64,000 nt of DNA from the sequence record MH051913. The stretch is one strand, 5' to 3'. The position numbers and the translations under genes are program-made. Numbering within the stretch: the stretch's first letter is position 1; each line of letters begins with the position of its first letter. Under the pieces are notes generated by a model. The model saw only the letters and a program-made list of their open reading frames with translations. It did not search any database and was not told the origin of the DNA. Of the stretch, positions 1-64,000 are shown in pieces. Origin of the DNA: Enterobacteria phage vB_EcoM_IME281.

Positions 1-471
1 TGGGCCTTCGTATTGAGGATAACGTTTTTCTGTATCGCCTTTATCATACCAAGTATACGGATTTTCCGGTGTGTTGACAAGATTCCAGAATTTCTCGCCT
101 TTTTCGTTTACATGGTAAAGGACCTGGTTTCCACCAGCAGTAGAATATCTTTGGATGGCTGCTTGGTAGGCGGCTTCTTGGCCGGTAATCCATCCATAAT
201 ACGGGTCGTATATATTATTACACATCAGTAGAACCCAATATAATTGGACATTGCCATAAAGAAGATGGGCTAATTCTTCCGGACGCGGGGCTCCATTGAT
301 ATAATAAGTTTTTAGTGTATAATTTTTAGCCACTCTATCAAAATATTCTTTATAATTTCTAAATATATCAGTCATCGGCACGCTCAATACATCGGCATTT
401 GTTAATGAGCCAGATTCTGGCTTGACTGTTTTTGATTCGTAATCGATAGGATCGAAAAATGAGAAGAGCAT
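1..471 (-). CDS. 53: baseplate wedge protein gp53-like (partial; runs off window start)
   Basis: Minus-strand frame open from ATG (complement of 469-471) to position 1, translated by hand with no stop; GGAGG 4 nt upstream; minus-strand TATAAATA at 499-506; synteny with gp4/gp2/gp3/gp1. Not in ORF track (no stop in window). Confidence 0.45.
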   Translation of the reverse strand, partial: MLFSFFDPIDYESKTVKPESGSLTNADVLSVPMTDIFRNYKEYFDRVAKNYTLKTYYINGAPRPEELAHLLYGNVQLYWVLLMCNNIYDPYYGWITGQEAAYQAAIQRYSTAGGNQVLYHVNEKGEKFWNLVNTPENPYTWYDKGDTEKRYPQYEGP

Positions 472-483
472 AGGGCCTCCGAG

Positions 484-491
484 TATAAATA
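484..491 (+). promoter_or_regulatory. late promoter TATAAATA for gp4
   Basis: Exact consensus 27 nt upstream of ATG 518. Confidence 0.6.
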
Positions 492-498
492 ATATTAA

Positions 499-506
499 TA
501 TTTATA
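499..506 (-). promoter_or_regulatory. late promoter TATAAATA (minus strand) for gp53
   Basis: Plus-strand TATTTATA is the minus-strand consensus, 28 nt upstream of minus-strand ATG at 471. Confidence 0.55.
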
Positions 507-517
507 AGGAGGCAACT

Positions 518-967
518 ATGGCTTACTCAGGGAAATTTAAACCTACCAACTTACAAAAATATAAAGGTGACTGGAAGAAAATCCAATATCGTTCCTCATG
601 GGAAGCATGGCTCATGCGTTGGCTTGACAATCATCCTAACGTAGTCCAATGGAACTCTGAAGAGGTAGTTATTCCGTATTTTAGTAATGCTGATGGAAAG
701 AAACGTCGATATTTTATGGACTTCTGGGTTAAGTTTGATAATGGCCAACAATTCTTTTTTGAAGTCAAACCTTTTAAAGAAACCCATCCTCCAGCGGCTC
801 CTGCTAAAATGACTACAGCCGCTAAAAAGAGATATATCAACGAACATTATACATGGAGTGTAAATAAAGATAAATGGAAAGCTGCTAAAGCTACAGCAGA
901 TAAAATGGGAATCAATTTTAGATTGATAACTGAAAACTCACTGAAAAAATTAGGATGGAAAGGATGA
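518..967 (+). CDS. 4: head completion protein gp4-like (149 aa)
   Basis: ORF with AAGGAGG RBS; TATAAATA late promoter at 484-491; size and position match T4 gp4 upstream of gp2. Confidence 0.5.
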
Positions 968-1791
968 GTATATTTTCCTACATCAATGAGGCCACTGAAA
1001 CCACAAAAGGTTCCAAGCCTACTCGTTCAGAGCAACAATGGATAGCTTTAGGTGTTGAATATGCCAAAGCTAAGGCCAAAGGTGTCTCGGCTAAGAAATT
1101 CGCTGAAGATAAAGGCATTAAGTATTCTAGCTTTACATCTGCGATGTCTCGATACTCGAGTCGAATTAAAACTGCTGTACAGGTCGAAAAACTCCAGAAG
1201 AAACCTGGCAATAAATTAACCAAAGCTGAACGTCAATTAATTTTGGTTAATAGTTTTAGAAAGAGTATTCGTGATAAGATTGCTAACGAAGGCGCTGCTG
1301 TAAACAATAAATCAGCTAAATGGTTTACAGAAACATTAAAGAAAGGAATTCGTGGACACCAGGTATCTAAACCATCTCCTGGTAAGCTTTATGCTTATAT
1401 CTATGACGCCAAACATAAGGATACCCTACCATACTGGGACAAATATCCATTAATCATTTATCTTGGGTTAGGTAAGCATAATCTGATGTACGGGTTGAAC
1501 TTACACTATATTCCACCTAAAGCACGTCAACAATTTCTAGAAGAATTGCTGAAGCAATACGCGAGTACGCCTACCATTACGAACTCGACTAAATTAAAAA
1601 TCGATTGGAGTAAGGTAAAAGGATTCGCTGGCACTGACGTGATGATTAAAGCTTATATCCCTGGAAATATCAAAGGACCTTTAGTAGAGATAAAACCTTC
1701 TGATTGGGCTAATGTCGTAATGATGCCTCTCCAGCAGTTCATGTCTAAAGGTAAGCGTTACTCAGCTCAGACAGTATGGAAGAACGCATAA
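955..1791 (+). CDS. 2: DNA end protector protein gp2-like (278 aa; start may be ATG at 964)
   Basis: ORF size (T4 gp2 274 aa) and synteny gp4-gp2-gp3-gp1; overlaps gp4 stop. Confidence 0.5.
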
Positions 1792-1939
1792 TAATCTATT
1801 ATCCCAGCCAGTTATTGAATGGAACAGACCTAGGACCATTATACACTGGCTAGGACTTAAGCAATATAGGAATCCTATGAACGGTTTATTTAACCAAACT
1901 AACACTACCAACTTTATCTTAGAGGTTAGTGACTCAGGA

Positions 1940-2467
1940 ATGACGCAGGCATTCAAATTGAACGTACAAGATGTAACACTACCGGGCATCCATATTCCGG
2001 TCTCAGACGTCCCAGGATCGACCCAAGGTATAAACCGTGCTAAACTGCCAGGTTCTACTGTAGAATTCGACCCTTTGATTGTGAACTTTCTTGTAGACCG
2101 CGAGTTGAAATCATGGCTGGACGTTTATAAATGGATGCTATCATTAAACAACTATGTAACACATGAATCTGAAGCCTGGCATCCTAAAGGTCAGCCTGAG
2201 GCTATCACCCTCCACATTCTTGATAACAACAAACAGAAAATCGTAATGAGCATTCATTACTACGGTGGTTGGCCATCCGACCTTTCCGAGATTCAGTACT
2301 CTTATAAAGAAGATTCCGACCCTGCGATAATCGCTACAGCAACATTCAACTTCAAATCGTTTGCTGTAGAAATAGATGGTACAATAGTTACAGGTCGTCC
2401 ACAAATTGATTCGTATGCCGAACAACGTGTGGCTCGTATGTCTATGCATCCATCTATGAGAAAATAA
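1940..2467 (+). CDS. 3: tail completion/sheath stabiliser gp3-like (175 aa)
   Basis: Internal ATG (M22 of track ORF 1877) gives T4 gp3 size (176 aa); synteny upstream of gene 1; start uncertain (1877 alternative). Confidence 0.4.
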   Translation: MTQAFKLNVQDVTLPGIHIPVSDVPGSTQGINRAKLPGSTVEFDPLIVNFLVDRELKSWLDVYKWMLSLNNYVTHESEAWHPKGQPEAITLHILDNNKQKIVMSIHYYGGWPSDLSEIQYSYKEDSDPAIIATATFNFKSFAVEIDGTIVTGRPQIDSYAEQRVARMSMHPSMRK

Positions 2468-3220
2468 TGAAACTAATATCAATTGTAGGAATCAAACGTA
2501 GCGGTAAGGATACCGTTGCTAACTATGTAATTGAGAATATGGATTCCGTAAAATTCCAACTCGCTGGTCCTATTAAAAAGTATCTGGCTGAAGCTTATGA
2601 ATACATATCTGATGACCCTGTATTCGACCGTAGCTATATGCCTAAACTTGATTTTAACTGTTTTGAAGGTATCGGTTACGACCGTGAAGAAATCATTCCT
2701 TTAAAACCATATGATGTGGTTGATATTTTTGAAAATGCTATTGTTAAGCTGAATAATATCCTTCCTATTCCCGGAATTGATGTTCGTACCGCATATCATT
2801 ATGGTCTTACCCCGGTCCAATATCTGTCTGAAGAAACAAAAGACCAGCTATTTGAAGTAATAAATAAAAATAACAATTGGTCAGTACGTCGTCTCATGCA
2901 GACCCTTGGGACTGATATTATTGTTAACCAATTTGATAAGATGTATTGGGTTAAGTTGTTCGCTTTAGACTATTTTGATAAAATATACTCTGATGCGAAA
3001 TACTATGTCGTACCTGATGTTCGTCAAACACATGAAATTGATTCGCTCAGAGCGATGGGTGCTACGATTATTCATGTAGTTCGCGCTGAAACCGGTCAAG
3101 TACAAGACTCGCACATCACTGAAGCGGGTCTACCAATTTTACCTGGTGACGTTGTTGTTGAAAATAACGGCACTCTTTCTGAACTATACACTACTATTGA
3201 TAAATTATTAGGAAATAAAA

Positions 3221-3228
<8 letters not shown>
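2467..3228 (+). CDS. 1: deoxynucleoside monophosphate kinase gp1
   Basis: P-loop GIKRSGKDT near N-terminus; strong similarity to recalled T4 gp1 (QLAGPIK, WSVRRLMQ, MYWVKLFALDY, ATIIHVVR). Confidence 0.85.
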
Positions 3229-4112
<884 letters not shown>

Positions 4113-4124
4113 TTTAAAAAAGGT

Positions 4125-4153
4125 GTTTACAAGGTCTATAGACATGATACTAT
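4125..4153 (+). promoter_or_regulatory. early promoter/stem-loop cassette (PeSL-like)
   Basis: GTTTAC, 17-nt spacer, TACTAT; conserved core GATACTATAGGCCTATCAA; palindrome GTCTATAGAC in spacer. Confidence 0.6.
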
Positions 4154-4190
4154 AGGCCTATCAAACCAAACCAACCACATGGAAATCAAA

Positions 4191-4415
4191 ATGAAAACTT
4201 ATCAAGAATTTATTACAGAAGCTAAAAAACACGAAGACCAACTGCCGGTTGTTACAAAAACCTTTGACGGTACATTGGCCGATTTTAAAAAAGTCCCTAG
4301 TGATAGGCTCGCTAAATTGACCGGGAGTATCGGTGAAAAAGATGGCAAGGTCACGTTTTCTGCTCAAGGTACAGCCAATCTTAAAAAACTTTTGAAAGCC
4401 GCTGGCGCAGAATAA
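4191..4415 (+). CDS. internal-protein-like, CTS family (74 aa)
   Basis: MKTYQEFITE|A N-terminus; preceded by early promoter cassette 4125-4153. Confidence 0.6.
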   Translation: MKTYQEFITEAKKHEDQLPVVTKTFDGTLADFKKVPSDRLAKLTGSIGEKDGKVTFSAQGTANLKKLLKAAGAE

Positions 4416-4416
4416 A

Positions 4417-4689
4417 ATGAAAACTTATCAAGAATTTATCGCTGAATCTATTCTTAATGAGGAAGTAAAAATTAACAAATCTGTTAAGACTATGATTGAT
4501 GATATAAATCATCTCTATAACATTGATTTGACTAATCATGTAACTTTAGGCAATAAGCGAAACTTTTTTGTATTTGATACTTCAGAACTTGACCAGAATC
4601 AAATTAACAATATTGAACGTTTTGCTAATGAAAAAGGGTTGCGCCACGAGACGGCTGGTTATAAAAAGTATGCAATTTATTTAAAATAA
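4417..4689 (+). CDS. internal-protein-like, CTS family (90 aa)
   Basis: MKTYQEFIAE|S N-terminus; tandem with two other CTS genes. Confidence 0.6.
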   Translation: MKTYQEFIAESILNEEVKINKSVKTMIDDINHLYNIDLTNHVTLGNKRNFFVFDTSELDQNQINNIERFANEKGLRHETAGYKKYAIYLK

Positions 4690-4691
4690 TT

Positions 4692-4721
4692 GTTTACAAT
4701 GGGCTTTAGTGATGATACTAT
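4692..4721 (+). promoter_or_regulatory. early promoter/stem-loop cassette
   Basis: GTTTAC, 18-nt spacer, TACTAT; GGGCT/AGCCC inverted repeat; conserved leader GAGTGATTGGAGAATAAAATG. Confidence 0.6.
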
Positions 4722-4757
4722 AGCCCTATCAAAACAAATGAGTGATTGGAGAATAAA

Positions 4758-4943
4758 ATGAAACGTTGTGAATTAATTAGAAATGTTACTGCACTGACCG
4801 CCGTTACTGCTTTTGGCTTTAGTATGTTTGCAGGATTCATGTTGGATTTGCTTACAACTTCCGAGAATACAATCTCTTTAGTAGTGGCATTCTTAATTGG
4901 TTCAATCTCTTTCGTTATGGATAAAATCTCTAAAGGTGAATAA
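4758..4943 (+). CDS. small membrane protein (61 aa)
   Basis: Hydrophobic helices; ATG after GGAG in conserved cassette leader (track used TTG at 4746). Confidence 0.5.
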   Translation: MKRCELIRNVTALTAVTAFGFSMFAGFMLDLLTTSENTISLVVAFLIGSISFVMDKISKGE

Positions 4944-5344
4944 TGAACGTTGAATATTATGTATATGCGGATTACGAAAATAATCCGTCTAAAGATGAAG
5001 ATAACCGTTTAGGTGTAGATGCTTTTGAATCCCCTGCAGCGGCATGGCAATGGGTTGAAAGAACTGATATTCCTTACCGTTATATTGAAGTTGTCGACCA
5101 CGCAGGAAACAAGTATCCTAAGGAAGCATATGTTCCTTCCGGAAAGGTAAATTTCCTTTTGTTTGCGGGTGATAATTATTATCCACGCGGCGGGTATACT
5201 GATTTAATCGCTAAAGCCTTCTCTGAAGATGAACTGCGCGATATCATTAAAGAAAACGAGAATAAGCCTCTTTACGGTTCTAATCGTTTTGGCTGGTGGC
5301 AGATTGTTAATGCCAATACCCACACTATTGTAGACGAGGGTTAA
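4943..5344 (+). CDS. hypothetical protein (133 aa)
   Basis: ORF track; ATGA stop/start coupling; no motif recognised. Confidence 0.5.
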   Translation: MNVEYYVYADYENNPSKDEDNRLGVDAFESPAAAWQWVERTDIPYRYIEVVDHAGNKYPKEAYVPSGKVNFLLFAGDNYYPRGGYTDLIAKAFSEDELRDIIKENENKPLYGSNRFGWWQIVNANTHTIVDEG

Positions 5345-5635
5345 ATGTTATACGTTAAGGTTACTAATCCAGAGAATGGCTATAAATCCGATCAGGTTGC
5401 AGCTGAGTTGTTGATTCGAAATTACGGCAAAGATGCTGTGCTTGATGTTCAACAGGTTAATATTGGCCGTAGTTCAAGCGATGTTAAACTCAAAGTTAAC
5501 AGCCAACGCTATAATTCTGTTAACTTTACTTTTTATACGGCAAATGAAAATGGGTTGGTCGAATATGACATCTTTAAAAATCCTTTGAAAATTGCTTCTA
5601 TTAAACTTGATTATATTAATATGTGGCCACAATGA
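5345..5635 (+). CDS. hypothetical protein (96 aa)
   Basis: ORF track; contiguous array. Confidence 0.5.
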   Translation: MLYVKVTNPENGYKSDQVAAELLIRNYGKDAVLDVQQVNIGRSSSDVKLKVNSQRYNSVNFTFYTANENGLVEYDIFKNPLKIASIKLDYINMWPQ

Positions 5636-6108
5636 ATATTAAATTCGGACAAATTATCCCTAAAGGTTATGCAATTGAAATTGAAACCTGGGAAAATGAT
5701 GGCGATAACTATAAAACCCAGACTGTATTTGGCGTAGAAGAACATGAAATCCAACAGTACAAATATATCCTAGAACTTTTCCATGGTTCTCATTGCAACA
5801 ACCCGGATAAATGTGGTAATTCGGAATGGGACGTAGTTAAGCATCTGGTTATTGCCCACATTGAATCGGGTGTAAAATCAGGCCAGTTGACCCCTGAATT
5901 TTTAGATAAGGCCCTCGGTATCCAAGACTTAGAAGCCTTGCTGAATGACGACGAGGAAGAATACTACTTGAATGAAGCCCTTACTGAGCTCCTTGGTATG
6001 GCTTGTGAATATGATGGTGATTTCATCCGTGTAATTTCTTACGTTAAGCTGTATATTATTGAAGAAGAAATTAAAATCCCTGATGTGAAAGCACTTGATA
6101 TGCTTTAA
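5632..6108 (+). CDS. hypothetical acidic protein (158 aa)
   Basis: First ATG in track ORF 5623 (GTG); overlaps upstream stop; D/E-rich C-terminal half. Confidence 0.5.
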   Translation: MNIKFGQIIPKGYAIEIETWENDGDNYKTQTVFGVEEHEIQQYKYILELFHGSHCNNPDKCGNSEWDVVKHLVIAHIESGVKSGQLTPEFLDKALGIQDLEALLNDDEEEYYLNEALTELLGMACEYDGDFIRVISYVKLYIIEEEIKIPDVKALDML

Positions 6109-6237
6109 GAATTATGTGATATTATTACTCTATCATTAATACCCTCTATTACCAAAGGTTCTTCCCTCAAAGAGCCTTTCATAATAGACAAGGTCTATTA
6201 ATCAAACTTACTTTACTTAATTTTATTTGAGGTGTTT

Positions 6238-6504
6238 ATGTTAGTATTAAAATTAGCTTTTTATGACCCAGAAACCAAGACAACAACTACTAAACGTTGT
6301 TCTATTTCATATGAATGCCAATTTGGCGAAGTTGAGACCGACGGCGAGCCCTTTATGGCAATTGCCGATAGCACATTCGCTAAACCAAAAATAATTCCAC
6401 TAGTTAATGCTGCGGCTTATCTGGTTGCTCCTGAAGAAATGACTTATCATACAATTCAGCACATGGCTAAAGATGATAATGCTCCTGCTGGATTTGTAAT
6501 TTAA
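6238..6504 (+). CDS. hypothetical protein (88 aa)
   Basis: ATG preceded by GAGGTG; track start 6232 is GTG. Confidence 0.45.
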   Translation: MLVLKLAFYDPETKTTTTKRCSISYECQFGEVETDGEPFMAIADSTFAKPKIIPLVNAAAYLVAPEEMTYHTIQHMAKDDNAPAGFVI

Positions 6505-6509
6505 ATTAA

Positions 6510-6583
6510 GGCCCTGTAGCTGGACGGTCAAGCGAGCGACTCATAATCGCTGGATGGTGGTTCGATTCCACCCAGGGCCACCA
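6510..6583 (+). tRNA. tRNA with CAT anticodon (Met or Ile2/lysidine)
   Basis: Hand-folded cloverleaf: acceptor GGCCCTG/CAGGGCC, anticodon stem AGCGA/TCGCT with loop CTCATAA, T-arm GGTGG-TTCGATT-CCACC, encoded CCA. Confidence 0.8.
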
Positions 6584-6587
6584 ATTT

Positions 6588-6662
6588 GGATGTGTAGCTC
6601 AGCGGTAGAGCAGTTGACTGTTAATCAATTGGTCCATGGTTCGAATCCATGCATGTCCGCCA
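6588..6662 (+). tRNA. tRNA-Asn (GTT anticodon)
   Basis: Hand-folded: D-stem GCTC/GAGC, anticodon loop CTGTTAA, T-arm CATGG-TTCGAAT-CCATG, acceptor with two G-U pairs, encoded CCA. Confidence 0.7.
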
Positions 6663-6666
6663 AATA

Positions 6667-6742
6667 CGAGGCATAGCTCAGAAGGAAGAGCAACGGTCTT
6701 CTAAACCGTAGGTCGTAGGTTCGATCCCTACTGTCTCGACCA
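6667..6742 (+). tRNA. tRNA-Arg (TCT anticodon)
   Basis: Hand-folded: D-stem GCTC/GAGC, anticodon stem ACGGT/ACCGT with loop CTTCTAA, T-loop TTCGATC, encoded CCA; T4 also encodes tRNA-Arg(UCU). Confidence 0.8.
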
Positions 6743-6945
6743 AACAAGAAACCGGGTCGCTACCGGTAAGTCGTCGGACTGAAGCTCCCTGAATAAGACC
6801 CGACTTTAAGGCGTACATGAGTTGACCTCTTAAAGTCCCTTATCTCACAGCTGAAACGGCGCACCGAACACTTGCCTAGCAGGTGGAACCCCGACAAGGT
6901 TACCCTAGGTGAAAGGCCCTTCCGAAAGGTTGGGCCTTTTTTTGT
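6743..6945 (+). ncRNA. candidate stable small RNA downstream of the tRNA cluster
   Basis: About 200 nt with no ORF, several local hairpins, ends in GAAA-loop terminator; T4 carries stable RNAs C and D at the equivalent position. Confidence 0.35.
6915..6943 (+). terminator. rho-independent terminator
   Basis: GGCCCTTCC-GAAA-GGTTGGGCC hairpin followed by a T7 run. Confidence 0.7.
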
Positions 6946-6952
6946 ATAAATA
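6945..6952 (+). promoter_or_regulatory. late promoter TATAAATA
   Basis: Exact T4 late promoter consensus 27 nt upstream of ATG 6979. Confidence 0.6.
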
Positions 6953-6978
6953 TACAGTAAACTAACTTAGGAAATAAT

Positions 6979-7533
6979 ATGAAACTTTTAAAATATTTGA
7001 GTTGGATTCTGTTGGTCCCACTAGATTTTATCTCTATGGTTCTAGCCGTTATCCTTGCGCCTTTTGTGGTTCCTTTTCATAATAAAAAGACTGGTAAATT
7101 GCCATACGGTTTTGATTGGATGATGACATACGATAATCCAATTGACGGCGATAAAGGTCATATTAAACGTTGGGCTAAAATCAGGAAAATGCCTGGTGGT
7201 GTTTATCTCCAGAGAGTAGCTTGGCTATGGCGAAATAAAGCTTATAACTTTGCTTATCATAAACTAGGCCGTGATTGTAGCTCGGAATTCCATTATCGTG
7301 GTAATCCTGACGTAGAATCAGGTTCTCCTGATAAAGCTCACCATGGTTGGTTGTGGATGTGGAATGATGACGCCTGGGGTGTATTTGCTTCAGTTCCTTA
7401 TCTTAAGGTCGGCGGAATCACATTTTACCTTCGCGTGTACTGTGGCTGGAAGCTTAAGAGTCTTTTGTCTCGTAAAATCCCTAAAGCTATGTTGGCCTTC
7501 CACGTGAACCCGTTCCGGTTCTACAAGAACTGA
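6979..7533 (+). CDS. Trp-rich protein with N-terminal transmembrane segment (184 aa), late-expressed
   Basis: Hydrophobic N-terminus; flanked on both sides by the same terminator/late-promoter module. Confidence 0.55.
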   Translation: MKLLKYLSWILLVPLDFISMVLAVILAPFVVPFHNKKTGKLPYGFDWMMTYDNPIDGDKGHIKRWAKIRKMPGGVYLQRVAWLWRNKAYNFAYHKLGRDCSSEFHYRGNPDVESGSPDKAHHGWLWMWNDDAWGVFASVPYLKVGGITFYLRVYCGWKLKSLLSRKIPKAMLAFHVNPFRFYKN

Positions 7534-7538
7534 TTTAC

Positions 7539-7565
7539 GGCCCTTCCGAAAGGTTGGGCCTTTTT
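7539..7565 (+). terminator. rho-independent terminator (copy of 6915-6943)
   Basis: Identical hairpin followed by T5 run. Confidence 0.7.
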
Positions 7566-7566
7566 G

Positions 7567-7574
7567 TATAAATA
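7567..7574 (+). promoter_or_regulatory. late promoter TATAAATA
   Basis: Exact consensus 29 nt upstream of ATG 7603. Confidence 0.6.
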
Positions 7575-7602
7575 GATAAGTTAATTAACACAGGAAACAA
7601 TA

Positions 7603-8220
7603 ATGAAAACTTACAATGAATTTTTGAACGAAAGCGTTCTGAATGAAGCCGGCGTGCGCATGACTAAAGATATGTGGCAAGCTGCTTATGATAAAATTTC
7701 CGGGACTAAAACCACTACCGAGTTCTTTAAAAACGTTTATGATATGTATGGTTTTGATACTAGTAGCCAGAAAGAATATTACAAAGCTTCCAAAGCTTTT
7801 AAAGATATCGTAGCCGGTGGCTCTACTAAGCCTGCTAAACCTGCTAAAGCTCCTGTTGCTAAACCTGCGGCTCAGCCCAAAGTTGCAGCACCGAAACCTA
7901 CACCTAAACCAGAACCTGTAAAAGAAGCTCCTAAATCTAAAATCAAGTTTGACACCAGCACTATAGTTAAAAAATATAACCAACTGGCTTCTTTAGTTTC
8001 TGAAATCGAATCTGAAACTAAACACCTTGTTCGTGAATTCAACGCTCTTCGTAACGGTCAACACATTAACAACCTGGATACCCCAGACCTGTATCGTCTC
8101 TATCTGACGGTTGAAGGCCTTAAGTATACCCAGCCTATGCGCGAAGAAATCAATAACAAACTTCGCCAAGCGGGCCGCATTGCTGGTGACGCAGCACAGT
8201 TCGAAAAGACTCGTAAATAA
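7603..8220 (+). CDS. internal-protein-like, CTS family, with Pro/Ala/Lys-rich linker (205 aa)
   Basis: MKTYNEFLNE|S N-terminus; PAKPAKAPVAKPAAQPKVAAPKPTPKPEP low-complexity linker; late promoter upstream. Confidence 0.6.
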   Translation: MKTYNEFLNESVLNEAGVRMTKDMWQAAYDKISGTKTTTEFFKNVYDMYGFDTSSQKEYYKASKAFKDIVAGGSTKPAKPAKAPVAKPAAQPKVAAPKPTPKPEPVKEAPKSKIKFDTSTIVKKYNQLASLVSEIESETKHLVREFNALRNGQHINNLDTPDLYRLYLTVEGLKYTQPMREEINNKLRQAGRIAGDAAQFEKTRK

Positions 8221-8225
8221 TGAAA

Positions 8226-8245
8226 GGAGACTTCGGTCTCCTTTT
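8226..8245 (+). terminator. rho-independent terminator
   Basis: GGAGAC-TTCG-GTCTCC hairpin plus T run. Confidence 0.65.
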
Positions 8246-8279
8246 AGGGGGTTTAATCTAAAAATAATTTCACAAAGTT

Positions 8280-8308
8280 GTTTACACCTCCTTTAAACAT
8301 GATACTAT
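8280..8308 (+). promoter_or_regulatory. early promoter/stem-loop cassette
   Basis: GTTTAC, 17 nt, TACTAT; core GATACTATAGACCTATCAAAACAACAGAGTGA. Confidence 0.6.
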
Positions 8309-8343
8309 AGACCTATCAAAACAACAGAGTGAAGGAGAGTAAA

Positions 8344-8607
8344 ATGGATAATTATGGTGAATTGTTTAATTTCTTTATGAAATGCGTTCCTGAAGAATTT
8401 GGTGCTACTGTTAACGATATTAAAGTTATCGGTCCTGAACACCCAGTGTATGAAACCTATGCAGTAATGGGTAATGAAGATGGACAGTGGTATACAATTA
8501 AAGTTGTGATTAGTATGTTCTCAGCTGAAGGCTACGCCAAATCGTCTACCAAAGTTTATCATGATAACGATTTTGATGCGGAAGAGTATTTCAATAATAT
8601 GAAATAA
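8344..8607 (+). CDS. hypothetical protein (87 aa)
   Basis: ATG after AAGGAGAG in cassette leader. Confidence 0.5.
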   Translation: MDNYGELFNFFMKCVPEEFGATVNDIKVIGPEHPVYETYAVMGNEDGQWYTIKVVISMFSAEGYAKSSTKVYHDNDFDAEEYFNNMK

Positions 8608-8609
8608 TT

Positions 8610-8639
8610 GTTTACATGGGCTCATGATTAAGATATTAT
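8610..8639 (+). promoter_or_regulatory. early promoter with hairpin
   Basis: GTTTAC then TATTAT; GGGCTCAT/ATGAGCCC inverted repeat around the -10. Confidence 0.5.
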
Positions 8640-8664
8640 GAGCCCATAATTTGAGGAGAACATA

Positions 8665-9063
8665 ATGAATATCGAAGATAAAGAAATGCAAGAGTTGTAT
8701 AATTCATTAACGCCTGAACAACAAAAAGCTGCCAAAGAATTAGAGAAAGCTCTTGCTTTCAACTTGGCAAAAACTGATTGGGCTGCCATGTATGAAGAAA
8801 AAACTAGATTAGAACTTGAAGCTGCTGAGAGAAATGAATGGATTGTCGAAACCAAGATTTCTGATGGTGGTTGCTCTGTTGAGGTGTCAGCTGTAGTTAA
8901 AGGCACTCATGGCGAAAAATCATGGGGTTGGCATAATGAAGCAAACAAACATATTGTTCTCTCAACGTCAAAAACTTATGGCCAAAGGGCTCCTGTATCC
9001 AAAGCTATTATTAAGCAAGCTCAATGGGAAGCCAATGAAATCTGCCTCGCAAAAATGAAATAA
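8665..9063 (+). CDS. hypothetical protein (132 aa)
   Basis: GAGGAG RBS; promoter cassette 8610-8639 upstream. Confidence 0.5.
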   Translation: MNIEDKEMQELYNSLTPEQQKAAKELEKALAFNLAKTDWAAMYEEKTRLELEAAERNEWIVETKISDGGCSVEVSAVVKGTHGEKSWGWHNEANKHIVLSTSKTYGQRAPVSKAIIKQAQWEANEICLAKMK

Positions 9064-9066
9064 AAT

Positions 9067-9096
9067 GTTTACATCCCTCAGAGGACAGGGTATAAT
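9067..9096 (+). promoter_or_regulatory. early promoter with hairpin
   Basis: GTTTAC, 18 nt, TATAAT; GAGGACA/TGTCCTC inverted repeat. Confidence 0.55.
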
Positions 9097-9138
9097 GTCC
9101 TCATGGATTATAAATCTTAATCAACTGAAGGAAATACT

Positions 9139-9732
9139 ATGAACACTTTAAAGAAAATCGTTGAATTCATCCGTTCTAAACTGGGTACTGCAATGGCTCA
9201 GAACCTGTCAATCGAAGACCAATACACCAAAGCTGCTTCTACCCTGATTGATAAGATTACTGAACTCCAGACTGCTCATGTTAAGTCCGTGAATGAAGAA
9301 AAACGTATTCGTGCGTTGGCTAATGAAAAAGACCAGCTTGCTGCTTCTAAAGAACGTGAAATTCGTAAACTGATTGCCGAAGGCGCTGATGTCCAGGTAC
9401 ATGCTAAACTTGGCCTCCTTTATCGTCGTACAGCTACTCAGCTTCGTAAGAAAGCCGATGATTATATCGAAATGCGTAATGAAATTAAACTGAAGGTCAA
9501 GGAACTTGATGACTCTCGTCAAGAACTGGCTGTTAAGCTCGAGTACATCCGTGAAACTCGTAATATGGCTGCCCTTGGTATTGCTACTGCCGATGATGTT
9601 GTTGAAATCGCTGCACTGACTAAGATTGATATTGAAGATACCCTGCTGCGTGTAGAAACGTTTAAAGGCCCACAAGTTGGAATGGATACGACTTCTGCCG
9701 ATATCGACGACTACATTAATTCACTTAAGTAA
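9139..9732 (+). CDS. coiled-coil protein, possible PspA/IM30-like (197 aa)
   Basis: Amphipathic N-terminal helix then long heptad-like charged coiled coil resembling PspA organisation; weak inference. Confidence 0.3.
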
Positions 9733-9739
9733 TGTTACT

Positions 9740-9762
9740 GGGAGACTTCGGTCTCCCTATTT
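9740..9762 (+). terminator. hairpin / weak terminator
   Basis: GGGAGAC-TTCG-GTCTCCC hairpin followed by TATTT. Confidence 0.45.
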
Positions 9763-9780
9763 GGAGGAGAGGAGAATATT

Positions 9781-10323
9781 ATGAGTTTATATGACGACCT
9801 GATATCAAATATTGATTGGTTTAAGCATAGTGGTCTTTCACATGAAACTAATTCAGTTCTTTATAGAATTCGCCAAGACTTAGGTTATTCCAATGATTTC
9901 TTAAGTCGAACAAATAGCCGTGGATACACTAGCAAATTACCTTTTATCTTTGCTTTAGCTGAGGACCTTTCTTTTGCAGAAGCTTTAGAAATTATTGACT
10001 TAAATCTGGGTATTCAACGAGTGGAATTCGCTGGATTATGCTATTCAGTATACGCTTTAAATGAACCGAGTGATTGTAAACAGCTTGTTGATGCTGACGA
10101 TGATTACCATTTAGTATGCTATTTGATGTTAGAAAATGGTGACCACTTTGGTATGGTCGACCGCCGCCCGAGTTATTCGGATATTAAAAATTACGATAAA
10201 GATGAGCTTATTATTTTGGCTAATGAGTATACATCAGAGATTCGAAAACAACAACGGAAGCTTAATCGTTTTATTGCTGAATGTCGCGAATACGCTAAAG
10301 AGGTTCAAAATGGAGCGGCCTAG
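9781..10323 (+). CDS. hypothetical protein (180 aa) with C-terminal FIAEC motif
   Basis: ORF track; C-terminal RFIAECREY resembles FIKEC tails of 10310 and 14739 products. Confidence 0.5.
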   Translation: MSLYDDLISNIDWFKHSGLSHETNSVLYRIRQDLGYSNDFLSRTNSRGYTSKLPFIFALAEDLSFAEALEIIDLNLGIQRVEFAGLCYSVYALNEPSDCKQLVDADDDYHLVCYLMLENGDHFGMVDRRPSYSDIKNYDKDELIILANEYTSEIRKQQRKLNRFIAECREYAKEVQNGAA

Positions 10324-10663
10324 TCTTTCATCACATGTTTATCAATTGACTGAATATGATATTGGTGCCAATTTATTATTAGGGATTGTTACAGCCATGC
10401 TTGGTGGCTTAATTGGCCTGGTAATGACCGTGGTTATGGCTGTAATCGAAGGAGTCACACCTATTGAGATGGGGTTCTATATGATAATCGCTCCGGCAGT
10501 TGTGGCCTATTTTATCCCTGTTGTGTATGATATTTGCCATACAAACGCTTTGAATGCTCCAATCCGTAAGAGATATGCTTTAGAGATGGCTAATTATAAT
10601 GAGTATGTAAATCAAACTAAACGTAATGACCTTGAAATCTTTATTAAGGAATGTAAATCATGA
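10310..10663 (+). CDS. membrane protein (117 aa) with C-terminal FIKECKS
   Basis: M59 of track ORF 10136, AGAGG RBS; two hydrophobic helices; ATGA coupling to next gene. Confidence 0.5.
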   Translation: MERPSLSSHVYQLTEYDIGANLLLGIVTAMLGGLIGLVMTVVMAVIEGVTPIEMGFYMIIAPAVVAYFIPVVYDICHTNALNAPIRKRYALEMANYNEYVNQTKRNDLEIFIKECKS

Positions 10664-10950
10664 ATAAAATTGAAATTGAAATCCCAGAACACAACGACGA
10701 GAAATCTGCAGAAAAGGCTATCTATGCTCTTCTGAATAAAGTGAATACCATCGAACATGAATGTGAAGCTATTGCCGATAAGTATGGTATCCAATTCGGT
10801 ACCGGTGATTATGGTTCAGGCCGTACATATTATCCTGTCGGTTATGAATGCTCCCAGTGGTTTAAAGATGAAATTGAAAACAACGGCGGTGAAGTTGAAA
10901 ATGGTGTCGTTACAGTTGGTGCTTGGGTCTCCTCTTCGGCAATGTGCTAA
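10660..10950 (+). CDS. small protein, WVSSS-C tandem paralog 1 (96 aa)
   Basis: Ends GAWVSSSAMC; first of five tandem paralogs. Confidence 0.55.
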   Translation: MNKIEIEIPEHNDEKSAEKAIYALLNKVNTIEHECEAIADKYGIQFGTGDYGSGRTYYPVGYECSQWFKDEIENNGGEVENGVVTVGAWVSSSAMC

Positions 10951-10959
10951 GGAAACGCT

Positions 10960-11241
10960 ATGATGAATGATTACCGTAAAAATAAAGAGCTGGCTGAAGC
11001 AGTAAATGATATTCATAAAGCTATTCGTCGTGCTGAGGAAATTGCAGACAAATATGAGACTCATTTTAATATATACCCTGCTCGCGGTATGGGCGGTGAC
11101 TATTATTCTCCTGGCGCCCTGAAAGCCGACCTTGCTCACTGGGAAGAATACGGTGAAGCTCAGTACGCTATTGTAAACCAACATGATTACACTACCAGCC
11201 TAGAAAATGGTGGATGGGTATCCTCTTCTTCTGAATGTTAA
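10960..11241 (+). CDS. small protein, WVSSS-C tandem paralog 2 (93 aa)
   Basis: Ends GGWVSSSSEC; shares ADKY motif with paralog 1. Confidence 0.55.
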   Translation: MMNDYRKNKELAEAVNDIHKAIRRAEEIADKYETHFNIYPARGMGGDYYSPGALKADLAHWEEYGEAQYAIVNQHDYTTSLENGGWVSSSSEC

Positions 11242-11250
11242 GGAATTATT

Positions 11251-11448
11251 ATGTCTCGTGAACTAGATTGTGCAATCCGTACTGCCGCGGCGGCTATTGA
11301 AAACGTTATCCAGATTTGCAAAGAAGAACGTGAAGAAGCTGATATCTATATCGATGGTCAACGTGACCTGGAACGTCATATCACGCTTTATAACGGTTGT
11401 ATTACTATTAGTGGTACCTCTTGGGTGTCCTCCTCTTACGAATGCTAA
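11251..11448 (+). CDS. small protein, WVSSS-C tandem paralog 3 (65 aa)
   Basis: Ends TSWVSSSYEC; TAAGGA stop/RBS junction. Confidence 0.55.
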   Translation: MSRELDCAIRTAAAAIENVIQICKEEREEADIYIDGQRDLERHITLYNGCITISGTSWVSSSYEC

Positions 11449-11457
11449 GGAAATAAA

Positions 11458-11667
11458 ATGACTATTGATGAAATTGAAAAACAAATCCGTGAATTAGTAC
11501 GTAAAGGTCAGTCCGTGGCTGACGAAACAGGTCAGCACTTCCACGCCGGCGGCGAAGAATATATTCCAGCTTCTAGTCCGGAATATGGCGATTACGAATG
11601 GGCCCGTGATGATTACGGTATTCCTGAAGGTGAAGGTTTCTGGTTTAGCTCCTCTATGTCTTGCTAA
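11458..11667 (+). CDS. small protein, WVSSS-C tandem paralog 4 (69 aa)
   Basis: Ends GFWFSSSMSC. Confidence 0.55.
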   Translation: MTIDEIEKQIRELVRKGQSVADETGQHFHAGGEEYIPASSPEYGDYEWARDDYGIPEGEGFWFSSSMSC

Positions 11668-11677
11668 GGTGATAAAA

Positions 11678-11902
11678 ATGACTGATATTAATGAATTAGA
11701 AAAAGCGGCACTTGAACTGGCTGCACTGTATAAGAAAGTAAAAGATATGGCTTCTGCTCAGGATTTTGGTGTTGAGCTCGACGATTATGACGGTGAAGTT
11801 CGTCTCGAAGATTGGCTGAATAGTTCTTGTTATGGTGAAGAAGCTGGTCGTACCTTCGTTGCTCGTGCCGATGGTAAAATCTGGTACCCAAGCTCATGCT
11901 AA
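11678..11902 (+). CDS. small protein, WVSSS-C tandem paralog 5 (74 aa)
   Basis: M32 of track ORF 11585; ends KIWYPSSC. Confidence 0.5.
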   Translation: MTDINELEKAALELAALYKKVKDMASAQDFGVELDDYDGEVRLEDWLNSSCYGEEAGRTFVARADGKIWYPSSC

Positions 11903-12123
11903 AATTGAAAAAACGATACATTCGTAAAATAAATGGTCTTCGCGATTATGCCAAAGGTTGGCCACTAAGTATTATTATGGCTGATAGACACCCACGTTAT
12001 AATACTGAGATGACTTATTACAAAAAGTACGATTCATATTGTCGGTCTAAAGCGGGTCGTTTAGATGGTTCTTATGAGGACTATTTTGGTAAAAAACCTA
12101 CTCGTGTTTCGTTAGGAAAATAA
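11896..12123 (+). CDS. hypothetical basic protein (75 aa)
   Basis: ORF track; start unclear. Confidence 0.3.
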   Translation: MLKLKKRYIRKINGLRDYAKGWPLSIIMADRHPRYNTEMTYYKKYDSYCRSKAGRLDGSYEDYFGKKPTRVSLGK

Positions 12124-12153
12124 TTTAACCACATGGATGTGATAGGAGGACTT

Positions 12154-12483
12154 ATGCATAAAGATTCAGTATTCAAATATCTTTTGAAAACAGATAAAGA
12201 ATTCTATATGAATGGGCAAGCTTTCTTGTTCGTTCGTGGTAAACGTGAGATGTTTTACAAATGCGACCTCTCAATGCACCATCATATGTATCACACCCAT
12301 GGCGAGCCTATACTGGGGTTCTCTGGTGACGAAACTAGACGTATAGCTATGTACTACGACCATTTTAAGCTCAATGATTGTGGTGACAACGCTTTGGTCT
12401 GGAATCCATCTTGGCGTCGTTGGGATACGGTAGACAACGATAAATTATTTTTAGAATATTGCAGAAGTGATGTACAGCTCTAA
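12154..12483 (+). CDS. hypothetical protein (109 aa)
   Basis: ATG after AGGAGGA RBS. Confidence 0.5.
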   Translation: MHKDSVFKYLLKTDKEFYMNGQAFLFVRGKREMFYKCDLSMHHHMYHTHGEPILGFSGDETRRIAMYYDHFKLNDCGDNALVWNPSWRRWDTVDNDKLFLEYCRSDVQL

Positions 12484-12526
12484 AAATACGTGTTACTATT
12501 ACCCTACACAAACATGAGGAGAACAT

Positions 12527-12766
12527 ATGTGGTATTACGCTCCGATGTCCGATAAGTCTAATGAACCGGTACGCATTACTCGTGCCAAGTTTAAAAAGAT
12601 TTATGGCTTTGCTTATAAGAAGTCTGATTACGGTGTTCGTTTTGAAGATGCTCACTGTATCAATGATCCTTATGCAGAAGAAATCTCTAATGAGATAATT
12701 CCTATCGTTGAGAGTAATTCCAATGATATGTGGGAATTACATAATACTTACGTTGCCGAAATTTAA
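12527..12766 (+). CDS. hypothetical protein (79 aa)
   Basis: GAGGAG RBS. Confidence 0.5.
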   Translation: MWYYAPMSDKSNEPVRITRAKFKKIYGFAYKKSDYGVRFEDAHCINDPYAEEISNEIIPIVESNSNDMWELHNTYVAEI

Positions 12767-12785
12767 GTTTACTGAGGAAAATATT

Positions 12786-13745
12786 ATGATGCTAGTTATT
12801 GGTTCTCGTGCACTGCACCACGCAGGTCTGATTGAAAATAAGTATATCGAAAATTCTGATTGGGATTTCATTGCCGACCAAGGCTCATGGAACCACTTTA
12901 AAGCTCGGATGTTCGGCGCCCATGTACACGTTGACAATCCTGATGTTCAGGCTTTCAAATGTATGCATAATGGTAAAGAAACCTATTTCGAAGCTTATAT
13001 CGTCCGTGCCCTGACTAATGTACGAGAAATTACCGGTGAGCTCCAAGATGAAGACTACACCTCAAGCTATCGTCTCCTGAAATATGCTGAAAATCATATT
13101 AAAAAGGACCGTCTTACAGGTTTCTATTGGGCGACGCCTGATATCTGTCTGGCTATCAAAACCTCTCATCGTTTCCTGAAGAATAATCCGTTCTTCTTGA
13201 AAACTATGTCCCACATCAAATACCTTCGTAATAAAGGTATCACCCTGAATGAAGAACTCCGGGAAATTATGCTGCAACGTCAAAAAGAAACGTTGAGCTA
13301 TTCCCATCCTAAATTGGATGTAAACAAATCATCGTTCTTTAATGATACCATTTATACGCTAGACCATGACTCCATCCATGAAGCAGTAGCATTGGCAGGG
13401 CGTCCTGCATATACCTTTTATATGAAGGAAGGTTCTGAAGTCATGACCTCTCGTGAGAAGTTCGAGGCTTTGCCTGAAGCTATTAAATTGGCTGGTGTGT
13501 ATGAAGAAACTTGTGTCCTGGCACTAGAACGTTCACAGGTTCCTAATGACTTCAATATTTCACCATCATTAAGTTTCTATATGGCTCTTGAGAAAGTGTG
13601 TACCTCAATCACTTCAGGTTGGTTCCGTGAGTACGCCTGGGAAAACTACCAAGCTGTGGTTAATATGTACAAGACTTTAGGTGAAAACGACTACATCAAA
13701 CGATTCCAAGACAACCATCATTTAATTCGTCCTTTCGAAAAATAA
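12786..13745 (+). CDS. hypothetical protein (319 aa), possible nucleotidyltransferase-like N-terminus
   Basis: GAGGAAAA RBS; N-terminal IGSRAL..DWDF loosely resembles GS..DxD NTase motif with long spacer; weak. Confidence 0.45.
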   Translation: MMLVIGSRALHHAGLIENKYIENSDWDFIADQGSWNHFKARMFGAHVHVDNPDVQAFKCMHNGKETYFEAYIVRALTNVREITGELQDEDYTSSYRLLKYAENHIKKDRLTGFYWATPDICLAIKTSHRFLKNNPFFLKTMSHIKYLRNKGITLNEELREIMLQRQKETLSYSHPKLDVNKSSFFNDTIYTLDHDSIHEAVALAGRPAYTFYMKEGSEVMTSREKFEALPEAIKLAGVYEETCVLALERSQVPNDFNISPSLSFYMALEKVCTSITSGWFREYAWENYQAVVNMYKTLGENDYIKRFQDNHHLIRPFEK

Positions 13746-13757
13746 TTGCACAAAACA

Positions 13758-13786
13758 GTGTACAAGGTCTATAGGTGTGATACTAT
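13758..13786 (+). promoter_or_regulatory. early promoter/stem-loop cassette
   Basis: GTGTAC, 17 nt, TACTAT; GGTCTATAG/CTATAGACC inverted repeat; near copy of 4125-4153. Confidence 0.55.
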
Positions 13787-13823
13787 AGACCTATCAAAAC
13801 AACAGAGTGAAATGGAGAATAAA

Positions 13824-14039
13824 ATGAAACTTTCTAACCAAGCAATCAACATGTTAAACGAAGTTCGTGCAGCTGGTGCTAAATGCCTGATGGTTAACAC
13901 TCGTGACGGTGACCTTCGTCAAGCATTTGGTGAATTGAAATCTGCTGACCTGGTTAAATGTTCAGTTGGTATTGGTAACGCACTTCGTGTATCCTTATCC
14001 CCTAAAGGTAAAATGTACTTTTCAACAAAAAGTAAGTGA
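13824..14039 (+). CDS. hypothetical protein (71 aa)
   Basis: ATG after GGAG in cassette leader (TGGAGAATAAAATG). Confidence 0.5.
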   Translation: MKLSNQAINMLNEVRAAGAKCLMVNTRDGDLRQAFGELKSADLVKCSVGIGNALRVSLSPKGKMYFSTKSK

Positions 14040-14049
14040 GGAAAATATT

Positions 14050-14739
14050 ATGAACGGCCCGAAAACTTTTAATTCTCAAGCTCGTGCAGTCGGTGGTTTT
14101 GCTCAAGATATCAGTAATGATATGATTAAAAATGAGCCTATGTTCTTTAATTGTGATGCTTATTTTGCTCATAAACACGGCGGTCCTATTACTCGTAGCT
14201 TTATTGAAAACCTGCCTGAAGATTGGCAATGTGGCCCTGATATTGTATTTGATTCCCGTGTACACATGTTAATGCCTGGCTGGTACCCTGCAATTCCAGG
14301 CTTCCACCATGATGATGTACCACGCCCGGATATTCCGGTCGGTCAACACTTTATTACCGCAGGGCAACCTGATTATGATAATCCTCGTTACCATTCTGAA
14401 CATATTCTTGGTCTTGTTAACGCTGATGTGTGTCCTACCCATTTTGCAACCGGAACTGCACAGTTCAGTCGGATTCCTGAAGGCGAACTTATCTATCGCC
14501 AGTGGCATAAAGAAGTTCTGGAAAAAATTGAGTCCAATGAATTAACCAAGTGGGATGCTCCTGACCGCACGTTACTCCAGTTTGATTGGCAGACATGGCA
14601 TACAGGTTCTCGTGCAGTAAGTAATGGGTGGCGCTGGTTTGGTCGTGTGTCTCGTAATACAGACCGTGTTAAAAAGATTACAAATGAAATCCGCGTTAAT
14701 GCTCAAGTATATCTGGAATTCCCTATGGAGGGCTGGTAA
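14050..14739 (+). CDS. hypothetical protein (229 aa), His-rich motifs
   Basis: GAGGAAAA RBS; FHHDD and HSEH motifs could indicate a metal-binding fold; weak. Confidence 0.45.
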   Translation: MNGPKTFNSQARAVGGFAQDISNDMIKNEPMFFNCDAYFAHKHGGPITRSFIENLPEDWQCGPDIVFDSRVHMLMPGWYPAIPGFHHDDVPRPDIPVGQHFITAGQPDYDNPRYHSEHILGLVNADVCPTHFATGTAQFSRIPEGELIYRQWHKEVLEKIESNELTKWDAPDRTLLQFDWQTWHTGSRAVSNGWRWFGRVSRNTDRVKKITNEIRVNAQVYLEFPMEGW

Positions 14740-15326
14740 TGGCCCTTTATGAACCTGGTTGTATGGGTATTGATACAAACTTCATCCGTCGGTCGGAAAA
14801 TGCTGGAATTATTATCCCAAGTGGTGAGACTATGATTATTAAAAAGTCCTGGCGAAATATAGATGACGGTGATGAAGGAATTTCAGCCAGTACAATAGAT
14901 TGGTCAGGTTGTACTGCCGAAATGAAACAGCTTTTAATTGAGGAATATAAAATGGGCTATATCGTAAACGGCTGGCAAGCGGAACCACATAAAGAACAGA
15001 CTCCAGACCCATTGATTTGTTATAGCAAAAAATACGGCTTCCGTGCATGGAGTGATGAATACGACAAATTGGTGAGTTCTAGATTCTATGTTTGGATGGG
15101 TATATTATTTTTCCCACTCCTAGGGTTTTTCCTGACAACAGATAATGACCTGCCTATTTGTGTATTCGCTTCAGCGATGTCTGCTGCTATCTTAGGTCTT
15201 ATCGCATCATTTTTATGGACATCGGTTATCGAAGTACCTTTTCGTATTTCTAAAGTTAAAAAGGTATATGATGATATCACTAAGAAAAATACATTAAACT
15301 CTTTTATTAAGGAATGTCGTAAATGA
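14739..15326 (+). CDS. hypothetical protein with C-terminal membrane segments and FIKECRK tail (195 aa)
   Basis: ORF track; C-terminal module shared with 10310 product. Confidence 0.5.
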   Translation: MALYEPGCMGIDTNFIRRSENAGIIIPSGETMIIKKSWRNIDDGDEGISASTIDWSGCTAEMKQLLIEEYKMGYIVNGWQAEPHKEQTPDPLICYSKKYGFRAWSDEYDKLVSSRFYVWMGILFFPLLGFFLTTDNDLPICVFASAMSAAILGLIASFLWTSVIEVPFRISKVKKVYDDITKKNTLNSFIKECRK

Positions 15327-15559
15327 GCATTGCAATTTATATTAAATCTGAGTCATGTGATTCATATCTATATTCCTATGATACCGGAACATCAGAAGAG
15401 AAAATTAAAGAAGACTTAGAAAGCGATATGGATATGTTCTGTCCTATTGGTGACTATATGCTTCAAGTGTCTGATAGTGAAAGTCCATCATCAGAAAATA
15501 GACTTCAAATTATTATGCAAGATATTTTTAAACAATCATGGGAACGAGACGATGGGTAA
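15323..15559 (+). CDS. hypothetical acidic protein (78 aa)
   Basis: ATGA overlap with upstream gene. Confidence 0.45.
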   Translation: MSIAIYIKSESCDSYLYSYDTGTSEEKIKEDLESDMDMFCPIGDYMLQVSDSESPSSENRLQIIMQDIFKQSWERDDG

Positions 15560-16001
15560 GAAAGCTAAGGAATTATCGGCAGGTATTTTATTCATGACCG
15601 TTGATAAAGAACTGGTCATGGGCCGTGTAACAGGCTCTCGTAATCCAGAGAACATGCGTCATAAATGGGACATTCCTAAAGGTCATGTCGAACCAGGCGA
15701 AGAGCCTATTCAAGCGGCAATGCGTGAAACCGAAGAAGAGATTGGATTCACAGCATACGATCCTGCATTCCTGAAAGACCTAGGTGAGTTCAAATATTCA
15801 AGCAATAAGAATCTACATCTGTTCTTATATACAGTGCCTGTGGAACACGAGCAGTTCAAGGATTGCAAATGTACGGCTTACCATACGTTCCCTGATGGTC
15901 GTACTATTCCTGAATTCGATGCGTTCGCCTTGATTAAACGTCCGCAATGGGAATATGTCATGGGTAAGTCGATGTTTAAGGTTTTAGATTCGCTCTTTTG
16001 A
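15552..16001 (+). CDS. nudE: Nudix hydrolase
   Basis: Nudix box GHVEPGEEPIQAAMRETEEEIG; position immediately upstream of lysozyme as T4 nudE; M36 of track ORF. Confidence 0.8.
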   Translation: MGKKAKELSAGILFMTVDKELVMGRVTGSRNPENMRHKWDIPKGHVEPGEEPIQAAMRETEEEIGFTAYDPAFLKDLGEFKYSSNKNLHLFLYTVPVEHEQFKDCKCTAYHTFPDGRTIPEFDAFALIKRPQWEYVMGKSMFKVLDSLF

Positions 16002-16009
16002 TATAAATA
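16002..16009 (+). promoter_or_regulatory. late promoter TATAAATA for gene e
   Basis: Exact consensus 23 nt upstream of ATG 16032, followed by ACCTCCT/AGGAGGT inverted repeat that covers the SD. Confidence 0.6.
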
Positions 16010-16031
16010 CCTCCTATACTCAGGAGGTATT

Positions 16032-16526
16032 ATGGATATTTTTGATATGTTACGTCAAGACGAAGGTCTTGATTTAAATCTTTATAAAGACACTGAAGGT
16101 TATTGGACTATTGGTATTGGCCAGTTAGTTACCAAGAACCCATCTAAAGATGTTGCTCGTGCTGAACTTGATAAGCTTATGGGCCGAGTTTGTAATGGTC
16201 GTATTACTATGGCTGAAGCCGAACAACTCTTTAACCGATCGGTTGAAAATGCTCGTAGAGCTATTCTGCGTAATCCTAAATTGAAACCTGTTTACGATGT
16301 ATTGGACGAAGTTCGTCGTTGTGCTTTAATTAACATGGTCTTCCAAATGGGTGAAGCAGGTGTAGCAGGGTTCACTAACTCTTTACGTATGCTCCAACAG
16401 AAACGTTGGAACGATGCGGCAGTTAACCTGGCTCAATCCCGTTGGTATAAACAAACCCCTAATCGTGCTAAGCGCGTGATTTCAACATTTAAAACAGGTA
16501 CTTGGAAAGCATATGAAAACTTATAA
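16032..16526 (+). CDS. e: endolysin (T4 lysozyme e)
   Basis: 164 aa; [56 protein letters not shown] near-collinear with T4 lysozyme. Confidence 0.95.
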
Positions 16527-16911
16527 TGAATTTATCGCAGAGAATGTAGTTCCTGCATCTAAAGAACTTCTGGCGATGTTTGAATCAGAAGAATTCACCG
16601 AAGAACTGAACGAGAACCTGACCCAGGCCACTCCTCAGGTTATTCGCGTTCGTAATGCCCTTCAGACTGGCATGCAGGCTCGTGTATCTAAGACTATGAA
16701 GCTGGCATTCACTACTTCTAAGAACGAAGACTATGGCGATGGTATCGCTATGAACACCGGACAGTATTATGTTGAGTGGAATGGCGAAACCGGTACTGCT
16801 AAGATTCGTCAGACACGTGCCGCTGGTGGCAAAATGCTGGACGTTAAATTGAACGTTAAAGAGAAAGACGTCGCAGCTTTGTTTAAGAATTGGATGAAAA
16901 CTTACAAATAA
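16513..16911 (+). CDS. internal-protein-like, CTS family (132 aa)
   Basis: [10 protein letters not shown]|N N-terminus; at the T4 ipIII/ipII locus beside e and denV. Confidence 0.6.
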
Positions 16912-16940
16912 GTTTACTTCTCCTGTAGGCATGATACTAT
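16912..16940 (+). promoter_or_regulatory. early promoter/stem-loop cassette upstream of denV
   Basis: GTTTAC, 17 nt, TACTAT; CTCCTGTAG/CTACAGGAG inverted repeat includes the SD. Confidence 0.65.
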
Positions 16941-16969
16941 AGACCTATCAACTACAGGAGATTAAAAAA

Positions 16970-17386
16970 ATGACTCGTATCAACCTTACCTTAGTATCTG
17001 AATTGGCTGACCAACACTTAATGGCTGAATATCGTGAATTACCACGTGTTTTCGGTGCAGTTCGTAAGCATGTTGCTAACGGTAAACGTGTTCGTGATTT
17101 TAAAATCAGTCCTACTTTTATCCTTGGCACAGGCCATGTTACATTCTTTTACGATAAGCTCGAATTTTTACGTAAGCGACAAATTGAGCTTATAGCCGAA
17201 TGTTTAAAACGTGGTTTTAATATCAAGGATACTACGGTCCAGGACATTAGTGATATTCCTCAGGAATTCCGTGGTGATTATGTTCCTCACGAAGCTTCTA
17301 TCGCTATTTCACAAGCCCGTTTAGACGAAAAAATTGCACAGCGCCCTACCTGGTACAAACATTATGGTAAGGCTATTTACGCTTAA
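16970..17386 (+). CDS. denV: endonuclease V (pyrimidine dimer DNA glycosylase)
   Basis: 138 aa; [28 protein letters not shown]... near-identical to recalled T4 DenV. Confidence 0.9.
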
Positions 17387-17428
17387 TTAAATCCGTGATA
17401 GAATACTTCTATCAACTTAAGGAATAAT

Positions 17429-17728
17429 ATGAAAACTTATCAAGAATTTATTACAGAAGCCAAAGCCCCTAAAGCATTTCAAATTGGAGTCCAAGGCACT
17501 TTAGACCAAGAATATGTTGACGCTATTGTAGCAAGCCTCGGTAAACAAGGTGTACAAGTGGATTTGGTTGATTTTACTAAAGGCAACACTTTTAATATTG
17601 TTACATCTAAAGGCTCTTTAGCTAAAGTTAAAAAGGCCTTTGGTGTAGCCCAAGCATACGAAATCGACCACTCTGAATTAGAAAATAAAGGTCGCCAGAA
17701 TACAATTAAAGGTTCTGGTTCTTTCTAA
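17429..17728 (+). CDS. internal-protein-like, CTS family (99 aa)
   Basis: MKTYQEFITE|A N-terminus. Confidence 0.6.
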   Translation: MKTYQEFITEAKAPKAFQIGVQGTLDQEYVDAIVASLGKQGVQVDLVDFTKGNTFNIVTSKGSLAKVKKAFGVAQAYEIDHSELENKGRQNTIKGSGSF

Positions 17729-17824
17729 TAAAGGCAAGCCGACCCTCTCCTCATGAACGTCGCGTCCTCTGAGTGATGGACCTTTCCCTACCTGTAATAA
17801 GGTCGAGCCCAAGTGCGGTAAAGG

Positions 17825-17853
17825 GTTTACATACGGATACATGGATGAATTAT
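17825..17853 (+). promoter_or_regulatory. possible early promoter
   Basis: GTTTAC with weak -10 (AATTAT). Confidence 0.3.
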
Positions 17854-17887
17854 GTGCCAAGGAACGGCCCCTCTACTGGAAACCACT

Positions 17888-18415
17888 ATGAAATTTTTAA
17901 CTCCCATTTATCTAACCTTAATGCACGCCTTCGCTGAACGCGCCATTGAACGTTTAGACTCGGACCAATATACCTGGTACGAACCCACTTCAAGAATGCA
18001 AGAGTTTGGTACTCTTCGACTTGACGGCGGGCGTCAAACAGGTAAAACAAGTGCCCTTGCCCAGTTCGCAGCTGATTGGGTTTCCAAGGGTAATGATGTG
18101 ATTGTTATGTCAAGTTCTTCGCATCGCTCACGAGAAATCTGTAATATAATAAAAAGGGTTTCTAAGGCCCAACCGCACCTTCAAGTAGAAGGTCCTGGGT
18201 TTGTTGTATATGATACCGTGCGTTCATTTTTAGACGAAGACAACTTCCATAAGTATCGTGGTCTATCAGTTACTCGATTATTGATTATTATCGAAGAGCC
18301 AATGCGCCTTCCATCGATGGATAAGTTCTATGAAGCTTACCAGGTAATGATTAACAAATTTATGTGCCAGGGTTCTAAACCTCTGCCACTGTTCTTTGTG
18401 ATAGGAATGCAATGA
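17888..18415 (+). CDS. P-loop NTPase-like hypothetical protein (175 aa)
   Basis: Walker A-like GGRQTGKTS; hydrophobic stretch LLIIIEE as possible Walker B. Confidence 0.45.
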   Translation: MKFLTPIYLTLMHAFAERAIERLDSDQYTWYEPTSRMQEFGTLRLDGGRQTGKTSALAQFAADWVSKGNDVIVMSSSSHRSREICNIIKRVSKAQPHLQVEGPGFVVYDTVRSFLDEDNFHKYRGLSVTRLLIIIEEPMRLPSMDKFYEAYQVMINKFMCQGSKPLPLFFVIGMQ

Positions 18416-18708
18416 TGACTGATGAAGAGCTTTTTGAGTTCTGCTATTTCTCACGTAAGGTTCGAAGAGAGGACCTTACTGCAAATTTCGAATATGCTTA
18501 TTTCTATCCATTAGAGTATGTATTCATGTCAGGGCCCTTTAAGGGCTCTCGTTTTAGATGTCATGCCCCAAGCATCCGATTAATGAAACAGGTTCCTTAC
18601 TTCACTCTCGAGTTCATCTCTGGGCCGTGTAAGGGTATTATTACTCGCAGTCTCTTGACGTATGACCAAGAGATTCATATGATTTCTGACTGGAAAAAAT
18701 ATGTCTAA
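18412..18708 (+). CDS. hypothetical protein (98 aa)
   Basis: ORF track; ATGA coupling. Confidence 0.45.
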   Translation: MMTDEELFEFCYFSRKVRREDLTANFEYAYFYPLEYVFMSGPFKGSRFRCHAPSIRLMKQVPYFTLEFISGPCKGIITRSLLTYDQEIHMISDWKKYV

Positions 18709-18919
18709 ATTGACTATTGAAGGTTCTGAAGAAGTTCTGAAGATGTTTGTTGACTGGTTCCACGAGCAAGGCGAACAAGGCTTTATGGAATGTTGGGGCG
18801 GCGGCCAATGGAATGGTAAAGAAATTGTTTACCCGACCACGTATATCTCTGTTAGTGGTGGATATGATGGCCTTCGTTTTGTAGAATATGATATTGCATC
18901 TGATGAGGAAGTAAAATGA
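18701..18919 (+). CDS. hypothetical protein (72 aa)
   Basis: ORF track. Confidence 0.45.
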   Translation: MSKLTIEGSEEVLKMFVDWFHEQGEQGFMECWGGGQWNGKEIVYPTTYISVSGGYDGLRFVEYDIASDEEVK

Positions 18920-19194
18920 TTGAAGATATCAAAGGTTACAAGCCGCATACCGACGATAAAATCGGTAAAGTGAATGCCATTAAAGATGCTGAAGTTCGAT
19001 TAGGCTTAATCTTTAAAGCATTAGAAGAAGAATACGTTGAAGCCTTTACATGCTCAGGTGTCGATAAAATGAGTGATGAAGAATTCGACCTCACTCATGA
19101 ACGTCTCGCCCAGATTCGTACGGCAATCGAACGCTTGAAAGAAGCATCCATGTGGGCCTGTCGTTCCGTTTTCCAACCTGAAGAAAAATACTAA
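18916..19194 (+). CDS. hypothetical protein (92 aa)
   Basis: ORF track; ATGA coupling. Confidence 0.45.
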   Translation: MIEDIKGYKPHTDDKIGKVNAIKDAEVRLGLIFKALEEEYVEAFTCSGVDKMSDEEFDLTHERLAQIRTAIERLKEASMWACRSVFQPEEKY

Positions 19195-19199
19195 AAGCA

Positions 19200-19228
19200 G
19201 TTTACATCTCCTGTAGACGTGGTACTAT
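19200..19228 (+). promoter_or_regulatory. early promoter/stem-loop cassette upstream of regB
   Basis: GTTTAC, 17 nt, TACTAT; CTCCTGTAG/CTACAGGAG inverted repeat; near-identical to 16912 copy. Confidence 0.65.
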
Positions 19229-19256
19229 AGACCTATCAACTACAGGAGATTACAAA

Positions 19257-19715
19257 ATGTCAGAAATTAATTCAGAAGTATTCATCCGCCGCAACAAATT
19301 ACGTCGTCAGTTCGAAACCGAATTTCGTGAACTTAACGCGTCCATCAAAAAAGCCGCCATTAAGAGCGGTGTCCCAGCTTTCTTTATTAAGTACTCTAAT
19401 CACTTGTTGGACCGTGCTATCCAACGTGAAATTGACGAAAAATATGTTTTCTCTTTGTTCAAGAAGCTCCATAACCATGTTAAAGAAATCCATGAATTTT
19501 TAATCCAGGAGCCTCTTCCTGACATAGAATCTGAAATTGTCCCAGGTAAAGTGTATCGTCCACTGCGTCTCGAGATTACTGATAAAACCTTATGGTTGGG
19601 TATGACCGTAGATCGTAAACATCCTGATAAAGGATATTCATTAAAATGTCGTATGGCATTTGTTAACTCTAAACGTTTAGAAGGTAAAACCAGCACGAAA
19701 GTAATCTATCTTTAA
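19257..19715 (+). CDS. regB: RegB site-specific endoribonuclease
   Basis: 152 aa; EVFIRRNKLRR..HLLDRAIQREIDE..RLEITD..CRMA matches recalled T4 RegB. Confidence 0.8.
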   Translation: MSEINSEVFIRRNKLRRQFETEFRELNASIKKAAIKSGVPAFFIKYSNHLLDRAIQREIDEKYVFSLFKKLHNHVKEIHEFLIQEPLPDIESEIVPGKVYRPLRLEITDKTLWLGMTVDRKHPDKGYSLKCRMAFVNSKRLEGKTSTKVIYL

Positions 19716-19727
19716 TAATGAGGTCTC

Positions 19728-20267
19728 ATGAAAAAAGTATTAGCCACTTTACTATTGACAGTTAGTATGTCTGCCTATAGCGTAGAGCCTACTTTCAGTA
19801 ATGAACAACTCGATAATTTACATTATGCGTATGCTTTCGGTGAACAATACCAAAAGTCGGGAAAGTTCAAAGAAAACCCTAATCAAAAAGGATTAGGATA
19901 TATAATGGCCGGATTATTATGGCAGGAATCATCTGCTGGAATTAATCAAGGTTTAAATAAAGATAAGCACCATGCTTATGGCATGTTCCAAAATTACTTG
20001 CCTACGTTAAGAAGTCGTGTTAAACAGGTAGGTTGGAAGATGTCAGACAAAGAAATAATCCGTATGGTCCAAAAACGACAGAACAGTGCCTCTTGGGCCT
20101 ACATTGAGCTGTCTTATTGGATTGATGTTCACAAAGGTGACCTGAGAAAAGCGATTGCTTCTTATAATGCGGGCTGGAATGTCAAAGCAGGCAGTAAATA
20201 TGCTTCCGAAGTTCTAGAAAAGGCCAATTACCTAAAATCTAAAAAGATGTTTGAGGCGGTGTATTAA
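19728..20267 (+). CDS. secreted lytic transglycosylase-like protein (179 aa)
   Basis: N-terminal signal peptide; LLWQESS with Glu, and AYNAGW motif resemble SLT domain. Confidence 0.45.
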   Translation: MKKVLATLLLTVSMSAYSVEPTFSNEQLDNLHYAYAFGEQYQKSGKFKENPNQKGLGYIMAGLLWQESSAGINQGLNKDKHHAYGMFQNYLPTLRSRVKQVGWKMSDKEIIRMVQKRQNSASWAYIELSYWIDVHKGDLRKAIASYNAGWNVKAGSKYASEVLEKANYLKSKKMFEAVY

Positions 20268-20624
20268 ATGATTAAGCAGATGACTATAGCGCTTATGTTG
20301 ATTGCTCCGGGAGTATTAGCGTCACAAGTTGATGATAGTAATAATTCAATTGTCGAGTATGCTACCCGTACAGCAAAAGATTATTGTCATCCGAGTAATA
20401 CTGAATGCATTATCGAATTCAGTTCAAAAATCACAGCTGCTTTTAAAGATGGCCAGAATGACGTAGAGCATCGCCGAATGAAAGAGAAAACTCTTTCTAA
20501 AAGATACGAGCAACGTCTAAACGTTACTGAATGTATTCCATCTGATAAAAAGTACAAAGAAATGTGCGCGTCTATGGTAGACAGACTCGTTGATTCATAC
20601 AATCGAGGATTAAATTCTAAATGA
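20268..20624 (+). CDS. secreted/periplasmic hypothetical protein (118 aa)
   Basis: Signal-peptide-like N-terminus MIKQMTIALMLIAPGVLA. Confidence 0.45.
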   Translation: MIKQMTIALMLIAPGVLASQVDDSNNSIVEYATRTAKDYCHPSNTECIIEFSSKITAAFKDGQNDVEHRRMKEKTLSKRYEQRLNVTECIPSDKKYKEMCASMVDRLVDSYNRGLNSK

Positions 20625-21100
20625 TTATTGATTATATTAAGGGCGATATTGTCGCCCTATTTCTCCAAGGTAATATTATTGCACACGGGTGCAACTGTTT
20701 CCACACAATGGGTTCTGGCGTAGCCGGACAGTTGGCAAAGGCTTATCCAAAAGTTTTAGAAATAGATAAAACCTCTACTGAATATGGTTCTCGTGATAAA
20801 TTAGGCAATATGTCTATTGTTTTTAAACATAAGCCTACAGGTTTTGGCATGTGCTATAACTTGTATACGCAATACGAACCAGGCCCTAATCTTGATTATG
20901 GCGCTTTAGTAAATTGTATGATAGAATTAAATCTACAAGCAGAAACCCTTTTGTTTAAACCAAGAATTTATATCCCTCGCATTGGTTGTGGTATTGCAGG
21001 TGGAGATTGGGAAAAGGTTTCTAAATTAATCAACATGTTTACTCCTGACATTGATCTGATAGTGGTGGATTATGAAAGCCCATTACCCGCATCCGTTTGA
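20621..21100 (+). CDS. macro domain protein (ADP-ribose binding/hydrolase fold)
   Basis: GDI..IAHGCNCFHTMGSGVAGQL and IGCGIAGG match macro-domain glycine-rich motifs. Confidence 0.5.
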   Translation: MIIDYIKGDIVALFLQGNIIAHGCNCFHTMGSGVAGQLAKAYPKVLEIDKTSTEYGSRDKLGNMSIVFKHKPTGFGMCYNLYTQYEPGPNLDYGALVNCMIELNLQAETLLFKPRIYIPRIGCGIAGGDWEKVSKLINMFTPDIDLIVVDYESPLPASV

Positions 21101-21284
21101 CCCTAAAAACAAAGCGGAAATTATTCGACGCTGGACCGAAACTCGAGTAACTAAATGTCCTATAAAAAGTCAACACAACACCGATAAATGGTATATTGGC
21201 GAATATGTTGAATATACTTTTATAGATAAAAATAAACGTAAACAGCACGTAGAAGAATATTGCTTAAAGGTACAATGGTTATGA
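21072..21284 (+). CDS. hypothetical protein (70 aa)
   Basis: ORF track; overlaps upstream gene by 29 nt. Confidence 0.35.
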   Translation: MKAHYPHPFDPKNKAEIIRRWTETRVTKCPIKSQHNTDKWYIGEYVEYTFIDKNKRKQHVEEYCLKVQWL

Positions 21285-21487
21285 GCCAAGCCCGAATTCT
21301 TAAAACGGCTAAATGTGAAAAATGCGAATGGCCAGTAATCGCAGCTTTATGCAACGATGAAATGGAATGTGAATTTGATTACTGGTGGTACTGTTCTAAT
21401 AAAGGATGTTCTAATCATAAGGGTGAAGGTTTTCATTCTGGTTATTGTGAACATCCTAAATTTGTGCGATATGGTGAACCTAAATGA
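21260..21487 (+). CDS. Cys-rich small protein (75 aa)
   Basis: CEKCEW..CNDEMEC..CSNKGCSNH..C arrangement suggests a zinc-binding fold. Confidence 0.45.
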   Translation: MLKGTMVMSQARILKTAKCEKCEWPVIAALCNDEMECEFDYWWYCSNKGCSNHKGEGFHSGYCEHPKFVRYGEPK

Positions 21488-21657
21488 GTTTGAGTAAAGA
21501 ACAAAAAGATAAATTGTTTGAGCTTATCCATGAGCTCATGGAACTTAATACAGAATGTGAATTTGATAACTCTCTAGACTGGGATTGGCATGCTGGTGAA
21601 GAAGATGAGTTTTCTAAAAAGGAAAATGAATTAATTGCTTATGTAAATAGTCTTTAA
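21484..21657 (+). CDS. hypothetical small acidic protein (57 aa)
   Basis: Not in ORF track (<60 aa); ATGA overlap with upstream stop; ends 10 nt before tk. Confidence 0.4.
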   Translation: MSLSKEQKDKLFELIHELMELNTECEFDNSLDWDWHAGEEDEFSKKENELIAYVNSL

Positions 21658-21666
21658 GAAGGTAAT

Positions 21667-22239
21667 ATGGCTCAACTTTATTTTCACTATGCTGCAATGA
21701 ATTCTGGGAAAACTGCTTCATTGCTAACAGCCGCTCATAACTACAAAGAACGCGGTATGGGCGTACTCCTTTTAAAGCCTGCGATAGACAATAGAGAATC
21801 AAGCCATAGCATTTCATCTCGTATAGGGATTAGCCAGGAGGCTAATGCAGTGACTCCGGATATGGACCTATACGAGTTCTATCGTTGGGCTGAATCTCAA
21901 AAAGATATCCACTGTGTATTTGTGGATGAAGCACAGTTCTTAGAACCGGCACAGATAAAACAACTGGCGAAGATAGTAGACAATTATAATGTTCCAGTTA
22001 TGTGCTATGGGCTAAGAACTGATTTTCAGGGTAAACTGTTTCCTGGCTCTGCTGAATTACTCGCTACAGCAGATAAACTCGTTGAGTACAAAGGTGTGTG
22101 CCACTGTGGCCGTAAAGCTACTATGACTGCTAGGGTCCAAGATGGTATCGCAATTAAGGACGGCGCCCAAGTTTCTATAGGTGGCAACGATTCTTACGTG
22201 TCATTGTGCAGGAAGCACTGGATAGAAATAACGAGTTGA
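21667..22239 (+). CDS. tk: thymidine kinase
   Basis: GAMNSGKT P-loop, FVDEAQF, C-terminal CxCGxxA..R zinc motif; 190 aa; T4 synteny. Confidence 0.9.
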   Translation: MAQLYFHYAAMNSGKTASLLTAAHNYKERGMGVLLLKPAIDNRESSHSISSRIGISQEANAVTPDMDLYEFYRWAESQKDIHCVFVDEAQFLEPAQIKQLAKIVDNYNVPVMCYGLRTDFQGKLFPGSAELLATADKLVEYKGVCHCGRKATMTARVQDGIAIKDGAQVSIGGNDSYVSLCRKHWIEITS

Positions 22240-22246
22240 GGGTACT

Positions 22247-22525
22247 ATGGACCTAAATTCAAAGATTTTAATTCTAGCGTTCGCTGTGGCTATTTCTTAC
22301 ATTGTTCTTTCGCCTATCATGGATGATGCGGCTTACAAAAGAGAGATAGAAGTTGTAGCAGCGACGTATAATGCTAATAATAAAGAATGCCCTAATAAAA
22401 ATGGAATGGATTTAATTAAAGCACATTATATGCTTTCCATTACCTCGCCTATACAGAGGAATTGGGTTGAATATAATTTTAACGACGTGTTCTATTCTTA
22501 TTGTCGTAAGCTTAAAAAGCTATAA
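22247..22525 (+). CDS. hypothetical protein with N-terminal TM helix (92 aa)
   Basis: ORF track; hydrophobic N-terminus. Confidence 0.45.
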   Translation: MDLNSKILILAFAVAISYIVLSPIMDDAAYKREIEVVAATYNANNKECPNKNGMDLIKAHYMLSITSPIQRNWVEYNFNDVFYSYCRKLKKL

Positions 22526-22528
22526 ATA
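22521..22528 (+). promoter_or_regulatory. possible late promoter TATAAATA
   Basis: Exact octamer but about 90 nt upstream of next ATG. Confidence 0.3.
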
Positions 22529-22618
22529 GTAATACTAACCGTAGAGCTTTAGCTTTTGGTAATCGCTATCGGTTAAGGCCGAAAGGCAAATTCGTATAAA
22601 ATAACAAAGGACTTTTGT

Positions 22619-22912
22619 ATGGGTATTTTCCGTACAGTGGCTTGTATCCTTATGATTGGATGTTTAAGCCCAACATCTTCACTAGCAAACAAATCCGACC
22701 CTAAATTGATGGACGCCTTTGCTAGTAGTGCGATGCCAGTTTATGCGCAAATGAGTAAACCTAGTGTAAAGGCCTCCGAAGACTACTGGGCTTATGTAAC
22801 TGCTTCTTGGAAAATTTCAAATTGCAATACAATAGAGTCTTGCTCGATTGAAGGTCGGGCTATCGGAGAACGATACGCTAAACTAATGAAGGTAGATGAT
22901 GAAATTCAATGA
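22619..22912 (+). CDS. putative lipoprotein (97 aa)
   Basis: Signal peptide with lipobox-like LIGC. Confidence 0.45.
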   Translation: MGIFRTVACILMIGCLSPTSSLANKSDPKLMDAFASSAMPVYAQMSKPSVKASEDYWAYVTASWKISNCNTIESCSIEGRAIGERYAKLMKVDDEIQ

Positions 22913-23282
22913 TTTCGTACTTAGTCGAGGGACTGAAGTAGATTCTTATATTGGTTGGCTGTTGGTTTCTTTAGCCTATTTTAAGTCAGCCCATTTGGAA
23001 ACCAAAAGCTATGCAAGACACAAAGCATATGACTTCTATTATACAGAAGTTCAAGGACCACTAGACCAGTTCAGTGAACAGTATTTAGGATTTAGTGGCA
23101 AAGAATATAAAGCATCACTACCATCTGCTTCAGAACTGCCTAAAGACCCCATAGATTTTCTTGATGAACTTATTAAAGCGTCTGATAAAATCTACAAAAA
23201 TCTTCCTAAGGCCATCCAATCGACTTTGGACGACATCACTGGTGTCTTTTACCAGACTAAGTATTTGTTAACGTTAGAATAA
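22896..23282 (+). CDS. hypothetical protein (128 aa)
   Basis: ORF track; followed by terminator. Confidence 0.45.
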   Translation: MMKFNDFVLSRGTEVDSYIGWLLVSLAYFKSAHLETKSYARHKAYDFYYTEVQGPLDQFSEQYLGFSGKEYKASLPSASELPKDPIDFLDELIKASDKIYKNLPKAIQSTLDDITGVFYQTKYLLTLE

Positions 23283-23287
23283 TCAAA

Positions 23288-23314
23288 GGTCTCACTTCGG
23301 TGGGACCTTTTTTC
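23288..23314 (+). terminator. rho-independent terminator
   Basis: GGTCTCAC-TTCG-GTGGGACC hairpin plus T6. Confidence 0.65.
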
Positions 23315-23322
23315 GTTTAGGT

Positions 23323-23351
23323 GTTTACTTCCTCTAGGAACGTGATACTAT
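23323..23351 (+). promoter_or_regulatory. early promoter/stem-loop cassette
   Basis: GTTTAC, 17 nt, TACTAT; core GTGATACTATAGACCTATCAACTA. Confidence 0.6.
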
Positions 23352-23379
23352 AGACCTATCAACTAATGAGGAGAACAGT

Positions 23380-23616
23380 ATGAAACTTACAAGTACTACG
23401 GTTTCATTGGAATATGAAATCAATAACCGCCTCCTTGAGATTAAGATATTCGACGACCGAAGTATCTTTGCTGACTACCGAGGGTACAGAATTCGCCTAG
23501 AAAAGGACGAGCTCAAGGAACCACGGCTCCTTAAAGACACATTAAAGGGATGTGGGTGTAAGCTGAAGACCACTCAAGCCCAAGAATTAATTTCTACTAT
23601 CAACAAATACTGGTGA
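23380..23616 (+). CDS. hypothetical protein (78 aa)
   Basis: GAGGAG RBS; cassette promoter upstream. Confidence 0.5.
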   Translation: MKLTSTTVSLEYEINNRLLEIKIFDDRSIFADYRGYRIRLEKDELKEPRLLKDTLKGCGCKLKTTQAQELISTINKYW

Positions 23617-23620
23617 TATT

Positions 23621-23803
23621 ATGTTAACTACTGAACAGATTGAGAAAATTATTAAACTCGCCCAGCATATTGAAAACGCATCCAATGACCTAGCTGTTGA
23701 ATATTGCGAAGGTTATTCATATTCTGGAATAGAGCAGTGTAAACGAGATTTGGCTAATTCTAAAGCGGCCTTGGTTGAGTATCTTAATGAGTTGAAAGCA
23801 TAA
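23621..23803 (+). CDS. hypothetical protein (60 aa)
   Basis: ORF track. Confidence 0.4.
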   Translation: MLTTEQIEKIIKLAQHIENASNDLAVEYCEGYSYSGIEQCKRDLANSKAALVEYLNELKA

Positions 23804-23924
23804 TGGCTGATGGCACAGGAGCCTGAAGATGATTTACTATCTTGAACCTTGGGCTTGGTCAACAATGATTATAGGCCCTATTTTAATCGGTTTATTCTTT
23901 TCATGGTTAGTGAGGAAATTGTAA

Positions 23925-24122
23925 ATGTTATACGATCCAAATGGTTGTTCTGAAGATGGTGTGATTGCCCTTTTAGCAGATGTTGAAGAATCTGACGATG
24001 ACGTCTTTGTTAAAGATTGGGAAGAAAAAGGTGGAATCACGCTCCAACAAGAAAATGATATGATTTGTCTGAATGCAGACCAAGTCGAAGAGCTTTATAG
24101 TATTTTAAAACATAACCGTTGA
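23925..24122 (+). CDS. hypothetical acidic protein (65 aa)
   Basis: ORF track; GAGGAA RBS. Confidence 0.4.
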   Translation: MLYDPNGCSEDGVIALLADVEESDDDVFVKDWEEKGGITLQQENDMICLNADQVEELYSILKHNR

Positions 24123-24132
24123 GGAATAGAAA

Positions 24133-24693
24133 ATGATTATTGAAACAACTGAATTGTTTGGCGAACTGTCCGCTGAAGTAGTTAATAACGCAATTGAGCT
24201 TTCACAAGAAGACGATAAAATCGTACTGACTATCGCTGATATTAAACCGCTTTATGATTTAATGGTTTTAGATAGACACGATTATCTTAACGGTCGGGCT
24301 AGTGCTCCTATCGATATCAATGATGATATGTTTGCCTATATCTATAAAAATGAAACCGGGTTTAATCTGGAAAATGGTATTGAATGTCTGAGCATCAGCG
24401 ATTCTGATAAATTCTTTGATTGTATTTTCAAACTGTTCCAGGAAGAATGCAAGCCGGAAGTTGAATGGAAAGTCCCTGGCCAAGATGCCGTGATTCGTTC
24501 TAGTGAAACCTTTGAAGGTGATGAAGAAGAACTGAATTATGATACTGAATTAACCGTGTATCAACATCAGGGCCGTGATTTGTTATCCTTGACCCAAAGA
24601 CACGATGGTGAAAGTGAAGTGGTATTTACTAAAGACGAACTAAAAGTTTTAGTCTCTTATCTGAACTCTGTTATCCCAACTATGAACTCTTAA
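24133..24693 (+). CDS. hypothetical strongly acidic protein (186 aa)
   Basis: ORF track; D/E-rich. Confidence 0.5.
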   Translation: MIIETTELFGELSAEVVNNAIELSQEDDKIVLTIADIKPLYDLMVLDRHDYLNGRASAPIDINDDMFAYIYKNETGFNLENGIECLSISDSDKFFDCIFKLFQEECKPEVEWKVPGQDAVIRSSETFEGDEEELNYDTELTVYQHQGRDLLSLTQRHDGESEVVFTKDELKVLVSYLNSVIPTMNS

Positions 24694-24703
24694 GGAAAAT
24701 ATT

Positions 24704-25162
24704 ATGATTATGATTATCAATGCAAACTCTTGGCACGCTAAACTTCATGACCGTTTTTATGACAGTCATTCTCGACCGCACTCTTTATGTGCTTACTTCT
24801 GGAAAATGGTTTGGGCTTGTTTTGCTTGTGCTGTTGTTGCAGGTAGTACGCTTTTTGGATTAACTGTTGCAGGTGTTGGTGTATTAGAGCATTTCTTTGT
24901 ATTAAGTACCCCTGTTCTGTTGAGTCTAGGGTTTGTTTTAGGATTGGTTGCAATAGCTCTTATTATTGCGCTATCCATTGGTTTGGCATTCGGTGCGATG
25001 AATTTACACGCATGGTATGATGCCCGTAGAGAAGAAAAGGAATGGCAACGTATTCAAGCTGAGCGTGAAGGCCGAGAAACTAAAGAAAACATCGTTATTC
25101 AATACATTAAAGCTCGTAAATCTAAGGTCTGTCCGGTAATCCACTTCGAGGACAAAGAATGA
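24704..25162 (+). CDS. integral membrane protein (152 aa)
   Basis: Multiple hydrophobic helices. Confidence 0.5.
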   Translation: MIMIINANSWHAKLHDRFYDSHSRPHSLCAYFWKMVWACFACAVVAGSTLFGLTVAGVGVLEHFFVLSTPVLLSLGFVLGLVAIALIIALSIGLAFGAMNLHAWYDARREEKEWQRIQAEREGRETKENIVIQYIKARKSKVCPVIHFEDKE

Positions 25163-26169
25163 GAACAGTTATGAAAGGCTACTTCGGTAGTCACCTTTAT
25201 GGAACAAGTACTCCAGAATCTGATGTTGATTTTAAAGAAATCTTTGTTCCACATCCGCGTGATATTCTGTTAGGTACGGCTATGAACCATACCAACCTGA
25301 ATACGAATAACACTGCTTCCAAAAACACTAAAGATGATGTTGACCACGAGCTTTACAGCCTGAAATATTTCTTTAAACTGGCGGCAGATGGCGAAACCGT
25401 TGCTCTGGATATGCTCCACACTCCACCTGAAATGGTGGTTAAATCTGATTTACCTGGTGTATGGAAATTTATCCAAGACAATCGTTCTCGGTTCTATACG
25501 ACTAACATGAAAGCCTATTTAGGGTACGTCCGTAAGCAAGCTTCTAAATATGGTGTTAAGGGTTCTCGACTAGCTGCACTGCGTGGTGTACTGGCTATTG
25601 TTAACCAGATTCCTGAACAGTGGGTCGATTATCAAGAAGGAATCCCTGATAGACTTCGTCGTACTAAGGTAGAAGATATCAAACACAGACTCCCTGAAAA
25701 TGAGTTCTGTGAATGGGTATTCCATAACCATGAGAAAACAGGTCCGCAAACGTTCTATACTGTTCTAGGACGTAAGTACCAAACTACTTTGTCTTTAATC
25801 GAGCTCAAGCAATCTCTGAATAAGCTCGATGCTGAATATGGTGAACGTGCCCGTAAAGCTGAAGCTAACGAAGGTATTGACTGGAAAGCTCTGAGCCATG
25901 CTTATCGGGCTGGGTATCAATTGTTGGAAATCTACCAAACAGGCGACCTGGTATTCCCATTGCGCGAAGCCTCTATCATTAAGCTGATTAAGGCCGGTGA
26001 ACTTCCATTTAAAGAGGTCCAAGAACTTCTTGAAGACACTGTTGATTTAGTCGAAGTACTGGCTATCCAGGCTCATAAGAACGGTATGCCTGCTAAGGTA
26101 GATATGAAGTTCTGGGACAAGTTTGTTGAAGAGGTATACCTTGACAACCACAACTCTTATTATCGATAA
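25159..26169 (+). CDS. nucleotidyltransferase-fold protein (336 aa)
   Basis: N-terminal YFGSHLYGTSTPESDVDF fits the hG[GS]x9-13DhD pol-beta-type NTase signature. Confidence 0.55.
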   Translation: MRTVMKGYFGSHLYGTSTPESDVDFKEIFVPHPRDILLGTAMNHTNLNTNNTASKNTKDDVDHELYSLKYFFKLAADGETVALDMLHTPPEMVVKSDLPGVWKFIQDNRSRFYTTNMKAYLGYVRKQASKYGVKGSRLAALRGVLAIVNQIPEQWVDYQEGIPDRLRRTKVEDIKHRLPENEFCEWVFHNHEKTGPQTFYTVLGRKYQTTLSLIELKQSLNKLDAEYGERARKAEANEGIDWKALSHAYRAGYQLLEIYQTGDLVFPLREASIIKLIKAGELPFKEVQELLEDTVDLVEVLAIQAHKNGMPAKVDMKFWDKFVEEVYLDNHNSYYR

Positions 26170-26176
26170 CGAAGAA

Positions 26177-26365
26177 ATGAAGGTCTTTTTATCATATGGA
26201 AGACCCCATAAAACCCGACGTTGGTATCTTGAAGCTGTCTGTAAAGAAACCGGACGTCGAGTCAATATCAAGTACGTGTGCAAACCTACGCCTAAACAGA
26301 CAAGACAATTTGTTAACTGGGCTATAAATGATATACGCTTCCATAATTTTTGGAGCGCAATTTAG
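26177..26365 (+). CDS. hypothetical small basic protein (62 aa)
   Basis: M19 of track ORF 26123; followed by terminator; weak RBS. Confidence 0.3.
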   Translation: MKVFLSYGRPHKTRRWYLEAVCKETGRRVNIKYVCKPTPKQTRQFVNWAINDIRFHNFWSAI

Positions 26366-26386
26366 GAACCTTCGGGTTCCTTTTTT
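26365..26386 (+). terminator. rho-independent terminator
   Basis: GGAACC-TTCG-GGTTCC plus T6. Confidence 0.7.
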
Positions 26387-26405
26387 GGGTTTAGTGCAAA
26401 AAAGA

Positions 26406-26434
26406 GTTTACACCCTCGTAGAGCATGTTATTAT
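26406..26434 (+). promoter_or_regulatory. early promoter/stem-loop cassette
   Basis: GTTTAC, 17 nt, TATTAT; degenerate core GTTATTATGGACCTATCAA. Confidence 0.55.
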
Positions 26435-26471
26435 GGACCTATCAAATCTACTGAGTGAAATGGAGAATATA

Positions 26472-27452
26472 ATGTTAACTATCAAAATCAACAAAGGTAT
26501 CTATCGCGGTAATGTAATCTCCGGTACGTTCATGAGTTCAGGTAAAACCTGGTTCCCTAATAAAATTCATGAATCCGAAGCTCACCTCGGTGATGGTAAG
26601 GTATTTGTACAGATTGATGGTGTTGAACGTGGTGTATGGGTGTTCAAATGTGACGTTGAAATGGAAGGTGCTGAAGCTCCTGCAATGGTTACTGAATCCG
26701 CTGAAGAAATGAAACATCGCATCAACAAACGTTTTAAAGTAATGAACATGATGACTAACGGAATCATCGATGGTAAAATTCGTTCCCTTATCATCTCTGG
26801 TGCCGCAGGTATTGGTAAAACTTATTCTTTGGATAAAGCATTACAGAATGCCCACGAAAATGAAACTATCGAATATAAATCAATCAACGGAAAGATTAGT
26901 GGAATCGGTCTTTACGAGCAGCTTTGGAATAACCGCGGCCCTAATAGTGTTCTTCTTATCGATGATGTTGATGTATTCTCTGATATGGATATCCTGAACC
27001 TGTTAAAAGCAGCATTGGATACCGGTGAAAAACGTAAGGTGTGCTGGAGCACTTCAAGTTCTTATCTCGATGATAAAAATATCGATAAAGAATTCGAATA
27101 CGAAGGCACCATCGTGTTCATCACCAACGTTGATATTGACCGTGAATTAGAGCGTGGAACTAAACTTGCTCCGCACCTCCAGGCTTTAGTATCTCGTTCA
27201 GTTTACTTAGACCTCGGAGTTCACTCTAACGAAGAGATTATGGTTCGTGTTGAAGACGTTATCCTGTCCACTGATATGATGCAAAATCGAGGTCTGACCG
27301 ATGCTGAGACTTATCAAGCACTGGCATGGATGAAGGCTAATGTATCTCGTCTTCGTAACGTATCATTACGTACAGCTCTTTATCTGGCGGACTTCATTGC
27401 CACCGATAAAAATGACTGGAACGAAATTGCTGAAGTTACACTTCTGAAATAA
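26472..27452 (+). CDS. AAA+ ATPase-like protein (326 aa)
   Basis: Walker A ISGAAGIGKTY, Walker B VLLIDDVD; M49 of track ORF with GGAG RBS. Confidence 0.6.
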   Translation: MLTIKINKGIYRGNVISGTFMSSGKTWFPNKIHESEAHLGDGKVFVQIDGVERGVWVFKCDVEMEGAEAPAMVTESAEEMKHRINKRFKVMNMMTNGIIDGKIRSLIISGAAGIGKTYSLDKALQNAHENETIEYKSINGKISGIGLYEQLWNNRGPNSVLLIDDVDVFSDMDILNLLKAALDTGEKRKVCWSTSSSYLDDKNIDKEFEYEGTIVFITNVDIDRELERGTKLAPHLQALVSRSVYLDLGVHSNEEIMVRVEDVILSTDMMQNRGLTDAETYQALAWMKANVSRLRNVSLRTALYLADFIATDKNDWNEIAEVTLLK

Positions 27453-27461
27453 AGGTGAATT

Positions 27462-27803
27462 ATGTTTGAACAATTTATTTACAATCTTTATAAAGCAGGT
27501 TTGGCCCATCGTGATGCCATGAAACAGTCCGTCGAGGACTATGATAAAGAAGTTATCGACGGATATACTAATAGAGTTTATAAAACAGATTGTGAAGAAG
27601 GAGATTACAAGAGACTGCTCTTGGCTGCGAAGACCCAGGCCTTAATAAATCTAGACCGTAAGCAGGTAAAGTTGGCAGGCGACTTCCGAGGTGAACTCTG
27701 CGCCATCAGGAATGAATATCGCATTCGTATTGAACATCAACGGAAACCTAATACCCAATCAGCGTGGTTTAGTGGACATGCCGGTGAAAAAAGTTTCTAT
27801 TAG
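27462..27803 (+). CDS. hypothetical protein (113 aa)
   Basis: ORF track. Confidence 0.45.
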   Translation: MFEQFIYNLYKAGLAHRDAMKQSVEDYDKEVIDGYTNRVYKTDCEEGDYKRLLLAAKTQALINLDRKQVKLAGDFRGELCAIRNEYRIRIEHQRKPNTQSAWFSGHAGEKSFY

Positions 27804-27805
27804 TT

Positions 27806-27834
27806 GTTTACATCTCCAGTAGAAATGATACTAT
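27806..27834 (+). promoter_or_regulatory. early promoter/stem-loop cassette
   Basis: GTTTAC, 17 nt, TACTAT; CTCCAGTAG/CTACTGGAG inverted repeat. Confidence 0.65.
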
Positions 27835-27860
27835 AGACCTATCAACTACTGGAGGTTATC

Positions 27861-28385
27861 ATGAACGCTAAAGATATTTTTTCACTGATTAATTTTAACA
27901 ATGGTAATTTCAAATCTGAAAAACAAAGCAAGTTCTTTAACGACGTTGCTTGTGGTAATGAGATTACCGTATCTGGAGGAGAGATTTACAAAAGCCGTTG
28001 GAACTGGATTGTTGTCATTGATTCAGTTGGTATTGTAGAGCTCTATAAAAACACTAACAAAAAACGTACTCTTCACTGGAGTCGTGAAACCAATCAAGCT
28101 TATCAAGCTGAACGTAACAAACGTTTAATGCCTACCGAATCTGACCTGGCAAACGTTAAATCTGATATCGCTTATTTCGATAATCTGATTGCCGAGGAAC
28201 AAGCGGTTATTGATAAGTTTGATGAAATCAAAGCTTGTAAAGAGATTCCTGAATTCATGCGGGAATCAGTAAATGAACAGTACGCCCTCACTTCAGGTCG
28301 TATCGAGCAGTACAAATCACAACGAGCTGAACGCCAAGCTCTGCTTCAGAAATTTGAAGAGCGTTTAAAGACGGTTCTCGCATAA
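27861..28385 (+). CDS. hypothetical protein (174 aa)
   Basis: GGAGG RBS; cassette promoter upstream. Confidence 0.5.
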   Translation: MNAKDIFSLINFNNGNFKSEKQSKFFNDVACGNEITVSGGEIYKSRWNWIVVIDSVGIVELYKNTNKKRTLHWSRETNQAYQAERNKRLMPTESDLANVKSDIAYFDNLIAEEQAVIDKFDEIKACKEIPEFMRESVNEQYALTSGRIEQYKSQRAERQALLQKFEERLKTVLA

Positions 28386-28448
28386 ACGCTTTATACCAAG
28401 GATGGTATAATGGTTCTAGGTTCTTAATTACTTACTGAGGAAATTATT

Positions 28449-29294
28449 ATGTCACAGGCAATTAATCAAATTCGTTCTGAAGTTAAAAAAGTTGTTAAAT
28501 TTGGTCGTATTCCTAGTTCTAAAGAAGTGGTTGAAAAGGTCCTATATATGATGTGGGACAAGTTCAATGTTTGTACTGTTAAAGATGACTTCACTAAAAT
28601 CTTTGACAAGACTAAAGGTTCGTTTACGTTAGAAGACCGAGTCATGAAAACCCTTCGTAAAACGGGTATGTTGTCTCGTGCTAATGCCAAAATTATTCTT
28701 AAAAATTATAACAAAGGCTACGACCTCTATGGTCGTTTAATCCCGGCGATGTCATTTGATGAAGTTGTTCAAGACCTTCATGCCAACCAACGACGTCTAC
28801 TGGCGCTTGGCGCTCGACTTGCAAAAGGTCAAGATAAGCAAATGCCATTTAAGACTAATGGTTCGGGTGATTGGATTATCTTTAATATTGTTAACCACCC
28901 TGGAAATGAAAATGAGTACACCATTTCAACTTTTAGTGGTTGCCAATATGACAACTGGAAGTTCCATCTGCGCTTGGCCCTATCTGAATTAGAACAACAC
29001 AGTGTTCTTAGTTTTGGTGATGCTGAAACTGGAGTAGGTCAACGTATTAAACTTTATAAAATTAAAGACCTGGCTGAAGAGCATTCAGAACAAGCTCCTA
29101 AAATGGAACCTGTACCAGTGCGAAGCAATGAGAAACATCAAGCCCAGATTGAGTATTTTAGCAATTTGCTTACTTGCTTGAATGTTACAATCCAACAACA
29201 AGATGATGAGATTTTCCGACTCTCTGGTCTGAATGCCAAAGCTAAGGCTGAACGCCAGAAATATATCGATATCCTAAATCTTCTTAAGGATTAA
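28449..29294 (+). CDS. hypothetical protein (281 aa)
   Basis: GAGGAAA RBS. Confidence 0.5.
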   Translation: MSQAINQIRSEVKKVVKFGRIPSSKEVVEKVLYMMWDKFNVCTVKDDFTKIFDKTKGSFTLEDRVMKTLRKTGMLSRANAKIILKNYNKGYDLYGRLIPAMSFDEVVQDLHANQRRLLALGARLAKGQDKQMPFKTNGSGDWIIFNIVNHPGNENEYTISTFSGCQYDNWKFHLRLALSELEQHSVLSFGDAETGVGQRIKLYKIKDLAEEHSEQAPKMEPVPVRSNEKHQAQIEYFSNLLTCLNVTIQQQDDEIFRLSGLNAKAKAERQKYIDILNLLKD

Positions 29295-29378
29295 TTATGG
29301 AATGGCTCGCTGTTCTTGGATATGTAATCGTAGCCACGGGTGTTCTGAGGCTAATTTTCTCAAACATTGTAGGTTAAT

Positions 29379-29594
29379 ATGGAAATCTTAGGTTTTATTC
29401 TCCTTTACTTTGTGCTAGGATTTATGACGACCTTTATCATTCATAAATCAGGTGATTGGAATCCAATCGAAATTGAATCAAGCTATGATGCAGTATTCAT
29501 TACACTAGTATGGCCCCTACTTTGGGTTGTTTTGGTCATTATGATGGTGTTTTGGCCTATTGCTAAATTCTATGAAAAATTATTTGGACTTTAA
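29379..29594 (+). CDS. small membrane protein (71 aa)
   Basis: Two hydrophobic helices. Confidence 0.45.
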   Translation: MEILGFILLYFVLGFMTTFIIHKSGDWNPIEIESSYDAVFITLVWPLLWVVLVIMMVFWPIAKFYEKLFGL

Positions 29595-29595
29595 T

Positions 29596-30477
29596 ATGAA
29601 CATTAAAACACGTAAAGAATACTCTATATACGACCATGACACTACTCGTCGTATCGCTATTGACCGGTTAGCAGACTTTGGTTATATTTGTAATGGTAAT
29701 TATACTTATGGCGTAGGACGTAAAGGAACTTATATCGGTTCTTTGAACGATTATTGCCGTTGCCCAGCCCACCTGTTTGGTGCAACATTGCGGGCTAATA
29801 TCAAAGACCTCTTGGCTACCGCAGGACGTATTTCTACGGTTCCTGTTAATATCAAAAGTATTAATTTTACGGCTCGTAACCTAGTCATTAATATTCTGCC
29901 TGATGGTATTCAAGTTCGTTTCCGTCCCACCTCAAAAGGCAATAAAGCCCTTCGTGAAGCATTCGAAACCTTATTCAGGGAAGCAATGACTCGTATTAAG
30001 GCAGTAGAATCATATAAAGTTACAACCGATGAATATGCCGATTGTTCTGGGCGAGCAGATGCAGTTTATTTTAATGTTAAACTAGCTCGCGAATATCTTT
30101 TATCTTATGCCCCTTATCAACCCCAACAAAAGGACCCACAAATGGAACGTCGTATATCTATCGCTACCTCTACAGTATCATGTGACAGTGTAGGCCAGTA
30201 TGCAGCCTATGACAAATTCAAAACCACTGCTGTGCCTAGTCCATTCAATTCCGAACCATATCATTGGAAAATTAAACCTGATAATTCTTTGGTTGTTACT
30301 AACCCTACGATGAAACCTATTGAGACCTATTATGCAGATAGCATTCAGGAATCAATCCACCGTTTAAATGGTCAGATTGAAGATGAGAAAAAGAGCATTC
30401 AAGACGTATTGACCCGCATCAAGAATATGGAAAACCAGCGTGACAAGCTCAGCGCGGCACTATTAGCTCTAAAATAG
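29596..30477 (+). CDS. hypothetical protein (293 aa)
   Basis: M13 of track ORF 29560; C-terminal coiled coil. Confidence 0.5.
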   Translation: MNIKTRKEYSIYDHDTTRRIAIDRLADFGYICNGNYTYGVGRKGTYIGSLNDYCRCPAHLFGATLRANIKDLLATAGRISTVPVNIKSINFTARNLVINILPDGIQVRFRPTSKGNKALREAFETLFREAMTRIKAVESYKVTTDEYADCSGRADAVYFNVKLAREYLLSYAPYQPQQKDPQMERRISIATSTVSCDSVGQYAAYDKFKTTAVPSPFNSEPYHWKIKPDNSLVVTNPTMKPIETYYADSIQESIHRLNGQIEDEKKSIQDVLTRIKNMENQRDKLSAALLALK

Positions 30478-30478
30478 T

Positions 30479-30508
30479 GTTTACATCCAAGGACGGATGG
30501 AGTATAAT
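30479..30508 (+). promoter_or_regulatory. early promoter
   Basis: GTTTAC, 18 nt, TATAAT. Confidence 0.55.
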
Positions 30509-30536
30509 CCTTTTATCAACTACTGAGGAGAATATC

Positions 30537-31547
30537 ATGACCCGTACTGAATACATCAATGCCTTTACTAAGTATATCACTGACAATACCCCTCCATTAA
30601 CACCGTATGAGGTGATAGTTTCTAATATCAATAAATGGGTAGACCAAATTGATAAAGCATTATCCAATTGTTTCAAAGATGAAATCGAAAAGATTGCAGG
30701 CCGTTTGTTTATTTCTGATATCGTAGATACATTTAAAGGTTCTCGACTGCTTTCACGGTTGGTCAATAAGGATATCCTTTCAGAGTTTGGCAAAGAGAAA
30801 CACCCAGGTTCCAGCCACGTTGTTAGCTACCAATGGTTTGGTGATGTTTTAAAAAGCTATATCAAAATGAAAGGTACCGACCCTAAGGGCTTATTTCCTT
30901 TACGTTGGGCCGGTGAATTTAAGGCTAACTCCGCATTAATTCTAAAAGCAGCAACCAAAACCTTTGTAAAGGGTGATTGTCGTACTATCCACCCTATGGC
31001 TGATGGCATGATTAAAACAAACAACTATAAAGGGAAGGTGCTTATTTCTATTATTTGGTCGCCTAGTTGGAAACCTAAAGAAGTTGAAGTTTCGAAATAC
31101 CAAGATATTTCCTACAATACCCTGAATATTGTAGAACAAGCTTTAGCTTTGATGGATACAGTAGAGAAATATGAGATTCAAGAAATCAACCACCACTTAG
31201 GCTGGAAAGGATATGAAGTTTTAGTAACAGTTCGCGAAATCAAATGCCCTGTTCCAAAAACCGACGCTGAAATTTACCAAGAAAAATGTGAGGAAATTGT
31301 GAACACTGATAAAGAGCCTGCAACCTTAGAAGACTTGATTGATGAGCTGAATGGCCCAAGGCTACTGGCCTGTGCACCAATTACTAAATCCAAGCCGCCA
31401 GAAGTAGTTGCTCTGGAAAAAGCATATAAAGATGCCCTTGCTATCAACAAAAAACTGACCGGACAATATACTGCTGCCAAGAAACTTTGGGAAGAGTCTA
31501 CCAATCGTCTGGATAAACTGGAACAAGCCCTGGAGCTGTTGAAATGA
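30537..31547 (+). CDS. hypothetical protein (336 aa)
   Basis: M21 of track ORF (GTG 30477); GAGGAG RBS; C-terminal coiled coil. Confidence 0.5.
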   Translation: MTRTEYINAFTKYITDNTPPLTPYEVIVSNINKWVDQIDKALSNCFKDEIEKIAGRLFISDIVDTFKGSRLLSRLVNKDILSEFGKEKHPGSSHVVSYQWFGDVLKSYIKMKGTDPKGLFPLRWAGEFKANSALILKAATKTFVKGDCRTIHPMADGMIKTNNYKGKVLISIIWSPSWKPKEVEVSKYQDISYNTLNIVEQALALMDTVEKYEIQEINHHLGWKGYEVLVTVREIKCPVPKTDAEIYQEKCEEIVNTDKEPATLEDLIDELNGPRLLACAPITKSKPPEVVALEKAYKDALAINKKLTGQYTAAKKLWEESTNRLDKLEQALELLK

Positions 31548-31765
31548 AATACCAATTAGCTGACGATATTGACCAAACTATTCCTGATTGGAATGCTGTT
31601 ATTAAAATTGTCGAACGTCGTGAAAAAGCTTCTAAGAATGTTCCAAACTGTCCTATGTGTGGAACTGAACAGGTCCAGTTGGTTCAATGGCGCCATAATC
31701 CGCTTCAGTATAAATGCCGCCATTGTAAACACCGATTTGAGCGAGACGAAAATGGCAAAGCGTAA
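31544..31765 (+). CDS. zinc-ribbon small protein (73 aa)
   Basis: CPMCG..x15..CRHCKH two CxxC pairs. Confidence 0.45.
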
Positions 31766-31988
31766 AGAATATGTAGAGGCCGCCGATAAGGCGGTTCGTG
31801 AACTTACTCTGGCTTATTATAAAGAGCATGGTAAATTCCCGGACAGTTATTCAGTATTGAAATCTGCTTTAACTCGTTCATATAATAATATGCGTTCAGA
31901 AGTTTATGATATTATGGACAAACATAAAGAACAAACCGGTCAATACCCGGATTATACTGAGACCTTCAAACAAGTATTAGGAATTTAA
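31752..31988 (+). CDS. hypothetical protein (78 aa)
   Basis: M62 of track ORF 31569; start uncertain. Confidence 0.35.
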
Positions 31989-31989
31989 A

Positions 31990-32253
31990 ATGTTTAAAAT
32001 TTATGGTTATGATTCAAATATTCATCGTTGTGTTTTCTGTGATAATGCTAAACGTTTTTTGGATGTTAAGAAACAACCTTACGAATTCATCAACGTTATG
32101 CCAGAAAAAGGTGTGTTTGATGATGAGAAGATTGCTCAACTCCTGGCTGCACTTGGTCGCGAATCTCAAATCGGTTTGACTATGCCGCAAGTATTTGCCC
32201 CTGACGGAACTTCTATTGGTGGCTTCGACCAACTGCGAGAATATTTCAAATGA
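31990..32253 (+). CDS. nrdC: glutaredoxin/thioredoxin NrdC
   Basis: 87 aa; MFKIYGYDSNIHRCVFCDNAKR..LTMPQVFAPDG..GGFDQLREYFK close to recalled T4 NrdC; CVFC redox motif. Confidence 0.9.
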   Translation: MFKIYGYDSNIHRCVFCDNAKRFLDVKKQPYEFINVMPEKGVFDDEKIAQLLAALGRESQIGLTMPQVFAPDGTSIGGFDQLREYFK

Positions 32254-32411
32254 TTGAATTAATGTTGGGTATTTTGTATCTTATCATTGGCATTGGTTAT
32301 GCTAAGACCTTAGCTAAATTGGATGATTCCGGTGATTTTTGTGGGTGGTTGACGTCTATGATTTGTTGGCCTTTATTTCTGGTTGGTGCTTCATTCTGGA
32401 ACTTCAAATGA
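32250..32411 (+). CDS. small membrane protein (53 aa)
   Basis: Not in ORF track; ATGA overlaps at both ends; hydrophobic. Confidence 0.4.
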   Translation: MIELMLGILYLIIGIGYAKTLAKLDDSGDFCGWLTSMICWPLFLVGASFWNFK

Positions 32412-32584
32412 CCGAATTTGATACAGCTTATGAAACCTGCGCAGGAGAGTTTGATACTCCTGCCCCTAGTAAAGAAACCGTATTGGCAAATCTCCCGGTT
32501 TGGTTAAAAGAAGAAGCCAACGAATGGGGCTGGACTGATACCTGTGTACGTGACCAACTATTTGAATTTATGGCGGAGTTATGA
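32408..32584 (+). CDS. hypothetical acidic protein (58 aa)
   Basis: M24 of track ORF 32339; ATGA coupling. Confidence 0.4.
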   Translation: MTEFDTAYETCAGEFDTPAPSKETVLANLPVWLKEEANEWGWTDTCVRDQLFEFMAEL

Positions 32585-32889
32585 TTGAATTAAATGAACA
32601 GACTATTTTTCTAGGTGATGGTACTGAAGATGACCTGGAATATAAACTATACGAGTATATGGTTTGGTTGGCTAAAGCAGAAGGTATTGACTTTGTTGTG
32701 GCTAATCCATATGGCGAGAACACCGTTGTAATCGGTGGCACTGCTTATGAAGTCCAATGGCAATACGTTGGGCTTGAATCTGAAGAATTTGAAGAAGATG
32801 AACATGGTGATTGGCATCCAATCGGTCCTTGGTATTGGGAAGACGGTGAACCCGATTTTGAAGTATCAAGTTGGTGGCGTGACCATTAA
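32581..32889 (+). CDS. hypothetical acidic Trp-rich protein (102 aa)
   Basis: ORF track. Confidence 0.45.
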   Translation: MIELNEQTIFLGDGTEDDLEYKLYEYMVWLAKAEGIDFVVANPYGENTVVIGGTAYEVQWQYVGLESEEFEEDEHGDWHPIGPWYWEDGEPDFEVSSWWRDH

Positions 32890-33005
32890 GCCCTGGTATA
32901 CCGCTCGATGGGAAACCGTCGAGCCAGAGGAACCGGTTTACAACGATTCCGAAATAGATTATAATGAACCTTCAAACAATGATTTAATCGATATGGAGTT
33001 TGGAT

Positions 33006-33179
33006 ATGAGTACCAAAATTGAAGTTGGCCGTCATAAAGGCCGTCTGATTGAACATTCACTTTACGAATTGTCGGATTCCCGTAAGTTACCTGATGAAGA
33101 ATCTGCTTTAATTTTTGCTGCAGCCGATTATATTCATTGGCTTGAAGCTCAACTTCGCTTTTCCGATGAGGCCTTCTGA
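33006..33179 (+). CDS. hypothetical protein (57 aa)
   Basis: Not in ORF track; stop overlaps ATG of next gene. Confidence 0.35.
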   Translation: MSTKIEVGRHKGRLIEHSLYELSDSRKLPDEESALIFAAADYIHWLEAQLRFSDEAF

Positions 33180-33481
33180 TGAATTTATTTGAATTTGAAG
33201 GTAAAACTGTTCGTATTACTGAAGAAGATGTCGACCATTATGTTGACTGGCCTGAATTAAACGGCAATCGCGGTTTTGAGTCAGGCGAGCTCTGTGAAGG
33301 TGCTGAAGTTAAAATCTTGAAGGTGGAGATTTCTCCATGGGGCAATCCTGAAATCATTGGCGTAACTGCTATCGAATTCAATGGTAAGGTATACGAATAC
33401 ACTAAAGAAATGTTTGAAGATACTAAAGCTTCATTCTGGTGTTTTTGGACTAACGATGATAATGAATTTGAGGTCGCATGA
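33179..33481 (+). CDS. hypothetical protein (100 aa)
   Basis: ORF track. Confidence 0.45.
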   Translation: MNLFEFEGKTVRITEEDVDHYVDWPELNGNRGFESGELCEGAEVKILKVEISPWGNPEIIGVTAIEFNGKVYEYTKEMFEDTKASFWCFWTNDDNEFEVA

Positions 33482-33663
33482 AAACTGCATTAGTCTATAC
33501 CGAAAAGTTAAATGGTGACAAAGTCTGGAAACTTCTTATTAAAGGAAGTCCTACCGACCAGTTTATGGCCACCTGTATTGGATTGTATACTCGTCCTACT
33601 AAAAAGATGATTCGTCAATTTAAACGGTTACATCGCTCGTTTTATAGTACATTCGAAAAATAA
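33478..33663 (+). CDS. hypothetical basic protein (61 aa)
   Basis: ORF track. Confidence 0.4.
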   Translation: MKTALVYTEKLNGDKVWKLLIKGSPTDQFMATCIGLYTRPTKKMIRQFKRLHRSFYSTFEK

Positions 33664-33698
33664 TAAATACCCTTATCTAATACAGGTAAGGGTTTATT

Positions 33699-34172
33699 AT
33701 GTTGTTGACTGGTAAATTATACAAAGAAGAAAAACAAAAACTTTATGATGCACAGGATGGTAAGTGTTTAATCTGTACCCGTGAATTAAACCCTGATGTT
33801 CAAAGCAACCACCTTGACCATGACCACGAATTAAACGGGCCAAAAGCTGGTAAGGTTCGTGGGTTACTATGCAACCTGTGTAATGCCGCAGAAGGACAAA
33901 TGAAGCATAAGTTTAACCGCTCCGGTCTTAAAGGTCAAAACGTTGACTACCTCGAATGGTTAGAGAATTTGCTTGTCTATCTGAAATCTGATTATACTGA
34001 AAACAATATCCATCCTAATTTCGTTCCTGATAAAACCAAAGAGTTCAGTAGATTAGGTAAGGAAGAAATGATTGCTGAAATGCTTTCACACGGAATGACT
34101 TATAATGAATCTGACACAAAGAAACAAATGGTCGATTCATTTAAAAAACAACTGAGGAAATCGCTTAAATGA
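33699..34172 (+). CDS. 49: endonuclease VII (Holliday junction resolvase)
   Basis: 157 aa; MLLTGKLYKEEKQK..CLIC..HLDHDHELNGPKAGKVRGLLCNLCNAAEG near-identical to recalled T4 gp49. Confidence 0.9.
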   Translation: MLLTGKLYKEEKQKLYDAQDGKCLICTRELNPDVQSNHLDHDHELNGPKAGKVRGLLCNLCNAAEGQMKHKFNRSGLKGQNVDYLEWLENLLVYLKSDYTENNIHPNFVPDKTKEFSRLGKEEMIAEMLSHGMTYNESDTKKQMVDSFKKQLRKSLK

Positions 34173-34282
34173 TTAATTTTTATGCCTTAACCGAATCTAT
34201 GAACGATATTATCCGGCGCATGGGTGTTGAGTATCCTGCTCAATGGTTATTTGTTGTAACTAATACATGGACTATCGTATGA
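34169..34282 (+). CDS. hypothetical micro-protein (37 aa)
   Basis: Not in ORF track; GAGGA RBS; ATGA overlaps at both ends. Confidence 0.3.
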   Translation: MINFYALTESMNDIIRRMGVEYPAQWLFVVTNTWTIV

Positions 34283-34494
34283 ATAAATTTCGTAATGCTG
34301 CTTCTGATATCCTGGCCAATATTACATTTGTCCTGTTTATTGTGTGCCTTTTAATCCTGGTTATCCCATTTGGATTGCTGTTCGTTATTATTGGTGCATT
34401 GAGTACTGAAAAGGGTCTTGAAGAGTCTGAGTTCGACAAACGAATCCAGGCTGTTCATAGTGTTATTTCTAAAATGATGAAGGTGAAAGAATGA
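34279..34494 (+). CDS. small membrane protein (71 aa)
   Basis: M5 of track ORF 34267; central hydrophobic helix. Confidence 0.45.
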   Translation: MNKFRNAASDILANITFVLFIVCLLILVIPFGLLFVIIGALSTEKGLEESEFDKRIQAVHSVISKMMKVKE

Positions 34495-34787
34495 AACGTT
34501 TTGAAGAGTATGTAGCTTTGAATTGGACCGCATGGGACAAGTTCGGTAATGACTGGTACTTCCATGACTGTGACCTGAACCCTGAATTCTTTAAAGGTAA
34601 GGAAGACGACCTTAAGGACATCTATGCTCTGTCAGAGATTCATGGTATTAAACCAACGGTTTATTTCTCTTTTGATGACACGGGTTTCCTTATCCAGATT
34701 TACGTCCCATACGGAACTAATGAAGACGAAGTTATCAAAACTTGGGACTACCAAGGAGTTATTTCCTGTGGACCAAAAGTTAACTAA
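34491..34787 (+). CDS. hypothetical protein (98 aa)
   Basis: ORF track. Confidence 0.45.
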   Translation: MKRFEEYVALNWTAWDKFGNDWYFHDCDLNPEFFKGKEDDLKDIYALSEIHGIKPTVYFSFDDTGFLIQIYVPYGTNEDEVIKTWDYQGVISCGPKVN

Positions 34788-35085
34788 AATTGAGATTTAC
34801 GGTATCCCTGAGACAGTCATGCGCTGTCCAGGGTGCATTGCAGTTCTATCGCTCCTAAATTCCCTTTCTATCCAATATACTTTCTATCCTGTGATTAACC
34901 AGACGCCGTCAGGCGCAGTATATGATAAGCCTCTTATAGTATCATTGGCCAAACGTGCCGGCTTCAAGAGCTTAGCTATACGCTATCCTGTAATCTTTGT
35001 TGATAATAAGAAAATAGAAAATATTCCTGCCTTCAAATCCCTTTTGATTGAGCTTGGCTATGACCGAGATTTAATTGAAGATTAG
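34768..35085 (+). CDS. glutaredoxin-like protein (about 105 aa; GTG start inferred)
   Basis: IEIYGIPETVMRCPGCIAV CxxC motif like NrdC/NrdH N-terminus; AAGGAG 9 nt upstream of GTG 34768; ATG 34720 alternative. Confidence 0.4.
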   Translation: MDQKLTKIEIYGIPETVMRCPGCIAVLSLLNSLSIQYTFYPVINQTPSGAVYDKPLIVSLAKRAGFKSLAIRYPVIFVDNKKIENIPAFKSLLIELGYDRDLIED

Positions 35086-35086
35086 T

Positions 35087-35115
35087 GTTTACTTCCTCTC
35101 CTCACGTGTTATAGT
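35087..35115 (+). promoter_or_regulatory. early promoter/stem-loop cassette
   Basis: GTTTAC, 17 nt, TATAGT; CCTCACGTGT/ACACATGAGG inverted repeat. Confidence 0.55.
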
Positions 35116-35144
35116 CTATCCTATCAACACATGAGGAGAACATT

Positions 35145-35321
35145 ATGACTATCCAAGATAAAGAAATTAAAGTCAACCAGTATTATTCAATCAACGGCAA
35201 AGCTGTTCTAGTAACTGAAATATCTAGCCTAGACGTGTGGTATACCATAATTGACCTTAATATTAAAATGATTTGTGACCGTGGTGTATTTTGTTCGATA
35301 GCTAAGGAAATTAAATTATGA
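35145..35321 (+). CDS. hypothetical protein (58 aa)
   Basis: Not in ORF track; GAGGAG RBS after promoter cassette 35087-35115. Confidence 0.4.
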   Translation: MTIQDKEIKVNQYYSINGKAVLVTEISSLDVWYTIIDLNIKMICDRGVFCSIAKEIKL

Positions 35322-35572
35322 GCCTGAAATTGCATTCAATGAAAAATGTCATCACCCTTAATCTGGATGATGAGCGCCTAATTTTTCTCACCGTCACTGA
35401 TAAGAATATTGAAATTGCAAATGGTCCTAAGACTTATTGCTGTCCTGTTAAGAATTGGAAGCATGTAACCTTTTTGACCCTGACCGACCGTCTGAAAGAC
35501 CTTAAGTTGGATTTGGATATCAAAGACATCCAGTACATTAAAAACCTTATTGGATACAAACTGTTGAGGTAA
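35318..35572 (+). CDS. hypothetical protein (84 aa)
   Basis: ORF track. Confidence 0.45.
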   Translation: MSLKLHSMKNVITLNLDDERLIFLTVTDKNIEIANGPKTYCCPVKNWKHVTFLTLTDRLKDLKLDLDIKDIQYIKNLIGYKLLR

Positions 35573-35574
35573 CT

Positions 35575-35868
35575 ATGGGTAAAACTATCCGTCGTAAAGA
35601 ATTGCCATCTAGAGATTTTAATTGCATTGCTAGACGTAAAGCACCTGATGGCGTATCGGAAGAAACTTTGAATGAAAATATCTTCCGGTCAGATAAATGG
35701 AAACGCTTTAGCGGCGTTGATTCTGAAGTTAAGAATGAAATGAACCGCCAACTTCGTAAAGAAGTGAGAAAACTGAAAAAAGATGTTTACAGCGACGATG
35801 AACCTGATTACAATACTTCTCATCGAGTTGCAAAACGTAAATCAAACGAATGCTATCGTTACAGCTGA
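35575..35868 (+). CDS. hypothetical basic protein (97 aa)
   Basis: ORF track. Confidence 0.45.
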   Translation: MGKTIRRKELPSRDFNCIARRKAPDGVSEETLNENIFRSDKWKRFSGVDSEVKNEMNRQLRKEVRKLKKDVYSDDEPDYNTSHRVAKRKSNECYRYS

Positions 35869-35875
35869 GGAAAAT

Positions 35876-36007
35876 ATGAATATCAAACGTATGCTTTTTA
35901 AACAAGGATTATACACTTTAAATGTTACTCCAAAAGGCGATACGACTAAGTGGTCAGTAAATGACTGGATTAAATTTATTGATGAAAATGGCAACTGGAA
36001 AATTTAA
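35876..36007 (+). CDS. hypothetical micro-protein (43 aa)
   Basis: M32 of track ORF 35783; GAGGAAAA RBS. Confidence 0.35.
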   Translation: MNIKRMLFKQGLYTLNVTPKGDTTKWSVNDWIKFIDENGNWKI

Positions 36008-36208
36008 ATGAATCCTGAATCTAAATTATCACAACGAATTGCTGAAGCCCGTCGTCAGTTCTTTGAAAATATGATAGCTCAAGGTATTGATGACGAAGTT
36101 TTTCTAAACTGGTTTTGGAATAACAAATATTCAAAATGCGCAGGAGCAATATTAATATCAGCCGCAATGATGTATGAAGGTTGGAAAGGTGCATTAGCAC
36201 AAAAATAG
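36008..36208 (+). CDS. hypothetical protein (66 aa)
   Basis: ORF track. Confidence 0.4.
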   Translation: MNPESKLSQRIAEARRQFFENMIAQGIDDEVFLNWFWNNKYSKCAGAILISAAMMYEGWKGALAQK

Positions 36209-36237
36209 TTTACAAACTCTTGGGACCAGAGTATAAT
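36208..36237 (+). promoter_or_regulatory. early promoter with hairpin
   Basis: GTTTAC, 18 nt, TATAAT; GGACCA/TGGTCC inverted repeat. Confidence 0.55.
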
Positions 36238-36277
36238 GGTCCTATGGATTATAAATTTTTAAACTGAGGAAATTATT

Positions 36278-36607
36278 ATGTCACAAGCTATTAAAAACGT
36301 ACTGAACTCTTTCGCTTTCGATAAAGTTAATGAACTGATGAAAACTGGCTTTGTAACTCCTCAGGTTCTTGACCAATGGGTTGCTGAACTGTTACCAATC
36401 ATGCACTCTAAAGACCAAAAAATTGGTAAGAACGGTATTCGTGAAATCCTGGTTCAATATATTCTCGACGAGTTTGATGTGGCCGCCTTTGGTGTCGAAT
36501 CTAAAGCTTGGCAGCCAGGTGAAATCACAGACAAAACCATCCGTCGTATGAAGAATCAACGTAAGAAAAAATTCGTTGACCTGAAAATTGTTAAGGCAGC
36601 TAAATGA
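36278..36607 (+). CDS. hypothetical protein (109 aa)
   Basis: GAGGAAA RBS; cassette promoter 36208-36237. Confidence 0.5.
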   Translation: MSQAIKNVLNSFAFDKVNELMKTGFVTPQVLDQWVAELLPIMHSKDQKIGKNGIREILVQYILDEFDVAAFGVESKAWQPGEITDKTIRRMKNQRKKKFVDLKIVKAAK

Positions 36608-36852
36608 GTAATTTGCCTGAAGATGTATCGGTTATAATAGTCCTTAAAGCTTTAGCCGGTTTCCAACGTACCCCTATGATGAATAATAGTGAAACCATTA
36701 TAAAAGCGGCTAATATGCTAAGTGGAAGTCATCGCGATTTCAGGATATTTCCTATAAGCTCTAAGACCACTTATATGAAAATGCCCGATCCTAAAATAGC
36801 TTGGGATGAAGGCATGACATTAAATGAATTTGAGGATTATTTAAATGATTAA
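36604..36852 (+). CDS. hypothetical protein (82 aa)
   Basis: ORF track; ATGA coupling. Confidence 0.45.
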   Translation: MSNLPEDVSVIIVLKALAGFQRTPMMNNSETIIKAANMLSGSHRDFRIFPISSKTTYMKMPDPKIAWDEGMTLNEFEDYLND

Positions 36853-37111
36853 AATAAAACTCTCTAATTACGATAAAAACTTGGAAATGATTGCTATGAA
36901 AGAAGAACTCCTGAATGATGTCCGCTTTACAGGTTATGCAGTCCAATTTAATGGTGATGGGGCTCTCCAGATTGAAGGTGGCCACTTTATTATCGAATAT
37001 GAATTTAAACGGTACTGGCTATACGCTAAAGATGAAGTTGGCGGTATTGATTACGTCGATGAGTTTGATAATCTTGATGATGCATTAGAAGGAGCTCGAT
37101 TCCTACAATGA
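36845..37111 (+). CDS. hypothetical protein (88 aa)
   Basis: ORF track. Confidence 0.45.
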   Translation: MIKIKLSNYDKNLEMIAMKEELLNDVRFTGYAVQFNGDGALQIEGGHFIIEYEFKRYWLYAKDEVGGIDYVDEFDNLDDALEGARFLQ

Positions 37112-37371
37112 AACCCATATCCACCACCCTCGCTTATGAAGGTCTCGGATTTTTCTTAATAGATAACTGTATGGATGTTGAGTTTGTTTGTGGTGAGACT
37201 TCTTTAGTATGGAAGTCTCATATTTCCAAATACAACCATCGGGATTATCCGGAACTTTTTAAAGAATTTTGCGGATATATGTCCGAACATGGATGTACTG
37301 ATACAATTTCTTATCCCGAGTTCATACAAATCCTTGAAACAGTATTTAAGGCTTATTGCTTACTCCGTTGA
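37108..37371 (+). CDS. hypothetical protein (87 aa)
   Basis: ORF track. Confidence 0.45.
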   Translation: MKPISTTLAYEGLGFFLIDNCMDVEFVCGETSLVWKSHISKYNHRDYPELFKEFCGYMSEHGCTDTISYPEFIQILETVFKAYCLLR

Positions 37372-37398
37372 TGCTTTAAACGGGTCTCCAAATACTAT
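37372..37398 (+). promoter_or_regulatory. candidate MotA-dependent middle promoter for gene 55
   Basis: MotA-box-like TGCTTTA, 14-nt gap, TACTAT (TATAAT also at 37401-37406). Confidence 0.4.
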
Positions 37399-37437
37399 GA
37401 TATAATAGACCTATGATTTGAGTTATCTGAGGTAACA

Positions 37438-37995
37438 ATGACCGAAATTAAACTGACTAAAAATAACTATGTAAATAATAAGGAGCTTCTGAAAGCCATT
37501 ACCCAGTGGAAAACAGAACTCCGAGAAAATACCGACCCTAATAAAATAGTTCGTCAGAACGACGTTATCGGCTTGGCTATTATGCTCATTGCTGAAGGCC
37601 TTTCTAAGCGTTTCAACTTCTCCGGATATACCCAATCTTGGAAGCAAGAAATGATTGCTGATGGAATCGAAGCCTCTATTAAAGGTCTTCATAACTTCGA
37701 CGAAACAAAATACGACAACCCACATGCATATATCACTATGGCTTGTTTTAATGCCTTTGTTCAGCGTATCAAGAAAGAACGTAAAGAAATGGCAAAGAAA
37801 TACAGCTACTTCGTCCATAACGTTTATGACGCCAATGACGACGACATGGTAGGTATCGCAGATGAAACTTTTATCCAGGATATTTACGACAAAATGACTC
37901 AGTATGAAACCTCTTTAGTTAAAGCGCTAGGGTCTGATAAGAGCGCCGAATCTAAAGTTGGTGAGCTGGATTTTTTATATGGAACTCAAGATTAA
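37438..37995 (+). CDS. 55: late transcription sigma factor gp55
   Basis: 185 aa; [62 protein letters not shown] matches recalled T4 gp55. Confidence 0.9.
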
Positions 37996-38206
37996 CCTGG
38001 TAGGCCTTTTAGAAGAAGTAGATGGAGAGTATTCGGCAATTCCTTATGTTCTTAAAATGTATCTTAAGGATATTGCCAAGCTTCCTATTGTAATAGACCC
38101 AAAACACCCTGATTCGGTAGAAATTAAAGCTGAAAAAGGAACATTAACTTATAACTATCACGTTACCGACGAAGATTTTTATATAAAACTGAATTACAAG
38201 GATTAA
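37979..38206 (+). CDS. hypothetical protein (75 aa)
   Basis: M8 of track ORF 37958; weak RBS. Confidence 0.35.
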
Positions 38207-38207
38207 T

Positions 38208-38519
38208 ATGCAAAGCACCGACATTTCTCAATTGACCGAAGAGCAAATTGAAGAAGCCCAGAAGCGTTTAGAAGAGAATAATGCTAAAGAAGCCGCTTCT
38301 CAAGCTGCCAAAATTCTTAAAAAGAATGCCCGTGAAATTAAGCGTCTTAATACACACGCACAGGGCGCTGTTCTCGAAAACAATTTCGAAGCTTACAAAT
38401 ATGCTATAATTAAATTACGTGGTATTTACCGTCAACCAACTACTGACGAAATCGTTAGAGTTATGTGGGAAACTACGCGTAAACAGATTTGGGAAATTAT
38501 CAATGGCGCTAGTAAATAA
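38208..38519 (+). CDS. hypothetical protein (103 aa)
   Basis: ORF track. Confidence 0.45.
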   Translation: MQSTDISQLTEEQIEEAQKRLEENNAKEAASQAAKILKKNAREIKRLNTHAQGAVLENNFEAYKYAIIKLRGIYRQPTTDEIVRVMWETTRKQIWEIINGASK

Positions 38520-38703
38520 ACCCTTTAAACGGCTTCTTATTGGAGCCGCCTTCAGACTTCGCTCATACGGTAATATTTGTATTAAGCAGACTGAAACCGA
38601 ATATAAAATGGTTGGGCAGTATTCCGATGAAATTTTTCGGATTGAGCCTGTAGCCAAGGTTTGGGTTGATTCACATCAACTTAAGAAGTGGTGGCAACGA
38701 TGA
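38503..38703 (+). CDS. hypothetical basic protein (66 aa)
   Basis: M29 of track ORF 38419. Confidence 0.3.
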   Translation: MALVNKPFKRLLIGAAFRLRSYGNICIKQTETEYKMVGQYSDEIFRIEPVAKVWVDSHQLKKWWQR

Positions 38704-38803
38704 TAACATGGACAGGTGGCTAATGAAAGACGAACATCCGGATTTTTAAGCTATGAATGACGAATACGAAAAAGTTTAAGAGGTTTTATGAATGACGAAT
38801 TCG

Positions 38804-38965
38804 ATGGATTTTGATAAGATTAAATCTGACAAAAATGAGATGATACTTAAATTTGAAGCTGCTCGTATTAAAGCGGAAAATGAAGGTACTATTACCTATA
38901 AGCCTATCAAGTTCAGGTCTTCTCATGAACCTCTGTATGGCGTATTAATTGGTAAAGGAGCTTAG
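38804..38965 (+). CDS. hypothetical protein (53 aa)
   Basis: Not in ORF track; follows three tandem 8-codon mini-ORFs; stop lies inside terminator hairpin. Confidence 0.35.
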   Translation: MDFDKIKSDKNEMILKFEAARIKAENEGTITYKPIKFRSSHEPLYGVLIGKGA

Positions 38966-38976
38966 GCTCCTTTTTT
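38957..38976 (+). terminator. rho-independent terminator
   Basis: GGAGC-TTAG-GCTCC plus T6. Confidence 0.6.
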
Positions 38977-39019
38977 GCTTTATATTCGGATGATAAAATG
39001 AACCAACTGAGGAGAACAT

Positions 39020-39163
39020 ATGGAATTACTTTTAGGATATGTCGTGTTATTCATGGCATTCTACACATTCACACGAGCCTGTTGGATAGGATTCTTTTCT
39101 ACTCCTGATGGGTTCATCTCAATAATTTTATTTTGCATTGCGATAACGGTGCTCGGCTTATGA
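39020..39163 (+). CDS. small membrane protein (47 aa)
   Basis: Not in ORF track; GAGGAGAA RBS; stop overlaps gp47 ATG (ATGA); hydrophobic. Confidence 0.4.
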   Translation: MELLLGYVVLFMAFYTFTRACWIGFFSTPDGFISIILFCIAITVLGL

Positions 39164-40182
39164 AAATATTAAACACTGGTGACTGGCACCTTGGAGTGAA
39201 GGCCGATGATGTGTGGGTACAAAATATCCAACGTCAAGGTATCCAAGACGCTATCAATTATTCTAAAGCAAATGGTATTACCGTGTGGATTCAATACGGT
39301 GATATCTTTGACGTTCGTAAAGCAATTACCCATAAGTGTATGGAATTCGCTCGCGAAATCTCTGATTTGCTTAAAGCTAATGGCATTACCATGTATACCA
39401 TTGTTGGTAATCATGATATGCACTACAAAAATACCTTGACTCCTAACGCAGCTTCTGAAGTTCTGGGTAAATATGACCATATCAAGGTTATTGAGAAACC
39501 TACTACGGTTAACTTTGATGGCACCGAAATTGATTTGATTCCATGGATGTGTGAAGAAAACACTACTGATATCATGGACCATATCAAAAATACCACAGCA
39601 GATTTCTGTATTGGACATTGGGAATTAAATGGTTTCTATTTCTATAAAGGAATGAAATCTCATGGTTTAGAACCTGATTTCCTTAAAAAGTATAAGCAAG
39701 TTTGGTCAGGTCACTTCCACACTATTTCTGATGCAGCAAACGTCAAGTACATTGGTACTCCATGGACCCTTACTGCAGGTGATGAGAACGACCCTCGTGG
39801 TTTCTGGATTTTCGATACCGAAACTCATAAAATGGATTTCATCATTAATGAAACCTGTTGGCATCGTAAGATTCATTATCCTAACGAGACTATCGATTAC
39901 AAAGATTTTACAAATATCGCAGTTCGTGTTATAGTCGATAAAATCGATGACGGTCTTACTAAGTTCGAATCAGAGCTTGAAAAGGTTGTTCACTCTTTAC
40001 GTATTGTGTCTAAGGTAGATAATAGTGTTGATATCGATGATTCTGAAGAGGAAGACGAAGTTAAATCCCTCTTGGATATGATGTATGATTATATCGATGC
40101 CCTTCCTGATGGCCACACTGAAGCCGATGTTAAAGCCCTTAAGACTATGGCTGCACAACTTTATAATGAGGTTACACGATGA
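39160..40182 (+). CDS. 47: recombination endonuclease subunit gp47 (Mre11-like)
   Basis: 340 aa; MKILNTGDWHLGVK..GDIFD..GNHD phosphoesterase motifs; near-collinear with recalled T4 gp47. Confidence 0.9.
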   Translation: MKILNTGDWHLGVKADDVWVQNIQRQGIQDAINYSKANGITVWIQYGDIFDVRKAITHKCMEFAREISDLLKANGITMYTIVGNHDMHYKNTLTPNAASEVLGKYDHIKVIEKPTTVNFDGTEIDLIPWMCEENTTDIMDHIKNTTADFCIGHWELNGFYFYKGMKSHGLEPDFLKKYKQVWSGHFHTISDAANVKYIGTPWTLTAGDENDPRGFWIFDTETHKMDFIINETCWHRKIHYPNETIDYKDFTNIAVRVIVDKIDDGLTKFESELEKVVHSLRIVSKVDNSVDIDDSEEEDEVKSLLDMMYDYIDALPDGHTEADVKALKTMAAQLYNEVTR

Positions 40183-40442
40183 CTTTAGATGAATTCAAAA
40201 AATCGGGACTTGAACTGGAACACGACTGTATAGTTATTGATGATGATGGTCAACCTAGTACAATTAAGTTCTGGTTTGAAGCCGTGAGCACTCGTGATAC
40301 CGGCGAGCTTATTAAAGTTTATGTTGCTACCGATTGGGCTGTAGAATTTAGCTTTAATGTAATGGTAGATGATACTCCAGAAACATTAATTCATATGGCT
40401 GAATCATGCATCAAGGATGCTTATAACGATGAAGACTTTTAA
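40179..40442 (+). CDS. hypothetical acidic protein (87 aa)
   Basis: ORF track; between 47 and 46. Confidence 0.45.
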   Translation: MTLDEFKKSGLELEHDCIVIDDDGQPSTIKFWFEAVSTRDTGELIKVYVATDWAVEFSFNVMVDDTPETLIHMAESCIKDAYNDEDF

Positions 40443-42111
40443 GTTAAAGAAAGTAACGTATAAAAATATTATGTCGGTCGGGCAGCAGCCCATTACAATC
40501 CAACTTGATAAGGTCCAAAAGACCTTAGTCACTGGTAAAAATGGTGCAGGGAAATCAACATTCCTTGAAGCTGTAACATTTGCTCTGTTCGGTAAGCCTT
40601 TTCGTGATGTTAAGAAAGGGCAGTTGATTAACTCAAGTAACAAGAAAGACCTTTTGGTCGAACTGTGGATGGAATATGATGTCAAAGAATACTATATCAA
40701 ACGCGGGCAAAAACCCAACGTTTTTGAAATCTCTTGTGACGGTGAACGTCTTGATGAATCTGCCAGCAGTAAAGACTTCCAAGCGGAATTTGAACAGCTT
40801 ATCGGAATGTCCTACGCAAGCTTCAAACAAATTGTCGTACTCGGCACAGCTGGATATACCCCTTTTATGGGCCTATCCACTCCTGCAAGAAGAAAACTCG
40901 TCGAAGACCTCTTAGAGGTTTCCGTATTAGCGGATATGGATAAGTTGAACAAATCTTTGATTCGTGAGACTAATAGCCAAATCCAAGTAATAGACGTTAA
41001 GCAAGATTCTATTACCCAACAAATTAAAATTTATAATGACAACGAAGAACGCCAACGTAAATTATCTGGCGAGAACGCGGCCCGTCTACAATTAATGTAT
41101 GATGAGCTCGTTAAAGAAGCCAGGACTGCGAAGGCGAGCATAGAATCCCTGACTGATGAATTACTCAATGTTATCGTAGATGATGACCCTAGCGATTCCA
41201 TGAGTGACCTGAGTAATAAAGGATTTGCAATCAAAAATGATATGGCAACCTTTACAAAGGTGGTTAAGTTATACGAAACCGGTGGTCACTGCCCTACGTG
41301 TATGCAAGGGTTAGAAGAGCATGGTAATATCCTTACTAAAATTAAGGATAAAAACTTTGAGCTTCAAAAATCTTTGGATAAGATTAATGAGCAATACCAA
41401 GAGCTCAAGCTCATTAAAGACCAAGTAACCGAACAACGCAATAAAGCATTGGCTATTAAATCTCAGATAGCTACTCATAAGCAGCAAGCCATTACTGCTG
41501 TAGAGAAAGCCAAAAAGGTTAAGGTATTAATTGACCAAGCGGCAGCTGAGTTCGTAAGTAATGCCGAAGAGATTGCTGCGCTTCAAGCAGAGCTTGATAA
41601 AATCGTCTCTACCAAATCGTCCTTGGTAATGGAAAAATATCATCGTGGAATTCTGACAGAAATGTTGAAGGATGCAGGTATTAAAGGTTCCATTATTAAG
41701 AAATACATTCCTATCTTTAATAAGCAGATTAATTCTTATTTGAAGATTATGGAAGCGGACTACGTCTTTACCCTAGACGAAGAATTCAATGAGACGATTA
41801 AATCACGTGGACGTGAAGACTTTAGTTATGCTTCATTTTCACAGGGTGAGAAAGCACGTATTGATATCGCACTACTTTTTACCTGGCGTGATATTGCTGA
41901 AAAAGTCAGTGGAGTCCACATTAGTACATTAGTGTTGGATGAAGTTTTTGATGGAGCAGTTGACGCTGAGGCTGTTAAGGCGATTGCAAGTATTCTTAAT
42001 AGTCTTGAAGACAGTAATGTTTTTATAATCAGCCACAGGGACCATGACCCTCAAGCATATGGTCAGCATTTACAAATGAAAAAGGTTGGTCGATTTACAA
42101 TTATGGAATAA
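40429..42111 (+). CDS. 46: recombination endonuclease subunit gp46 (Rad50/SbcC-like ATPase)
   Basis: 560 aa from M5 of track ORF, same length as T4 gp46; Walker A GKNGAGKST, CxxC hook, C-terminal LILDEVFDG. Confidence 0.9.
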   Translation: MKTFKLKKVTYKNIMSVGQQPITIQLDKVQKTLVTGKNGAGKSTFLEAVTFALFGKPFRDVKKGQLINSSNKKDLLVELWMEYDVKEYYIKRGQKPNVFEISCDGERLDESASSKDFQAEFEQLIGMSYASFKQIVVLGTAGYTPFMGLSTPARRKLVEDLLEVSVLADMDKLNKSLIRETNSQIQVIDVKQDSITQQIKIYNDNEERQRKLSGENAARLQLMYDELVKEARTAKASIESLTDELLNVIVDDDPSDSMSDLSNKGFAIKNDMATFTKVVKLYETGGHCPTCMQGLEEHGNILTKIKDKNFELQKSLDKINEQYQELKLIKDQVTEQRNKALAIKSQIATHKQQAITAVEKAKKVKVLIDQAAAEFVSNAEEIAALQAELDKIVSTKSSLVMEKYHRGILTEMLKDAGIKGSIIKKYIPIFNKQINSYLKIMEADYVFTLDEEFNETIKSRGREDFSYASFSQGEKARIDIALLFTWRDIAEKVSGVHISTLVLDEVFDGAVDAEAVKAIASILNSLEDSNVFIISHRDHDPQAYGQHLQMKKVGRFTIME

Positions 42112-42127
42112 GCCTCTTATTGAGGCT
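42111..42127. terminator. hairpin between convergent genes (possible bidirectional terminator)
   Basis: AGCCTC-TTATT-GAGGCT; T-rich flank on plus strand only. Confidence 0.4.
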
Positions 42128-42833
42128 TCATTTTACAGTTATCGAAATGCCAACGATTCATATTACCGGAATTCCCTTGTTTACCACAATGAGGGCATTC
42201 TACCTTCTTTTCTGATTTTTTGCGTCCGTTAGGATTTTTCTTACAAAAAACTTTATGAGCCGCAATAACACAGGATTTTCCTGAAAGGCCACAGAATTCA
42301 CATTCCACAATTTTATGGACCATGTTTTCTAGGCCTTTCTTTATTTTTAATTTTTGCTCTTCAGATATAGAGCGGTCTACTTTATTAGGGCCTTTAGGAC
42401 AGTTATCGAAATGCCATCTGTTCATATTGCCTACCAATCCAGTTTTGCCACAGTGTGGACAGGTAACTCTAGGCTTTTTTAAAGCGGAAATTGACATTTT
42501 CTTTCTGGTTTCTTCCGAGAATTCTTTATCCTTTTGGGCTTCTGAATTCTTACGACGAAGCCATCCAAATAATTTATTTTTAGACCTATCAGCTTTTGGT
42601 GAGCTAACTGTCATCATTCTTGCTGCATAGACTAACGATGCGTTATCTGGATGGATTTTAACTAACAACTGGTGAGCCAAGTAATGTTCTTCAGGTGTTA
42701 AGTCTACCAAGTTTAAAGCGTCATCCGTCCCACCCATGCATTGTGGTATAATGTGATGACGTTCTTTATAGGTAGTTAAATTTCTATTAACTGCTCGTTG
42801 AATAAGCTTTTCGTATATTGATTTATAATTCAT
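42117..42833 (-). mobile_element. free-standing HNH homing endonuclease gene (238 aa)
   Basis: Only opposite-strand gene in the replication block; MNYKSIYEKL start typical of T4 Mob/Seg enzymes; HNH core HHIIPQCMGGTDDALNLVDLTPEEHYLAH; two C-terminal repeats CPHCGK..GNMNRWHFDNC; inserted where T4 has only 45.2. Confidence 0.75.
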
Positions 42834-42876
42834 TATCAAATCCTTATTTGACACAGCGACCGATAAAGATATTTAT

Positions 42877-43071
42877 ATGGCTTCCAATTTTATAACAGGC
42901 CAGCATTTGTTGGCCGTTCCAGAAATAAAGAGATATGTTTTAGTTAACAACTTCTCTGGAGACGAACATCTTGTTACTGAAGATTATCTCCAAAATGCTT
43001 TTAAGTCAGAATATGTTACAATCATGTCAAATAGAAATCCAGCATGGTTTGTCTATGAGTACTTTGATTAA
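42877..43071 (+). CDS. hypothetical protein (64 aa)
   Basis: ORF track; size and position similar to T4 45.2. Confidence 0.35.
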   Translation: MASNFITGQHLLAVPEIKRYVLVNNFSGDEHLVTEDYLQNAFKSEYVTIMSNRNPAWFVYEYFD

Positions 43072-43073
43072 AT

Positions 43074-43097
43074 TGCTTTAAAATATTGATTTATAAT
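43074..43097 (+). promoter_or_regulatory. candidate MotA-dependent middle promoter
   Basis: MotA-box-like TGCTTTA, 11-nt gap, TATAAT. Confidence 0.45.
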
Positions 43098-43127
43098 ACA
43101 TTTACCAACTAAATGAGAGAAAATATT

Positions 43128-43547
43128 ATGTTTGCTACTTCTAATGGCGTTACCGTTAAAGATATCCAAGTTAAAACCATCCGTACTGATTCCAACCCAC
43201 ATAATCAGAACCGTATCCGTAAATCATGGGTACTGAATATTGATACCGACTCTGCACGCCGACTGCAGTCTCTTCCACAAGAAACCAAGTTTATGCTGTA
43301 CAGTATCATCGATAATGATGTATCTGATAAGTGGATTGAAATCATGCGTAAACACTTTAAAGATTCTTTGGCTGCAGGTGCTAAACTTGTTATCGACCGC
43401 GACGGTTCTGAACGTTTAGAAGATGATTATTGCGTCGACCCTGATGAGCAGTTGCTTGAAGCCGGTTCTATTATTGCTTCCAAGATTCCAGAGTATATTG
43501 AATCTCTGCCTGAATCAATCCGTAAACAAATGATCGTAATTGCTTAA
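43128..43547 (+). CDS. rpbA: RNA polymerase binding protein RpbA-like (139 aa)
   Basis: Position between gp46 and gp45 as T4 rpbA; M6 of track ORF; assignment positional. Confidence 0.45.
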   Translation: MFATSNGVTVKDIQVKTIRTDSNPHNQNRIRKSWVLNIDTDSARRLQSLPQETKFMLYSIIDNDVSDKWIEIMRKHFKDSLAAGAKLVIDRDGSERLEDDYCVDPDEQLLEAGSIIASKIPEYIESLPESIRKQMIVIA

Positions 43548-43572
43548 TAATTTGACTTGATAAGGAAACATT

Positions 43573-44271
43573 ATGAAATTCTCTAAAGAAACCCTGAACA
43601 TTCTTAAAAACTTCTCTGGTATTAACCCAGGCATTATGCTTAAACCAGGTAACACCATTCTGACCCGATCTGTTACCGGTGCAAGTTATGGTGAAGCTAC
43701 TGTAAGTGATACCTTCGATATCGAAGCAGCAATCTATGATTTGAATGGCTTCTTAAGTATTCTGTCTTTGGTATCGGAAAGTGCTGAAGTTTCGGTAAGT
43801 GAAGACCAAACAACATTAATTATTAAAGACCAACGTTCAACAATTAAGTGGCCTATTGCCGACCCAAGCACAATCGCATTCCCAAGTAAAGCTATTCCGT
43901 TCCCTGTGGCCGAAGTTATTTTCGACCTGAAAGCCGAAGATTATCAACAGTTGATGCGTGTGTCCTCTGGTCTGAGTATTGATACATTTGCAATCACTGT
44001 AGACGATGGTAAAATTGTTATCAACGGTTATAAACAAGTCGACGATAAAGAATTAACTCGCCCATTGTATTCTCTGGTCGTGGCCGACCATGATGGTCCT
44101 GACTTTAAGTTCATCATTAACAAAACCAATATGAAAATGATGCCTGCTGATTATCATGTGTTGTTATGGGCGCGCGGTGAAGGTCAGGATGCTCGATTTG
44201 CAGCTAAGTTTGAAGGTACACAAGCTTCTTATGTATTAGCTATGGAAGCAGGCTCAAGCCACTCGTTCTAA
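43573..44271 (+). CDS. 45: sliding clamp gp45
   Basis: 232 aa; MKFSKETLNILKNF..NPGIMLK..AIYDLNGFL..ITVDDGKIVINGY matches recalled T4 gp45. Confidence 0.9.
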   Translation: MKFSKETLNILKNFSGINPGIMLKPGNTILTRSVTGASYGEATVSDTFDIEAAIYDLNGFLSILSLVSESAEVSVSEDQTTLIIKDQRSTIKWPIADPSTIAFPSKAIPFPVAEVIFDLKAEDYQQLMRVSSGLSIDTFAITVDDGKIVINGYKQVDDKELTRPLYSLVVADHDGPDFKFIINKTNMKMMPADYHVLLWARGEGQDARFAAKFEGTQASYVLAMEAGSSHSF

Positions 44272-44332
44272 AGCATAGGGAGGAATTTCCTCCCTTGGAG
44301 TATAATGTAAAAACAAACCTGAGGAAATTAAT

Positions 44333-45292
44333 ATGCTTACAGTAAATAATAATGAATTCATGTGGGAACAGAAATATCGTCCAGGTACTTTATCTGAATG
44401 TATTCTGCCTGCTCATGATAAAGAAACTCTCCAAGCCATTGTTAATAAGGGCCTAATCCCTAACATTATCCTAGTCTCTGCTTCACCAGGCACAGGTAAA
44501 ACTACCGTGGCTAAAGCATTGTGTGCTGATACAAATTCAGACATGTTGTTTGTTAACGGTTCCGACTGTCGTATTGATTTCGTTCGTAACGAACTTACTC
44601 GTTTTGCATCTTCTAAATCTATCGAAGGTAAACGTAAGGTAATTGTTATTGACGAATTCGACCGTGCTGGTGTTGCTGAAGCTCAACGCCACCTTCGTTC
44701 ATTCTTAGAGGCCTATTCCTCAAACTGTTCTGTAATTATTACAGCAAACAATATTGATGGTATCATCGGTCCACTTCAATCCCGTTGTCGTGTAATTAAA
44801 TTTGGTGAAGCCACTCCAGCTGACCAAACAGCCATGATGAAAGAAATGATTCATCGTGCCGTAGCAATTTGTAAAAACGAAAATATCGAAGTCGAAGACC
44901 TTAAAGTTATTGCGGCTTTAGTTAAACAAAACTTCCCTGACTTCCGTAAAACAGTTAACCAACTGGACCGTTATTCCTCAAGTGGTAAAATCGATACAGG
45001 CATTTTGAGTATTGTAATGAATACCAATTCGCCTATTGATGAAGTAGTGGCTGCACTGAAAGATAAAAACTTTAAAGAACTCCGTGCATTAGCTCCTCGT
45101 CATGTCAATGATTATGCCAACTTTATTATGGCATTGGCTAACGAACTCTATGGTAAATTGCCTGGACCAAGCATTGTTAGAATGTATGAAATCATCGGTG
45201 AAAATAACCAATACCATGGTATTGCTGCTAACCCAGAAATTCACCTGACTTATCTGTTTATCCAACTTGCTCTGGAGCTCCAATGGCTATAA
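44333..45292 (+). CDS. 44: clamp loader large subunit gp44 (AAA+)
   Basis: 319 aa; Walker A SPGTGKTT, Walker B VIVIDEFDR, SRC motif QSRCRV; strong match to recalled T4 gp44. Confidence 0.95.
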   Translation: MLTVNNNEFMWEQKYRPGTLSECILPAHDKETLQAIVNKGLIPNIILVSASPGTGKTTVAKALCADTNSDMLFVNGSDCRIDFVRNELTRFASSKSIEGKRKVIVIDEFDRAGVAEAQRHLRSFLEAYSSNCSVIITANNIDGIIGPLQSRCRVIKFGEATPADQTAMMKEMIHRAVAICKNENIEVEDLKVIAALVKQNFPDFRKTVNQLDRYSSSGKIDTGILSIVMNTNSPIDEVVAALKDKNFKELRALAPRHVNDYANFIMALANELYGKLPGPSIVRMYEIIGENNQYHGIAANPEIHLTYLFIQLALELQWL

Positions 45293-45855
45293 GTCTTTTT
45301 GATGATGACGTTGAACTGAATGAACATGAAGTTGCTTGGAAACAACGTAACGACGCTGCTATTCAAGCCTTAGCCGATTCATTTAAAGAAAAGGCTGAAA
45401 ACGAATTGTTTGCCATTATGAACGATATCACATACGGTAAAAAACAACGTAACTTGGCTCAATCGGAAAACTATAATCAATTTTGGCTAGATAATAGTTT
45501 GAGCCAACACGTAGATTGCATTATGCAAGCCGCGATGGTTAACTGTCTTAAACTTGATGACCAAAGTCACTTCAATTATCTTTTACATGCTGTTCCCAAG
45601 GGTAAGAGATTTGGTAAATGGGCTAAGGCCCATGATGATGAAGTTAGTGTAGTTTTTATTACTCGTTTATTGATGAAATACCATTCAATTAATAATGATG
45701 ACGCTTATCGTTATCTCGAGACTTATAAAATTAAAGGCCATCTTCCAGCAATGCTTAAGAAGATGAAAGGGTTGGTTACGGACGAGTTCCTGAAATCCGT
45801 AACTAAAAATGTGAAAGAACAAAAAGACTTGAAAAAGAAAGCATTGGAATGGTAA
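45283..45855 (+). CDS. 62: clamp loader small subunit gp62
   Basis: 190 aa; NEHEVAW..DSFKEKAENE..SHFNYLLHAVPKGKRFGKWAK..KGLVTDEFLK..TKNVKEQK matches recalled T4 gp62. Confidence 0.8.
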   Translation: MAISLFDDDVELNEHEVAWKQRNDAAIQALADSFKEKAENELFAIMNDITYGKKQRNLAQSENYNQFWLDNSLSQHVDCIMQAAMVNCLKLDDQSHFNYLLHAVPKGKRFGKWAKAHDDEVSVVFITRLLMKYHSINNDDAYRYLETYKIKGHLPAMLKKMKGLVTDEFLKSVTKNVKEQKDLKKKALEW

Positions 45856-45861
45856 ATTAAA

Positions 45862-46224
45862 ATGATTGAAATTACTCTGAAACAACCTGAAGACTTTTTG
45901 AAAGTGAAAGAGACCCTGACTCGTATGGGTATCGCTAATAATAAAGAAAAGAAACTATATCAATCCTGTCACATTTTGCAAAAGCAAGGACGGTATTATA
46001 TTGTCCACTTTAAAGAGATGTTGCGTATGGATGGCCGCCAGGTAGATATCGATGGTGAAGACTACCAACGTCGTGATTCTATCGCCCAGCTTCTTAAGGA
46101 TTGGGGACTTATTGATATAGTAGACGATTCTGAATTGTTCGAAATTACTAATAATTTCCGTGTCATTTCCTTTAAACAGAAAAATGACTGGGAACTATTG
46201 TCTAAGTATACGATTGGTAATTAA
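45862..46224 (+). CDS. regA: translational repressor RegA
   Basis: 120 aa; MIEITLKQPEDFLKVKETLTRMGIANNKEK..YQSCHILQK..LRMDGRQV..NNFRVISFKQK matches recalled T4 RegA. Confidence 0.85.
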   Translation: MIEITLKQPEDFLKVKETLTRMGIANNKEKKLYQSCHILQKQGRYYIVHFKEMLRMDGRQVDIDGEDYQRRDSIAQLLKDWGLIDIVDDSELFEITNNFRVISFKQKNDWELLSKYTIGN

Positions 46225-46225
46225 T

Positions 46226-46441
46226 ATGATTCTTGAAATTGAAACGTGTGAACGTCTTAAAGAGGTGTATGGGCTTTCACCAACTCAAACTGTTTTTGAC
46301 CTTTCCGAAGAGCTCCAAATAGAATTTCAAAAGGACCACCATAAGTTACTACATCCAGGTCAGCAAGTCTTCCAGGCTATGATTAAAACTAAAGACGAAG
46401 ATGGCAATCCGACTATTAAACGCTTGACAATAGAAATTTAA
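46226..46441 (+). CDS. hypothetical protein (71 aa)
   Basis: M23 of track ORF 46160; followed by terminator. Confidence 0.4.
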   Translation: MILEIETCERLKEVYGLSPTQTVFDLSEELQIEFQKDHHKLLHPGQQVFQAMIKTKDEDGNPTIKRLTIEI

Positions 46442-46445
46442 GCAA

Positions 46446-46465
46446 AGGGACTTCGGTCCCTTTTT
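46446..46465 (+). terminator. rho-independent terminator
   Basis: AGGGAC-TTCG-GTCCC plus T5. Confidence 0.65.
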
Positions 46466-46523
46466 GGAGTATAATGATTCATCAACAAATAAAAGACAAT
46501 CACTCGTCTATAAAGGAAATGAA

Positions 46524-49235
46524 ATGCAAGAATTCTATTTGACAGTCGAACAAATCGGTGATAATATTCTCGAACGTTACATCGATAAAAATGGTAACGA
46601 ACGTAGTCGTGAAGTTCCTTACAAGCCTACAATGTTTATGCATGCTAACCCAGAGCAAGCCGTAAAATATATTGACATCTACGGTAAGGGCTGTGTTAAG
46701 AAAGAATTCGATTCAATGCGCGATGCTTCTCAGTGGATGAAGCGCATGGACGATATGGGTCTCGAAGCCCTTGGTATGGACGACTATAAATTAGCCTATT
46801 TGTCTGATACCTATCGTAAAGAAATCAAGTATGATTCTTCCAAGATTCGTATTGCTAACTTCGACATCGAGGTAACATCCCCTGATGGATTCCCTGAACC
46901 TGCCCAGGCTAAACATCCTATCGATGCCATTACTCACTACGACTCGATTGATGATAAATTCTATGTATTTGACCTTTTAGTTTCACCTTACGGTACGGTC
47001 GAAGAGTGGTCGATTAAAATCGCTGAGAAACTCCAAGACGAAGGTGGTGACGAAGTTCCACAAGAAATCATTGACAAAATCGTTTATCTTCCGTTTAATT
47101 CTGAAGAAGAAATGATGCTTGAGTATCTGAATTTCTGGCAACAGAAAACTCCTGTGATTTTGACTGGATGGAACGTTGAATCATTTGACGTGCCATACGT
47201 TTATAACCGTCTGAAAAATCTGTTTGGTGAGAACACTGCTAAGCGATTAAGCCCACATCGTAAGACTCGTGTTAAAGTTATCGAGAATATGTACGGTGTT
47301 CGCGAAATTATTACACTGTTCGGTATCTCTGTTCTGGATTATATCGACCTTTATAAAAAATTCAGCTTTACTAACCAGCCTTCTTATTCTCTGGATTATG
47401 TTTCTGAATATGAATTGAAAGTAGGTAAGTTGAAATATGATGGTCCTATCTCCAAGTTACGTGAGACGAACCACCAACGATATATTTCCTATAACATTAT
47501 CGACGTATATCGTGTTGTGCAGATTGATATGAAACGCCAGTTCATTCTTCTTAGTCTGGACATGGGTTACTATGCCAAGATGCAGATTCAGTCGGTGTTC
47601 AGTCCAATTAAGACTTGGGACGCTATTATCTTTAATAGCCTTAAAGAACAGGGTAAAGTTATTCCTCAGGCCAAATCGCATGCGGTTCAACCTTATCCAG
47701 GTGCTTTCGTTAAGGAACCTATTCCTAACGCGTACAAATATGTAATGAGTTTCGACCTTACATCTCTGTACCCGAGTATCATTCGACAAGTGAATATAAG
47801 CCCAGAGACCATCGCAGGCACATTCGCCAACGCACCGATACATGAATATATTGCCGGAACTGCTCCGCGTCCTAGCGACACCTACAGTTGCTCTCCTAAC
47901 GGCATGATGTACTATAAAGACCGTGACGGTGTGATTCCTACAGAAATCACGAAGGTGTTCTTACAGCGTAAAGAACATAAAGGTTATATGCTTGCAGCTC
48001 AACGTAATGGTGAGTTAATTAAAGAAGCATTAGAAAATCCTAATCTGTCTGTTGATAGTCCACTGGATATCGATTATCGTTTCGACTTCTCTGACGAAAT
48101 CAAAGCTCAGATTAAAAAATTGTCAGCATCTTCTTTAAAAGAAATGTTGTTCAAAGCCGAACGTACTGAAGTCGCAGGTATGACTGCTCAGATTAACCGT
48201 AAGTTGCTTATCAACTCCCTTTATGGTGCACTTGGTAACGTATGGTTCCGTTACTATGACCTCAGGAACGCAACTGCAATCACATTGTTTGGTCAAATGG
48301 CCCTCCAATGGATTGAACGTAAGGTTAACGAATATCTGAATGGCGTGTGCAAGACTGAAAACCAGAAGTTCGTGCTCTATGGTGATACTGACTCCATTTA
48401 TGTTAAGGCTGACGCAATCATCAATAAAGTAGGCGAAGACAAATTCCGTGATACCAACCATTGGGTAGACTTCTTAGATAAATTTGCACGTGAACGTATG
48501 GAACCGGCTATTGATGCAGGCTTCCGTGAGATGTGCGAATACATGAACAACAAACAGCACTTGATGTTCATGGACCGAGAAGCTATCGCTGGTCCTCCGC
48601 TTGGTTCTAAAGGTCTTGGTGGATTCTGGACAGGCAAGAAACGTTATGCACTGAACGTTTGGGACATGGAAGGTACTCGTTATGCCGAACCACACTTGAA
48701 AATCATGGGTCTCGAAACTCAGAAATCAAGTACGCCTAAAGCGGTTCAGAAAGCACTGAAAGAATGTATCCGTCGTATGCTTCAAGAAGGCGAGGCTTCT
48801 TTGCAAGAATATTTCAAACAGTTTAATAAGGAATTTAACGAATTAGACTATGTAAGCATTGCTGCAGTATCCAGTGCTAACAACATCGAGAAATATAATG
48901 AAGGCGGATTCCCTGGTTCTAAATGCCCGTACCACATCAAAGGTTGCTTAGCTTACATGCGTGCTTCTGCTGGTGATTTGACTATGCCTCGTATCGTTGA
49001 TGGTGAAAAGGTATATGTACTGCCACTTAAAGAAGGCAACCCGTTCGGTGAAGCTTGTATGGCATGGCCGTCAGGTATTGAACTTCCGATTCAGATTCGT
49101 GACCAAGTCCTCCGTTGGATGGACTACAACGTACTGTTCCAAAAGACCTTTATCAAACCTCTGACCGGTTTTACTGAGTCTGCTAAAATCGACTACGAGA
49201 AAAAAGCAACATTATTTGACATGTTTGACTTTTAA
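46524..49235 (+). CDS. 43: DNA polymerase gp43 (family B)
   Basis: 903 aa from ATG 46524 (track started at TTG 46464); exonuclease FDIEV, pol motifs SLYPSI and YGDTDS; near-collinear with recalled RB69/T4 gp43. Confidence 0.97.
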   Translation: MQEFYLTVEQIGDNILERYIDKNGNERSREVPYKPTMFMHANPEQAVKYIDIYGKGCVKKEFDSMRDASQWMKRMDDMGLEALGMDDYKLAYLSDTYRKEIKYDSSKIRIANFDIEVTSPDGFPEPAQAKHPIDAITHYDSIDDKFYVFDLLVSPYGTVEEWSIKIAEKLQDEGGDEVPQEIIDKIVYLPFNSEEEMMLEYLNFWQQKTPVILTGWNVESFDVPYVYNRLKNLFGENTAKRLSPHRKTRVKVIENMYGVREIITLFGISVLDYIDLYKKFSFTNQPSYSLDYVSEYELKVGKLKYDGPISKLRETNHQRYISYNIIDVYRVVQIDMKRQFILLSLDMGYYAKMQIQSVFSPIKTWDAIIFNSLKEQGKVIPQAKSHAVQPYPGAFVKEPIPNAYKYVMSFDLTSLYPSIIRQVNISPETIAGTFANAPIHEYIAGTAPRPSDTYSCSPNGMMYYKDRDGVIPTEITKVFLQRKEHKGYMLAAQRNGELIKEALENPNLSVDSPLDIDYRFDFSDEIKAQIKKLSASSLKEMLFKAERTEVAGMTAQINRKLLINSLYGALGNVWFRYYDLRNATAITLFGQMALQWIERKVNEYLNGVCKTENQKFVLYGDTDSIYVKADAIINKVGEDKFRDTNHWVDFLDKFARERMEPAIDAGFREMCEYMNNKQHLMFMDREAIAGPPLGSKGLGGFWTGKKRYALNVWDMEGTRYAEPHLKIMGLETQKSSTPKAVQKALKECIRRMLQEGEASLQEYFKQFNKEFNELDYVSIAAVSSANNIEKYNEGGFPGSKCPYHIKGCLAYMRASAGDLTMPRIVDGEKVYVLPLKEGNPFGEACMAWPSGIELPIQIRDQVLRWMDYNVLFQKTFIKPLTGFTESAKIDYEKKATLFDMFDF

Positions 49236-49237
49236 GT

Positions 49238-49267
49238 GTTTACATACCACATGGAACGTGGTAGTAT
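49238..49267 (+). promoter_or_regulatory. early promoter upstream of imm-like gene
   Basis: GTTTAC, 18 nt, TAGTAT; CCTATCAACTACATGAGGA leader resembles cassette core. Confidence 0.5.
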
Positions 49268-49297
49268 CCTTCCTATCAACTACATGAGGAAATTATA

Positions 49298-49534
49298 ATG
49301 GAAGCTTTAATCGTTAGTGCTGGTGTTTTAGGATTCGGTTCTCTGGTTATTATGTTCATTGGTTACTTTTTACCATGGATTCTGGCCCTTCTGCGAGGCA
49401 CTCGTAGCAATGTCGGAATCTTCTTCCTTAATCTCCTGTTAGGGTGGACGATGATTGGTTGGGTAGTGGCTTTAATCTGGGCTATCGTCGCTGAACGTAA
49501 ATCAAACGCACAAATCATTATCGTTAAACAATGA
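49298..49534 (+). CDS. imm: superinfection immunity protein Imm-like (78 aa)
   Basis: Two TM helices; immediately downstream of gene 43 as T4 imm; positional. Confidence 0.5.
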   Translation: MEALIVSAGVLGFGSLVIMFIGYFLPWILALLRGTRSNVGIFFLNLLLGWTMIGWVVALIWAIVAERKSNAQIIIVKQ

Positions 49535-49668
49535 AGATAATTATTTTATTTCTTATAATGGCTGCCTTTACCGTTTATTGGGCAGTGGCAATTCCTCCAA
49601 TGATTCCAACATTAATCATGGGATGGATTATTCTTATAGCACAAATTAAGTATAACTGTTTTAATTGA
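49531..49668 (+). CDS. small membrane protein (45 aa)
   Basis: Not in ORF track; ATGA overlap with imm stop; hydrophobic. Confidence 0.4.
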   Translation: MKIIILFLIMAAFTVYWAVAIPPMIPTLIMGWIILIAQIKYNCFN

Positions 49669-49675
49669 GGATATT

Positions 49676-50176
49676 ATGAAAAAGTTAATTATCGCAATGA
49701 GTATGCTCCTATCAGGTTGCGCAGTCCAATATGGTGATGCAGTTTCTGCTGATGAAGTTGGTAAAGCTCGTATCGCAGCTGAACAGAAACAATTCGACGG
49801 CGAAATGAAATTCCGTGCCGGTTCTGGACTTGTGTACACCCGAGCTAATAATCAATGTGGTAATAACTGTGCAAAATATGCTCAAAGGGAAATCGAATTC
49901 CAACGTGAACAAGAGTCTAAGCGTGAAGCGGTACTAGCCAAACACCAGGCAGAAATGAAGCGCCAAGATGATTTGTACAAAAAGCAGAAACTGTATGCCA
50001 TGTGTGTAAACCATATCAATCTACAGATTTCTGTCCACGAGGCTCGTTATTACGAAATGCTCGAAACCGAGAGCTTCGATAAGGCTCGTGATTATAAGAA
50101 ACAAATCAACAAGCTTAAGACCAAAGTGCCTGCTGCAGTAGAACAGTGCATGGAATACGGTAAAGATAAGATTTAA
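49676..50176 (+). CDS. putative lipoprotein with coiled coil (166 aa)
   Basis: Signal peptide with lipobox LLSGC. Confidence 0.5.
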   Translation: MKKLIIAMSMLLSGCAVQYGDAVSADEVGKARIAAEQKQFDGEMKFRAGSGLVYTRANNQCGNNCAKYAQREIEFQREQESKREAVLAKHQAEMKRQDDLYKKQKLYAMCVNHINLQISVHEARYYEMLETESFDKARDYKKQINKLKTKVPAAVEQCMEYGKDKI

Positions 50177-50237
50177 GCAATAGAAATTTATTAAAAAATA
50201 GTGTATAATGTACCTACATTCACTTGAGGAACAGATA

Positions 50238-51911
50238 ATGAAAAAGGTTGTTATTTTAGGCGCAGGTCTTGGCTCACGGTTGTATCCAATTACTAACGAA
50301 ATCCCAAAGGTATTGGTTAACTACAAACAACATACGGTATTAAAACATTTGTATGATTTGTATAGTAACCAATCAGATGAAATTATTCTGGTTATTCACA
50401 GCAAATTTAACGACCTCGTTAAAGGCTATATTAAATCCATTAACATGATTACTGGTGATAAGCCTAAATTCACTATTCGTAACGTTGATGTTGCTAATGG
50501 TTCAGCTCATGCTATCGATTGCATTGCCGAAGATATCATTGGCCATAATGTCCTGTTTAACTGGTGTGACATCATTCCTATCGGTCATAAAGTTGAATGG
50601 GGTAACGACTATTGTTATACCTATGGAACTGACTGTCGCTTTACATTTGAAGAACCGTACTTACGTGAAATTGGTACCGGTGGCGGTGTAGTTGGTTTGT
50701 ATCAGGTAGCCAATTGGACAGGTTTCGACCGTTCTAATTATGGCGAAGACCTTGCTGATAACCTGGATTCAATGGTCTATTTGACTGAACGTAAACTGGA
50801 TTTTGTAGTTGATGTCGGTGACAAATTGAAACTTGCCAAGGCCCATGAAGATTCTGAAATTAACCGTGAATTTAATAAATTAGAGTTCACCGAGAATCTG
50901 GCTATTAAAGTACCAACTAACGAATTAGGTAAAGAAATTCAATCTAAAGAAATCAATTGGTATAATTCTATTGATTCTGAATTCGTTCCTAGCATTGTAG
51001 ACTTTTCTCCAGGCGAATTCATTAAAATGGAACGTATCTTTGGTCGTACCATGGCAGATGCCTACCGGTTTATGTCCAAAGAAACTAAAGTCCTCATGGT
51101 TTATAAGGTCATTAGTGCATTACGTTCATTCGGTGGAACTATCGATAACCCGTCCGATGAGCAGTGGTATTCCGATGTTAAGAAAGAAGTATTGGACAAG
51201 GTCCTTATTCGTAATGCTTCTATTGCCGGATTGATTGAAGGCTTTGCTCCACAGGGCATTACCCATGTTAACGATTTCAAAGTAGGCGACCCCGAAAAAC
51301 TTCTCCGCCATGCACTAGAAATTCTGTCCGAACATAAAGAACCGTACCAACTTATTCACGGCGACCCGCACTACAGTAATATTATGTTGTCGGATGAAGG
51401 TGATATTAAAATCATCGACCCGCGTGGTTATTTTGGTAATAGTTCTAAAGGCCCTGCGATTTATGATGAAGCTAAGGTGCTTTATTCTATCGATGGCTAT
51501 GACAAATTTAACTCAGACCCTCTATGGGGTGGATTAACTCGTAACGGAACCCGTGTATTCGTTGATATCGAAAAGGTTATGCCTTTAGACGATATTCCTA
51601 TGTGCACATTTAAGCACAAGCTCTGGATTGCTGTTATTTGGATGGCTCTGGCAGGTTACTTTAAGAATAACCCTCTGAAAGCTCTGGGTGCTTATTATAA
51701 CGGTTTGTATCAACTGAGTGTGCTGCTTAAGCGGCATCCTCGTAAGCGTAAGCTTATCACAGGTGAATTTGTCGATGAAGTTCGTGACCCTATCACGGCT
51801 CAAATTATTACTCGTTGCCCTGATAAGTGGGTTTTGCTTGACCAGGAAACTGGTGTAAAATATAAACCTACAGGTTCTACTGAACTCCACAAACAATGGA
51901 AGAAAATTTAA
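50238..51911 (+). CDS. bifunctional sugar-1-phosphate nucleotidyltransferase / APH-type kinase (557 aa)
   Basis: N-terminal ILGAGLGSRLYPIT..PKVLV matches NDP-sugar pyrophosphorylase G-x-G-x-R signature; C-terminal LIHGDPHYSNIML..IIDPRGYFG matches HGDxHxxN kinase motif; GAGGAA RBS (M11 of track ORF). Confidence 0.6.
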   Translation: MKKVVILGAGLGSRLYPITNEIPKVLVNYKQHTVLKHLYDLYSNQSDEIILVIHSKFNDLVKGYIKSINMITGDKPKFTIRNVDVANGSAHAIDCIAEDIIGHNVLFNWCDIIPIGHKVEWGNDYCYTYGTDCRFTFEEPYLREIGTGGGVVGLYQVANWTGFDRSNYGEDLADNLDSMVYLTERKLDFVVDVGDKLKLAKAHEDSEINREFNKLEFTENLAIKVPTNELGKEIQSKEINWYNSIDSEFVPSIVDFSPGEFIKMERIFGRTMADAYRFMSKETKVLMVYKVISALRSFGGTIDNPSDEQWYSDVKKEVLDKVLIRNASIAGLIEGFAPQGITHVNDFKVGDPEKLLRHALEILSEHKEPYQLIHGDPHYSNIMLSDEGDIKIIDPRGYFGNSSKGPAIYDEAKVLYSIDGYDKFNSDPLWGGLTRNGTRVFVDIEKVMPLDDIPMCTFKHKLWIAVIWMALAGYFKNNPLKALGAYYNGLYQLSVLLKRHPRKRKLITGEFVDEVRDPITAQIITRCPDKWVLLDQETGVKYKPTGSTELHKQWKKI

Positions 51912-52294
51912 TGTCGCATCGAGTAGAAAATAAGCCACATTTATGTTTTGATATCGATAACACAATCACGATTTGGAACCATGACCGTGATTATGAGAAC
52001 TTTAAACCGGACACCGAAATGGTGTCCATGATTAATAAGCTTTATGATGAAGGGTACGAGATTACATTATTCACTGCCCGCGGCATGACTTCATGTGGCC
52101 CAGGTCGAATCTTGGTTGAAGTAGTTCCTGCATTGGTTAAGAACCTTGAAAAGATTGGATTGAAATATCATAATCTGCTTACGCATAAGCCGAGTTATAC
52201 TTTTATCATCGATGACCGAGCAATCCGTCCTGACCACTTTAAAGAAATGGTTCGTGAAGGAACTCTTGATAGTTATAAGGCCTATCATCCATGA
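51911..52294 (+). CDS. HAD-family phosphatase-like protein (127 aa)
   Basis: Motif I CFDIDNTIT; motif II-like LFTARG; TAATG coupling to upstream gene. Confidence 0.5.
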   Translation: MSHRVENKPHLCFDIDNTITIWNHDRDYENFKPDTEMVSMINKLYDEGYEITLFTARGMTSCGPGRILVEVVPALVKNLEKIGLKYHNLLTHKPSYTFIIDDRAIRPDHFKEMVREGTLDSYKAYHP

Positions 52295-52827
52295 ATCCAA
52301 AAATCATTGTTATAGACGGCCCGGATAATTCCGGGAAGTCCACTTTAATTAAAAATCTGTTATCCAATAAGAAATACCGCCTTATTGATTTTCCTAAAAA
52401 GATTAATGGCAAGTGTATTTCATTAGGAACTGATAACGATAAGGCTTTAGTTGAAACTCTGTATAAGTTTTTAGACCCTAATTTCGTTTATATCCTTGAC
52501 CGTGGTTATCCAAGTAATATTGTTTACTCAGGATTCCTTCGTGGTGAAATGGACCCTTATGTAGAACTGGAAGATTGGAAAGGGTTTAAATCCGAATTTA
52601 ACGTTATCGAGGTTATTTTAACTCGCAATCCATTAGACGAAGACTTCGAAGACGACCTTATTAAATTAACCAAAGATGAGTTCAACCTAACTATCCGGCA
52701 ATACGAAACATGTTTTGAAAACGTGTTTAAAATCTTAAATCATGACGGCCATAATAATTTGCTTAATGTTGATATGGTAGAATTAAAACGTCTGAACGAA
52801 TATATTGAAAATAAGGTGAATAAATGA
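52291..52827 (+). CDS. P-loop nucleotide/nucleoside kinase-like protein (178 aa)
   Basis: Walker A VIDGPDNSGKST near N-terminus, like thymidylate/dNMP kinases. Confidence 0.5.
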   Translation: MNPKIIVIDGPDNSGKSTLIKNLLSNKKYRLIDFPKKINGKCISLGTDNDKALVETLYKFLDPNFVYILDRGYPSNIVYSGFLRGEMDPYVELEDWKGFKSEFNVIEVILTRNPLDEDFEDDLIKLTKDEFNLTIRQYETCFENVFKILNHDGHNNLLNVDMVELKRLNEYIENKVNK

Positions 52828-53522
52828 AACACATTACCGCTGTTAGTTTTGAAAATGCATTTAAACAAATGAACGAAGAAATCCTGGAAGCTCCACAGTT
52901 TGCAGTTGATTCTCGTATCGGACGTTGTTATGAAATTGGTTCTGCTTCGGTAGAAGTACTGGATGCAAGCACCTATAAATTCACCGACCCACGTATCAAT
53001 CGTATTAGTTATGAATATGCCGAATCCTTTTGGAAATTTATGATTTCTGGTGGTACTGACGCTGCCGAAGCATTTAAGGAATACCCTAATGTTGCTAAGT
53101 TCATTGATAAGCCGAAAAGTGATGTATTGCCTGCAAACTTCAACACTTTCTATGGACCTCGAATTGTGGCCCAACTCCCAGCCCTACTTAAAGAGCTTAA
53201 AGAAAAGGCTAACTCGCGAAGAGTTGTGTTCCAGATTCTCCAAGAACAAGACCAAGCCCTCCTTGATTCTGACGAATCCTTAGAATATCCTTGCACCGAT
53301 TCGGTAACGTATTATATTCGTGACGGACGTTTGTATGCACACACCCATATGCGTTCACAAAACTGCGCCGTTGTTATGCAGCTGGATTTCTATCTGCAGG
53401 GTAAACTGATGGCATTTATTGCTGAACAGTGTGGTGTCGGTTTAGGTACATATTCCCACACCATGGTAAGTGCACACGTGTTTGAACGTGATTTTGACTA
53501 CGTCCGAGGTTTCCTGAAATGA
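52824..53522 (+). CDS. 42: thymidylate synthase-fold pyrimidine hydroxymethylase (probable dCMP hydroxymethylase)
   Basis: YPCT active-site Cys context and HMRSQNCAVVMQLDFY..HTMVSAHVF align with thymidylate synthase family (MYQRSCD..NIASY..DTHLY); occupies gene 42 position. Confidence 0.55.
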   Translation: MKHITAVSFENAFKQMNEEILEAPQFAVDSRIGRCYEIGSASVEVLDASTYKFTDPRINRISYEYAESFWKFMISGGTDAAEAFKEYPNVAKFIDKPKSDVLPANFNTFYGPRIVAQLPALLKELKEKANSRRVVFQILQEQDQALLDSDESLEYPCTDSVTYYIRDGRLYAHTHMRSQNCAVVMQLDFYLQGKLMAFIAEQCGVGLGTYSHTMVSAHVFERDFDYVRGFLK

Positions 53523-54412
53523 GTTTGTTTATCGTTCCTATTTTCAGTATGCGTAGTTACGAAACAGGTGAATATGCCGTCCTTAAGGACGGCAATTTTC
53601 AACTCCATTTAAATCGTGCTCGTCCAGGTGATTATCTGGCTTATCCTAGAAATTCGAGCGATATCAAAGAATGCATTGAATTATTCCCAGAACTGAATTT
53701 CGTACCACTTTGGTATAAAGAAAATGCTTATGAAACCCGTAAACATTTCTGGTCTGAAAATGAGTTTGTAGTCGATTCACTAATCGAATACTATGATTGC
53801 TCAGGACTGGTGACCGATATCACCGGTTATGATGGTGCTCATACTGTACAATTCAACTTTAATATCACAATGGACCCTGAAGTTCCTCGTTATTATATCG
53901 ACGAGTTCATTGATATTGATGTGGCTTCAGTTGAACGTTCACTTTATACTACAGTCTTGAATCAATGCCAGAAAGACGTCCTGGTGTCACGAGGTGCATC
54001 CTCTGATAAGATTTTTGTAGACCAAAAGGTAATTAATCCTGCAGTAATTGAGCGTTACTCTGAAGGTCTAGCGCCTATTAAAATTGATGGTATTTTCCAT
54101 CCATTCCGTATTTCGGATAAGTGTTATCAATTCGAAAGAGTTGTAGACCAAGCTGCCGCTGAAGGTGCTCGTCTTTATATCACCGACCCTAATGATTCAT
54201 TTAAGCGCGAAGACTATCGTCCTGATGTAGAGATTATTAAATTCAAACCGAGTAAGGTTGAATATTATCAAATTCTGAAATCAAGACCACATATCATTTA
54301 TCATGAGAACCCAGGTTTAGTATTCCATCCTGGTCTGGCTGAATTCATTTATTTCGGTGCCAATATTCATTCTGAATACGAAATGCCACGTTATGAGGAC
54401 GTAGTATGCTAG
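53519..54412 (+). CDS. hypothetical protein (297 aa), candidate DNA sugar transferase by position
   Basis: Sits where T4 has beta-gt, downstream of the NDP-sugar module; no glycosyltransferase motif recognised. Confidence 0.4.
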   Translation: MSLFIVPIFSMRSYETGEYAVLKDGNFQLHLNRARPGDYLAYPRNSSDIKECIELFPELNFVPLWYKENAYETRKHFWSENEFVVDSLIEYYDCSGLVTDITGYDGAHTVQFNFNITMDPEVPRYYIDEFIDIDVASVERSLYTTVLNQCQKDVLVSRGASSDKIFVDQKVINPAVIERYSEGLAPIKIDGIFHPFRISDKCYQFERVVDQAAAEGARLYITDPNDSFKREDYRPDVEIIKFKPSKVEYYQILKSRPHIIYHENPGLVFHPGLAEFIYFGANIHSEYEMPRYEDVVC

Positions 54413-54537
54413 GTCCTCTATTGCTTTTTATAGGTTTGGTATTATTCTCTTTCGGAGCCTTGCTATTATTAGTGTGGCTCGAGAAACGAGAAGTTCGGAA
54501 GATAGTCGATAAGGCTATCAACCGAGGAATTAAGTAA
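54406..54537 (+). CDS. small membrane protein (43 aa)
   Basis: Not in ORF track; GAGGAC RBS; hydrophobic. Confidence 0.35.
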   Translation: MLGPLLLFIGLVLFSFGALLLLVWLEKREVRKIVDKAINRGIK

Positions 54538-54614
54538 TGCTGTAGCTGTGAAGTGATATAATTACCCTATCTTAAAACGTGAGAAAAATATAATGATGCC
54601 TATGGAAAAATATA

Positions 54615-55787
54615 ATGTCTGATTTAAAATCCCGTTTGATTAAAGCTTCTACTTCTAAAATGACTGCCGACCTGACCAAATCTAAATTGTTTAATGGTCG
54701 TGACGAAGTTCCTACTCGTATTCCTATGCTTAATATTGCATTGGGTGGTGCGTTGAATGCAGGCTTACAATCAGGTTTGACAATCTTTGCTGCACCGTCT
54801 AAACACTTTAAAACGTTGTTTGGATTAACTATGGTTGCGGCATATATGAAGAAATATCCAGACGCAATTTGCTTGTTCTATGACTCTGAGTTCGGTGCTT
54901 CAGAATCTTATTTCCGTTCAATGGGTGTTGACCTGGAACGTGTAGTTCATACGCCAATCCAGTCAGTCGAACAACTGAAGGTTGACATGACCAACCAATT
55001 AGAAGAAATTACTCGTGGTGAAAAGGTTATTATCTTTATCGACTCCATCGGTAACACTGCTTCTAAGAAAGAAACCGAAGATGCTTTGAACGAGAAAGTT
55101 GTAGGTGATATGACTCGTGCTAAGTCTCTGAAATCTCTGTTCCGTATCGTAACACCTTATCTGACTATCAAGGATATTCCTTGCGTAGCAATTAACCATA
55201 CGGCTATGGAAATTGGTGGAATGTATCCTAAAGAGATTATGGGTGGCGGTACTGGTATTCTGTACTCTGCTTCTACCGTATTCTTTATCTCTAAACGTCA
55301 GGTTAAAGATGGTACCGAGCTCACTGGTTATGACTTCACCCTGAAGGCCGAAAAATCTCGTACTGTTAAAGAGAAATCAACGTTCCCAATTACTGTGAAC
55401 TTTGAAGGCGGTATCGACCCGTTTAGTGGTCTGCTCGAAATGGCTACTGATATCGGTTTTGTCGTGAAACCTAAAGCCGGTTGGTATAATCGTGCATTCC
55501 TTGACGAAACCACGGGTGAAATGGTTCAAGAAGAAAAAGCATGGCGTGCTAAAGCTACCGATTGCGTTGAGTTCTGGGGACCGCTGTTTAAACATGCTCC
55601 GTTCCGTGAAGCAATCGAGAATAAGTATAAGCTCGGTGCAATTAATTCTATTAAAGAAGTTGACGATGCAGTGAACGACCTTATTAACTCTCGTGTCTCT
55701 AAGAACGTTGCTGTTAAATTAGGTGGAAATACCCAAAGCGCCGCTGATATCGAAAACGATTTAGAAGAGATGGATTTAGATGACTGA
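54615..55787 (+). CDS. uvsX: UvsX recombinase (RecA-like)
   Basis: 390 aa; MSDLKSRLIKASTSK..; Walker A GPSKHFKT; near-collinear with recalled T4 UvsX. Confidence 0.95.
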   Translation: MSDLKSRLIKASTSKMTADLTKSKLFNGRDEVPTRIPMLNIALGGALNAGLQSGLTIFAAPSKHFKTLFGLTMVAAYMKKYPDAICLFYDSEFGASESYFRSMGVDLERVVHTPIQSVEQLKVDMTNQLEEITRGEKVIIFIDSIGNTASKKETEDALNEKVVGDMTRAKSLKSLFRIVTPYLTIKDIPCVAINHTAMEIGGMYPKEIMGGGTGILYSASTVFFISKRQVKDGTELTGYDFTLKAEKSRTVKEKSTFPITVNFEGGIDPFSGLLEMATDIGFVVKPKAGWYNRAFLDETTGEMVQEEKAWRAKATDCVEFWGPLFKHAPFREAIENKYKLGAINSIKEVDDAVNDLINSRVSKNVAVKLGGNTQSAADIENDLEEMDLDD

Positions 55788-56109
55788 TTTATCTGATTTA
55801 GATAATTTTGTTAAAGACACTGAAGAGGGTCCTAGTGACCCTCGTTATTATGAGAAATCGTTAGATATAATCCGTAAGTCAATGGGTTCGGTTAAGCAGG
55901 AAATTATGCTTACTTTACCCGATGGCACTGCTCACATCGTTTATGTGATGAATATTGTTATTGAGAAAGATGGAAAAGTGTCGGTTGATTTCGGAACGCC
56001 TTCCGAAGACCGAAAAGAAGAGCTAGCGCTTCATGTAGAAAAATGTGTTACAATGCAAATACAAGAAGAACTGGATAAAATTAAATCTAAGAGGTGGTGG
56101 AAGTGGTAG
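55780..56109 (+). CDS. 40: gp40-like protein (109 aa)
   Basis: Size and position between uvsX and 41 as T4 gene 40; positional. Confidence 0.5.
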   Translation: MTDLSDLDNFVKDTEEGPSDPRYYEKSLDIIRKSMGSVKQEIMLTLPDGTAHIVYVMNIVIEKDGKVSVDFGTPSEDRKEELALHVEKCVTMQIQEELDKIKSKRWWKW

Positions 56110-57533
56110 AAACTATTTTGGCTCAACTGCTAGGCAATAGTGATTATTTCACTAAGGTCTGGCCTTATATGAATGATTCTTATTTTGACCAGGGTCCGGC
56201 AAAGACCCTTTTCAAAGAAATCAAAAAACATGTCAATGAATATAATGCGGTGCCTTCTAAAAATGCTTTGAGTATTGCATTAGATAACAGCACCCTTTCA
56301 GAAGTTGAACATCAAGGAGCTAAAGAGCTTTTAAATTCTCTGAATGCAGGCCCTGAAGACCAAGAATGGTTGGTTAAAGAGACAGAGAAATATGTTCAGA
56401 AGGCAGCGATGTATAATGCCACTTCAAAAATTATTGAAATTCAAACTAATGCAGACCTTCCGGTTGAGCAACAAAATAGAAAACTCCCAGGTATTGGTGC
56501 TATTCCAGATATCATGCGTGATGCATTATCGATTTGTTTCGATTCTGAATTAGGCCACGACTGGATGGATGACTATGAAGAACGTTTTAAAAGTTATTCT
56601 GATAAAGCCTGTAAGGTTCCATTCCGTCTTAATATTCTGAACAAGATTACTAAGGGTGGCGCTGAGTTTGGTACTGAAAACGTATTGTTGGCAGGAACAA
56701 ACGTAGGTAAGTCTCTTGGACTGTGTTCATTGGCTGCTGATTACCTTCAATCAGGTTATGATGTTCTTTATATCTCCATGGAGATGGCAGAGGAAGTATG
56801 TGCTAAGCGTATCGATGCTAACCTTCTGGATGTATCACTGGATGATATCGATGATGGTCACGTCTCATGGCCTGAATATAAAGCTAAGATGGATAAGTGG
56901 CGTTCAACTGCTACTTTAGGTCGTTTAAAGATTAAACAGTACCCTACTGGTGGTGCTAATGCCGATACATTCCGTGCATTATTAAACGAATACAAGCTCA
57001 AACAAAACTTTGTCCCACAGGTCGTTATCGTCGACTACCTGGCCATCTGTGCATCTTCTCGTACGAAAGTTTTCTCTGAAAACAGTTACGGATTGATTAA
57101 GATGGTTGCTGAAGAACTACGTGGGCTTGCAGTAGAGAAGAAATTATTGCTGTGGACGGCAGCCCAGACTACTCGTGGTGCGAACGTTGCAGCCGAAATC
57201 GATATGGCCGATATTGCTGAATCTTTTGGTATTGCACATACTGCAGACTTCATGTTAGGTGTGGTCGAGACAGAAGAGTTTGCTCAGATGGGTATGCAAA
57301 TGGTTAAGCAGCTTAAATCTCGTTATGGTGATAAGAGCTACTACAACAAATTTAAGATTGGTGTTAAGAAAGGAAACCAGCGTTGGTATGAAGTTGAAGA
57401 CGATTCCAACCCAGGCCCTGTGAACACCGTTCGTGAGGCTACAGGTGAAATGAATCGCCAAGCTGAAGTCAATCGCCAGACACGTGTTAATAGAAGTGAT
57501 TTAGACGATTTAGCAGCATCTATCAAATTTTAA
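56103..57533 (+). CDS. 41: replicative DNA helicase gp41 (GTG start inferred)
   Basis: Walker A GTNVGKS, Walker B VVIVDYL; strong match to recalled T4 gp41; GTG 56103 gives MVETIL (T4 MVEIIL), 476 aa; track starts at GTG 56094. Confidence 0.9.
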   Translation: MVETILAQLLGNSDYFTKVWPYMNDSYFDQGPAKTLFKEIKKHVNEYNAVPSKNALSIALDNSTLSEVEHQGAKELLNSLNAGPEDQEWLVKETEKYVQKAAMYNATSKIIEIQTNADLPVEQQNRKLPGIGAIPDIMRDALSICFDSELGHDWMDDYEERFKSYSDKACKVPFRLNILNKITKGGAEFGTENVLLAGTNVGKSLGLCSLAADYLQSGYDVLYISMEMAEEVCAKRIDANLLDVSLDDIDDGHVSWPEYKAKMDKWRSTATLGRLKIKQYPTGGANADTFRALLNEYKLKQNFVPQVVIVDYLAICASSRTKVFSENSYGLIKMVAEELRGLAVEKKLLLWTAAQTTRGANVAAEIDMADIAESFGIAHTADFMLGVVETEEFAQMGMQMVKQLKSRYGDKSYYNKFKIGVKKGNQRWYEVEDDSNPGPVNTVREATGEMNRQAEVNRQTRVNRSDLDDLAASIKF

Positions 57534-57552
57534 GGAGCTTCGGCTCCTTTTT
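57534..57552 (+). terminator. rho-independent terminator
   Basis: GGAGC-TTCG-GCTCC plus T5. Confidence 0.65.
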
Positions 57553-57561
57553 GTTTTAAGG

Positions 57562-57590
57562 GTTTACATCTCCTATAGGCATGATACTAT
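57562..57590 (+). promoter_or_regulatory. early promoter/stem-loop cassette
   Basis: GTTTAC, 17 nt, TACTAT; core GCATGATACTATAGACCTATCAAC identical to 16912 copy. Confidence 0.65.
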
Positions 57591-57614
57591 AGACCTATCA
57601 ACTTGGAGAACAAA

Positions 57615-57932
57615 ATGAAAACTATCGATTGTAAAGCAGAACATAAAGTGTATTACCACGGAAGTTGTAGTGATGCTAATATTGGTAATATGCTTTGTCC
57701 TCCTGAGGAAACAGGAGTTCTGTCTGAAACTGGTCGTAAGAAAAACCTGAATCGTGTATTCTTTACTGAGGATATTGGTTTGGCTAAGATTTATGCTGGA
57801 CGAGCTGCTCGTTCAGTGGGAGGAGAACCTCGTCTTTATCGTGTAATTGCTCCGGTAGATGTGGTTTGTTTAAATGATACTAAAGGCGCTACGGTATATC
57901 ATGCCGAATGGGCCTTCTGTGAGGAAATCTAA
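57615..57932 (+). CDS. hypothetical protein (105 aa), cassette-driven insertion upstream of dmd
   Basis: ATG after GGAGAACAAA in cassette leader (track used TTG 57603); contains HGS, AKIYAG and YHAEW motifs. Confidence 0.5.
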   Translation: MKTIDCKAEHKVYYHGSCSDANIGNMLCPPEETGVLSETGRKKNLNRVFFTEDIGLAKIYAGRAARSVGGEPRLYRVIAPVDVVCLNDTKGATVYHAEWAFCEEI

Positions 57933-58136
57933 ATGTTTAAATTAGAGATCGTAGTGTTTATTGGTTGGTTTGAAAATGGTAATATGTTTACCAAAGAAAC
58001 TGCGCTGGATGTTAGTGACCAAAAAATGATTGAATGGGTTACAGTGCAGTATGCAGAAGTGAATAATGCACTGGTGAAAGCCTTTGTTAATGACAATAAA
58101 GTTTTTGAATATGATGCCCGCATTGAGGAAATCTAA
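57933..58136 (+). CDS. dmd: Dmd antitoxin (inhibitor of host RnlA/LsoA RNase toxins)
   Basis: 67 aa; VVFIGWFENGNMFTKE..QYAEVNNALVKAFVNDNKV matches recalled T4 Dmd; between 41 and 61. Confidence 0.8.
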   Translation: MFKLEIVVFIGWFENGNMFTKETALDVSDQKMIEWVTVQYAEVNNALVKAFVNDNKVFEYDARIEEI

Positions 58137-58277
58137 ATGGAAGAAGTAGAATGTGTAGTGTGCGGCTGTTCAGTTTGTGAAGACGAAGCCGTTTTTGACG
58201 CGTATGATAATGCGACTTGTTTAGACTGTGACAGTGAATTCGAAGAAATTGCTCATAAACATGAAGACGAGGAATAA
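58137..58277 (+). CDS. zinc-ribbon micro-protein (46 aa)
   Basis: Not in ORF track; CVVCGCSVC...CLDC four-Cys motif; fills gap exactly between neighbours. Confidence 0.45.
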   Translation: MEEVECVVCGCSVCEDEAVFDAYDNATCLDCDSEFEEIAHKHEDEE

Positions 58278-58574
58278 ATGAATATTCAAATTATGAAGCC
58301 TGTTAAAAGTGGCTTTTGGGACCGGTCTTTCGGTAAGCATAAGATTTATGCAGATCGTATTAACAGTCGCTGGGAACTTGTCCTTTCTCAGGAAACTAAA
58401 GGCGAAATGGATTTTGTAGAGTTCTACGAATTCGATGTTCGTCCTACTAAGCGCCAGATTCGTCAGTGCAAAAAAGCTTTTCGTGCTTATGTTGGTGGTG
58501 AGGTTCTCCGTCGTCAACGTCGTCTGATAATGGAATCACAGTTAGTAACTTTAGATTACGCTAAAGTAAAATAA
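58278..58574 (+). CDS. hypothetical basic protein with RPTKRQ motif (98 aa)
   Basis: ORF track; VRPTKRQIRQCKKAFRAYV shared with 59363 product. Confidence 0.45.
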   Translation: MNIQIMKPVKSGFWDRSFGKHKIYADRINSRWELVLSQETKGEMDFVEFYEFDVRPTKRQIRQCKKAFRAYVGGEVLRRQRRLIMESQLVTLDYAKVK

Positions 58575-58576
58575 GT

Positions 58577-58606
58577 GTTTACAACGGTCTATGGTAGTGA
58601 TACTAT
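58577..58606 (+). promoter_or_regulatory. early promoter/stem-loop cassette
   Basis: GTTTAC, 18 nt, TACTAT; core GTGATACTATAGACCTATCAACTAATGAGGAG. Confidence 0.6.
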
Positions 58607-58634
58607 AGACCTATCAACTAATGAGGAGTTAAAA

Positions 58635-58928
58635 ATGAAAAAGTTATTAATCGCAGCAATCCTTACAGTAGCATCATGTGGCACAGCTCCAGTTACAGCT
58701 GGGTTGGATAAAGACCTTTGTGAATGGTCTATGACTGCAGACCAAGAATCAGTTGAACATCAGATTTATGCTGATATCATGAACATCACTAAACGTGACC
58801 GTCCTGATATGGTTAAAGAAGTATCCGACCAATTGGCTTCTAGCGGTGTTATGCAGTATAACTATGTTCTGTACTGTGATGCTAATTTCGATAACAAAAA
58901 TATCGTTAAAGAGGTGACAGGTGAATAA
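58635..58928 (+). CDS. putative periplasmic lipoprotein (97 aa)
   Basis: M21 of track ORF; signal peptide with lipobox-like VASC; size and position similar to T4 sp (61.3), positional only. Confidence 0.4.
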   Translation: MKKLLIAAILTVASCGTAPVTAGLDKDLCEWSMTADQESVEHQIYADIMNITKRDRPDMVKEVSDQLASSGVMQYNYVLYCDANFDNKNIVKEVTGE

Positions 58929-59361
58929 GATTAACAGAAATTTGGTTATCAAAAAACTTCGTTGTAAAAATCCAAATGCCCAGGCATACAGAATGTATTG
59001 GAGCGACGACCATCAATACCTGGGTTATTTTATTGTTGATAGCGATGATAGGATTGTATTTGCCCATAAACTTCTTAATAGAGAATTAAACCACTGGCAA
59101 GAACTTATTGCTGTTAAGTCTAAATTATTTTCGCGCAATACAATACACCAATTGGTTTATTTTTTCGCTGATGGTTTTCCTGACAAGGTTGAATTTGAAG
59201 GATTCGAATTTAAAGATATCCTCCCGGACAATGAATTTAACGACTGCGTTAATATGGATATCCCTAGCAAGTATATCAAAAACAGTCTGTTGAAAATTCT
59301 GGAAGCTCCGGTTTATTCAATCGACGACCAGATTTTTAATGCCTTTATGAATCGAGGTTGA
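58921..59361 (+). CDS. hypothetical protein (146 aa; GTG start)
   Basis: ORF track; AGAGG RBS before GTG. Confidence 0.4.
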   Translation: MNKINRNLVIKKLRCKNPNAQAYRMYWSDDHQYLGYFIVDSDDRIVFAHKLLNRELNHWQELIAVKSKLFSRNTIHQLVYFFADGFPDKVEFEGFEFKDILPDNEFNDCVNMDIPSKYIKNSLLKILEAPVYSIDDQIFNAFMNRG

Positions 59362-59362
59362 T

Positions 59363-59584
59363 ATGTTTGTTTTAACTCAATTCTCTAAAGCGGTATATGG
59401 TTACTCTTGTCAGTGGGAAGTCTTTATTGATTCTCCTTCACCTAAGTATGGTGTTTTTGGACGAGTAACTACTCAAGCTTATGTTGCACGGCCAACTAAG
59501 CGCCAGCTTCGTAAACTTAAAAAGGCCCATCGTCAACTGATTAAAAGAAGGGAACAATATGAGTGCAATGTGTACGGGCTCTAA
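59363..59584 (+). CDS. hypothetical basic protein with RPTKRQ motif (73 aa)
   Basis: ORF track; ARPTKRQLRKLKKAHRQLI paralogous to 58278 product. Confidence 0.45.
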   Translation: MFVLTQFSKAVYGYSCQWEVFIDSPSPKYGVFGRVTTQAYVARPTKRQLRKLKKAHRQLIKRREQYECNVYGL

Positions 59585-59750
59585 GATTTCTGTATTCGAG
59601 TTGTTCGAAGAATATGAAATCGTATCAAAAGACCAAGAAGCTATCCATGTTATTGCTGATGATGGTGTGACCTGGATTATCCCACTTTACCACGAAGATA
59701 CGTACGAAGTCACTGACGCCAACGGTGACAAAGCTATTTTCGTAATATAA
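59559..59750 (+). CDS. hypothetical protein (63 aa)
   Basis: ORF track. Confidence 0.4.
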   Translation: MSAMCTGSKISVFELFEEYEIVSKDQEAIHVIADDGVTWIIPLYHEDTYEVTDANGDKAIFVI

Positions 59751-59766
59751 ATAAGGCCAGGAGCCT

Positions 59767-59928
59767 ATGAAATCTTTTAAAGAAGTTATGAACGAAGATA
59801 TGGTCGCAGGCGATGCTGGTGGAAATCCATCTAATATTGCCTCCGGAACTACCTCAGGCGCAGTCGTCAACAAAGGGCCTGAACAAATCCCATCTAAAAA
59901 GCGTAAAGAAAAATCCGAAAACGAATGA
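59767..59928 (+). CDS. hypothetical low-complexity protein (53 aa)
   Basis: Not in ORF track; AGGAG RBS; Gly/Ser-rich then basic tail. Confidence 0.4.
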   Translation: MKSFKEVMNEDMVAGDAGGNPSNIASGTTSGAVVNKGPEQIPSKKRKEKSENE

Positions 59929-59966
59929 TATAATGGCTCTATTAATTTAGAGCCCAAGGAAAAATA

Positions 59967-60995
59967 ATGTCATATGTCGATAGAGAATTTGCTGTACGTG
60001 CCTTGAATTACCAACCTAAATTCAGACAAGTAACTGGTAGTGATTTTAAATTAAATTGTCGTTGTCGTGTATGCGGTGACTCCCAAAAGGATGAGAACAA
60101 AGCTCGTTTTTGGGCCTATCCGGCCAATGACGGTTCCATTATGTTGCATTGTTTTAACTGCGACTATTCAGCAGGAATTAAGAAGTACCTATATGAATAT
60201 GAGCCTGATTTATATCGCGAATATATTCTTGAGAAACATAAAGAGCAATCGTTCGGGAGACAAGCTGCACCTAAGGTGGAGATATCTGAAAAAATTAAAG
60301 CTAAGATGCCTGTCATCGAAAAGCTTAATTTCTGCGAACGATTAGATAGAATGCCGAAGGACCATCCTATTATCAAATATGTGACGCTGCGTTGCATTCC
60401 TGAAAATAAATGGAATCGACTATGGTTTACTAAAGAATGGCCTGCATTGGTTAACTCAGTTAATCCAGGGACCTATTCTAAAGAAATGCCTGAGCCTCGT
60501 TTGGTTATTCCTATTTTCAATAAGGATAAACAAATAGAAAGTTTCCAGGGTCGAGCTTTACGTAAAGATGCTCCACAAAAATATATTACAATAAAAGCTC
60601 ATGACCAAGCTACAAAAATATATGGAATGGATACGGTTGATGAACGTCAATTGGTATGGGTTATGGAAGGACCGATTGATTCTTTATTTGTCCCTAATGC
60701 CATAGCAATTACTGGCGGGTCTTTGGACTTGGCTATGGTTCCATGTAAAGAAACTCGTGCTTGGGTAATGGACAATGAACCCCGTCATCCTGACACAATT
60801 AAGCGTATGCAACGATTAGTTGATGCCGGCGAAAGGGTCCTATTCTGGGACAAGGCTCCATGGCCTTCTAAAGATATAAATGATATGGTTATGAAAGATA
60901 AAGCTGATATAAATGATATATTGGCGTATATGAAAGCTAATATAGCCCAAGGTCTAATGGCAAAAATGAGGCTTTCAAAATATTCTAAAATTTAG
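59967..60995 (+). CDS. 61: DNA primase gp61
   Basis: 342 aa (same as T4 gp61); N-terminal zinc ribbon CRCRVCGDS..CFNCDY; position after 41. Confidence 0.85.
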   Translation: MSYVDREFAVRALNYQPKFRQVTGSDFKLNCRCRVCGDSQKDENKARFWAYPANDGSIMLHCFNCDYSAGIKKYLYEYEPDLYREYILEKHKEQSFGRQAAPKVEISEKIKAKMPVIEKLNFCERLDRMPKDHPIIKYVTLRCIPENKWNRLWFTKEWPALVNSVNPGTYSKEMPEPRLVIPIFNKDKQIESFQGRALRKDAPQKYITIKAHDQATKIYGMDTVDERQLVWVMEGPIDSLFVPNAIAITGGSLDLAMVPCKETRAWVMDNEPRHPDTIKRMQRLVDAGERVLFWDKAPWPSKDINDMVMKDKADINDILAYMKANIAQGLMAKMRLSKYSKI

Positions 60996-61192
60996 ACAGG
61001 AACTCCGCTAAAGAATCCAATTATGCTTAATACGTGTTCCATTGTAACCGCTGGTAAAATTACCCCTTGGCTAGCGGCTACAGGAACTACTAAAAGATTC
61101 CAAAGGAATACGTCTAGCGCAAGAAAACCTAACATCATTTTCTTGTCTTTCTTTTCAGCCAATTTCCAGATTTGGTAAAAAATACTACCCAT
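60992..61192 (-). CDS. small hydrophobic protein on opposite strand (66 aa)
   Basis: Minus-strand ORF with AGGAGGA RBS 4 nt upstream of ATG; hydrophobic C-terminal half. Confidence 0.5.
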   Translation of the reverse strand: MGSIFYQIWKLAEKKDKKMMLGFLALDVFLWNLLVVPVAASQGVILPAVTMEHVLSIIGFFSGVPV

Positions 61193-61221
61193 GTTATCCT
61201 CCTGTTAAATTAATATTTATT

Positions 61222-61245
61222 CGCTTTAATCTAGCAGTTTATAAT
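61222..61245 (+). promoter_or_regulatory. possible middle promoter for gene 56
   Basis: Imperfect MotA box CGCTTTA, 11-nt gap, TATAAT. Confidence 0.3.
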
Positions 61246-61286
61246 TATCTAACTTACTAACAAATGAATTGATAAGGAAAAATATA

Positions 61287-61808
61287 ATGGCTCATTTTAA
61301 TGAATGTTCTCAACTGATTGCCGGTGCCGATAAAGCTGAAGAAGCTTATTTTAATGCTCTGATTCACGAAGATAAAGACCCTCTGCAGGTTATGCTTGAT
61401 ATGCAGAAATCTTTGCAGGTTCGTTTAGCTAAAGATAAGCCTGAATATAATCGTCATCCTGATGATTTGGCCACTGCGGGTGAAGTTGTCGATTGGCTTC
61501 GCAACCAGAAAGATTATATTGATGACGAATTCCGTGAACTTATGACTTCTCTTGGTGGTATGAGCAATGGTGAAAAAGATGCATCTGCAGTATGGAAGCC
61601 TTGGAAAGCTCAACATGCTGAACGTCGTGAAACCCTGATTAACGATTTGTCTCCTGAAGACCAGCTCGAAATTAAATTCGAAATGATTGATATTCTGCAC
61701 TTTGTTCTGAATATGTTCCAGGGTCTTGGACTGACCGCTGAAGAAATCTTTAAACTGTATTACCTGAAAAATGCCGAGAACTTTGCTCGTCAAGACCGAG
61801 GTTATTAA
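61287..61808 (+). CDS. 56: dCTP pyrophosphatase gp56
   Basis: 173 aa; MAHFNEC..DKDPLQVMLDMQ..IDDEFRELMTSLG..SPEDQLEIKFE..EEIFKLYYLKNAENFARQDRGY matches recalled T4 gp56. Confidence 0.85.
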   Translation: MAHFNECSQLIAGADKAEEAYFNALIHEDKDPLQVMLDMQKSLQVRLAKDKPEYNRHPDDLATAGEVVDWLRNQKDYIDDEFRELMTSLGGMSNGEKDASAVWKPWKAQHAERRETLINDLSPEDQLEIKFEMIDILHFVLNMFQGLGLTAEEIFKLYYLKNAENFARQDRGY

Positions 61809-61810
61809 GT

Positions 61811-61818
61811 TATAAATA
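61811..61818 (+). promoter_or_regulatory. late promoter TATAAATA for soc
   Basis: Exact consensus 32 nt upstream of ATG 61850. Confidence 0.55.
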
Positions 61819-61849
61819 CACCTGTAATTAAACAACAAAGGAGTTAATT

Positions 61850-62083
61850 ATGGGTGGTTTCGTTAATATCAAAACCTTTACACATCCAGCTGGTGAAGGT
61901 AAAGAAGTTAAAGGTGTTGAAGTATCTGTCCCGTTTGAAATCTATTCAAACGAGCATCGTATTGCGAATGCACACTATCAGACATTTCCTTCTGAAAAGG
62001 CGGCATACACTACTGTAGTAACTGATGCAGCCGATTGGCGAACTAAGAACGCGGCGATGTTTACGCCTACCCCAGTAGTTTAA
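61850..62083 (+). CDS. soc: small outer capsid protein Soc
   Basis: 77 aa; FVNIKTF..AHYQTFPSEKAAY matches recalled T4 Soc; late promoter upstream. Confidence 0.75.
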   Translation: MGGFVNIKTFTHPAGEGKEVKGVEVSVPFEIYSNEHRIANAHYQTFPSEKAAYTTVVTDAADWRTKNAAMFTPTPVV

Positions 62084-62089
62084 TTATAA

Positions 62090-62111
62090 GGAACCTTCGG
62101 GTTCCTTTTTT
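62090..62111 (+). terminator. rho-independent terminator
   Basis: GGAACC-TTCG-GGTTCC plus T6 (same hairpin as 26365-26386). Confidence 0.7.
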
Positions 62112-62121
62112 GGTTTTAAGG

Positions 62122-62151
62122 GTTTACTTTCTAAGAAGGTTATGTTAAGAT
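62122..62151 (+). promoter_or_regulatory. possible early promoter
   Basis: TTTTAAGGGTTTAC shared with 57562 copy; weak -10. Confidence 0.35.
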
Positions 62152-62179
62152 GGTCTCTTATCTTATAGAGGAGAATGCT

Positions 62180-62389
62180 ATGTTAAATCGTTGGATTAAA
62201 CCAAATAAAACTTTAGATGAAATTATCGCTAATCATGTATTGAAAAAGTACTTCTATACGCCTTGGTATACCGAAGTTATTGTCCATTCATTTATGATGC
62301 ATGAAGACGGTTCTATCGAATTTAATGCCGAAATCCGTCACGAGACTGATGATATTGATAAAGTTGAATTTAAACGAGGTTTCCTATGA
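62180..62389 (+). CDS. hypothetical protein (69 aa)
   Basis: M11 of track ORF; GAGGAGAA RBS. Confidence 0.45.
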   Translation: MLNRWIKPNKTLDEIIANHVLKKYFYTPWYTEVIVHSFMMHEDGSIEFNAEIRHETDDIDKVEFKRGFL

Positions 62390-62703
62390 TTCGTTGGCTT
62401 AAGAATTTTTTCAAGACCAAACCTGGTGAAGGGGTGGTTCCTATCTCAGGTCTGAAGGAATATGTTTATGTGGGCGATGGTATGATGGAAGAAGTTATAC
62501 GGCAACCTGAAAAAGCAGGTAATGTGGGCCTGGGTGCCCTTCCTTTGAATTCTAAAAAGTTTAAAGAACATTTAGAAGCTCGTCGCACAAGCCATATTGA
62601 TAGTACTCCTATTATGGTTGCGGCTGCTGTTAGTTCATGGACCGGCGATTCGTCTTATTCTGACTCAGGAAGCTGCGGCTCATCGTCCGGCTCGTGTGAT
62701 TGA
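62386..62703 (+). CDS. hypothetical protein with Ser/Gly/Cys-rich tail (105 aa)
   Basis: ORF track; C-terminal [19 protein letters not shown]. Confidence 0.45.
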   Translation: MIRWLKNFFKTKPGEGVVPISGLKEYVYVGDGMMEEVIRQPEKAGNVGLGALPLNSKKFKEHLEARRTSHIDSTPIMVAAAVSSWTGDSSYSDSGSCGSSSGSCD

Positions 62704-62903
62704 TGAAACCTTTATCATGGCTTAAAGATTGGCTAGACCGTCCTGGTGATTATCTTGATGACGGGTGGTTGGACCAAGCTAATGCAGAAATGAAACGCGA
62801 GTCCGAAGAATGGATTCTTAAAGGTATCCGTGAAGAACGCGAAAAGAAATTAGAACGCGAAGCTCTTAGAATTATGCGTGACATCTATGGGGATAAATCA
62901 TGA
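62700..62903 (+). CDS. hypothetical protein (67 aa)
   Basis: ORF track; ATGA coupling. Confidence 0.45.
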
Positions 62904-63067
62904 CTACTGAAGAGGCCGAAAAACAAGCTAAAGAGGCACTGGATTTGCTTCTTAAAATTGGTAGTAAAATGATGGAAGAAAACGAGAAATACATCCAAGA
63001 AAATAAAATTCCGGATGGTCCTTTAGTAGGTAAACTAAAAAGAGGAAAATATAATGAAAGTCTATGA
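62900..63067 (+). CDS. hypothetical protein (55 aa)
   Basis: Not in ORF track; ATGA overlap with upstream stop; overlaps next ORF by 14 nt. Confidence 0.3.
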
Positions 63068-63542
63068 ACTCGAATTCCATGTACGTGATTCTGCCGGACA
63101 AACGCGTCCTTATGATGCTACGGTGTGTCTTATCTTTGTCGACAATGGTATGAATTCTATAACCCAGTTAGAAACACGATTAAAAGATATTAAGCTGCCA
63201 GAAAATATTATGATGAAGGCGTATCATAATAAAAATGTTGATGTTGCTGAAGGTTGTCCTTTTAGCCTGGCTGAAGCATTACATATCAAGGGTTATCGCC
63301 ATCCGGACCCGGATGGCGAAGGAACAATGGACATTTTCTATAAAGATACCGATAGAATGTCCAACGAACGTCTTAAAGGTCGTACTTATCTTATTTCCGC
63401 TACCGAAGACCTTATTGAAGTTGAACGTCAGATTTGGAAGCACTTTGATATTGGATTGCGCTTTACCATGACTGAAGACGCTATTCGTGATGCTAAGGTA
63501 CGAGCTCGTATGTACGAGTACGGTCCTATCGGTGGTTACTAA
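63054..63542 (+). CDS. hypothetical protein (162 aa)
   Basis: AGAGGAAAA RBS. Confidence 0.5.
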
Positions 63543-63730
63543 TGGACTTATTTGATATGTTTGTCATTCCGGACCCTGAGCCTGAAACAACTCAGGAGCC
63601 GCCTGTTGACCTTGTCAACGAACTTGATATGATTATACGGAAGCATGGTTTTAAGTTGCCTAAAGAGGTCCTTAGTGACCTTGCTTCTTATTACTTAGAC
63701 CCTCCACCCTGGGCTCCTTGGGTAAAATAA
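63542..63730 (+). CDS. hypothetical protein (62 aa)
   Basis: ORF track. Confidence 0.4.
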   Translation: MDLFDMFVIPDPEPETTQEPPVDLVNELDMIIRKHGFKLPKEVLSDLASYYLDPPPWAPWVK

Positions 63731-63733
63731 AGT

Positions 63734-63761
63734 TTTACACCTCCTCCCTTCATGTTATAAT
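63734..63761 (+). promoter_or_regulatory. early promoter with hairpin
   Basis: TTTTAC -35-like, TATAAT; inverted repeat covers the SD GGAGG. Confidence 0.45.
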
Positions 63762-63785
63762 GACCTCTAAATCACTGGAGGTCAT

Positions 63786-64000
63786 ATGAACATCGAACAA
63801 AAATGTCTTTATCAAGACCGAATCAATTCCAAATTTTCAAAATCTGAACAAGCCTTGTTAGAGAAATGTCTGGATGCCAAAAAGGACCCTAACTTCCATT
63901 ACGACCTTGACAAACTGGTTCGTAAGCATGTTACTTCGGCCGTTCCCGTAGAGTTGTATCGTGGGATTACCACCAGAGAACTTGAGCAATTAGAGCTCCT
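63786..64000 (+). CDS. hypothetical protein (partial; runs off window end)
   Basis: ATG after GGAGG in cassette-like leader; open to window end; LYRG motif near the end, function not assignable. Confidence 0.4.
   Translation, partial: MNIEQKCLYQDRINSKFSKSEQALLEKCLDAKKDPNFHYDLDKLVRKHVTSAVPVELYRGITTRELEQLEL

What the first reader, a model, noticed from the sequence alone, without database searches (positions are those of the whole stretch)
9139..9732. PspA/IM30-like coiled-coil protein
The 197-aa product is almost entirely predicted charged coiled coil with an amphipathic N-terminal helix, resembling PspA/Vipp1 membrane-stress proteins. A phage copy could stabilise the inner membrane during infection or interfere with the host Psp response. 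Confidence in the homology is low.
Basis: inference. Interest (0 to 1): 0.4.

Follow-up and report, generated by a model that had tools for sequence, protein, structure and literature searches.

The report
T4 e.6: a phage PspA-like protein
This 197-residue early gene of a T4-like phage (the counterpart of T4 gene e.6) is a very divergent relative of the bacterial membrane-repair proteins PspA/Vipp1, so the phage probably carries its own inner-membrane stabiliser, although nobody has tested what it does.

Summary
The ORF at 9139-9732 (+) is real. It encodes 197 aa and is the orthologue of T4 gene e.6 (PHROG 1203, "unknown function"). The window is a Dhakavirus, 100% identical to phage AnYang here.

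The protein alone shows no PspA signal with BLASTP, Pfam or a profile of close relatives. The link appears once divergent family members are added:
- Two Ackermannviridae-type members pass Pfam's PspA_IM30 threshold (39.0 and 35.1 bits against 33.9).
- They align full length with the T4-like group (hhalign 99.4%, E 9e-22).
- The family profile's best PDB match is Vipp1 (E 1.2e-4, positions 1-146 to 1-147).
- hhalign against PspA/Vipp1 scores 45.3; shuffled controls give 15.6 ± 2.3.

It is not entirely new: a 2022 paper made the same call for a Kuttervirus member of PHROG 1203, and NCBI names one relative "PspA/IM30 family protein".

Function is inferred, not shown. The gene has an early promoter, and T4 e.6 is expressed early. 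The likely role is protecting the inner membrane.

The parts
9068..9096 (+). Sigma-70-type (T4 early-type) promoter-like site, TTTACA-17 nt-TATAAT, 43 nt upstream of the start codon
   Evidence: Best site in 8500-10800, 11 of 12 consensus matches. Sequence read. T4 e.6 is classed as an early transcript in the supplements of PMC9697503. Promoter activity itself was not tested.
9127..9133 (+). Shine-Dalgarno-like GAAGGAA, 5 nt before the ATG
   Evidence: Read directly from the sequence.
9139..9732 (+). Coding sequence, 197 aa. Orthologue of T4 e.6, member of PHROG 1203, divergent PspA/IM30-like (ESCRT-III superfamily) protein
9142..9204 (+). Residues 2-22: N-terminal cationic amphipathic helix, the counterpart of PspA/Vipp1 helix alpha0 (membrane-binding helix)
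   Evidence: Helix 2-22 in the AlphaFold model. Hydrophobic moment 0.50, charge +3; family means 0.46 and +2.85. Aligned to PspA residues 1-22 by hhalign.
9211..9378 (+). Residues 25-80: first arm of the helical hairpin (alpha1)
   Evidence: AlphaFold helix 25-80, pLDDT rising from about 79 to 98 in 10-residue blocks. Collinear with PspA/Vipp1 alpha1.
9379..9393 (+). Residues 81-85 (EGADV): hairpin tip
   Evidence: Non-helical in both models. hhalign places it opposite PspA residues about 81-84.
9394..9573 (+). Residues 86-145: second arm of the hairpin (alpha2/alpha3)
   Evidence: AlphaFold helix 86-145. The Vipp1 match of the family profile runs to position 146.
9589..9660 (+). Residues 151-174: two short helices after the nearly invariant Gly147 (shortened alpha4 region). 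Lowest model confidence
   Evidence: Helices 151-160 and 165-174; pLDDT about 50-68 over residues 151-180. G147 is nearly invariant in the diverse alignment. About 25 residues shorter than PspA here.
9694..9726 (+). Residues 186-196: conserved C-terminal helix with motif Y-[LI]-x-S-L-K. Candidate counterpart of the end of PspA/Vipp1 alpha5 (E-L-A-x-L-K)
   Evidence: Y192 is nearly invariant. Helix 186-196. The forced global hhalign places it on PspA 205-214. This equivalence is tentative.
9740..9757 (+). GGGAGAC-UUCG-GUCUCCC hairpin 8 nt after the stop codon. Possible terminator or transcript-stabilising hairpin
   Evidence: Seven-pair stem with a UUCG loop in the minimum-energy fold. It is not better than shuffles (z -0.77) and the terminator scan did not call it because the T tract is short. 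A terminator is annotated at the same place in Yersinia phage fPS-65.
9781..10323 (+). Downstream gene in the position of T4 e.5 (180 aa, soluble) ending in F-I-A-E-C-R. Context only; a link to e.6 is conjecture
   Evidence: PHROG 8788. C-terminal motif shared with T4 e.5.
10310..10663 (+). Downstream gene related to T4 e.4 (117 aa, two predicted transmembrane helices) ending in F-I-K-E-C-K. Candidate membrane partner (conjecture)
   Evidence: PHROG 2330. Hydropathy segments 26-44 and 58-76, and weak similarity to T4 e.4 (E 5e-4).

Best explanation
The gene encodes a highly divergent, shortened, phage-borne member of the PspA/Vipp1 (IM30) branch of the ESCRT-III superfamily. It is the orthologue of T4 e.6. 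It is transcribed from its own early promoter. The likely mechanism, by analogy with PspA/Vipp1, has three steps. The cationic amphipathic N-terminal helix binds the cytoplasmic face of the inner membrane. The long alpha1-alpha2/3 hairpins stack into a polymer, with the conserved C-terminal helix contacting a neighbouring subunit. The resulting coat stabilises or reseals stressed membrane, so that proton-motive force lasts until programmed lysis. A phage copy makes sense because T4-type phages shut off host transcription (established knowledge, not tested here), so the host's own inducible psp operon could not respond. Shown here: the gene, its conservation, the homology and the predicted fold. 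Inferred: membrane binding, polymerisation and the physiological role.
For: Identity: the ORF is in the T4 e.6 position, between the tRNA cluster and nudE/e. It is 74% identical to Tequatrovirus copies and belongs to PHROG 1203. Homology: 5 of 40 diverse family members hit Pfam PspA_IM30. P0195 (39.0 bits, E 8.9e-10) and P0189 (35.1 bits) exceed the 33.9-bit cut-off over profile positions 2-143, and the next family for P0195 is at E 0.045. The T4-like profile found these members at E 1e-17 and 1e-20 in 1.84 billion proteins, and they align full length with it (hhalign 99.4%, E 9e-22). The family profile's best PDB hit is Vipp1 (E 1.2e-4, positions 1-146 to 1-147), followed by other Vipp1 entries. 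hhalign against PspA/Vipp1 alignments gives 90-93% probability, E 4e-7 to 2e-6, collinear 1-176 to 1-172. The score is 45.3, against 18.6 for the reversed profile and 15.6 +/- 2.3 (maximum 25.5) for 60 block shuffles. Fold: alpha0, a 56/60-residue hairpin, then short C-terminal helices; pLDDT 83. Foldseek PDB ranks 1-10 are Vipp1, and the next superfamily entries, CdvB2, start at rank 13. Alpha0 is amphipathic and cationic across the family. Expression: an 11/12 promoter match lies 43 nt upstream, and T4 e.6 is early RNA / middle protein. Independent literature: PMC9409062 reports HHpred homology of a PHROG 1203 member to PspA. NCBI names a relative 'PspA/IM30 family protein'.
Confidence: 0.6

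Rival explanations
1. Counter-defence version: the protein is PspA-like, but its selected role is to neutralise abortive-infection systems that kill by depolarising or permeabilising the inner membrane (Rex-like systems, membrane-pore effectors). It would coat and reseal the membrane for that purpose rather than for general housekeeping during infection.
For: This is the hypothesis proposed for the Kuttervirus member of PHROG 1203 in PMC9409062. Early expression and location in a hypervariable accessory region full of unknown small genes fit a host-interaction gene.
Against: The gene is very widely and stably conserved across Straboviridae and Ackermannviridae: 1109 and 421 records, all about 195-205 aa. 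That is unlike the patchy distribution typical of counter-defence genes. No defence system is known to be countered by it, and nothing here distinguishes this role from general membrane protection.
Confidence: 0.2
2. Regulatory mimic: the protein acts on the host Psp system rather than on the membrane. It would bind PspF as PspA does, or co-polymerise with host PspA, to silence or hijack the host response.
For: In E. coli the PspA fragment 1-144 carries the PspF-binding function (established knowledge), and this is the part that aligns with e.6.
Against: Identity to E. coli PspA is only 9-11% in the profile alignment, and the family profile matches cyanobacterial Vipp1 better than E. coli PspA (E 1.2e-4 against 1.8). 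T4-type phages already block host transcription (established knowledge), which makes a dedicated repressor of one host operon redundant. The family spans hosts from Aeromonas to Klebsiella with little conservation on the hairpin surface: the diverse alignment has no invariant column.
Confidence: 0.1
3. Generic coiled coil: the protein is an unrelated helical hairpin (scaffold, adaptor or similar), and the PspA matches are compositional artefacts.
Against: Reversed and block-shuffled PspA profiles score 15-26 against 45 for the real one. Matches are collinear from residue 1, with the hairpin tips at about residues 81-85 and 81-84. Two members pass a curated Pfam threshold, 7 orders of magnitude ahead of the next family. 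Foldseek ranks 1-10 are one family.
Confidence: 0.08

Closest known systems
Vipp1/IM30 of cyanobacteria and chloroplasts (PDB 7O3W, 6ZVR, 8QBR, 8QFV)
   Same: Best sequence-profile match, collinear over residues 1-146, and best Foldseek matches. Same order of elements: amphipathic alpha0, alpha1-alpha2/3 hairpin of the same length, then C-terminal helices.
   Different: Only 14-18% identity. e.6 is 197 aa against about 260-270. It lacks the Vipp1-specific C-terminal extension and has a shortened alpha4 region. It is encoded by a lytic phage, not a phototroph. Polymerisation and membrane binding are untested.
E. coli PspA (PDB 4WHE) and the Psp response
   Same: Same superfamily. hhalign gives 90-93% probability, collinear from residue 1 to about 172. 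N-terminal amphipathic helix of similar moment. PspA is the host's own homologue.
   Different: 9-11% identity. Direct matches are at noise (E 1.8). There are no PspB/C/F partners next to it. It has a sigma-70-type early promoter, not a sigma-54/PspF-controlled one. It is not an equivalog of PspA or LiaH in NCBIfam.
PHROG 1203 members of Ackermannviridae (Salmonella phages SeF3a, Vi01, SP1; Klebsiella phage T751)
   Same: Same protein family: hhalign 99.4%, full length. Same size, about 202 aa. Already called PspA homologues by HHpred in PMC9409062, by precomputed Pfam hits and by an NCBI name.
   Different: Only about 22-24% identical to the T4-like branch: the alignment shows 24%, and tblastn of P0195 against T4-like Klebsiella phages gives 22-24%. 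The Ackermannviridae branch keeps a recognisable PspA N-terminal signature (EANV..GLDKL.DTEK against NANIN.LLDKAEDPQK) that the T4-like branch has lost. Genomic neighbourhood differs: next to DNA ligase and replication genes.
Archaeal/eukaryotic ESCRT-III (CdvB2, Snf7)
   Different: No sequence-profile match to Snf7-type families was seen. No Vps4-like ATPase is apparent nearby.

Membership tests
PspA/IM30 family (Pfam PF04012) | The protein itself matches the family HMM above the curated cut-off (33.9 bits) | tested here: not met
   No PF04012 hit for the window protein even at E 10. This is an operational criterion; the protein is too diverged for a single-sequence match.
PspA/IM30 family (Pfam PF04012) | Homology of its protein family to PspA/Vipp1, shown by profile methods and through intermediate sequences | tested here: met
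   P0195 at 39.0 bits and P0189 at 35.1 bits exceed the cut-off. They are full-length homologues of the T4-like group. Family profile against PDB: Vipp1 first, E 1.2e-4. hhalign 90-93%, score 45.3 against controls of 15.6 +/- 2.3. Caveat: the signal vanishes if only close T4-like sequences are used.
PspA/IM30 - ESCRT-III superfamily | Fold: N-terminal helix alpha0, long alpha1-alpha2/3 hairpin, then alpha4 and alpha5 | tested here: met
PspA/IM30 - ESCRT-III superfamily | Amphipathic membrane-binding helix alpha0 | tested here: met
   Moment 0.50, charge +3; family means 0.46 and +2.85; PspA 0.55, Vipp1 0.57. This is computed amphipathicity only; membrane binding was not tested.
PspA/IM30 - ESCRT-III superfamily | Conserved C-terminal helix (alpha5) that docks on a neighbouring subunit | tested here: inconclusive
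   A conserved terminal helix with Y-[LI]-x-S-L-K exists. The forced global hhalign places it on PspA's E-L-A-x-L-K. The local alignments stop at about residue 176.
PspA/IM30 - ESCRT-III superfamily | Self-assembly into rings, rods or sheets, and membrane remodelling or protection | not testable with these tools
   Needs purified protein, electron microscopy and liposome assays.
Proteobacterial Psp system (PspF-PspABC) | Operon partners PspB/PspC, the regulator PspF and a sigma-54 promoter | tested here: not met
   Neighbours belong to PHROGs of unknown function and have no Pfam match to Psp components. The promoter is sigma-70/T4-early type. NCBIfam gives no PspA equivalog hit, and LiaH scores only 16.5 bits against a 380-bit cut-off for a relative.
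Snf7/ESCRT-III (eukaryotic/archaeal type) | Sequence match to Snf7-type profiles | tested here: not met
   Snf7 is not among the families listed for any member; searches show only the 25 most-matched families. Only weak structural matches to CdvB2 and Snf7 were found.

The most novel reading that the evidence does not exclude
e.6 is the core of a phage-specific ESCRT-III-like membrane module. It polymerises on the inner membrane early in infection and recruits a changing set of partner proteins through a short C-terminal peptide. In the T4-like phages this peptide is F-[IV]-x-E-C-[RK], and it is shared by otherwise unrelated proteins encoded just downstream (T4 e.5, the two-transmembrane e.4, and window ORFs 9781-10323, 10310-10663 and 14739-15326). 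An analogous I-V-D-[KR]-A-R tail is shared by the two membrane proteins downstream of the Kuttervirus gene. The module would reseal injection damage or counter membrane-depolarising defences, replacing the host Psp response that the phage itself silences.
Probability: 0.15. Interest if true: 0.75.

Novelty: new member of a known kind. Interest (0 to 1): 0.5.

Why it matters
T4 is the best-studied lytic phage, yet e.6 is still annotated "conserved hypothetical protein". It is present in more than a thousand sequenced Straboviridae and Ackermannviridae genomes. Recognising it as a PspA/Vipp1 relative puts an ESCRT-III-superfamily protein into a genetically tractable virus. It also turns an old question into a testable one: how does an infected cell keep its membrane energised after DNA injection, host shut-off and holin build-up? 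The test is a clean knockout-and-microscopy experiment. The assignment would also correct misleading public annotations such as "host specificity protein" and "recombination endonuclease subunit D12". A 2025 review of bacterial and archaeal ESCRT-III systems held in the library does not mention phage-encoded members.

Tried and rejected
- Single-sequence Pfam and NCBIfam scans of the window protein gave only weak, assorted coiled-coil hits.
- BLASTP against E. coli PspA was at noise.
- A profile of 30 close relatives (A1) against PDB sequences gave no PspA/Vipp1 hit. A1 against PspA by hhalign scored below the reversed control.
- I tried twice to build a diverse PspA alignment. Both search for homologous proteins with E. 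coli PspA and the search for related loci in genome contigs returned only Enterobacterales sequences at 78% identity or more. The comparison profile was therefore narrow, with one Vipp1 sequence added.
- The search for related loci with the diverse alignment failed because no block was conserved enough.
- The afdb50 fold library was not available.
- Literature searches for 'e.6' mostly returned numerical noise. The T4 genome review (PMC150520) is not held.
- A spanin/Rz-like reading (PHROG 1267 at E 0.23; LysB at E 0.29) was rejected. The scores are at noise, and hydropathy finds no transmembrane segment in the 74%-identical T4 e.6.
- The public names 'host specificity protein' and 'recombination endonuclease subunit D12' have no support in any search.
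- The hairpin after the stop codon is not better than shuffled sequence, so it is listed only as a possible terminator.

Full report
**1. What is there**

The window carries an ATG-to-stop ORF at 9139..9732 on the + strand, 197 aa, exactly as reported. A GAAGGAA ribosome-binding site lies 5 nt upstream. The best sigma-70-type promoter match of the region, TTTACA-17-TATAAT with 11 of 12 matches, lies at 9068-9096. A GGGAGAC-UUCG-GUCUCCC hairpin follows the stop codon at 9740-9757. It folds as expected, but no better than shuffled sequence and the terminator scan did not call it. A terminator is annotated at the same place in Yersinia phage fPS-65.

The window is a T4-like phage. The protein is 100% identical to ORF074 of Escherichia phage AnYang, a Dhakavirus of the Straboviridae. 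The gene lies between a tRNA cluster (6510-6742) and nudE plus the lysozyme gene e. That is the position of T4 gene e.6, which is also 197 aa. Tequatrovirus copies are 74% identical.

tblastn finds the gene in 1109 phage records, nearly always full length. It matches PHROG 1203, "unknown function", at E 1.6e-83. In T4, e.6 is classed as an early transcript with a middle-class protein in the supplements of PMC9697503, so the protein is made.

**2. The descriptive part of the finding holds**

- 34% of residues are charged.
- About 85% of residues are helical in the AlphaFold models.
- Residues 25-80 and 86-145 form a long antiparallel hairpin with pLDDT about 90-98.
- Residues 2-19 form an amphipathic helix with moment 0.50 and charge +3. 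E. coli PspA alpha0 has 0.55 and Vipp1 alpha0 has 0.57.
- The family means are 0.46 for the moment and +2.85 for the charge.

**3. Is it PspA-like? Direct tests fail**

- Pfam gives only weak, assorted coiled-coil hits for the window protein and for 30 close relatives.
- BLASTP against E. coli PspA, taken from MG1655, is at noise.
- A profile of the 30 close relatives (alignment A1) finds nothing relevant in PDB sequences.

**4. Widening the family changes the picture**

An exhaustive profile search of 1.84 billion representative proteins found only 46 clusters. Apart from a few short fragments they are about 195-210 aa, so this is a compact, phage-restricted family. A 40-sequence alignment reaching down to 17% identity (A2) then gave four independent signals.

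- **Pfam.** Five members hit PspA_IM30. P0195 (39.0 bits, E 8.9e-10) and P0189 (35.1 bits) pass the 33.9-bit cut-off over profile positions 2-143 of 220. The next family for P0195 is at E 0.045.
- **PDB sequences.** The A2 profile's best hit is Synechocystis Vipp1 (E 1.2e-4), with profile positions 1-146 aligned to residues 1-147. Further Synechocystis and Nostoc Vipp1 entries follow. E. coli PspA appears at E 1.8 with the same register.
- **Profile against profile.**

  | hhalign comparison | Score | Probability |
  |---|---|---|
  | A2 against PspA/Vipp1 (small alignment, A3) | 49.4 | 92.7% |
  | A2 against PspA/Vipp1 (78-sequence alignment) | 45.3 | 89.8% |
  | A2 against reversed PspA profile | 18.6 | 1.0% |
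  | A2 against 60 heptad-block shuffles | mean 15.6, sd 2.3, max 25.5 | mean 0.6% |

  The real alignments have E 4e-7 to 2e-6 and are collinear over 1-176 to 1-172. The hairpin tips fall at about residues 81-85 in e.6 and about 81-84 in PspA.
- **Structure.** With the A2-based model (pLDDT 83), Foldseek against PDB ranks Vipp1 in places 1-10 (E 7e-4 to 4e-2), then archaeal ESCRT-III CdvB2 and others.

**5. The bridge to the window protein**

P0195 belongs to the Ackermannviridae: Kuttervirus phages such as Vi01 and SP1, and Klebsiella phage T751. Its relatives carry precomputed PF04012 hits, and NCBI names one of them "PspA/IM30 family protein".

The T4-like profile found P0195 at E 1e-17 and P0189 at E 1e-20. 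hhalign of the T4-like alignment against the Kuttervirus clade gives 99.4% probability, E 9e-22, over 194 of 197 residues. tblastn with P0195 directly hits genes annotated e.6 in Aeromonas phage 65 and Edwardsiella phage PEi20.

The chain from the window protein to its family to PspA/IM30 is therefore continuous and full length.

**6. Limits**

- The signal depends on the divergent members. A1 alone scores 23.0 against PspA, below the reversed control at 27.6. A2 without the Ackermannviridae-like sequences scores 35.0, above all shuffles but with only 56% probability.
- A prefoldin coiled coil scores E 1e-3 in the PDB profile search.
- My PspA comparison alignment was narrow.
- I put the homology at about 0.85-0.9 and the proposed mechanism at about 0.5.

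**7. Anatomy compared with PspA/Vipp1**

| Element | Residues in e.6 | Note |
|---|---|---|
| alpha0 | 2-22 | cationic amphipathic helix |
| alpha1 | 25-80 | first hairpin arm |
| tip | 81-85 | non-helical |
| alpha2/3 | 86-145 | second hairpin arm |
| Gly147 | 147 | nearly invariant |
| alpha4 region | 151-174 | two short, poorly modelled helices |
| C-terminal helix | 186-196 | conserved motif Y-[LI]-x-S-L-K |

A forced global alignment places the C-terminal motif on the E-L-A-x-L-K end of PspA/Vipp1 alpha5. This equivalence is tentative. The protein is about 25 residues shorter than PspA, mainly in the alpha4/alpha5 region, and it lacks the Vipp1 C-terminal extension.

It is not an equivalog of PspA or LiaH. 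No PspB, PspC or PspF counterparts lie nearby.

**8. Mechanism (inference)**

By analogy with PspA/Vipp1, alpha0 would bind the inner membrane, the hairpins would polymerise, and the coat would stabilise or reseal the membrane and so preserve proton-motive force. The gene has its own early promoter, and T4 e.6 is expressed early.

T4-type phages shut off host transcription (established knowledge, not tested here). The host's inducible psp operon could therefore not respond, which gives a rationale for a phage-borne copy.

The rivals are:
- a dedicated counter-defence role against membrane-depolarising abortive-infection systems, as proposed in PMC9409062;
- mimicry acting on host PspF or PspA;
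- a generic coiled coil, now largely excluded.

**9. Prior knowledge**

PMC9409062 (2022) states that Gp_125 of Salmonella phage SeF3a, a member of phrog_1203, is homologous to PspA by comparison with pdb70, and it suggests an anti-Abi role. It is the only paper in the library that mentions this PHROG.

A 2026 paper notes a "pspA-like gene" in jumbo gut phages. A 2025 review of bacterial and archaeal ESCRT-III systems does not mention phage-encoded members. I found no experimental work on e.6 or any relative.

The finding is therefore a correct re-discovery that extends a little-noticed annotation to T4 e.6 and the Straboviridae. It is a new member of a known kind, not a new kind.

**10. A lead from the neighbourhood**

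Proteins encoded just downstream of e.6 are otherwise dissimilar, yet they share a C-terminal F-[IV]-x-E-C-[RK] motif. Examples are:
- T4 e.5, and T4 e.4 (two transmembrane helices);
- window ORFs 9781-10323, 10310-10663 (two transmembrane helices) and 14739-15326 (membrane protein);
- counterparts in phages 65, phiR1-RT, avDM2, P19 and PSTCR6.

In the window the pattern occurs in the last 25 residues of 5 of 644 long frames: these three ORFs and two weaker matches that look like chance. In Kuttervirus SP1, the two membrane proteins downstream of the PspA-like gene share a different tail, I-V-D-[KR]-A-R.

Whether these tails dock on e.6 is pure conjecture and could not be tested here.

Noticed in passing
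window 9781-10323, 10310-10663, 14739-15326; also L003 (T4 e.5, e.4), L086, L087, L088, L090, L092: Otherwise dissimilar proteins encoded downstream of e.6 share a C-terminal motif F-[IV]-x-E-C-[RK]. Some are soluble; some have one or two transmembrane helices. In the window the pattern hits 5 of 644 long frames: these three ORFs plus two weaker matches that look like chance. Kuttervirus SP1 has an analogous shared tail, I-V-D-[KR]-A-R, on the two membrane proteins downstream of its PspA-like gene. This could be a docking peptide or a recombination joint.
   Followed up: partly
window 10660-10950, 10960-11241, 11251-11448, 11458-11667 (and 11585-11902): A tandem array of four or five small paralogous ORFs all ends in W-[VF]-S-S-S-x-x-C (the last one in Y-P-S-S-C). 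The first two match PHROG 899. The same tails occur downstream of e.6 in Yersinia phage phiR1-RT and Providencia phage PSTCR6. Function unknown.
   Followed up: partly
window 4191-4415, 4417-4689, 7603-8220, 16513-16911, 17429-17728: Five ORFs begin with M-K-T-Y-[NQ]-E-F. From memory, this resembles the capsid-targeting N-terminus of T4 internal proteins (IPI/II/III). ORF 7603-8220 (205 aa, PHROG 2280) also has a long Pro/Ala/Lys-rich linker and is annotated only as hypothetical in phage AnYang.
   Followed up: no
window 10136-10663 versus 9781-10323: The mechanically listed 175-aa ORF overlaps the e.5-position gene by 188 nt in another frame, and AnYang annotates both in full. The membrane protein more likely starts at the ATG at 10310 (117 aa, full-length match to PHROG 2330), overlapping the upstream stop by only 14 nt.
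   Followed up: partly
public records matched: e.6 homologues are named 'host specificity protein' in several GenBank and UniRef entries and 'recombination endonuclease subunit D12' in phage ZCEC14. No search here supports either name.
   Followed up: yes
window 6510-6742: Three adjacent tRNA genes (Met-CAT, Asn-GTT, Arg-TCT). This is a much smaller tRNA cluster than in T4 (8 tRNAs) or Yersinia phage fPS-65 (11 tRNAs) at the same genomic position.
   Followed up: no

Follow-up and report, generated by a model that had tools for sequence, protein, structure and literature searches.

The conserved N-terminal capsid-targeting sequence (CTS) of T-even phages (MKTYQEFIAE…) is proteolytically removed, and MinD and FtsA carry C-terminal amphipathic helices for membrane targeting or docking. 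The CTS is a peptide shared by diverse T-even internal proteins (PMC3012670), with a shown function in targeting to the prohead core. A different kind of shared element is the PeSL, a non-coding promoter plus terminator that is conserved as DNA; PeSLs are short gene-boundary sequences in hyperplastic regions, where they lie at the edges of swapped modules (PMC2839356, PMC4122927). For T4 e.2, e.3, e.4 and e.5, neither a function nor a shared motif was recorded in the sources searched.

We analysed a 64 kb stretch of the genome of vB_EcoM_IME281 (the window), a Dhakavirus of the JS98/AnYang-like T-even phages, in which genes of this group end in a common peptide, FI[KA]EC[KR]; no earlier description of this tail was found in the open-access literature. 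Like the CTS, which is encoded by six genes of the window, the tail is a short conserved terminal peptide on diverse, fast-evolving accessory proteins in variable loci, and in both cases the shared peptide yields short nucleotide repeats at gene ends. By analogy, the tail may unite diverse proteins much as the CTS does for internal proteins, although it is C-terminal and its carriers are membrane or cytoplasmic proteins that are not known as virion components. The tail resembles a PeSL in lying at gene boundaries and module edges but differs from it in being coding and conserved as a peptide, and no junction-to-junction recombinants were found in the records searched. With MinD/FtsA-type helices and C-terminal recognition tags it would have in common a short, basic-ended, partly amphipathic C-terminal peptide on the cytoplasmic side of the inner membrane; however, it shows no sequence similarity to those helices, its amphipathicity is modest and its membrane carriers are already TM-anchored. 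The window genes are orthologues or positional equivalents of T4 e.2/e.3/e.4/e.5, of which e.3, e.4 and e.5 share the tail, but the window has no e.4 gene and the body of its e.5-position product, ORF1, has no similarity to T4 e.5 detectable by BLASTP.

Three tail-bearing genes between e.6 and nudE

An earlier note on this DNA had located the motif near the C-termini of three products, and both its coordinates and its sequences were borne out. Six-frame translation of the window gave three matches to FI[KA]EC[KR], at nt 10270 (ORF1), 10640 (ORF2) and 15303 (e.2 homologue), all within real genes and 11, 1 and 1 aa from the stop, respectively (Table 1). From amino-acid composition, ~0.001 matches would be expected by chance in the proteome. 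Matches to the looser core F[IV]..C[RK] in the window were confined to the same three genes. The description of the three proteins as unrelated held for ORF1, whose similarity to the other two is limited to the last ~27 residues, but not for ORF2 and the e.2 homologue, which align over TM2 and the tail (BLASTP E = 5e-5; hhalign 76%). The hhalign homology signal was confined to the tail, with probabilities of 76% and 80% over the last 27-41 columns.

Table 1. Genes and sequence features of the tail-bearing locus (window coordinates)
Feature	Position	Strand	Remarks
e.6 homologue	9139..9732	+	74% identical to T4 e.6; annotated e.6 in IME08
ORF1, e.5-position gene	9781..10323	+	180 aa, soluble, phrog_8788; C-terminus …RKLNRFIAECREYAKEVQNGAA
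ORF1 tail motif L-N-R-F-I-A-E-C-R	10261..10287	+	11 codons before stop
ORF2 Shine-Dalgarno AAAGAGG and ATG (10310)	10296..10312	+	Within ORF1 codons A-K-E-V…
ORF2, T4 e.3 homologue	10310..10663	+	117 aa, two TM, predicted N-in/C-in; ends …NDLEIFIKECKS
ORF2 tail motif FIKECK	10640..10657	+	From sequence
AAGGAA, Shine-Dalgarno for W1	10646-10651	+	ATG at 10660 overlaps ORF2 stop as ATGA
W1, translationally coupled to ORF2	10660..10950	+	phrog_899; first of five W[VF]SSSxxC-ending paralogues
e.2 homologue	14739..15326	+	195 aa; soluble N-terminal domain, two TM segments, tail …NTLNSFIKECRK
e.2 exchangeable membrane-segment cassette	14975..15302	+	From nucleotide comparison with QL01 and VR5
e.2 tail motif FIKECR	15303..15320	+	From sequence
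AAGGAA, Shine-Dalgarno for o78	15309-15314	+	ATG at 15323 overlaps e.2 stop as ATGA
o78, coupled to e.2	15323..15559	+	First ~65 nt and e.2 tail form a conserved island

The e.6 homologue, with tblastn matches in 1109 phage records and weak co-linear Vipp1/PspA-like signals, is, throughout the nine genera sampled, followed directly by an e.5-position gene that bears the tail, and ORF1 occupies the position of T4 e.5, immediately 3′ of e.6, as its counterparts do in all nine. ORF1 has in common with T4 e.5 and ST2 e.5 an extended tail, F[IV]xECREY[AV]K, in whose alignment F, E, C, R, E, Y and K are invariant. With the tail removed, the ORF1 body gave no BLASTP match to T4 e.5 at E < 1e-3; besides phrog_8788, its only family signal was a weak match to phrog_2607 (E = 0.0033). 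The start of ORF2 is supported by 117-aa homologues and by alignment to the T4 e.3 N-terminus. Its membership in the T4 e.3 family was evident from phrog_2330 (E = 1.9e-44) and from a BLASTP match of the tail-less body to T4 e.3 (E = 4.6e-7), and in an exhaustive HMMER search of 1.84 billion proteins the T4-e.3-like P0075 scored E = 3.6e-6. The e.2 homologue, separated from nudE by o78 alone, matched phrog_2203 (E = 1.5e-70) and T4 e.2 (BLASTP E = 1.4e-15), and PF26896 (Phage_T4_Y06M) is precomputed on all 30 homologues of its product. Searches with NCBIfam models of named families gave no matches; among PADLOC models of anti-phage defence, PDC-M48A alone matched, on ORF2 (E = 0.0016), with no stretch passing by itself.

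Conservation of the tail across genera and protein bodies

Lack of conservation in orthologues had been named in the earlier note as the result that would speak against a shared module. Instead, the motif was kept in every orthologue examined, down to 38-51% identity: all e.2 homologues end in FI[EK]ECRK (down to 38% identity), all e.3-like homologues end in FIKECKS (down to 51%), and ORF1 homologues retain RFIx[ED]CREYAK. The tails of T4 read …KFVKECREYVK… in e.5, …KFVKESRCK… in e.4 and …EFVIDCRKIK in e.3, whereas T4 e.2 is truncated to 103 aa and has neither TM2 nor tail. A broader form, h-E-x-F-[IV]-x-x-C-R-+, closes one to six tandem genes between e.6 and nudE in nine of nine Straboviridae genera sampled. 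The core motif occurred 22 times in the 80 ORFs between e.6 and nudE and twice in 548 ORFs elsewhere, always ≤25 aa from the C-terminus. Tails were also found in Mosig-like, Jiaoda-, Winkler-, Karam-, Biquarta-, Ishiguro- and Pseudotevenvirus loci, and the consensus is [LIV]-E-x-F-[IV]-x-(E)-C-R-(K/+).

The proteins that carry this peptide are diverse. They comprise soluble e.5-like proteins and two-TM proteins with a predicted N-in/C-in topology, in which two TM segments are followed by a K/R-rich C-terminus. When the tail was removed, the carriers fell into at least eight groups without a BLAST link; the 30 carriers matched 25 PHROG families, and each of the Pfam families listed for them (25 of 37) was matched by a single member. 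These comparisons show, at the level of sequence, that the tail is what the T-even e.5/e.4/e.3/e.2 genes have in common, and that purifying selection maintains it whichever body it is attached to, while the bodies themselves diverge or are exchanged. The two-TM carriers probably originated by tandem duplication, while the e.5-type bodies would have kept or acquired the same tail.

Translation signals and allele edges at the tail junctions

The codons of the tail vary synonymously (TTT/TTC, ATT/ATC/ATA, TGT/TGC and all six Arg codons), and this freedom places the selection on the peptide. The earlier note had also placed the RBS and ATG of the next gene within the tail region. Indeed, at the ORF2-W1 and e.2-o78 junctions AAGGAA lies 8 nt before the ATG and stop and start overlap as ATGA, so that Shine-Dalgarno and start are embedded in tail codons. 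A Shine-Dalgarno-like 4-mer was present inside the motif in 9 of 14 tails that end a gene and in 3 of 16 internal tails (Fisher p = 0.024), AGG-A was used by three further terminal tails, and there was no such sequence inside the ORF1 tail motif. These counts show that free tail positions (x-x, or Arg as AGG) can double as the Shine-Dalgarno of the next gene when the tail ends a gene. As for the reported nucleotide identity of the two junctions, 15 nt are indeed identical: TTTATTAAGGAATGT has two copies in the window, at 10640 and 15303. The bases then run on as TGT AAA TCA TGA in ORF2 and as TGT CGT AAA TGA in e.2; because the registers differ after the 15 nt, the 'AAATGA' included in the original claim is not a common block. 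The pair is one of 34 exact 15-mer repeat pairs in the window, and, both peptides being FIKEC, the probability of the identity from codon usage alone is ~0.05. In sister phages e.2 has TTTATTGAGGAATGC, and in IME08, QL01 and VR5 it has GAGGAATGC, without the 15-nt identity. We infer that this identity is no DNA element of its own but a by-product of three things: the residues are the same, codon usage is biased towards A and T, and both tails contain AAGGAA as a Shine-Dalgarno.

Two rival readings concern the junction itself. The motif might be a mere by-product of the constraint that the next, coupled gene puts on the last codons through its Shine-Dalgarno, spacer and ATG, a reading that fits the AAGGAA at both window junctions, the excess of Shine-Dalgarno-like 4-mers in terminal tails and the K/E alternation at position 3 of e.2 orthologues (AAG/GAG), which preserves a purine-rich Shine-Dalgarno. 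Genes coupled by ATGA overlap likewise have the Shine-Dalgarno inside the upstream coding sequence, and this arrangement is general among terminal tails. However, a Shine-Dalgarno constrains four to six purines; it accounts for the purine-rich middle of the motif and cannot fix F, I/V, C and R, whose codons vary. Moreover, of the 16 internal tails, 13 keep the motif although they lack a Shine-Dalgarno-like sequence and stand 4-25 codons ahead of the stop, which largely refutes this reading as the sole cause and makes it very unlikely overall. Alternatively, the junction of tail, RBS and ATG could be a conserved linker for PeSL-like shuffling of gene cassettes by homology or microhomology. In its favour, the e.2 cassette is 24-60% identical in nucleotides to QL01 and VR5 between flanks that are 96-100% identical to QL01, and the TTTATT of the tail is the precise point at which identity rises to 92-100%. 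ORF2 diverges from its start to ~60-100 nt before its stop (QL01, metagenomic contig). The exchanged membrane-segment allele of e.2 has its 3′ edge exactly at the tail, and in ORF2 the tail is near such an edge; e.2 N-domain and TM alleles occur in differing combinations, and the e.2 tail with the start of o78 is an island flanked by variable segments. The 15-nt identity in vB_EcoM_IME281 fits as well, but it is absent from IME08, QL01 and VR5 and is not unusual among the repeat pairs of the window. Tail DNA also varies at nearly all synonymous sites between paralogues and genera, and chimeras (e.3-tail|o78 or e.2-tail|W1) were absent from 57 and 84 related phage records and from IMG/VR, where eight normal junctions were present. 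Several other mosaic patches and breakpoints in the region have no tail at their edges, and such an edge would be just as likely were the tail no more than the closest sequence kept by selection. The proposal of a recombination-competent junction thus survives in a weak sense, as an allele edge, and we consider such a linker unlikely.

A PeSL recombination cassette was examined as a candidate and rejected, as the junctions have no promoter plus terminator and the tail is coding, with synonymous variation between copies. One 9/12 promoter-like match fell in the ORF2 junction (10640-10663) and none in the e.2 junction (15303-15326), and the total for the region was 25 against 27 expected from shuffles; no terminator-like site or stem-loop was detected at either.

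The tail as a candidate docking peptide

Invariance in orthologues, recurrence in nine genera and on many bodies, and synonymous codon variation support, as far as sequence comparison goes, the other suggestion of the earlier note, a functional C-terminal tag; the tail probably acts at the protein level rather than as a signal for recombination of DNA. By the positive-inside rule the two-TM carriers would have cytoplasmic C-termini and so share a compartment with the soluble ones. L(-3), F(0), I/V(+1) and C(+4) would form one helix face; on a helical wheel L, F, I and C fall within a 100-degree arc. Taken together, cytoplasmic C-termini and residues on one face make a short cytoplasmic docking or assembly helix the most likely form of the tail. 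AF2 modelled it as a helix with low confidence (pLDDT of the whole models 48 and 55; <50 for the e.2 tail itself), and amphipathicity was clearly above shuffles in three of eight tails tested. With moderate confidence, we favour a common cytoplasmic docking or assembly motif for e.5/e.4/e.3/e.2-type proteins, which would bind diverse proteins to one putative partner, or to one another, at the membrane's inner face.

The same residues allow for other chemistry. Of 29 tails, 23 retain Cys and six have I, V, M or S in its place, so both a plain hydrophobic and a thiol-specific role are possible, and Arg/Lys follows this position in all 29. A thiol-centred function, in which Cys beside Arg/Lys would serve metal bridging between subunits, a disulfide/redox switch or covalent modification, agrees with this pattern, with e.4-type tails, where Cys has moved by two positions but is still present (FVKESRCK, FVKEIRCK), and with the neighbouring W-family, which likewise has an invariant C-terminal Cys. 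Yet one clade has I or M instead of Cys (FIRGIRS, FIQGIRGTR, WIKEMK) and another has V (FVKEVRRK), clade-wise replacements that are better fitted by a hydrophobic helix face; the E. coli cytoplasm is reducing and one Cys per tail makes an incomplete metal site, so that we hold this function to be clearly improbable. Docking on the Sec translocon by mimicry of the cytoplasmic amphipathic helix of SecE/Sec61-gamma is suggested by a PDB search with the tail profile, whose top match was the surface helix at the N-terminus of M. jannaschii SecE (NQKIEQLKEFIEECRR; E = 0.025-0.03; 16 residues at E ~0.03), and by the best local hhalign match in E. coli SecE, FAREAR(TEV) at 71-79, which by the SecE signature would be the equivalent helix. 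Against it, the E. coli match was not significant (E = 0.33-0.44, probability 0.1-0.2%), the e.5-type tail profile had no SecE match in the PDB, Pfam SecE was not among the matches listed for the 30 tail proteins (25 of 37 families, E ≤ 10), and six to seven residues are involved. Such mimicry seems the most far-fetched of the explanations considered.

Within the docking interpretation, a bolder version, which we put forward tentatively and regard as doubtful, is that the tail is the portable docking peptide of an unrecognised T-even multi-protein system that would gather one soluble e.5-type protein and a variable array of two-TM proteins at one inner-membrane partner and act, at the level of the membrane, in host takeover, exclusion or counter-defence. 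The membrane segments of the two-TM proteins would be swapped as hypervariable cassettes. Candidate partners would be the always-adjacent e.6 protein or the host Sec translocon, the latter on account of the likeness between the tail and the first part of the SecE surface helix. One limit applies to the docking interpretation as a whole: in avDM1 and Miller the tail is on the e.5-position protein only, which means that a soluble carrier need not be paired with a membrane one; Aeromonas phage 65 has two soluble carriers, and pairing between these is possible.

The sequence of the T4 e.2-e.8 block has been known for decades, yet its genes are still called 'hypothetical'. One peptide motif now joins ~25 PHROG families, soluble and membrane, from nine genera into a single testable group; a single tail peptide can be used as bait for a partner, and one set of F, C and R mutations can test all members. 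At one junction three constraints coincide: the function of the peptide, the Shine-Dalgarno and start embedded in the coding sequence, and the boundary of a cassette that recombines. In a tightly packed phage genome such a convergence can pass for a 'DNA module'. Should the tail turn out to link hypervariable membrane cassettes to a shared docking partner, this would parallel, at the membrane, the arms race of the CTS-bearing internal proteins.

A conserved C-terminal peptide and its locus

A six-frame translation of the window contained exactly three occurrences of the peptide FI[KA]EC[KR], hereafter the tail, where composition predicted ∼0.001. All three lay at the sites first noted, the C-terminal ends of ORF1, ORF2 and the e.2 homologue, and a looser core, F[IV]..C[RK], was found in the same three ORFs and in no others. 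The motif that an earlier note had described on these proteins is therefore borne out. Nor was it lost from orthologues, since every one recovered carried it: as FI[EK]ECRK at the end of 30 of 30 e.2 homologues (lowest identity 38%), as FIKECKS at the end of 12 of 12 ORF2 homologues (lowest identity 51%) and as RFIx[ED]CREYAK in all 27 ORF1 homologues. In the e.2 alignment the tail residues F, I, E, C, R and K were invariant, against a mean column identity of 66%. Searches of the open-access literature for e.3/e.4/e.5 and for motif strings yielded no account of the motif, and the annotation of its families does not go beyond 'hypothetical' or 'uncharacterised'. When the three proteins and their neighbours were scanned against Pfam, NCBIfam, PADLOC and PHROG, every family matched was one of unknown function, and an Rfam scan of 8000-17000 gave no match.

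Over 9700-15600 the window shares 97% identity with Escherichia phage AnYang and 90-96% with IME08, JS98, JS10 and Bp7, all of them Dhakavirus, Straboviridae. The e.2 homologue was identified by phrog_2203, PF26896 (Phage_T4_Y06M) and BLASTP to T4 e.2 (E = 1.4e-15), and ORF2 as an e.3 homologue by phrog_2330 and BLASTP to T4 e.3 (E = 4.6e-7). An exhaustive HMMER search of 1.84 billion proteins with the ORF2 family returned 8 clusters in total, phage e.3-like proteins plus one spurious large protein; it recovered a T4-e.3-like representative (E = 3.6e-6) and reached neither e.2 nor e.4. ORF1 lies at the e.5 position and has the extended tail F[IV]xECREY[AV]K in common with T4 e.5 and ST2 e.5, and its body showed no BLAST similarity to the bodies of those two proteins. 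In T4, e.5 ends in …EKFVKECREYVKAITIPSK, e.4 in …MKFVKESRCKSQS and e.3 in …KEFVIDCRKIK. T4 e.2 (locus L003, 3153-3461) is a 103-aa truncation without the second transmembrane (TM) segment and without the tail, and the downstream o78 gene is absent beside it. The e.2 homologue of the window carries a conserved 31-residue N-terminal extension (MALYEPGCMG…) that is omitted in some annotations (164-aa versions, JS10 and VR7).

Tail-bearing genes of the window and their neighbours, with gene order read from annotated relatives
Feature	Position	Strand	Place
e.8			first in order, upstream of 8665-9063
unnamed ORF	8665-9063		between e.8 and e.6
e.6 homologue	9139-9732		
ORF1	9781-10323		after e.6
ORF2	10310-10663		after ORF1
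W-family paralogue (W1)	10660-10950	+	
W-family paralogue	10960-11241	+	
W-family paralogue (W3)	11251-11448	+	
W-family paralogue	11458-11667	+	
W-family paralogue	~11679-11902	+	
small ORFs, ~4 kb			between ORF2 and e.2 homologue
e.2 homologue	14739-15326		
o78	15323-15559		after e.2 homologue
nudE			between o78 and lysozyme e
lysozyme e	16032-16526		
internal-protein-like gene	16513-16911		followed by denV

The stretch between the tail-bearing genes also includes two larger, conserved, function-unknown ORFs (12786-13745 and 14050-14739). DUF7277 and DUF7275 are present in one of them (E = 6e-27 and 3e-77), which has homologues in the Serratia, Cronobacter and ST2 loci. The product of the other, 229 aa long, belongs to phrog_1843 and has a homologue in ST2.

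Carriers of the tail in other phages

The locus survey took e.6, present in 1109 phage records by tblastn, as its anchor and covered eight further phages of distinct genera. In every surveyed locus the gene next to e.6 on its downstream side was tail-bearing, and up to five further tandem tail-bearing genes followed the e.5-position gene. The core motif was hit 22 times in the 80 ORFs between e.6 and nudE, compared with 2 times in the other 548 ORFs of these loci, and all hits lay at most 25 residues from the C-terminus. The Klebsiella phage LilPanda has a 107-aa ORF between nudE and the lysozyme gene (10881-11204) with the tail at its end (…LELFIAKCRGINTPIN), so carriers are not strictly limited to the interval between e.6 and nudE. 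A consensus built from 29 tails has L, I, V or another hydrophobic residue at position -3, E at -2, F (27/29) or W at 0, I or V at +1, often K at +2 and E at +3, C at +4 (23/29), and R (26/29) or K at +5.

The carriers comprise soluble proteins of ∼180-290 aa, with the motif 5-25 residues before the stop, and a second class of ∼100-195 aa, mostly with two predicted TM segments, which have the motif at the very end. With the tail removed, their bodies fall into at least eight BLAST-unlinked groups, and 30 carrier proteins were distributed over 25 PHROG families. Profile-profile comparison linked the window families through their last 27-41 columns only (76%, 80% and 9% probability). The earlier note had called the three proteins unrelated, which agrees with the e.5-type bodies. 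For the membrane carriers the word is too strong in view of these tail-limited links and of the similarity of ORF2 and e.2 over TM2 plus tail (BLASTP E = 5e-5); from their sequences, the membrane carriers are probably diverged tandem paralogues.

Besides the tail carriers, the tail-bearing block has another family defined by a conserved C-terminal motif, the W family. W[VF]SSSxxC or WYPSSC, with Cys last, closes each of its five tandem small paralogues (10660-11902), and a TAAGG Shine-Dalgarno sequence follows each stop for the next gene. W1, the sole copy scanned, matched phrog_899, a function-unknown family. In the Serratia, Cronobacter and ST2 loci, though not in T4, W-family homologues adjoin genes with the tail.

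Peptide, DNA and recombination at the tail junctions

Nucleotide identity across the ORF2 and e.2 junctions, another observation of the earlier note, held for the 15-mer TTTATTAAGGAATGT, of which the window has two copies, one in each tail, and both junctions do contain the RBS and ATG of the next gene, AAGGAA being followed after 8 nt by an ATG whose overlap with the stop reads ATGA. Beyond the 15-mer the register differs (TGT AAA TCA TGA vs TGT CGT AAA TGA), and the e.2 tail reads TTTATTGAGGAATG[CT] in IME08, QL01 and VR5, so that only the AnYang-like lineage has the 15-nt identity between the e.2 and ORF2 tails. The 15-mer is among 34 exact repeats of at least 15 nt in the window, and identical DNA for identical FIKEC peptides has P ∼0.05 by codon usage alone. 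Across copies the conserved residues are encoded by alternative codons (TTT/TTC, ATT/ATC/ATA, GTT/GTG/GTA, TGT/TGC and, for Arg, all six), and similar tails of one genome differ synonymously, as in ST2 ENFIKECRK vs ENFIKECRGK. Judged from these codons, the target of selection on the tail is the peptide.

Of 14 terminal tails, those with at most 3 residues after the motif, 9 had a Shine-Dalgarno-like 4-mer inside it, compared with 3 of 16 internal tails (Fisher p = 0.024), and three further terminal tails had AGGA through an AGG Arg codon. With the next start 14 nt away, the free positions spell the Shine-Dalgarno sequence, KE being AAGGAA, EE GAGGAA, KG AAAGGA and RS AGGAGC. The embedded Shine-Dalgarno and an AT-rich codon preference thus account for the nucleotide identity that had been noticed; on the sequence evidence, they cannot explain F, I/V, C, R or the internal tails.

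The proposal of a recombination-competent junction module was borne out only weakly. Within e.2, nt 14975-15302 are 24-60% identical to QL01 while both flanks are 96-100% identical, and TTTATT of the tail is the exact point at which identity returns. Among relatives, e.2 combines its N-domain and TM-segment alleles in various ways, and the tail plus the first ∼65 nt of o78 form a conserved island flanked by variable segments. By these features, the tail is the 3′ border of a membrane cassette that can be exchanged. In QL01 and a metagenomic contig, divergence in ORF2 similarly runs from the start of the gene and ceases ∼60-100 nt short of its stop; Bp7 hits that seemed to extend into the pre-tail part of ORF2 were BLAST extension only. 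Against a dedicated recombination module, chimeric queries and IUPAC patterns detected no recombinants: none was present in 57 and 84 related records, queried with each tail fused to the gene downstream of the other, and none in IMG/VR, where the positive control gave 8 normal junctions. The features of PeSL elements, the promoter plus stem-loop units of T4-type gene boundaries (PMC2839356, PMC4122927), were absent at both tail junctions, and the tail was at the edge of none of the mosaic patches or indels at 11251-11448, 11896-12123, 9950-10050 and 14050-14250. The simplest reading of these alignments is that a selectively conserved peptide-coding stretch would be where homology resumes.

Among those patches, W3 is missing in QL01 and a metagenomic contig and a 75-aa ORF (11896-12123) in VR5 and the same contig; the short divergent ones lie inside ORF1 (9950-10050, vs QL01) and where the 229-aa ORF starts. 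Elsewhere, a promoter-like motif (GTGATACTATAGACCTATCAA…) recurs at 8298, 13777, 16926-16938, 23342-23352 and 57576, its copies at 8300 and 13778 being identical over up to 34 nt, and a stem-loop GGAGACTTCGGTCTCC is repeated at 8226 and 9741. These elements resemble the regulatory cassettes of PeSL type in T4-like hyperplastic regions.

Possible role of the tail

Conservation and synonymous codon variation agree with the functional C-terminal tag that the earlier note had offered as its other explanation. Alongside the conservation, placement, carrier classes and dual coding of the tail demonstrated here, we favour a putative cytoplasmic docking or assembly helix that would address a common partner. 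This reading draws on three points: K/R-rich segments after TM2 suggest that the tails of the membrane carriers are cytoplasmic, alongside the soluble carriers; a helix would bring L(-3), F(0), I(+1) and C(+4) within a 100-degree arc; and AF2 predicts a helix at the tail with low confidence, the whole models scoring pLDDT 48 for ORF1 and 55 for e.2, values too low for a fold search.

As partners, e.6 and the Sec translocon are leads only. The e.6 gene is always adjacent to a tail-bearing gene, and its product may, from sequence, be a putative phage PspA/ESCRT-III-like protein. Its profile matched Vipp1/IM30 structures weakly, although co-linearly from end to end (query 1-140 vs 1-142, PDB E = 0.3-2), Pfam PspA_IM30 was reached in 1 of 9 e.6 homologues (E = 0.0095) and hhalign with E. 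coli PspA gave 2%; on these values we did not accept e.6 as a PspA/Vipp1 homologue. One GenBank record names e.6 'shock protein A'. Searched against the PDB, the tail profile matched best to a surface helix of M. jannaschii SecE, at a marginal E ∼0.03. SecE membership was rejected, being without support from the e.5-type profile, from hhalign to E. coli SecE (no significant match) or from Pfam (none among the families listed for the tail carriers, 25 of 37).

Six window genes, starting at 3903, 4191, 4417, 7603, 16513 and 17429 (+), begin with the capsid-targeting sequence (CTS) MKTY[QNS]EF[IL][TAN]E and differ in the remainder of each protein; the CTS at gene starts accounts for 23-26-nt repeats at 4188, 4414 and 17438. 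A capsid-targeting role for the tail, suggested by 'FIAE' in the CTS, was rejected, the similarity being limited to 4 residues and membrane carriers being implausible capsid cargo. What the CTS does provide, as the sole conserved part of diverse T-even internal proteins (PMC3012670), is a T-even precedent for a shared peptide on diverse proteins, in which it resembles the tail. We rate short shared terminal peptides on phage accessory proteins as a known kind, of which this tail is a new example; as a short cytoplasmic docking or assembly helix, it would tie diverse carriers to a common partner.

Follow-up and report, generated by a model that had tools for sequence, protein, structure and literature searches.

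A family of small phage proteins sharing a Trp-Ser-Ser-Cys C-terminal tail and encoded upstream of a predicted nucleotidyltransferase

Introduction

What is the role of five small, consecutive phage genes whose products all finish in nearly the same residues, with cysteine in the last position? These genes are found in the window analysed here, i.e., the whole stretch of 64,000 nucleotides from Enterobacteria phage vB_EcoM_IME281 (sequence record MH051913). Their place in this Dhakavirus-type T4-like phage is the hyperplastic e.2-e.4 accessory region, in agreement with the initial annotation, which had placed them in a phage accessory region and viewed them as typical of host-interaction or anti-defence genes. 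The Trp-Ser-Ser-Cys-tail family to which they belong is widespread, restricted to phages and uncharacterised, and the nucleotidyltransferase (NTase) encoded downstream is likewise unstudied.

An array of five coding genes

The extent of the annotated array and all five cysteine-ended tails were reproduced by an ORF check of the window, in which the genes appear as tightly packed, consecutive ORFs of 96, 93, 65, 69 and 74 aa on the + strand:

10660..10950, + strand: copy 1, 96 aa, type A, with a helix, IADKYG-x-F and a GDYGSGRTYYP loop; C-terminus GAWVSSSAMC
10960..11241, + strand: copy 2, 93 aa, type A, with IADKYE and GGDYYSP; C-terminus GGWVSSSSEC
11251..11448, + strand: copy 3, 65 aa, minimal type C, with a helix and short strands; C-terminus TSWVSSSYEC
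11458..11667, + strand: copy 4, 69 aa, short type A, with GGEEYIP; C-terminus GFWFSSSMSC
11678..11902, + strand: copy 5, type B, 74 aa when the ATG at 11678 is taken as the start, with two motifs; C-terminus KIWYPSSC

Comparison with orthologues gives dN/dS (omega) values of 0.01-0.32 across all five copies, which indicates purifying selection and identifies the five copies as real coding genes. Omega is 0.05-0.25 for copy 1 and 0.06-0.30 for copy 2. Copy 4 is the most divergent of the five (57-80% amino-acid identity to its orthologues, omega 0.23-0.32), and copy 5 is the most conserved (omega 0.01-0.13), being 95-100% identical across Dhakavirus/Gaprivervirus. Copy 3 is missing from one otherwise syntenic locus (L008). 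These values contradict the earlier description of the genes as fast-diverging, as does the age and spread of the family, since copy 1 matches 391 phage records and the family comprises 266 clusters at 50% identity.

Each stop codon had been reported to be followed by a ribosome-binding site for the next copy. Indeed, the four internal junctions read TG(C/T)-TAA-GG(A/T), with the next ATG 5-8 nt further on, and together they form a DNA repeat of 29-47 nt with 64-77% identity. The junctions and the best promoter candidate upstream of the string of genes to which the array belongs are located as follows:

10924..10970, + strand: junction repeat comprising tail codons, TAA, the GGA Shine-Dalgarno and the next ATG
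11215-11261, 11422-11468 and, in shorter form, 11649-11677, + strand: further junction repeats
9068..9096, + strand: best sigma-70-like (early-type) promoter match, TTTACA-17-TATAAT, 11/12, as a consensus match only

The late-promoter box TATAAATA does not occur between positions 7574 and 16002.

Relationships and predicted fold of the small proteins

The five proteins had been proposed to be tandem paralogues. They do form a real tandem family: copies 1, 2, 4 and 5 are related through their bodies, and copy 3 is related to the others via the tail only. Copies 1, 2, 4 and 5 match PHROG 899 (E 1.4e-23, 5.5e-21, 1.9e-12 and 6.4e-10, respectively), and copy 3 matches PHROG 4882 (E 9.7e-37). When aligned to the main family with hhalign, the copy-5 type matches in the N-terminal helix and strand (P 92.6%, E 4.7e-7), and the copy-3 type matches over 14 tail columns only (P 90.5%, E 1.3e-6). 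The ADKY and DYG/DYY motifs said to be common to copies 1 and 2 are present in both.

Members of the family are 65-175 aa long, acidic (pI 4.3-4.9, family median 4.5) and restricted to phage-sized contigs. The AF2 model of copy 1 is a compact helix-plus-sheet domain with a long N-terminal helix (pLDDT 90, pTM 0.76). The predicted fold of the small family has no match among solved structures, and its BFVD matches are uncharacterised family proteins themselves, RB69ORF139c and PHG31ORF064c; these two and the entries PHROG 899 and PHROG 4882 represent the same family as the window copies, catalogued merely as of "unknown function". Scans of the five proteins against Pfam, NCBIfam and PADLOC returned sub-threshold noise only, and a PDB sequence search with the family profile gave no match, so that the initial statement that the family is not a recognised one stands. 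In the literature searched, no paper describes the family, its tail motif or its linkage to the NTase.

The C-terminal tail

The tail is W-x-S-S-S-x-x-C in copies 1-4 and W-x-x-S-S-C in copy 5, in which a further, internal motif had been missed:

10924..10947, + strand: tail codons W-V-S-S-S-A-M-C of copy 1 (sequence pattern)
11215-11238, 11422-11445 and 11641-11664, + strand: equivalent tails of copies 2, 3 and 4 (sequence pattern)
11813..11830, + strand: internal W-L-N-S-S-C of copy 5 (DWLNSSCYGEE)
11882..11899, + strand: terminal W-Y-P-S-S-C of copy 5 (type-B alignment)

The six frames of the window contain 1006 stop-to-stop segments of 30 aa or more; cysteine is the last residue in 25 of them, and only the five array members carry the tail pattern at their C-terminus. 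In the type-B alignment, the D-W, C, G and E around the internal motif of copy 5 do not vary. All 128 distinct type-A tails have W, S(-4), S(-3) and C(0), a count that is partly built in because the collecting pattern required W and C and permitted only S or T at -4. Independently of this pattern, W-x-x-S-S-x-x-C is fitted by 168 of the 183 homologues retrieved by profile and homology searches, and the chain terminates exactly at the cysteine in 169 of them. The cysteine is located at W+7 in type A and at W+5 in type B.

The tail is shared by otherwise unmatched bodies (types A, B and C, as well as proteins of 140-172 aa) and is sometimes repeated two to three times inside one protein; it thus behaves like a portable tag. 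In the model of copy 1, the last six residues have a pLDDT of 75, compared with 95-96 just before, as expected if the tail is exposed. Overlap with the Shine-Dalgarno sequence of the next gene was considered as the cause of the terminal cysteine and rejected, since this cysteine is equally invariant in single-copy cassettes without a downstream paralogue.

Linkage to a nucleotidyltransferase gene

A gene for a predicted NTase lies 0.9 kb downstream of the array, a linkage overlooked in the initial annotation:

11896-12123, 12133-12483 and 12527-12766, + strand: three lineage-specific small genes between the array and the transferase gene (PHROGs 7065, 9796 and 3723, unknown function)
12786..13745, + strand: partner enzyme, 319 aa, DUF7277 + DUF7275, predicted nucleotidyltransferase fold

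The three intervening genes are part of the same operon as the array and lie outside the conserved module; they are absent or replaced in related loci, and the tail genes of most other phages directly adjoin the NTase gene. When 80 unrelated viral loci were gathered via the NTase alone, a tail ORF was present directly upstream in 79 (78 by pattern, plus L057, with tail WDSSTC, by eye), and no neighbours of the NTase other than the tail families are conserved across lineages. Among 13,226 candidate segments, 190 of the 199 tail ORFs lie on the same strand within 2.6 kb upstream. The reverse test started from the tail family, with 13 loci collected by a degenerate DNA pattern for YGMGGTYYP: the NTase gene is immediately downstream in 10, and the other three are cut off on that side. 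In three more metagenomic members, whose genomic contexts are unrelated, a DUF7277/7275 gene follows after 15-50 nt.

Synteny alone fails to explain this linkage, because it survives the complete turnover of the surrounding genes in T4-likes, jumbo phages, siphophages and metagenomic phages. Given that almost all the loci examined have tail genes just upstream of the NTase gene, the two are probably halves of a single, undescribed two-part system, and the question to ask is no longer about small effectors acting alone but about the partners of an enzyme. The linkage is asymmetric: the NTase occurs without a partner in L029, IME-SM1 and distant homologues, and a partner without the NTase was never seen, which implies that the small proteins depend on the enzyme and not the reverse. 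In T4, HMM scans of the whole genome found neither family, and T4 nrdC.3 (308 aa, beside nrd genes, as in Aes012) was rejected as an NTase homologue on the basis of these scans. In Aes012, the module is located between nrdD and the thioredoxin/glutaredoxin genes.

The original proposal of host-interaction or anti-defence proteins acting on their own, e.g., as acidic nucleic-acid mimics tied to the NTase by no more than shared regulation or co-inheritance, now appears quite improbable. It would account for the T4-like accessory region and early-type promoter context, for the small size and acidity of the proteins, and for a tail-gene copy number that ranges from 0 to 6 among phages. However, the linkage to the NTase outlasts neighbour turnover across phage groups, selection is purifying rather than diversifying, and, besides the negative Pfam and PADLOC scans, neither profile nor fold searches matched known anti-phage defence components or acidic nucleic-acid mimics of the Ocr or Arn type.

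In another reading, the tail would anchor each protein to the NTase and the variable body would bring the enzyme to a target of its own, an RNA species or a host protein, making the array a set of specificity subunits. A conserved tail on diversified bodies, several non-redundant paralogues beside one enzyme, and the co-occurrence of types A and B in 32/80 loci are in line with such targeting adaptors, and the partner-less NTase homologues show the enzyme to be autonomous and its partners to be add-ons. Yet an eight-residue tail with an invariant Ser-Ser-Cys is odd as a pure anchor, RNA binding is unlikely for acidic bodies, and profile and fold searches revealed no recognisable target-binding domain, and we regard adaptors as plausible but unlikely.

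The nucleotidyltransferase and its relatives

The NTase displays the pol-beta signature hG[GS]-x(9-20)-Dh[DE]h, with a third carboxylate on a later strand, within a predicted alpha/beta NTase fold. Its catalytic motif G6-S7...D25-x-D27...E69 (D25-W-D27 in the window enzyme) is fully invariant in an alignment of 32 sequences. Across the 98 full-length NTases of partner-bearing loci, G6 and S7 are present in 96 and D25 and D27 in 97, while position 69 is Glu in 93 and Asp in 5; the rows lacking a motif residue are gapped at those columns. With an omega of 0.03-0.07, the enzyme looks catalytically active, judging from its sequence. It matches 732 of about 50,700 phage records. A PDB sequence search with the NTase gave no match, and neither Pfam RlaP (PF10127) nor PolyA_pol (PF01743) was matched by the 32 homologues even at E 10. 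The residues C272, R281, R165 and H174 are invariant only in partner-bearing NTases, a pattern inseparable from phylogeny; Cys243 was rejected as a marker of these enzymes, 13 of which have Tyr and 4 Met at this position.

The solved folds closest to the predicted NTase structure are those of the MenT1, MenT3 and MenT4 toxins, which brings in the possibility that the small proteins are antitoxin-like inhibitors or regulators that bind, block or tune a MenT-like NTase acting as the effector on tRNA or RNA 3' ends. Inhibition could involve the N-terminal helix, as in MenA1, and/or insertion of the tail in the manner of a pseudo-substrate, with the catalytic metals chelated by its terminal thiolate and carboxylate. 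MenA1 provides a precedent, as this 68-aa protein is encoded upstream of MenT1 and its helix occludes the active site (PMC10435456). As in the MenAT/AbiE systems, the small cognate protein is encoded upstream in one operon (190/199 within 2.6 kb), and the minimal, single-copy cassettes show the antitoxin-first order, with a small acidic protein followed by the NTase after gaps of 15-50 nt. The acidity of the family also suits an occupant of an RNA-binding groove, and the long N-terminal helix is a further feature in favour.

Several differences make this inhibitor reading plausible but rather unlikely. Up to six distinct conserved inhibitors for one enzyme would be unusual, protection of the host is of little use to a lytic phage, and the close NTase homologues without a partner in L029 and IME-SM1 indicate that the enzyme needs no neutralising. 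Sequence similarity to MenAT1 of Mycobacterium tuberculosis is absent on both sides, as is any similarity of the small proteins to COG5340 antitoxins, and the MenAT/AbiE toxins belong to DUF1814 by sequence, a family in which the 319-aa DUF7277/7275 phage enzyme does not fall. The MenT1 active site contains T39/D41, an [S/T]-x-D phospho-acceptor that undergoes antitoxin-induced auto-phosphorylation (PMC10435456, PMC11375011), whereas the phage NTase has the canonical D25-W-D27 in place of T39-x-D41, the residue equivalence being read from the motif. In addition, the phage module has one to six paralogous partners, compared with one for MenAT1, and occurs on phage contigs only, and the invariant W-x-x-S-S-x-x-C tail of the phage partners is not present in MenA1.

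Another set of relatives is suggested by genomic context. Distant DUF7275 homologues adjoin genes for RNA ligase 2 and a metallophosphoesterase, polynucleotide kinase, peptidyl-tRNA hydrolase or tRNAs, and a calcineurin-like phosphoesterase gene follows the NTase gene in 14 jumbo-phage loci. The pol-beta RNA-repair NTases of phages and bacteria extend damaged RNA 3' ends by one or two NMPs, and their genes have RNA ligase, kinase or phosphatase genes as neighbours (PMC12776372, PMC7824862). The RNA-repair-type neighbours of the distant homologues suggest that the primary substrate of the enzyme is RNA and not protein, a point against the acceptor reading given below. The resemblance to RlaP and CCA-adding enzymes is limited to the context of these distant homologues, and those enzymes have no tail-bearing protein partner.

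The tail as a possible acceptor

Our preferred reading, to which we assign a probability of about 0.35, is that the small paralogues work with the NTase and that their tail docks in the enzyme, most likely as a serine acceptor. The exposed tail, W-x-x-S-S-(x-x)-C-COOH, would dock in the NTase and offer an aromatic residue and two adjacent hydroxyls end-on, in a manner resembling an RNA 3' end; a serine would then take a nucleotidyl (or phosphoryl) group, and the differing bodies (those of types A, B and C, and longer ones in other phages) would give each modified paralogue its own role in early infection. The reading draws on the gene linkage, on the active look of the enzyme and on the tag-like behaviour of the tail. 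The analysis shows the family, its tail and purifying selection, the near-obligate linkage, and an NTase fold with an intact catalytic motif; from these we infer the docking, the serine as acceptor and any downstream role alike.

Pol-beta-fold NTases that modify partner proteins exist, such as GlnD, GlnE and MntA. In the type VII toxin-antitoxin system MntA-HepT, as in GlnD-PII and GlnE-glutamine synthetase, an NTase with a G-S...D-x-D motif acts on a small cognate protein whose gene is adjacent. The phage NTase shares this motif, the level at which the comparison was checked, but the partner families are unrelated, and the acceptors are tyrosines in loops in those systems while the candidate acceptors are the tail Ser-Ser in the phage proteins. 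The pol-beta-fold protein nucleotidylyl-transferases described so far target Tyr and not Ser, which counts against the acceptor reading. The autonomy of the NTase in partner-less phages also counts against it, and the W+7 and W+5 cysteine spacings are hard to reconcile with one rigid mode of binding. Alternatively, the invariant W-S-S-C might have a structural role, or bind a metal or a host factor. As a precedent, a MenT-fold active site can phosphorylate protein Ser/Thr, as exemplified by the auto-phosphorylation of MenT1 at T39 (PMC11375011).

The combination of several diverged small ORFs, a conserved Ser/Cys C-terminal motif and a single adjacent enzyme gene also recalls RiPP precursor arrays. 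The tail could then be a chemical cofactor site without nucleotidyl transfer, i.e., a lanthionine-type Ser/Cys cross-link, a redox-active or persulfide cysteine, or an inter-subunit metal site, a reading with which the nrdD and thioredoxin/glutaredoxin neighbours of the Aes012 module would fit. In type A, the Ser(-5..-3)...Cys(0) spacing is compatible with lanthionine ring sizes, but in type B the Ser-Ser directly adjoins the Cys, too close for a ring. Moreover, the neighbours include no LanB/LanM/LanKC, radical-SAM or other RiPP enzyme, the products of 65-170 aa are predicted to be folded domains (copy 1, pLDDT 90) rather than leader-core peptides, and there is no second conserved Cys or His for a metal. 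The lanthionine/RiPP version was rejected on account of the missing maturase, the predicted folding and the type-B spacing, and a cofactor site of any of these kinds is extremely improbable.

In its broader form, the acceptor reading amounts to phage protein O-nucleotidylylation (or phosphorylation), in which a MenT-like NTase would read a portable tag imitating an RNA 3' end and covalently load nucleotides onto a serine of a set of small effectors or carriers, the tandem paralogues providing several outputs per enzyme. We put this forward tentatively, as a possibility with the odds against it. If true, viruses would have a tag-directed protein modification not described before, and possibly a protein-primed oligonucleotide. 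With the tail as acceptor, both the modification and this viral route to effector diversity would be of a new kind. If the tail is instead an inhibitor, MenT-type toxin control would extend to lytic phages, with relevance to tRNA-targeting conflicts. Either outcome would give an annotation to hundreds of "hypothetical" genes as well as to two Pfam DUFs, and an invariant eight-residue C-terminal tag tied to one enzyme makes the hypothesis directly testable. The module is common in phages, and neither half has an assigned function. Its hosts include Dhakavirus, Mosigvirus and Gaprivervirus, i.e., therapeutic-type coliphages, T4-likes of Klebsiella, Enterobacter, Acinetobacter and Aeromonas, and jumbo phages.

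The five-gene array and its coding status

The five tail-bearing genes and the nucleotidyltransferase (NTase) gene downstream of them form one conserved module. The array of this Dhakavirus-type T4-like phage lies in a region (10300-12200) with 97-98% identity to Salmonella phage SHP1 and Escherichia phage AnYang and 91% to JS98, and the coordinates and near-identical Cys-terminal tails reported in the initial annotation are borne out.

Genes of the array
10660-10950, + strand, copy 1, 96 aa
10960-11241, + strand, copy 2, 93 aa
11251-11448, + strand, copy 3, 65 aa
11458-11667, + strand, copy 4, 69 aa
11678-11902, + strand, copy 5, 74 aa

Four of the five copies end in W-[VF]-S-S-S-x-x-C, and copy 5 carries a terminal W-Y-P-S-S-C plus an internal W-L-N-S-S-C. 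The six frames of the window contain 1006 stop-to-stop segments of 30 aa or more, of which 25 are Cys-terminated; as a C-terminus, the tail pattern is limited to the five copies. As also described initially, each stop is followed by the ribosome-binding site of the next copy, with TG(C/T)-TAA-GG(A/T), 5-8 nt and ATG at every internal junction. Together the junctions make up a DNA repeat of 29-47 nt (64-77% identity), through which the copy number plausibly changes. A closely related phage (L008, 4075-5114; NTase identity 97%) has a four-gene array without copy 3, and a change in copy number has therefore been recent. Shigella phage SP18 has the same five genes, annotated as hypothetical and flanked by an e.4-like membrane-protein gene and the e.2/nudE/e (lysozyme) genes; in T4, e.3 stands alone at this position.

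Upstream, a 117-aa predicted membrane protein (10310-10663, PHROG 2330) shares its last 4 nt (ATGA) with the start of copy 1; an ORF of 175 aa had been given from 10136, and the true start is probably the internal ATG at 10310. The gene that follows (11896-12123, PHROG 7065) starts on an ATG overlapping the final codons and stop of copy 5 at 11896-11902 (TCATGCTAA), an arrangement suggestive of coupled translation beyond the array. The best early-type promoter match lies at 9068-9096, ahead of an e.6-like gene, no late-promoter box matches the consensus between 7574 and 16002, and the array genes are tightly packed with strong Shine-Dalgarno sequences. As far as such consensus matches indicate, the array and the NTase gene are likely transcribed together early.

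With the orthologues of six related loci as reference, dN/dS is 0.05-0.25 for copy 1, 0.06-0.30 for copy 2, 0-0.18 for copy 3, 0.23-0.32 for copy 4 and 0.01-0.13 for copy 5. Each of the five is thus an expressed coding gene subject to purifying selection, and this selection (dN/dS at most 0.32) contradicts the earlier description of a fast-diverging family.

A tail shared by otherwise different proteins

Paralogy of the five copies, as first proposed, holds through the body for copies 1, 2, 4 and 5, which match PHROG 899; copy 3, which matches PHROG 4882, shares the tail and not the body. In profile-profile comparison with the main family, the copy-5 type is homologous over the N-terminal helix and first strand (P 92.6%, E 5e-7), and homology of the copy-3 type is confined to the 14-residue tail (P 90.5%, E 1e-6). 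Both PHROGs are catalogued as "unknown function", and the five proteins have no match in Pfam, NCBIfam, PADLOC or PDB sequences.

An exhaustive profile search (E up to 1e-3) gave 266 clusters at 50% identity and a second search 729 at 90%; no member lies on a contig larger than about 400 kb or bears an informative name. In the consensus, an amphipathic helix at the N-terminus, with ...AE-x-IADE-x-G-x-F-x-F at its end, is followed by the glycine-rich loop (A)YGMGGTYYP, by a variable linker that is acidic and rich in W/Y and, at the extreme C-terminus, by G-x-W-x-S-S-S-x-x-C; median pI is 4.5. Cys is the last residue in 169 of 183 family sequences, W-x-x-S-S-x-x-C fits 168, and in 30 a W-x-SS motif occurs two or three times. 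Among 128 distinct tails of type A (copies 1, 2 and 4), the residues W(-7), S(-4), S(-3) and C(0) never vary, while position -5 does (S in 90, A in 16, P in 9). The count is partly circular: only tails with W, C, a serine at -3 and either S or T at -4 fitted the collection pattern. That this chemistry is RiPP-like, redox-active or metal-binding is very improbable.

The AlphaFold2 model of copy 1 is compact and confident (pLDDT 90, pTM 0.76), with a long helix (14-42), a small sheet, a short helix (66-74) and a last strand holding W89. Confidence falls to 75 over the final six residues, from 95-96 immediately before, which is consistent with an exposed tail.

Longer tail-bearing proteins (139-172 aa)
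L047, 4177-4608 and 4612-5052
L060, 3807-4259
L057, 5203-5718

These proteins, encoded within the same arrays upstream of the NTase, have unrelated N-terminal parts without a Pfam match and tails such as ...AWCSSSMSC, ...DWDSSSMYC and ...NWDSSTC, with a variant C-terminus ...GWISSSICW. The tail is the sole feature common to all partner types. The small proteins might serve as targeting adaptors, which is unlikely.

Linkage to the NTase gene

The NTase gene (12786-13745; 319 aa, Pfam DUF7277 + DUF7275) lies about 0.9 kb downstream of the array. A homologue follows tail genes in SP18, APCEc01 (Mosigvirus, three tail copies), PG7 (Karamvirus, two), Aes012, where the pair adjoins nrdD outside the e region, and SYP, a 107-kb Pseudomonas siphophage. 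When IMG/VR was searched with the DUF7275 alignment alone, 78 of the 80 diverse loci found had at least one tail-ending ORF (1-6 per locus), and a 79th (L057) had the variant tail WDSSTC; the remaining locus (L029, T4-like, 165,540 bp) had none. Among 13,226 candidate segments, 190 of 199 tail ORFs lay on the same strand within 2.6 kb upstream of the NTase, and all-against-all clustering of the 80 loci left the tail families as its sole cross-lineage conserved neighbours. It is accordingly quite unlikely that the small proteins are stand-alone host-interaction proteins.

Conversely, 13 loci were found solely via a DNA pattern for YGMGGTYYP; a DUF7275 gene lies immediately downstream in ten, and the other three are cut off on that side. 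For each of three distant metagenomic members, a gap of 15-50 nt separates the small gene from a DUF7277/7275 gene downstream of it, in replication-gene contexts unrelated to one another. A scan of the whole T4 genome found neither tail gene nor NTase, and 100,044 representative bacterial and archaeal genomes yielded only three loci, all on 73-87-kb MAG contigs and all with a small partner upstream. DUF7275 homologues without a tail gene are both close (L029, IME-SM1) and distant (25-30% identity); the NTase thus occurs without tail genes and the reverse was never seen, so dependence is one-way. L029 (IMGVR_UViG_650627040_000001) and L111 (Stenotrophomonas phage IME-SM1) keep all conserved NTase residues, with no tail-bearing ORF within the NTase flanks, and are natural "enzyme-only" controls.

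The partner enzyme and the proposed role of the tail

No NTase Pfam family matches the enzyme by sequence; AlphaFold2 models it confidently (pLDDT 92, pTM 0.85), and the predicted fold is MenT-like. All full-length NTases from 98 partner-bearing loci carry the pol-beta NTase signature G6-S7...D25-x-D27...E69, apart from a conservative E69-to-D change in five and a few gapped rows. With omega (dN/dS) of 0.03-0.07, the putative NTase looks catalytically competent. The helical DUF7275 half holds many invariant His, Asp, Glu, Lys and Arg residues. R165, H174, C272 and R281, invariant in nearly all 98 partner-associated enzymes and variable in the most distant partner-less homologues, are candidate partner contacts, in a pattern inseparable from phylogeny. 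MenA1, a 68-aa protein encoded upstream of MenT1, blocks that enzyme with its helix (PMC10435456), and on this model the small proteins would be antitoxin-like inhibitors, a possible though rather doubtful role.

We favour, at roughly one chance in three, a role of the tail as putative acceptor in the NTase, where it would dock. This role is favoured because the tail resembles a portable tag on unrelated bodies, sometimes repeated, because its free chain end offers, as invariant chemistry, two hydroxyls and an adjacent aromatic residue, and because MenT-fold sites can phosphorylate protein Ser/Thr (PMC11375011). Weaknesses of the acceptor role are the unequal Cys spacing of type A and type B (copy 5) and the ability of the NTase to exist without a partner. 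Moreover, known pol-beta protein modifiers use Tyr.

In its predicted way of working the module most resembles pairs of an NTase and a cognate small protein such as MenAT1, MntA-HepT and GlnD-PII. Unlike the pairs so defined, its enzyme lies outside DUF1814 and has no [S/T]-x-D acceptor, its small partner is not homologous to theirs, and it is phage-only. Both components are catalogued (PHROG 899/4882; DUF7275/7277) and uncharacterised, and a literature search found no paper on the small-protein family, the tail or the NTase linkage.

RNA-related neighbourhoods

Neighbours of distant partner-less DUF7275 homologues and related features
L106, 265-1810, DSS3_PM1: RNA ligase 2 and metallophosphoesterase
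L104, 1-810, BillNye: polynucleotide kinase
L108, 274-720; L105, 4850-5804; L107, 4106-4180: peptidyl-tRNA hydrolase or tRNA genes
L045, 6967-7743: calcineurin-like metallophosphoesterase (PF00149, E 2e-18)
Window, 6510-6742: tRNA cluster (Met-CAT, Asn-GTT, Arg-TCT), 4 kb upstream of the array

The peptidyl-tRNA hydrolase gene is that of Vibrio phage 1.081.O, and the tRNA genes are those of PhinkBoden and DC31. This RNA-repair-like context, anecdotal as it is, suggests that the ancestral NTase substrate was the 3' end of RNA, in agreement with the MenT fold and RlaP-type repair enzymes. In 14 jumbo-phage loci, L045 among them, a calcineurin-like phosphoesterase lies directly 3' of the NTase and could be either an RNA-end-healing partner or the remover of the proposed modification.
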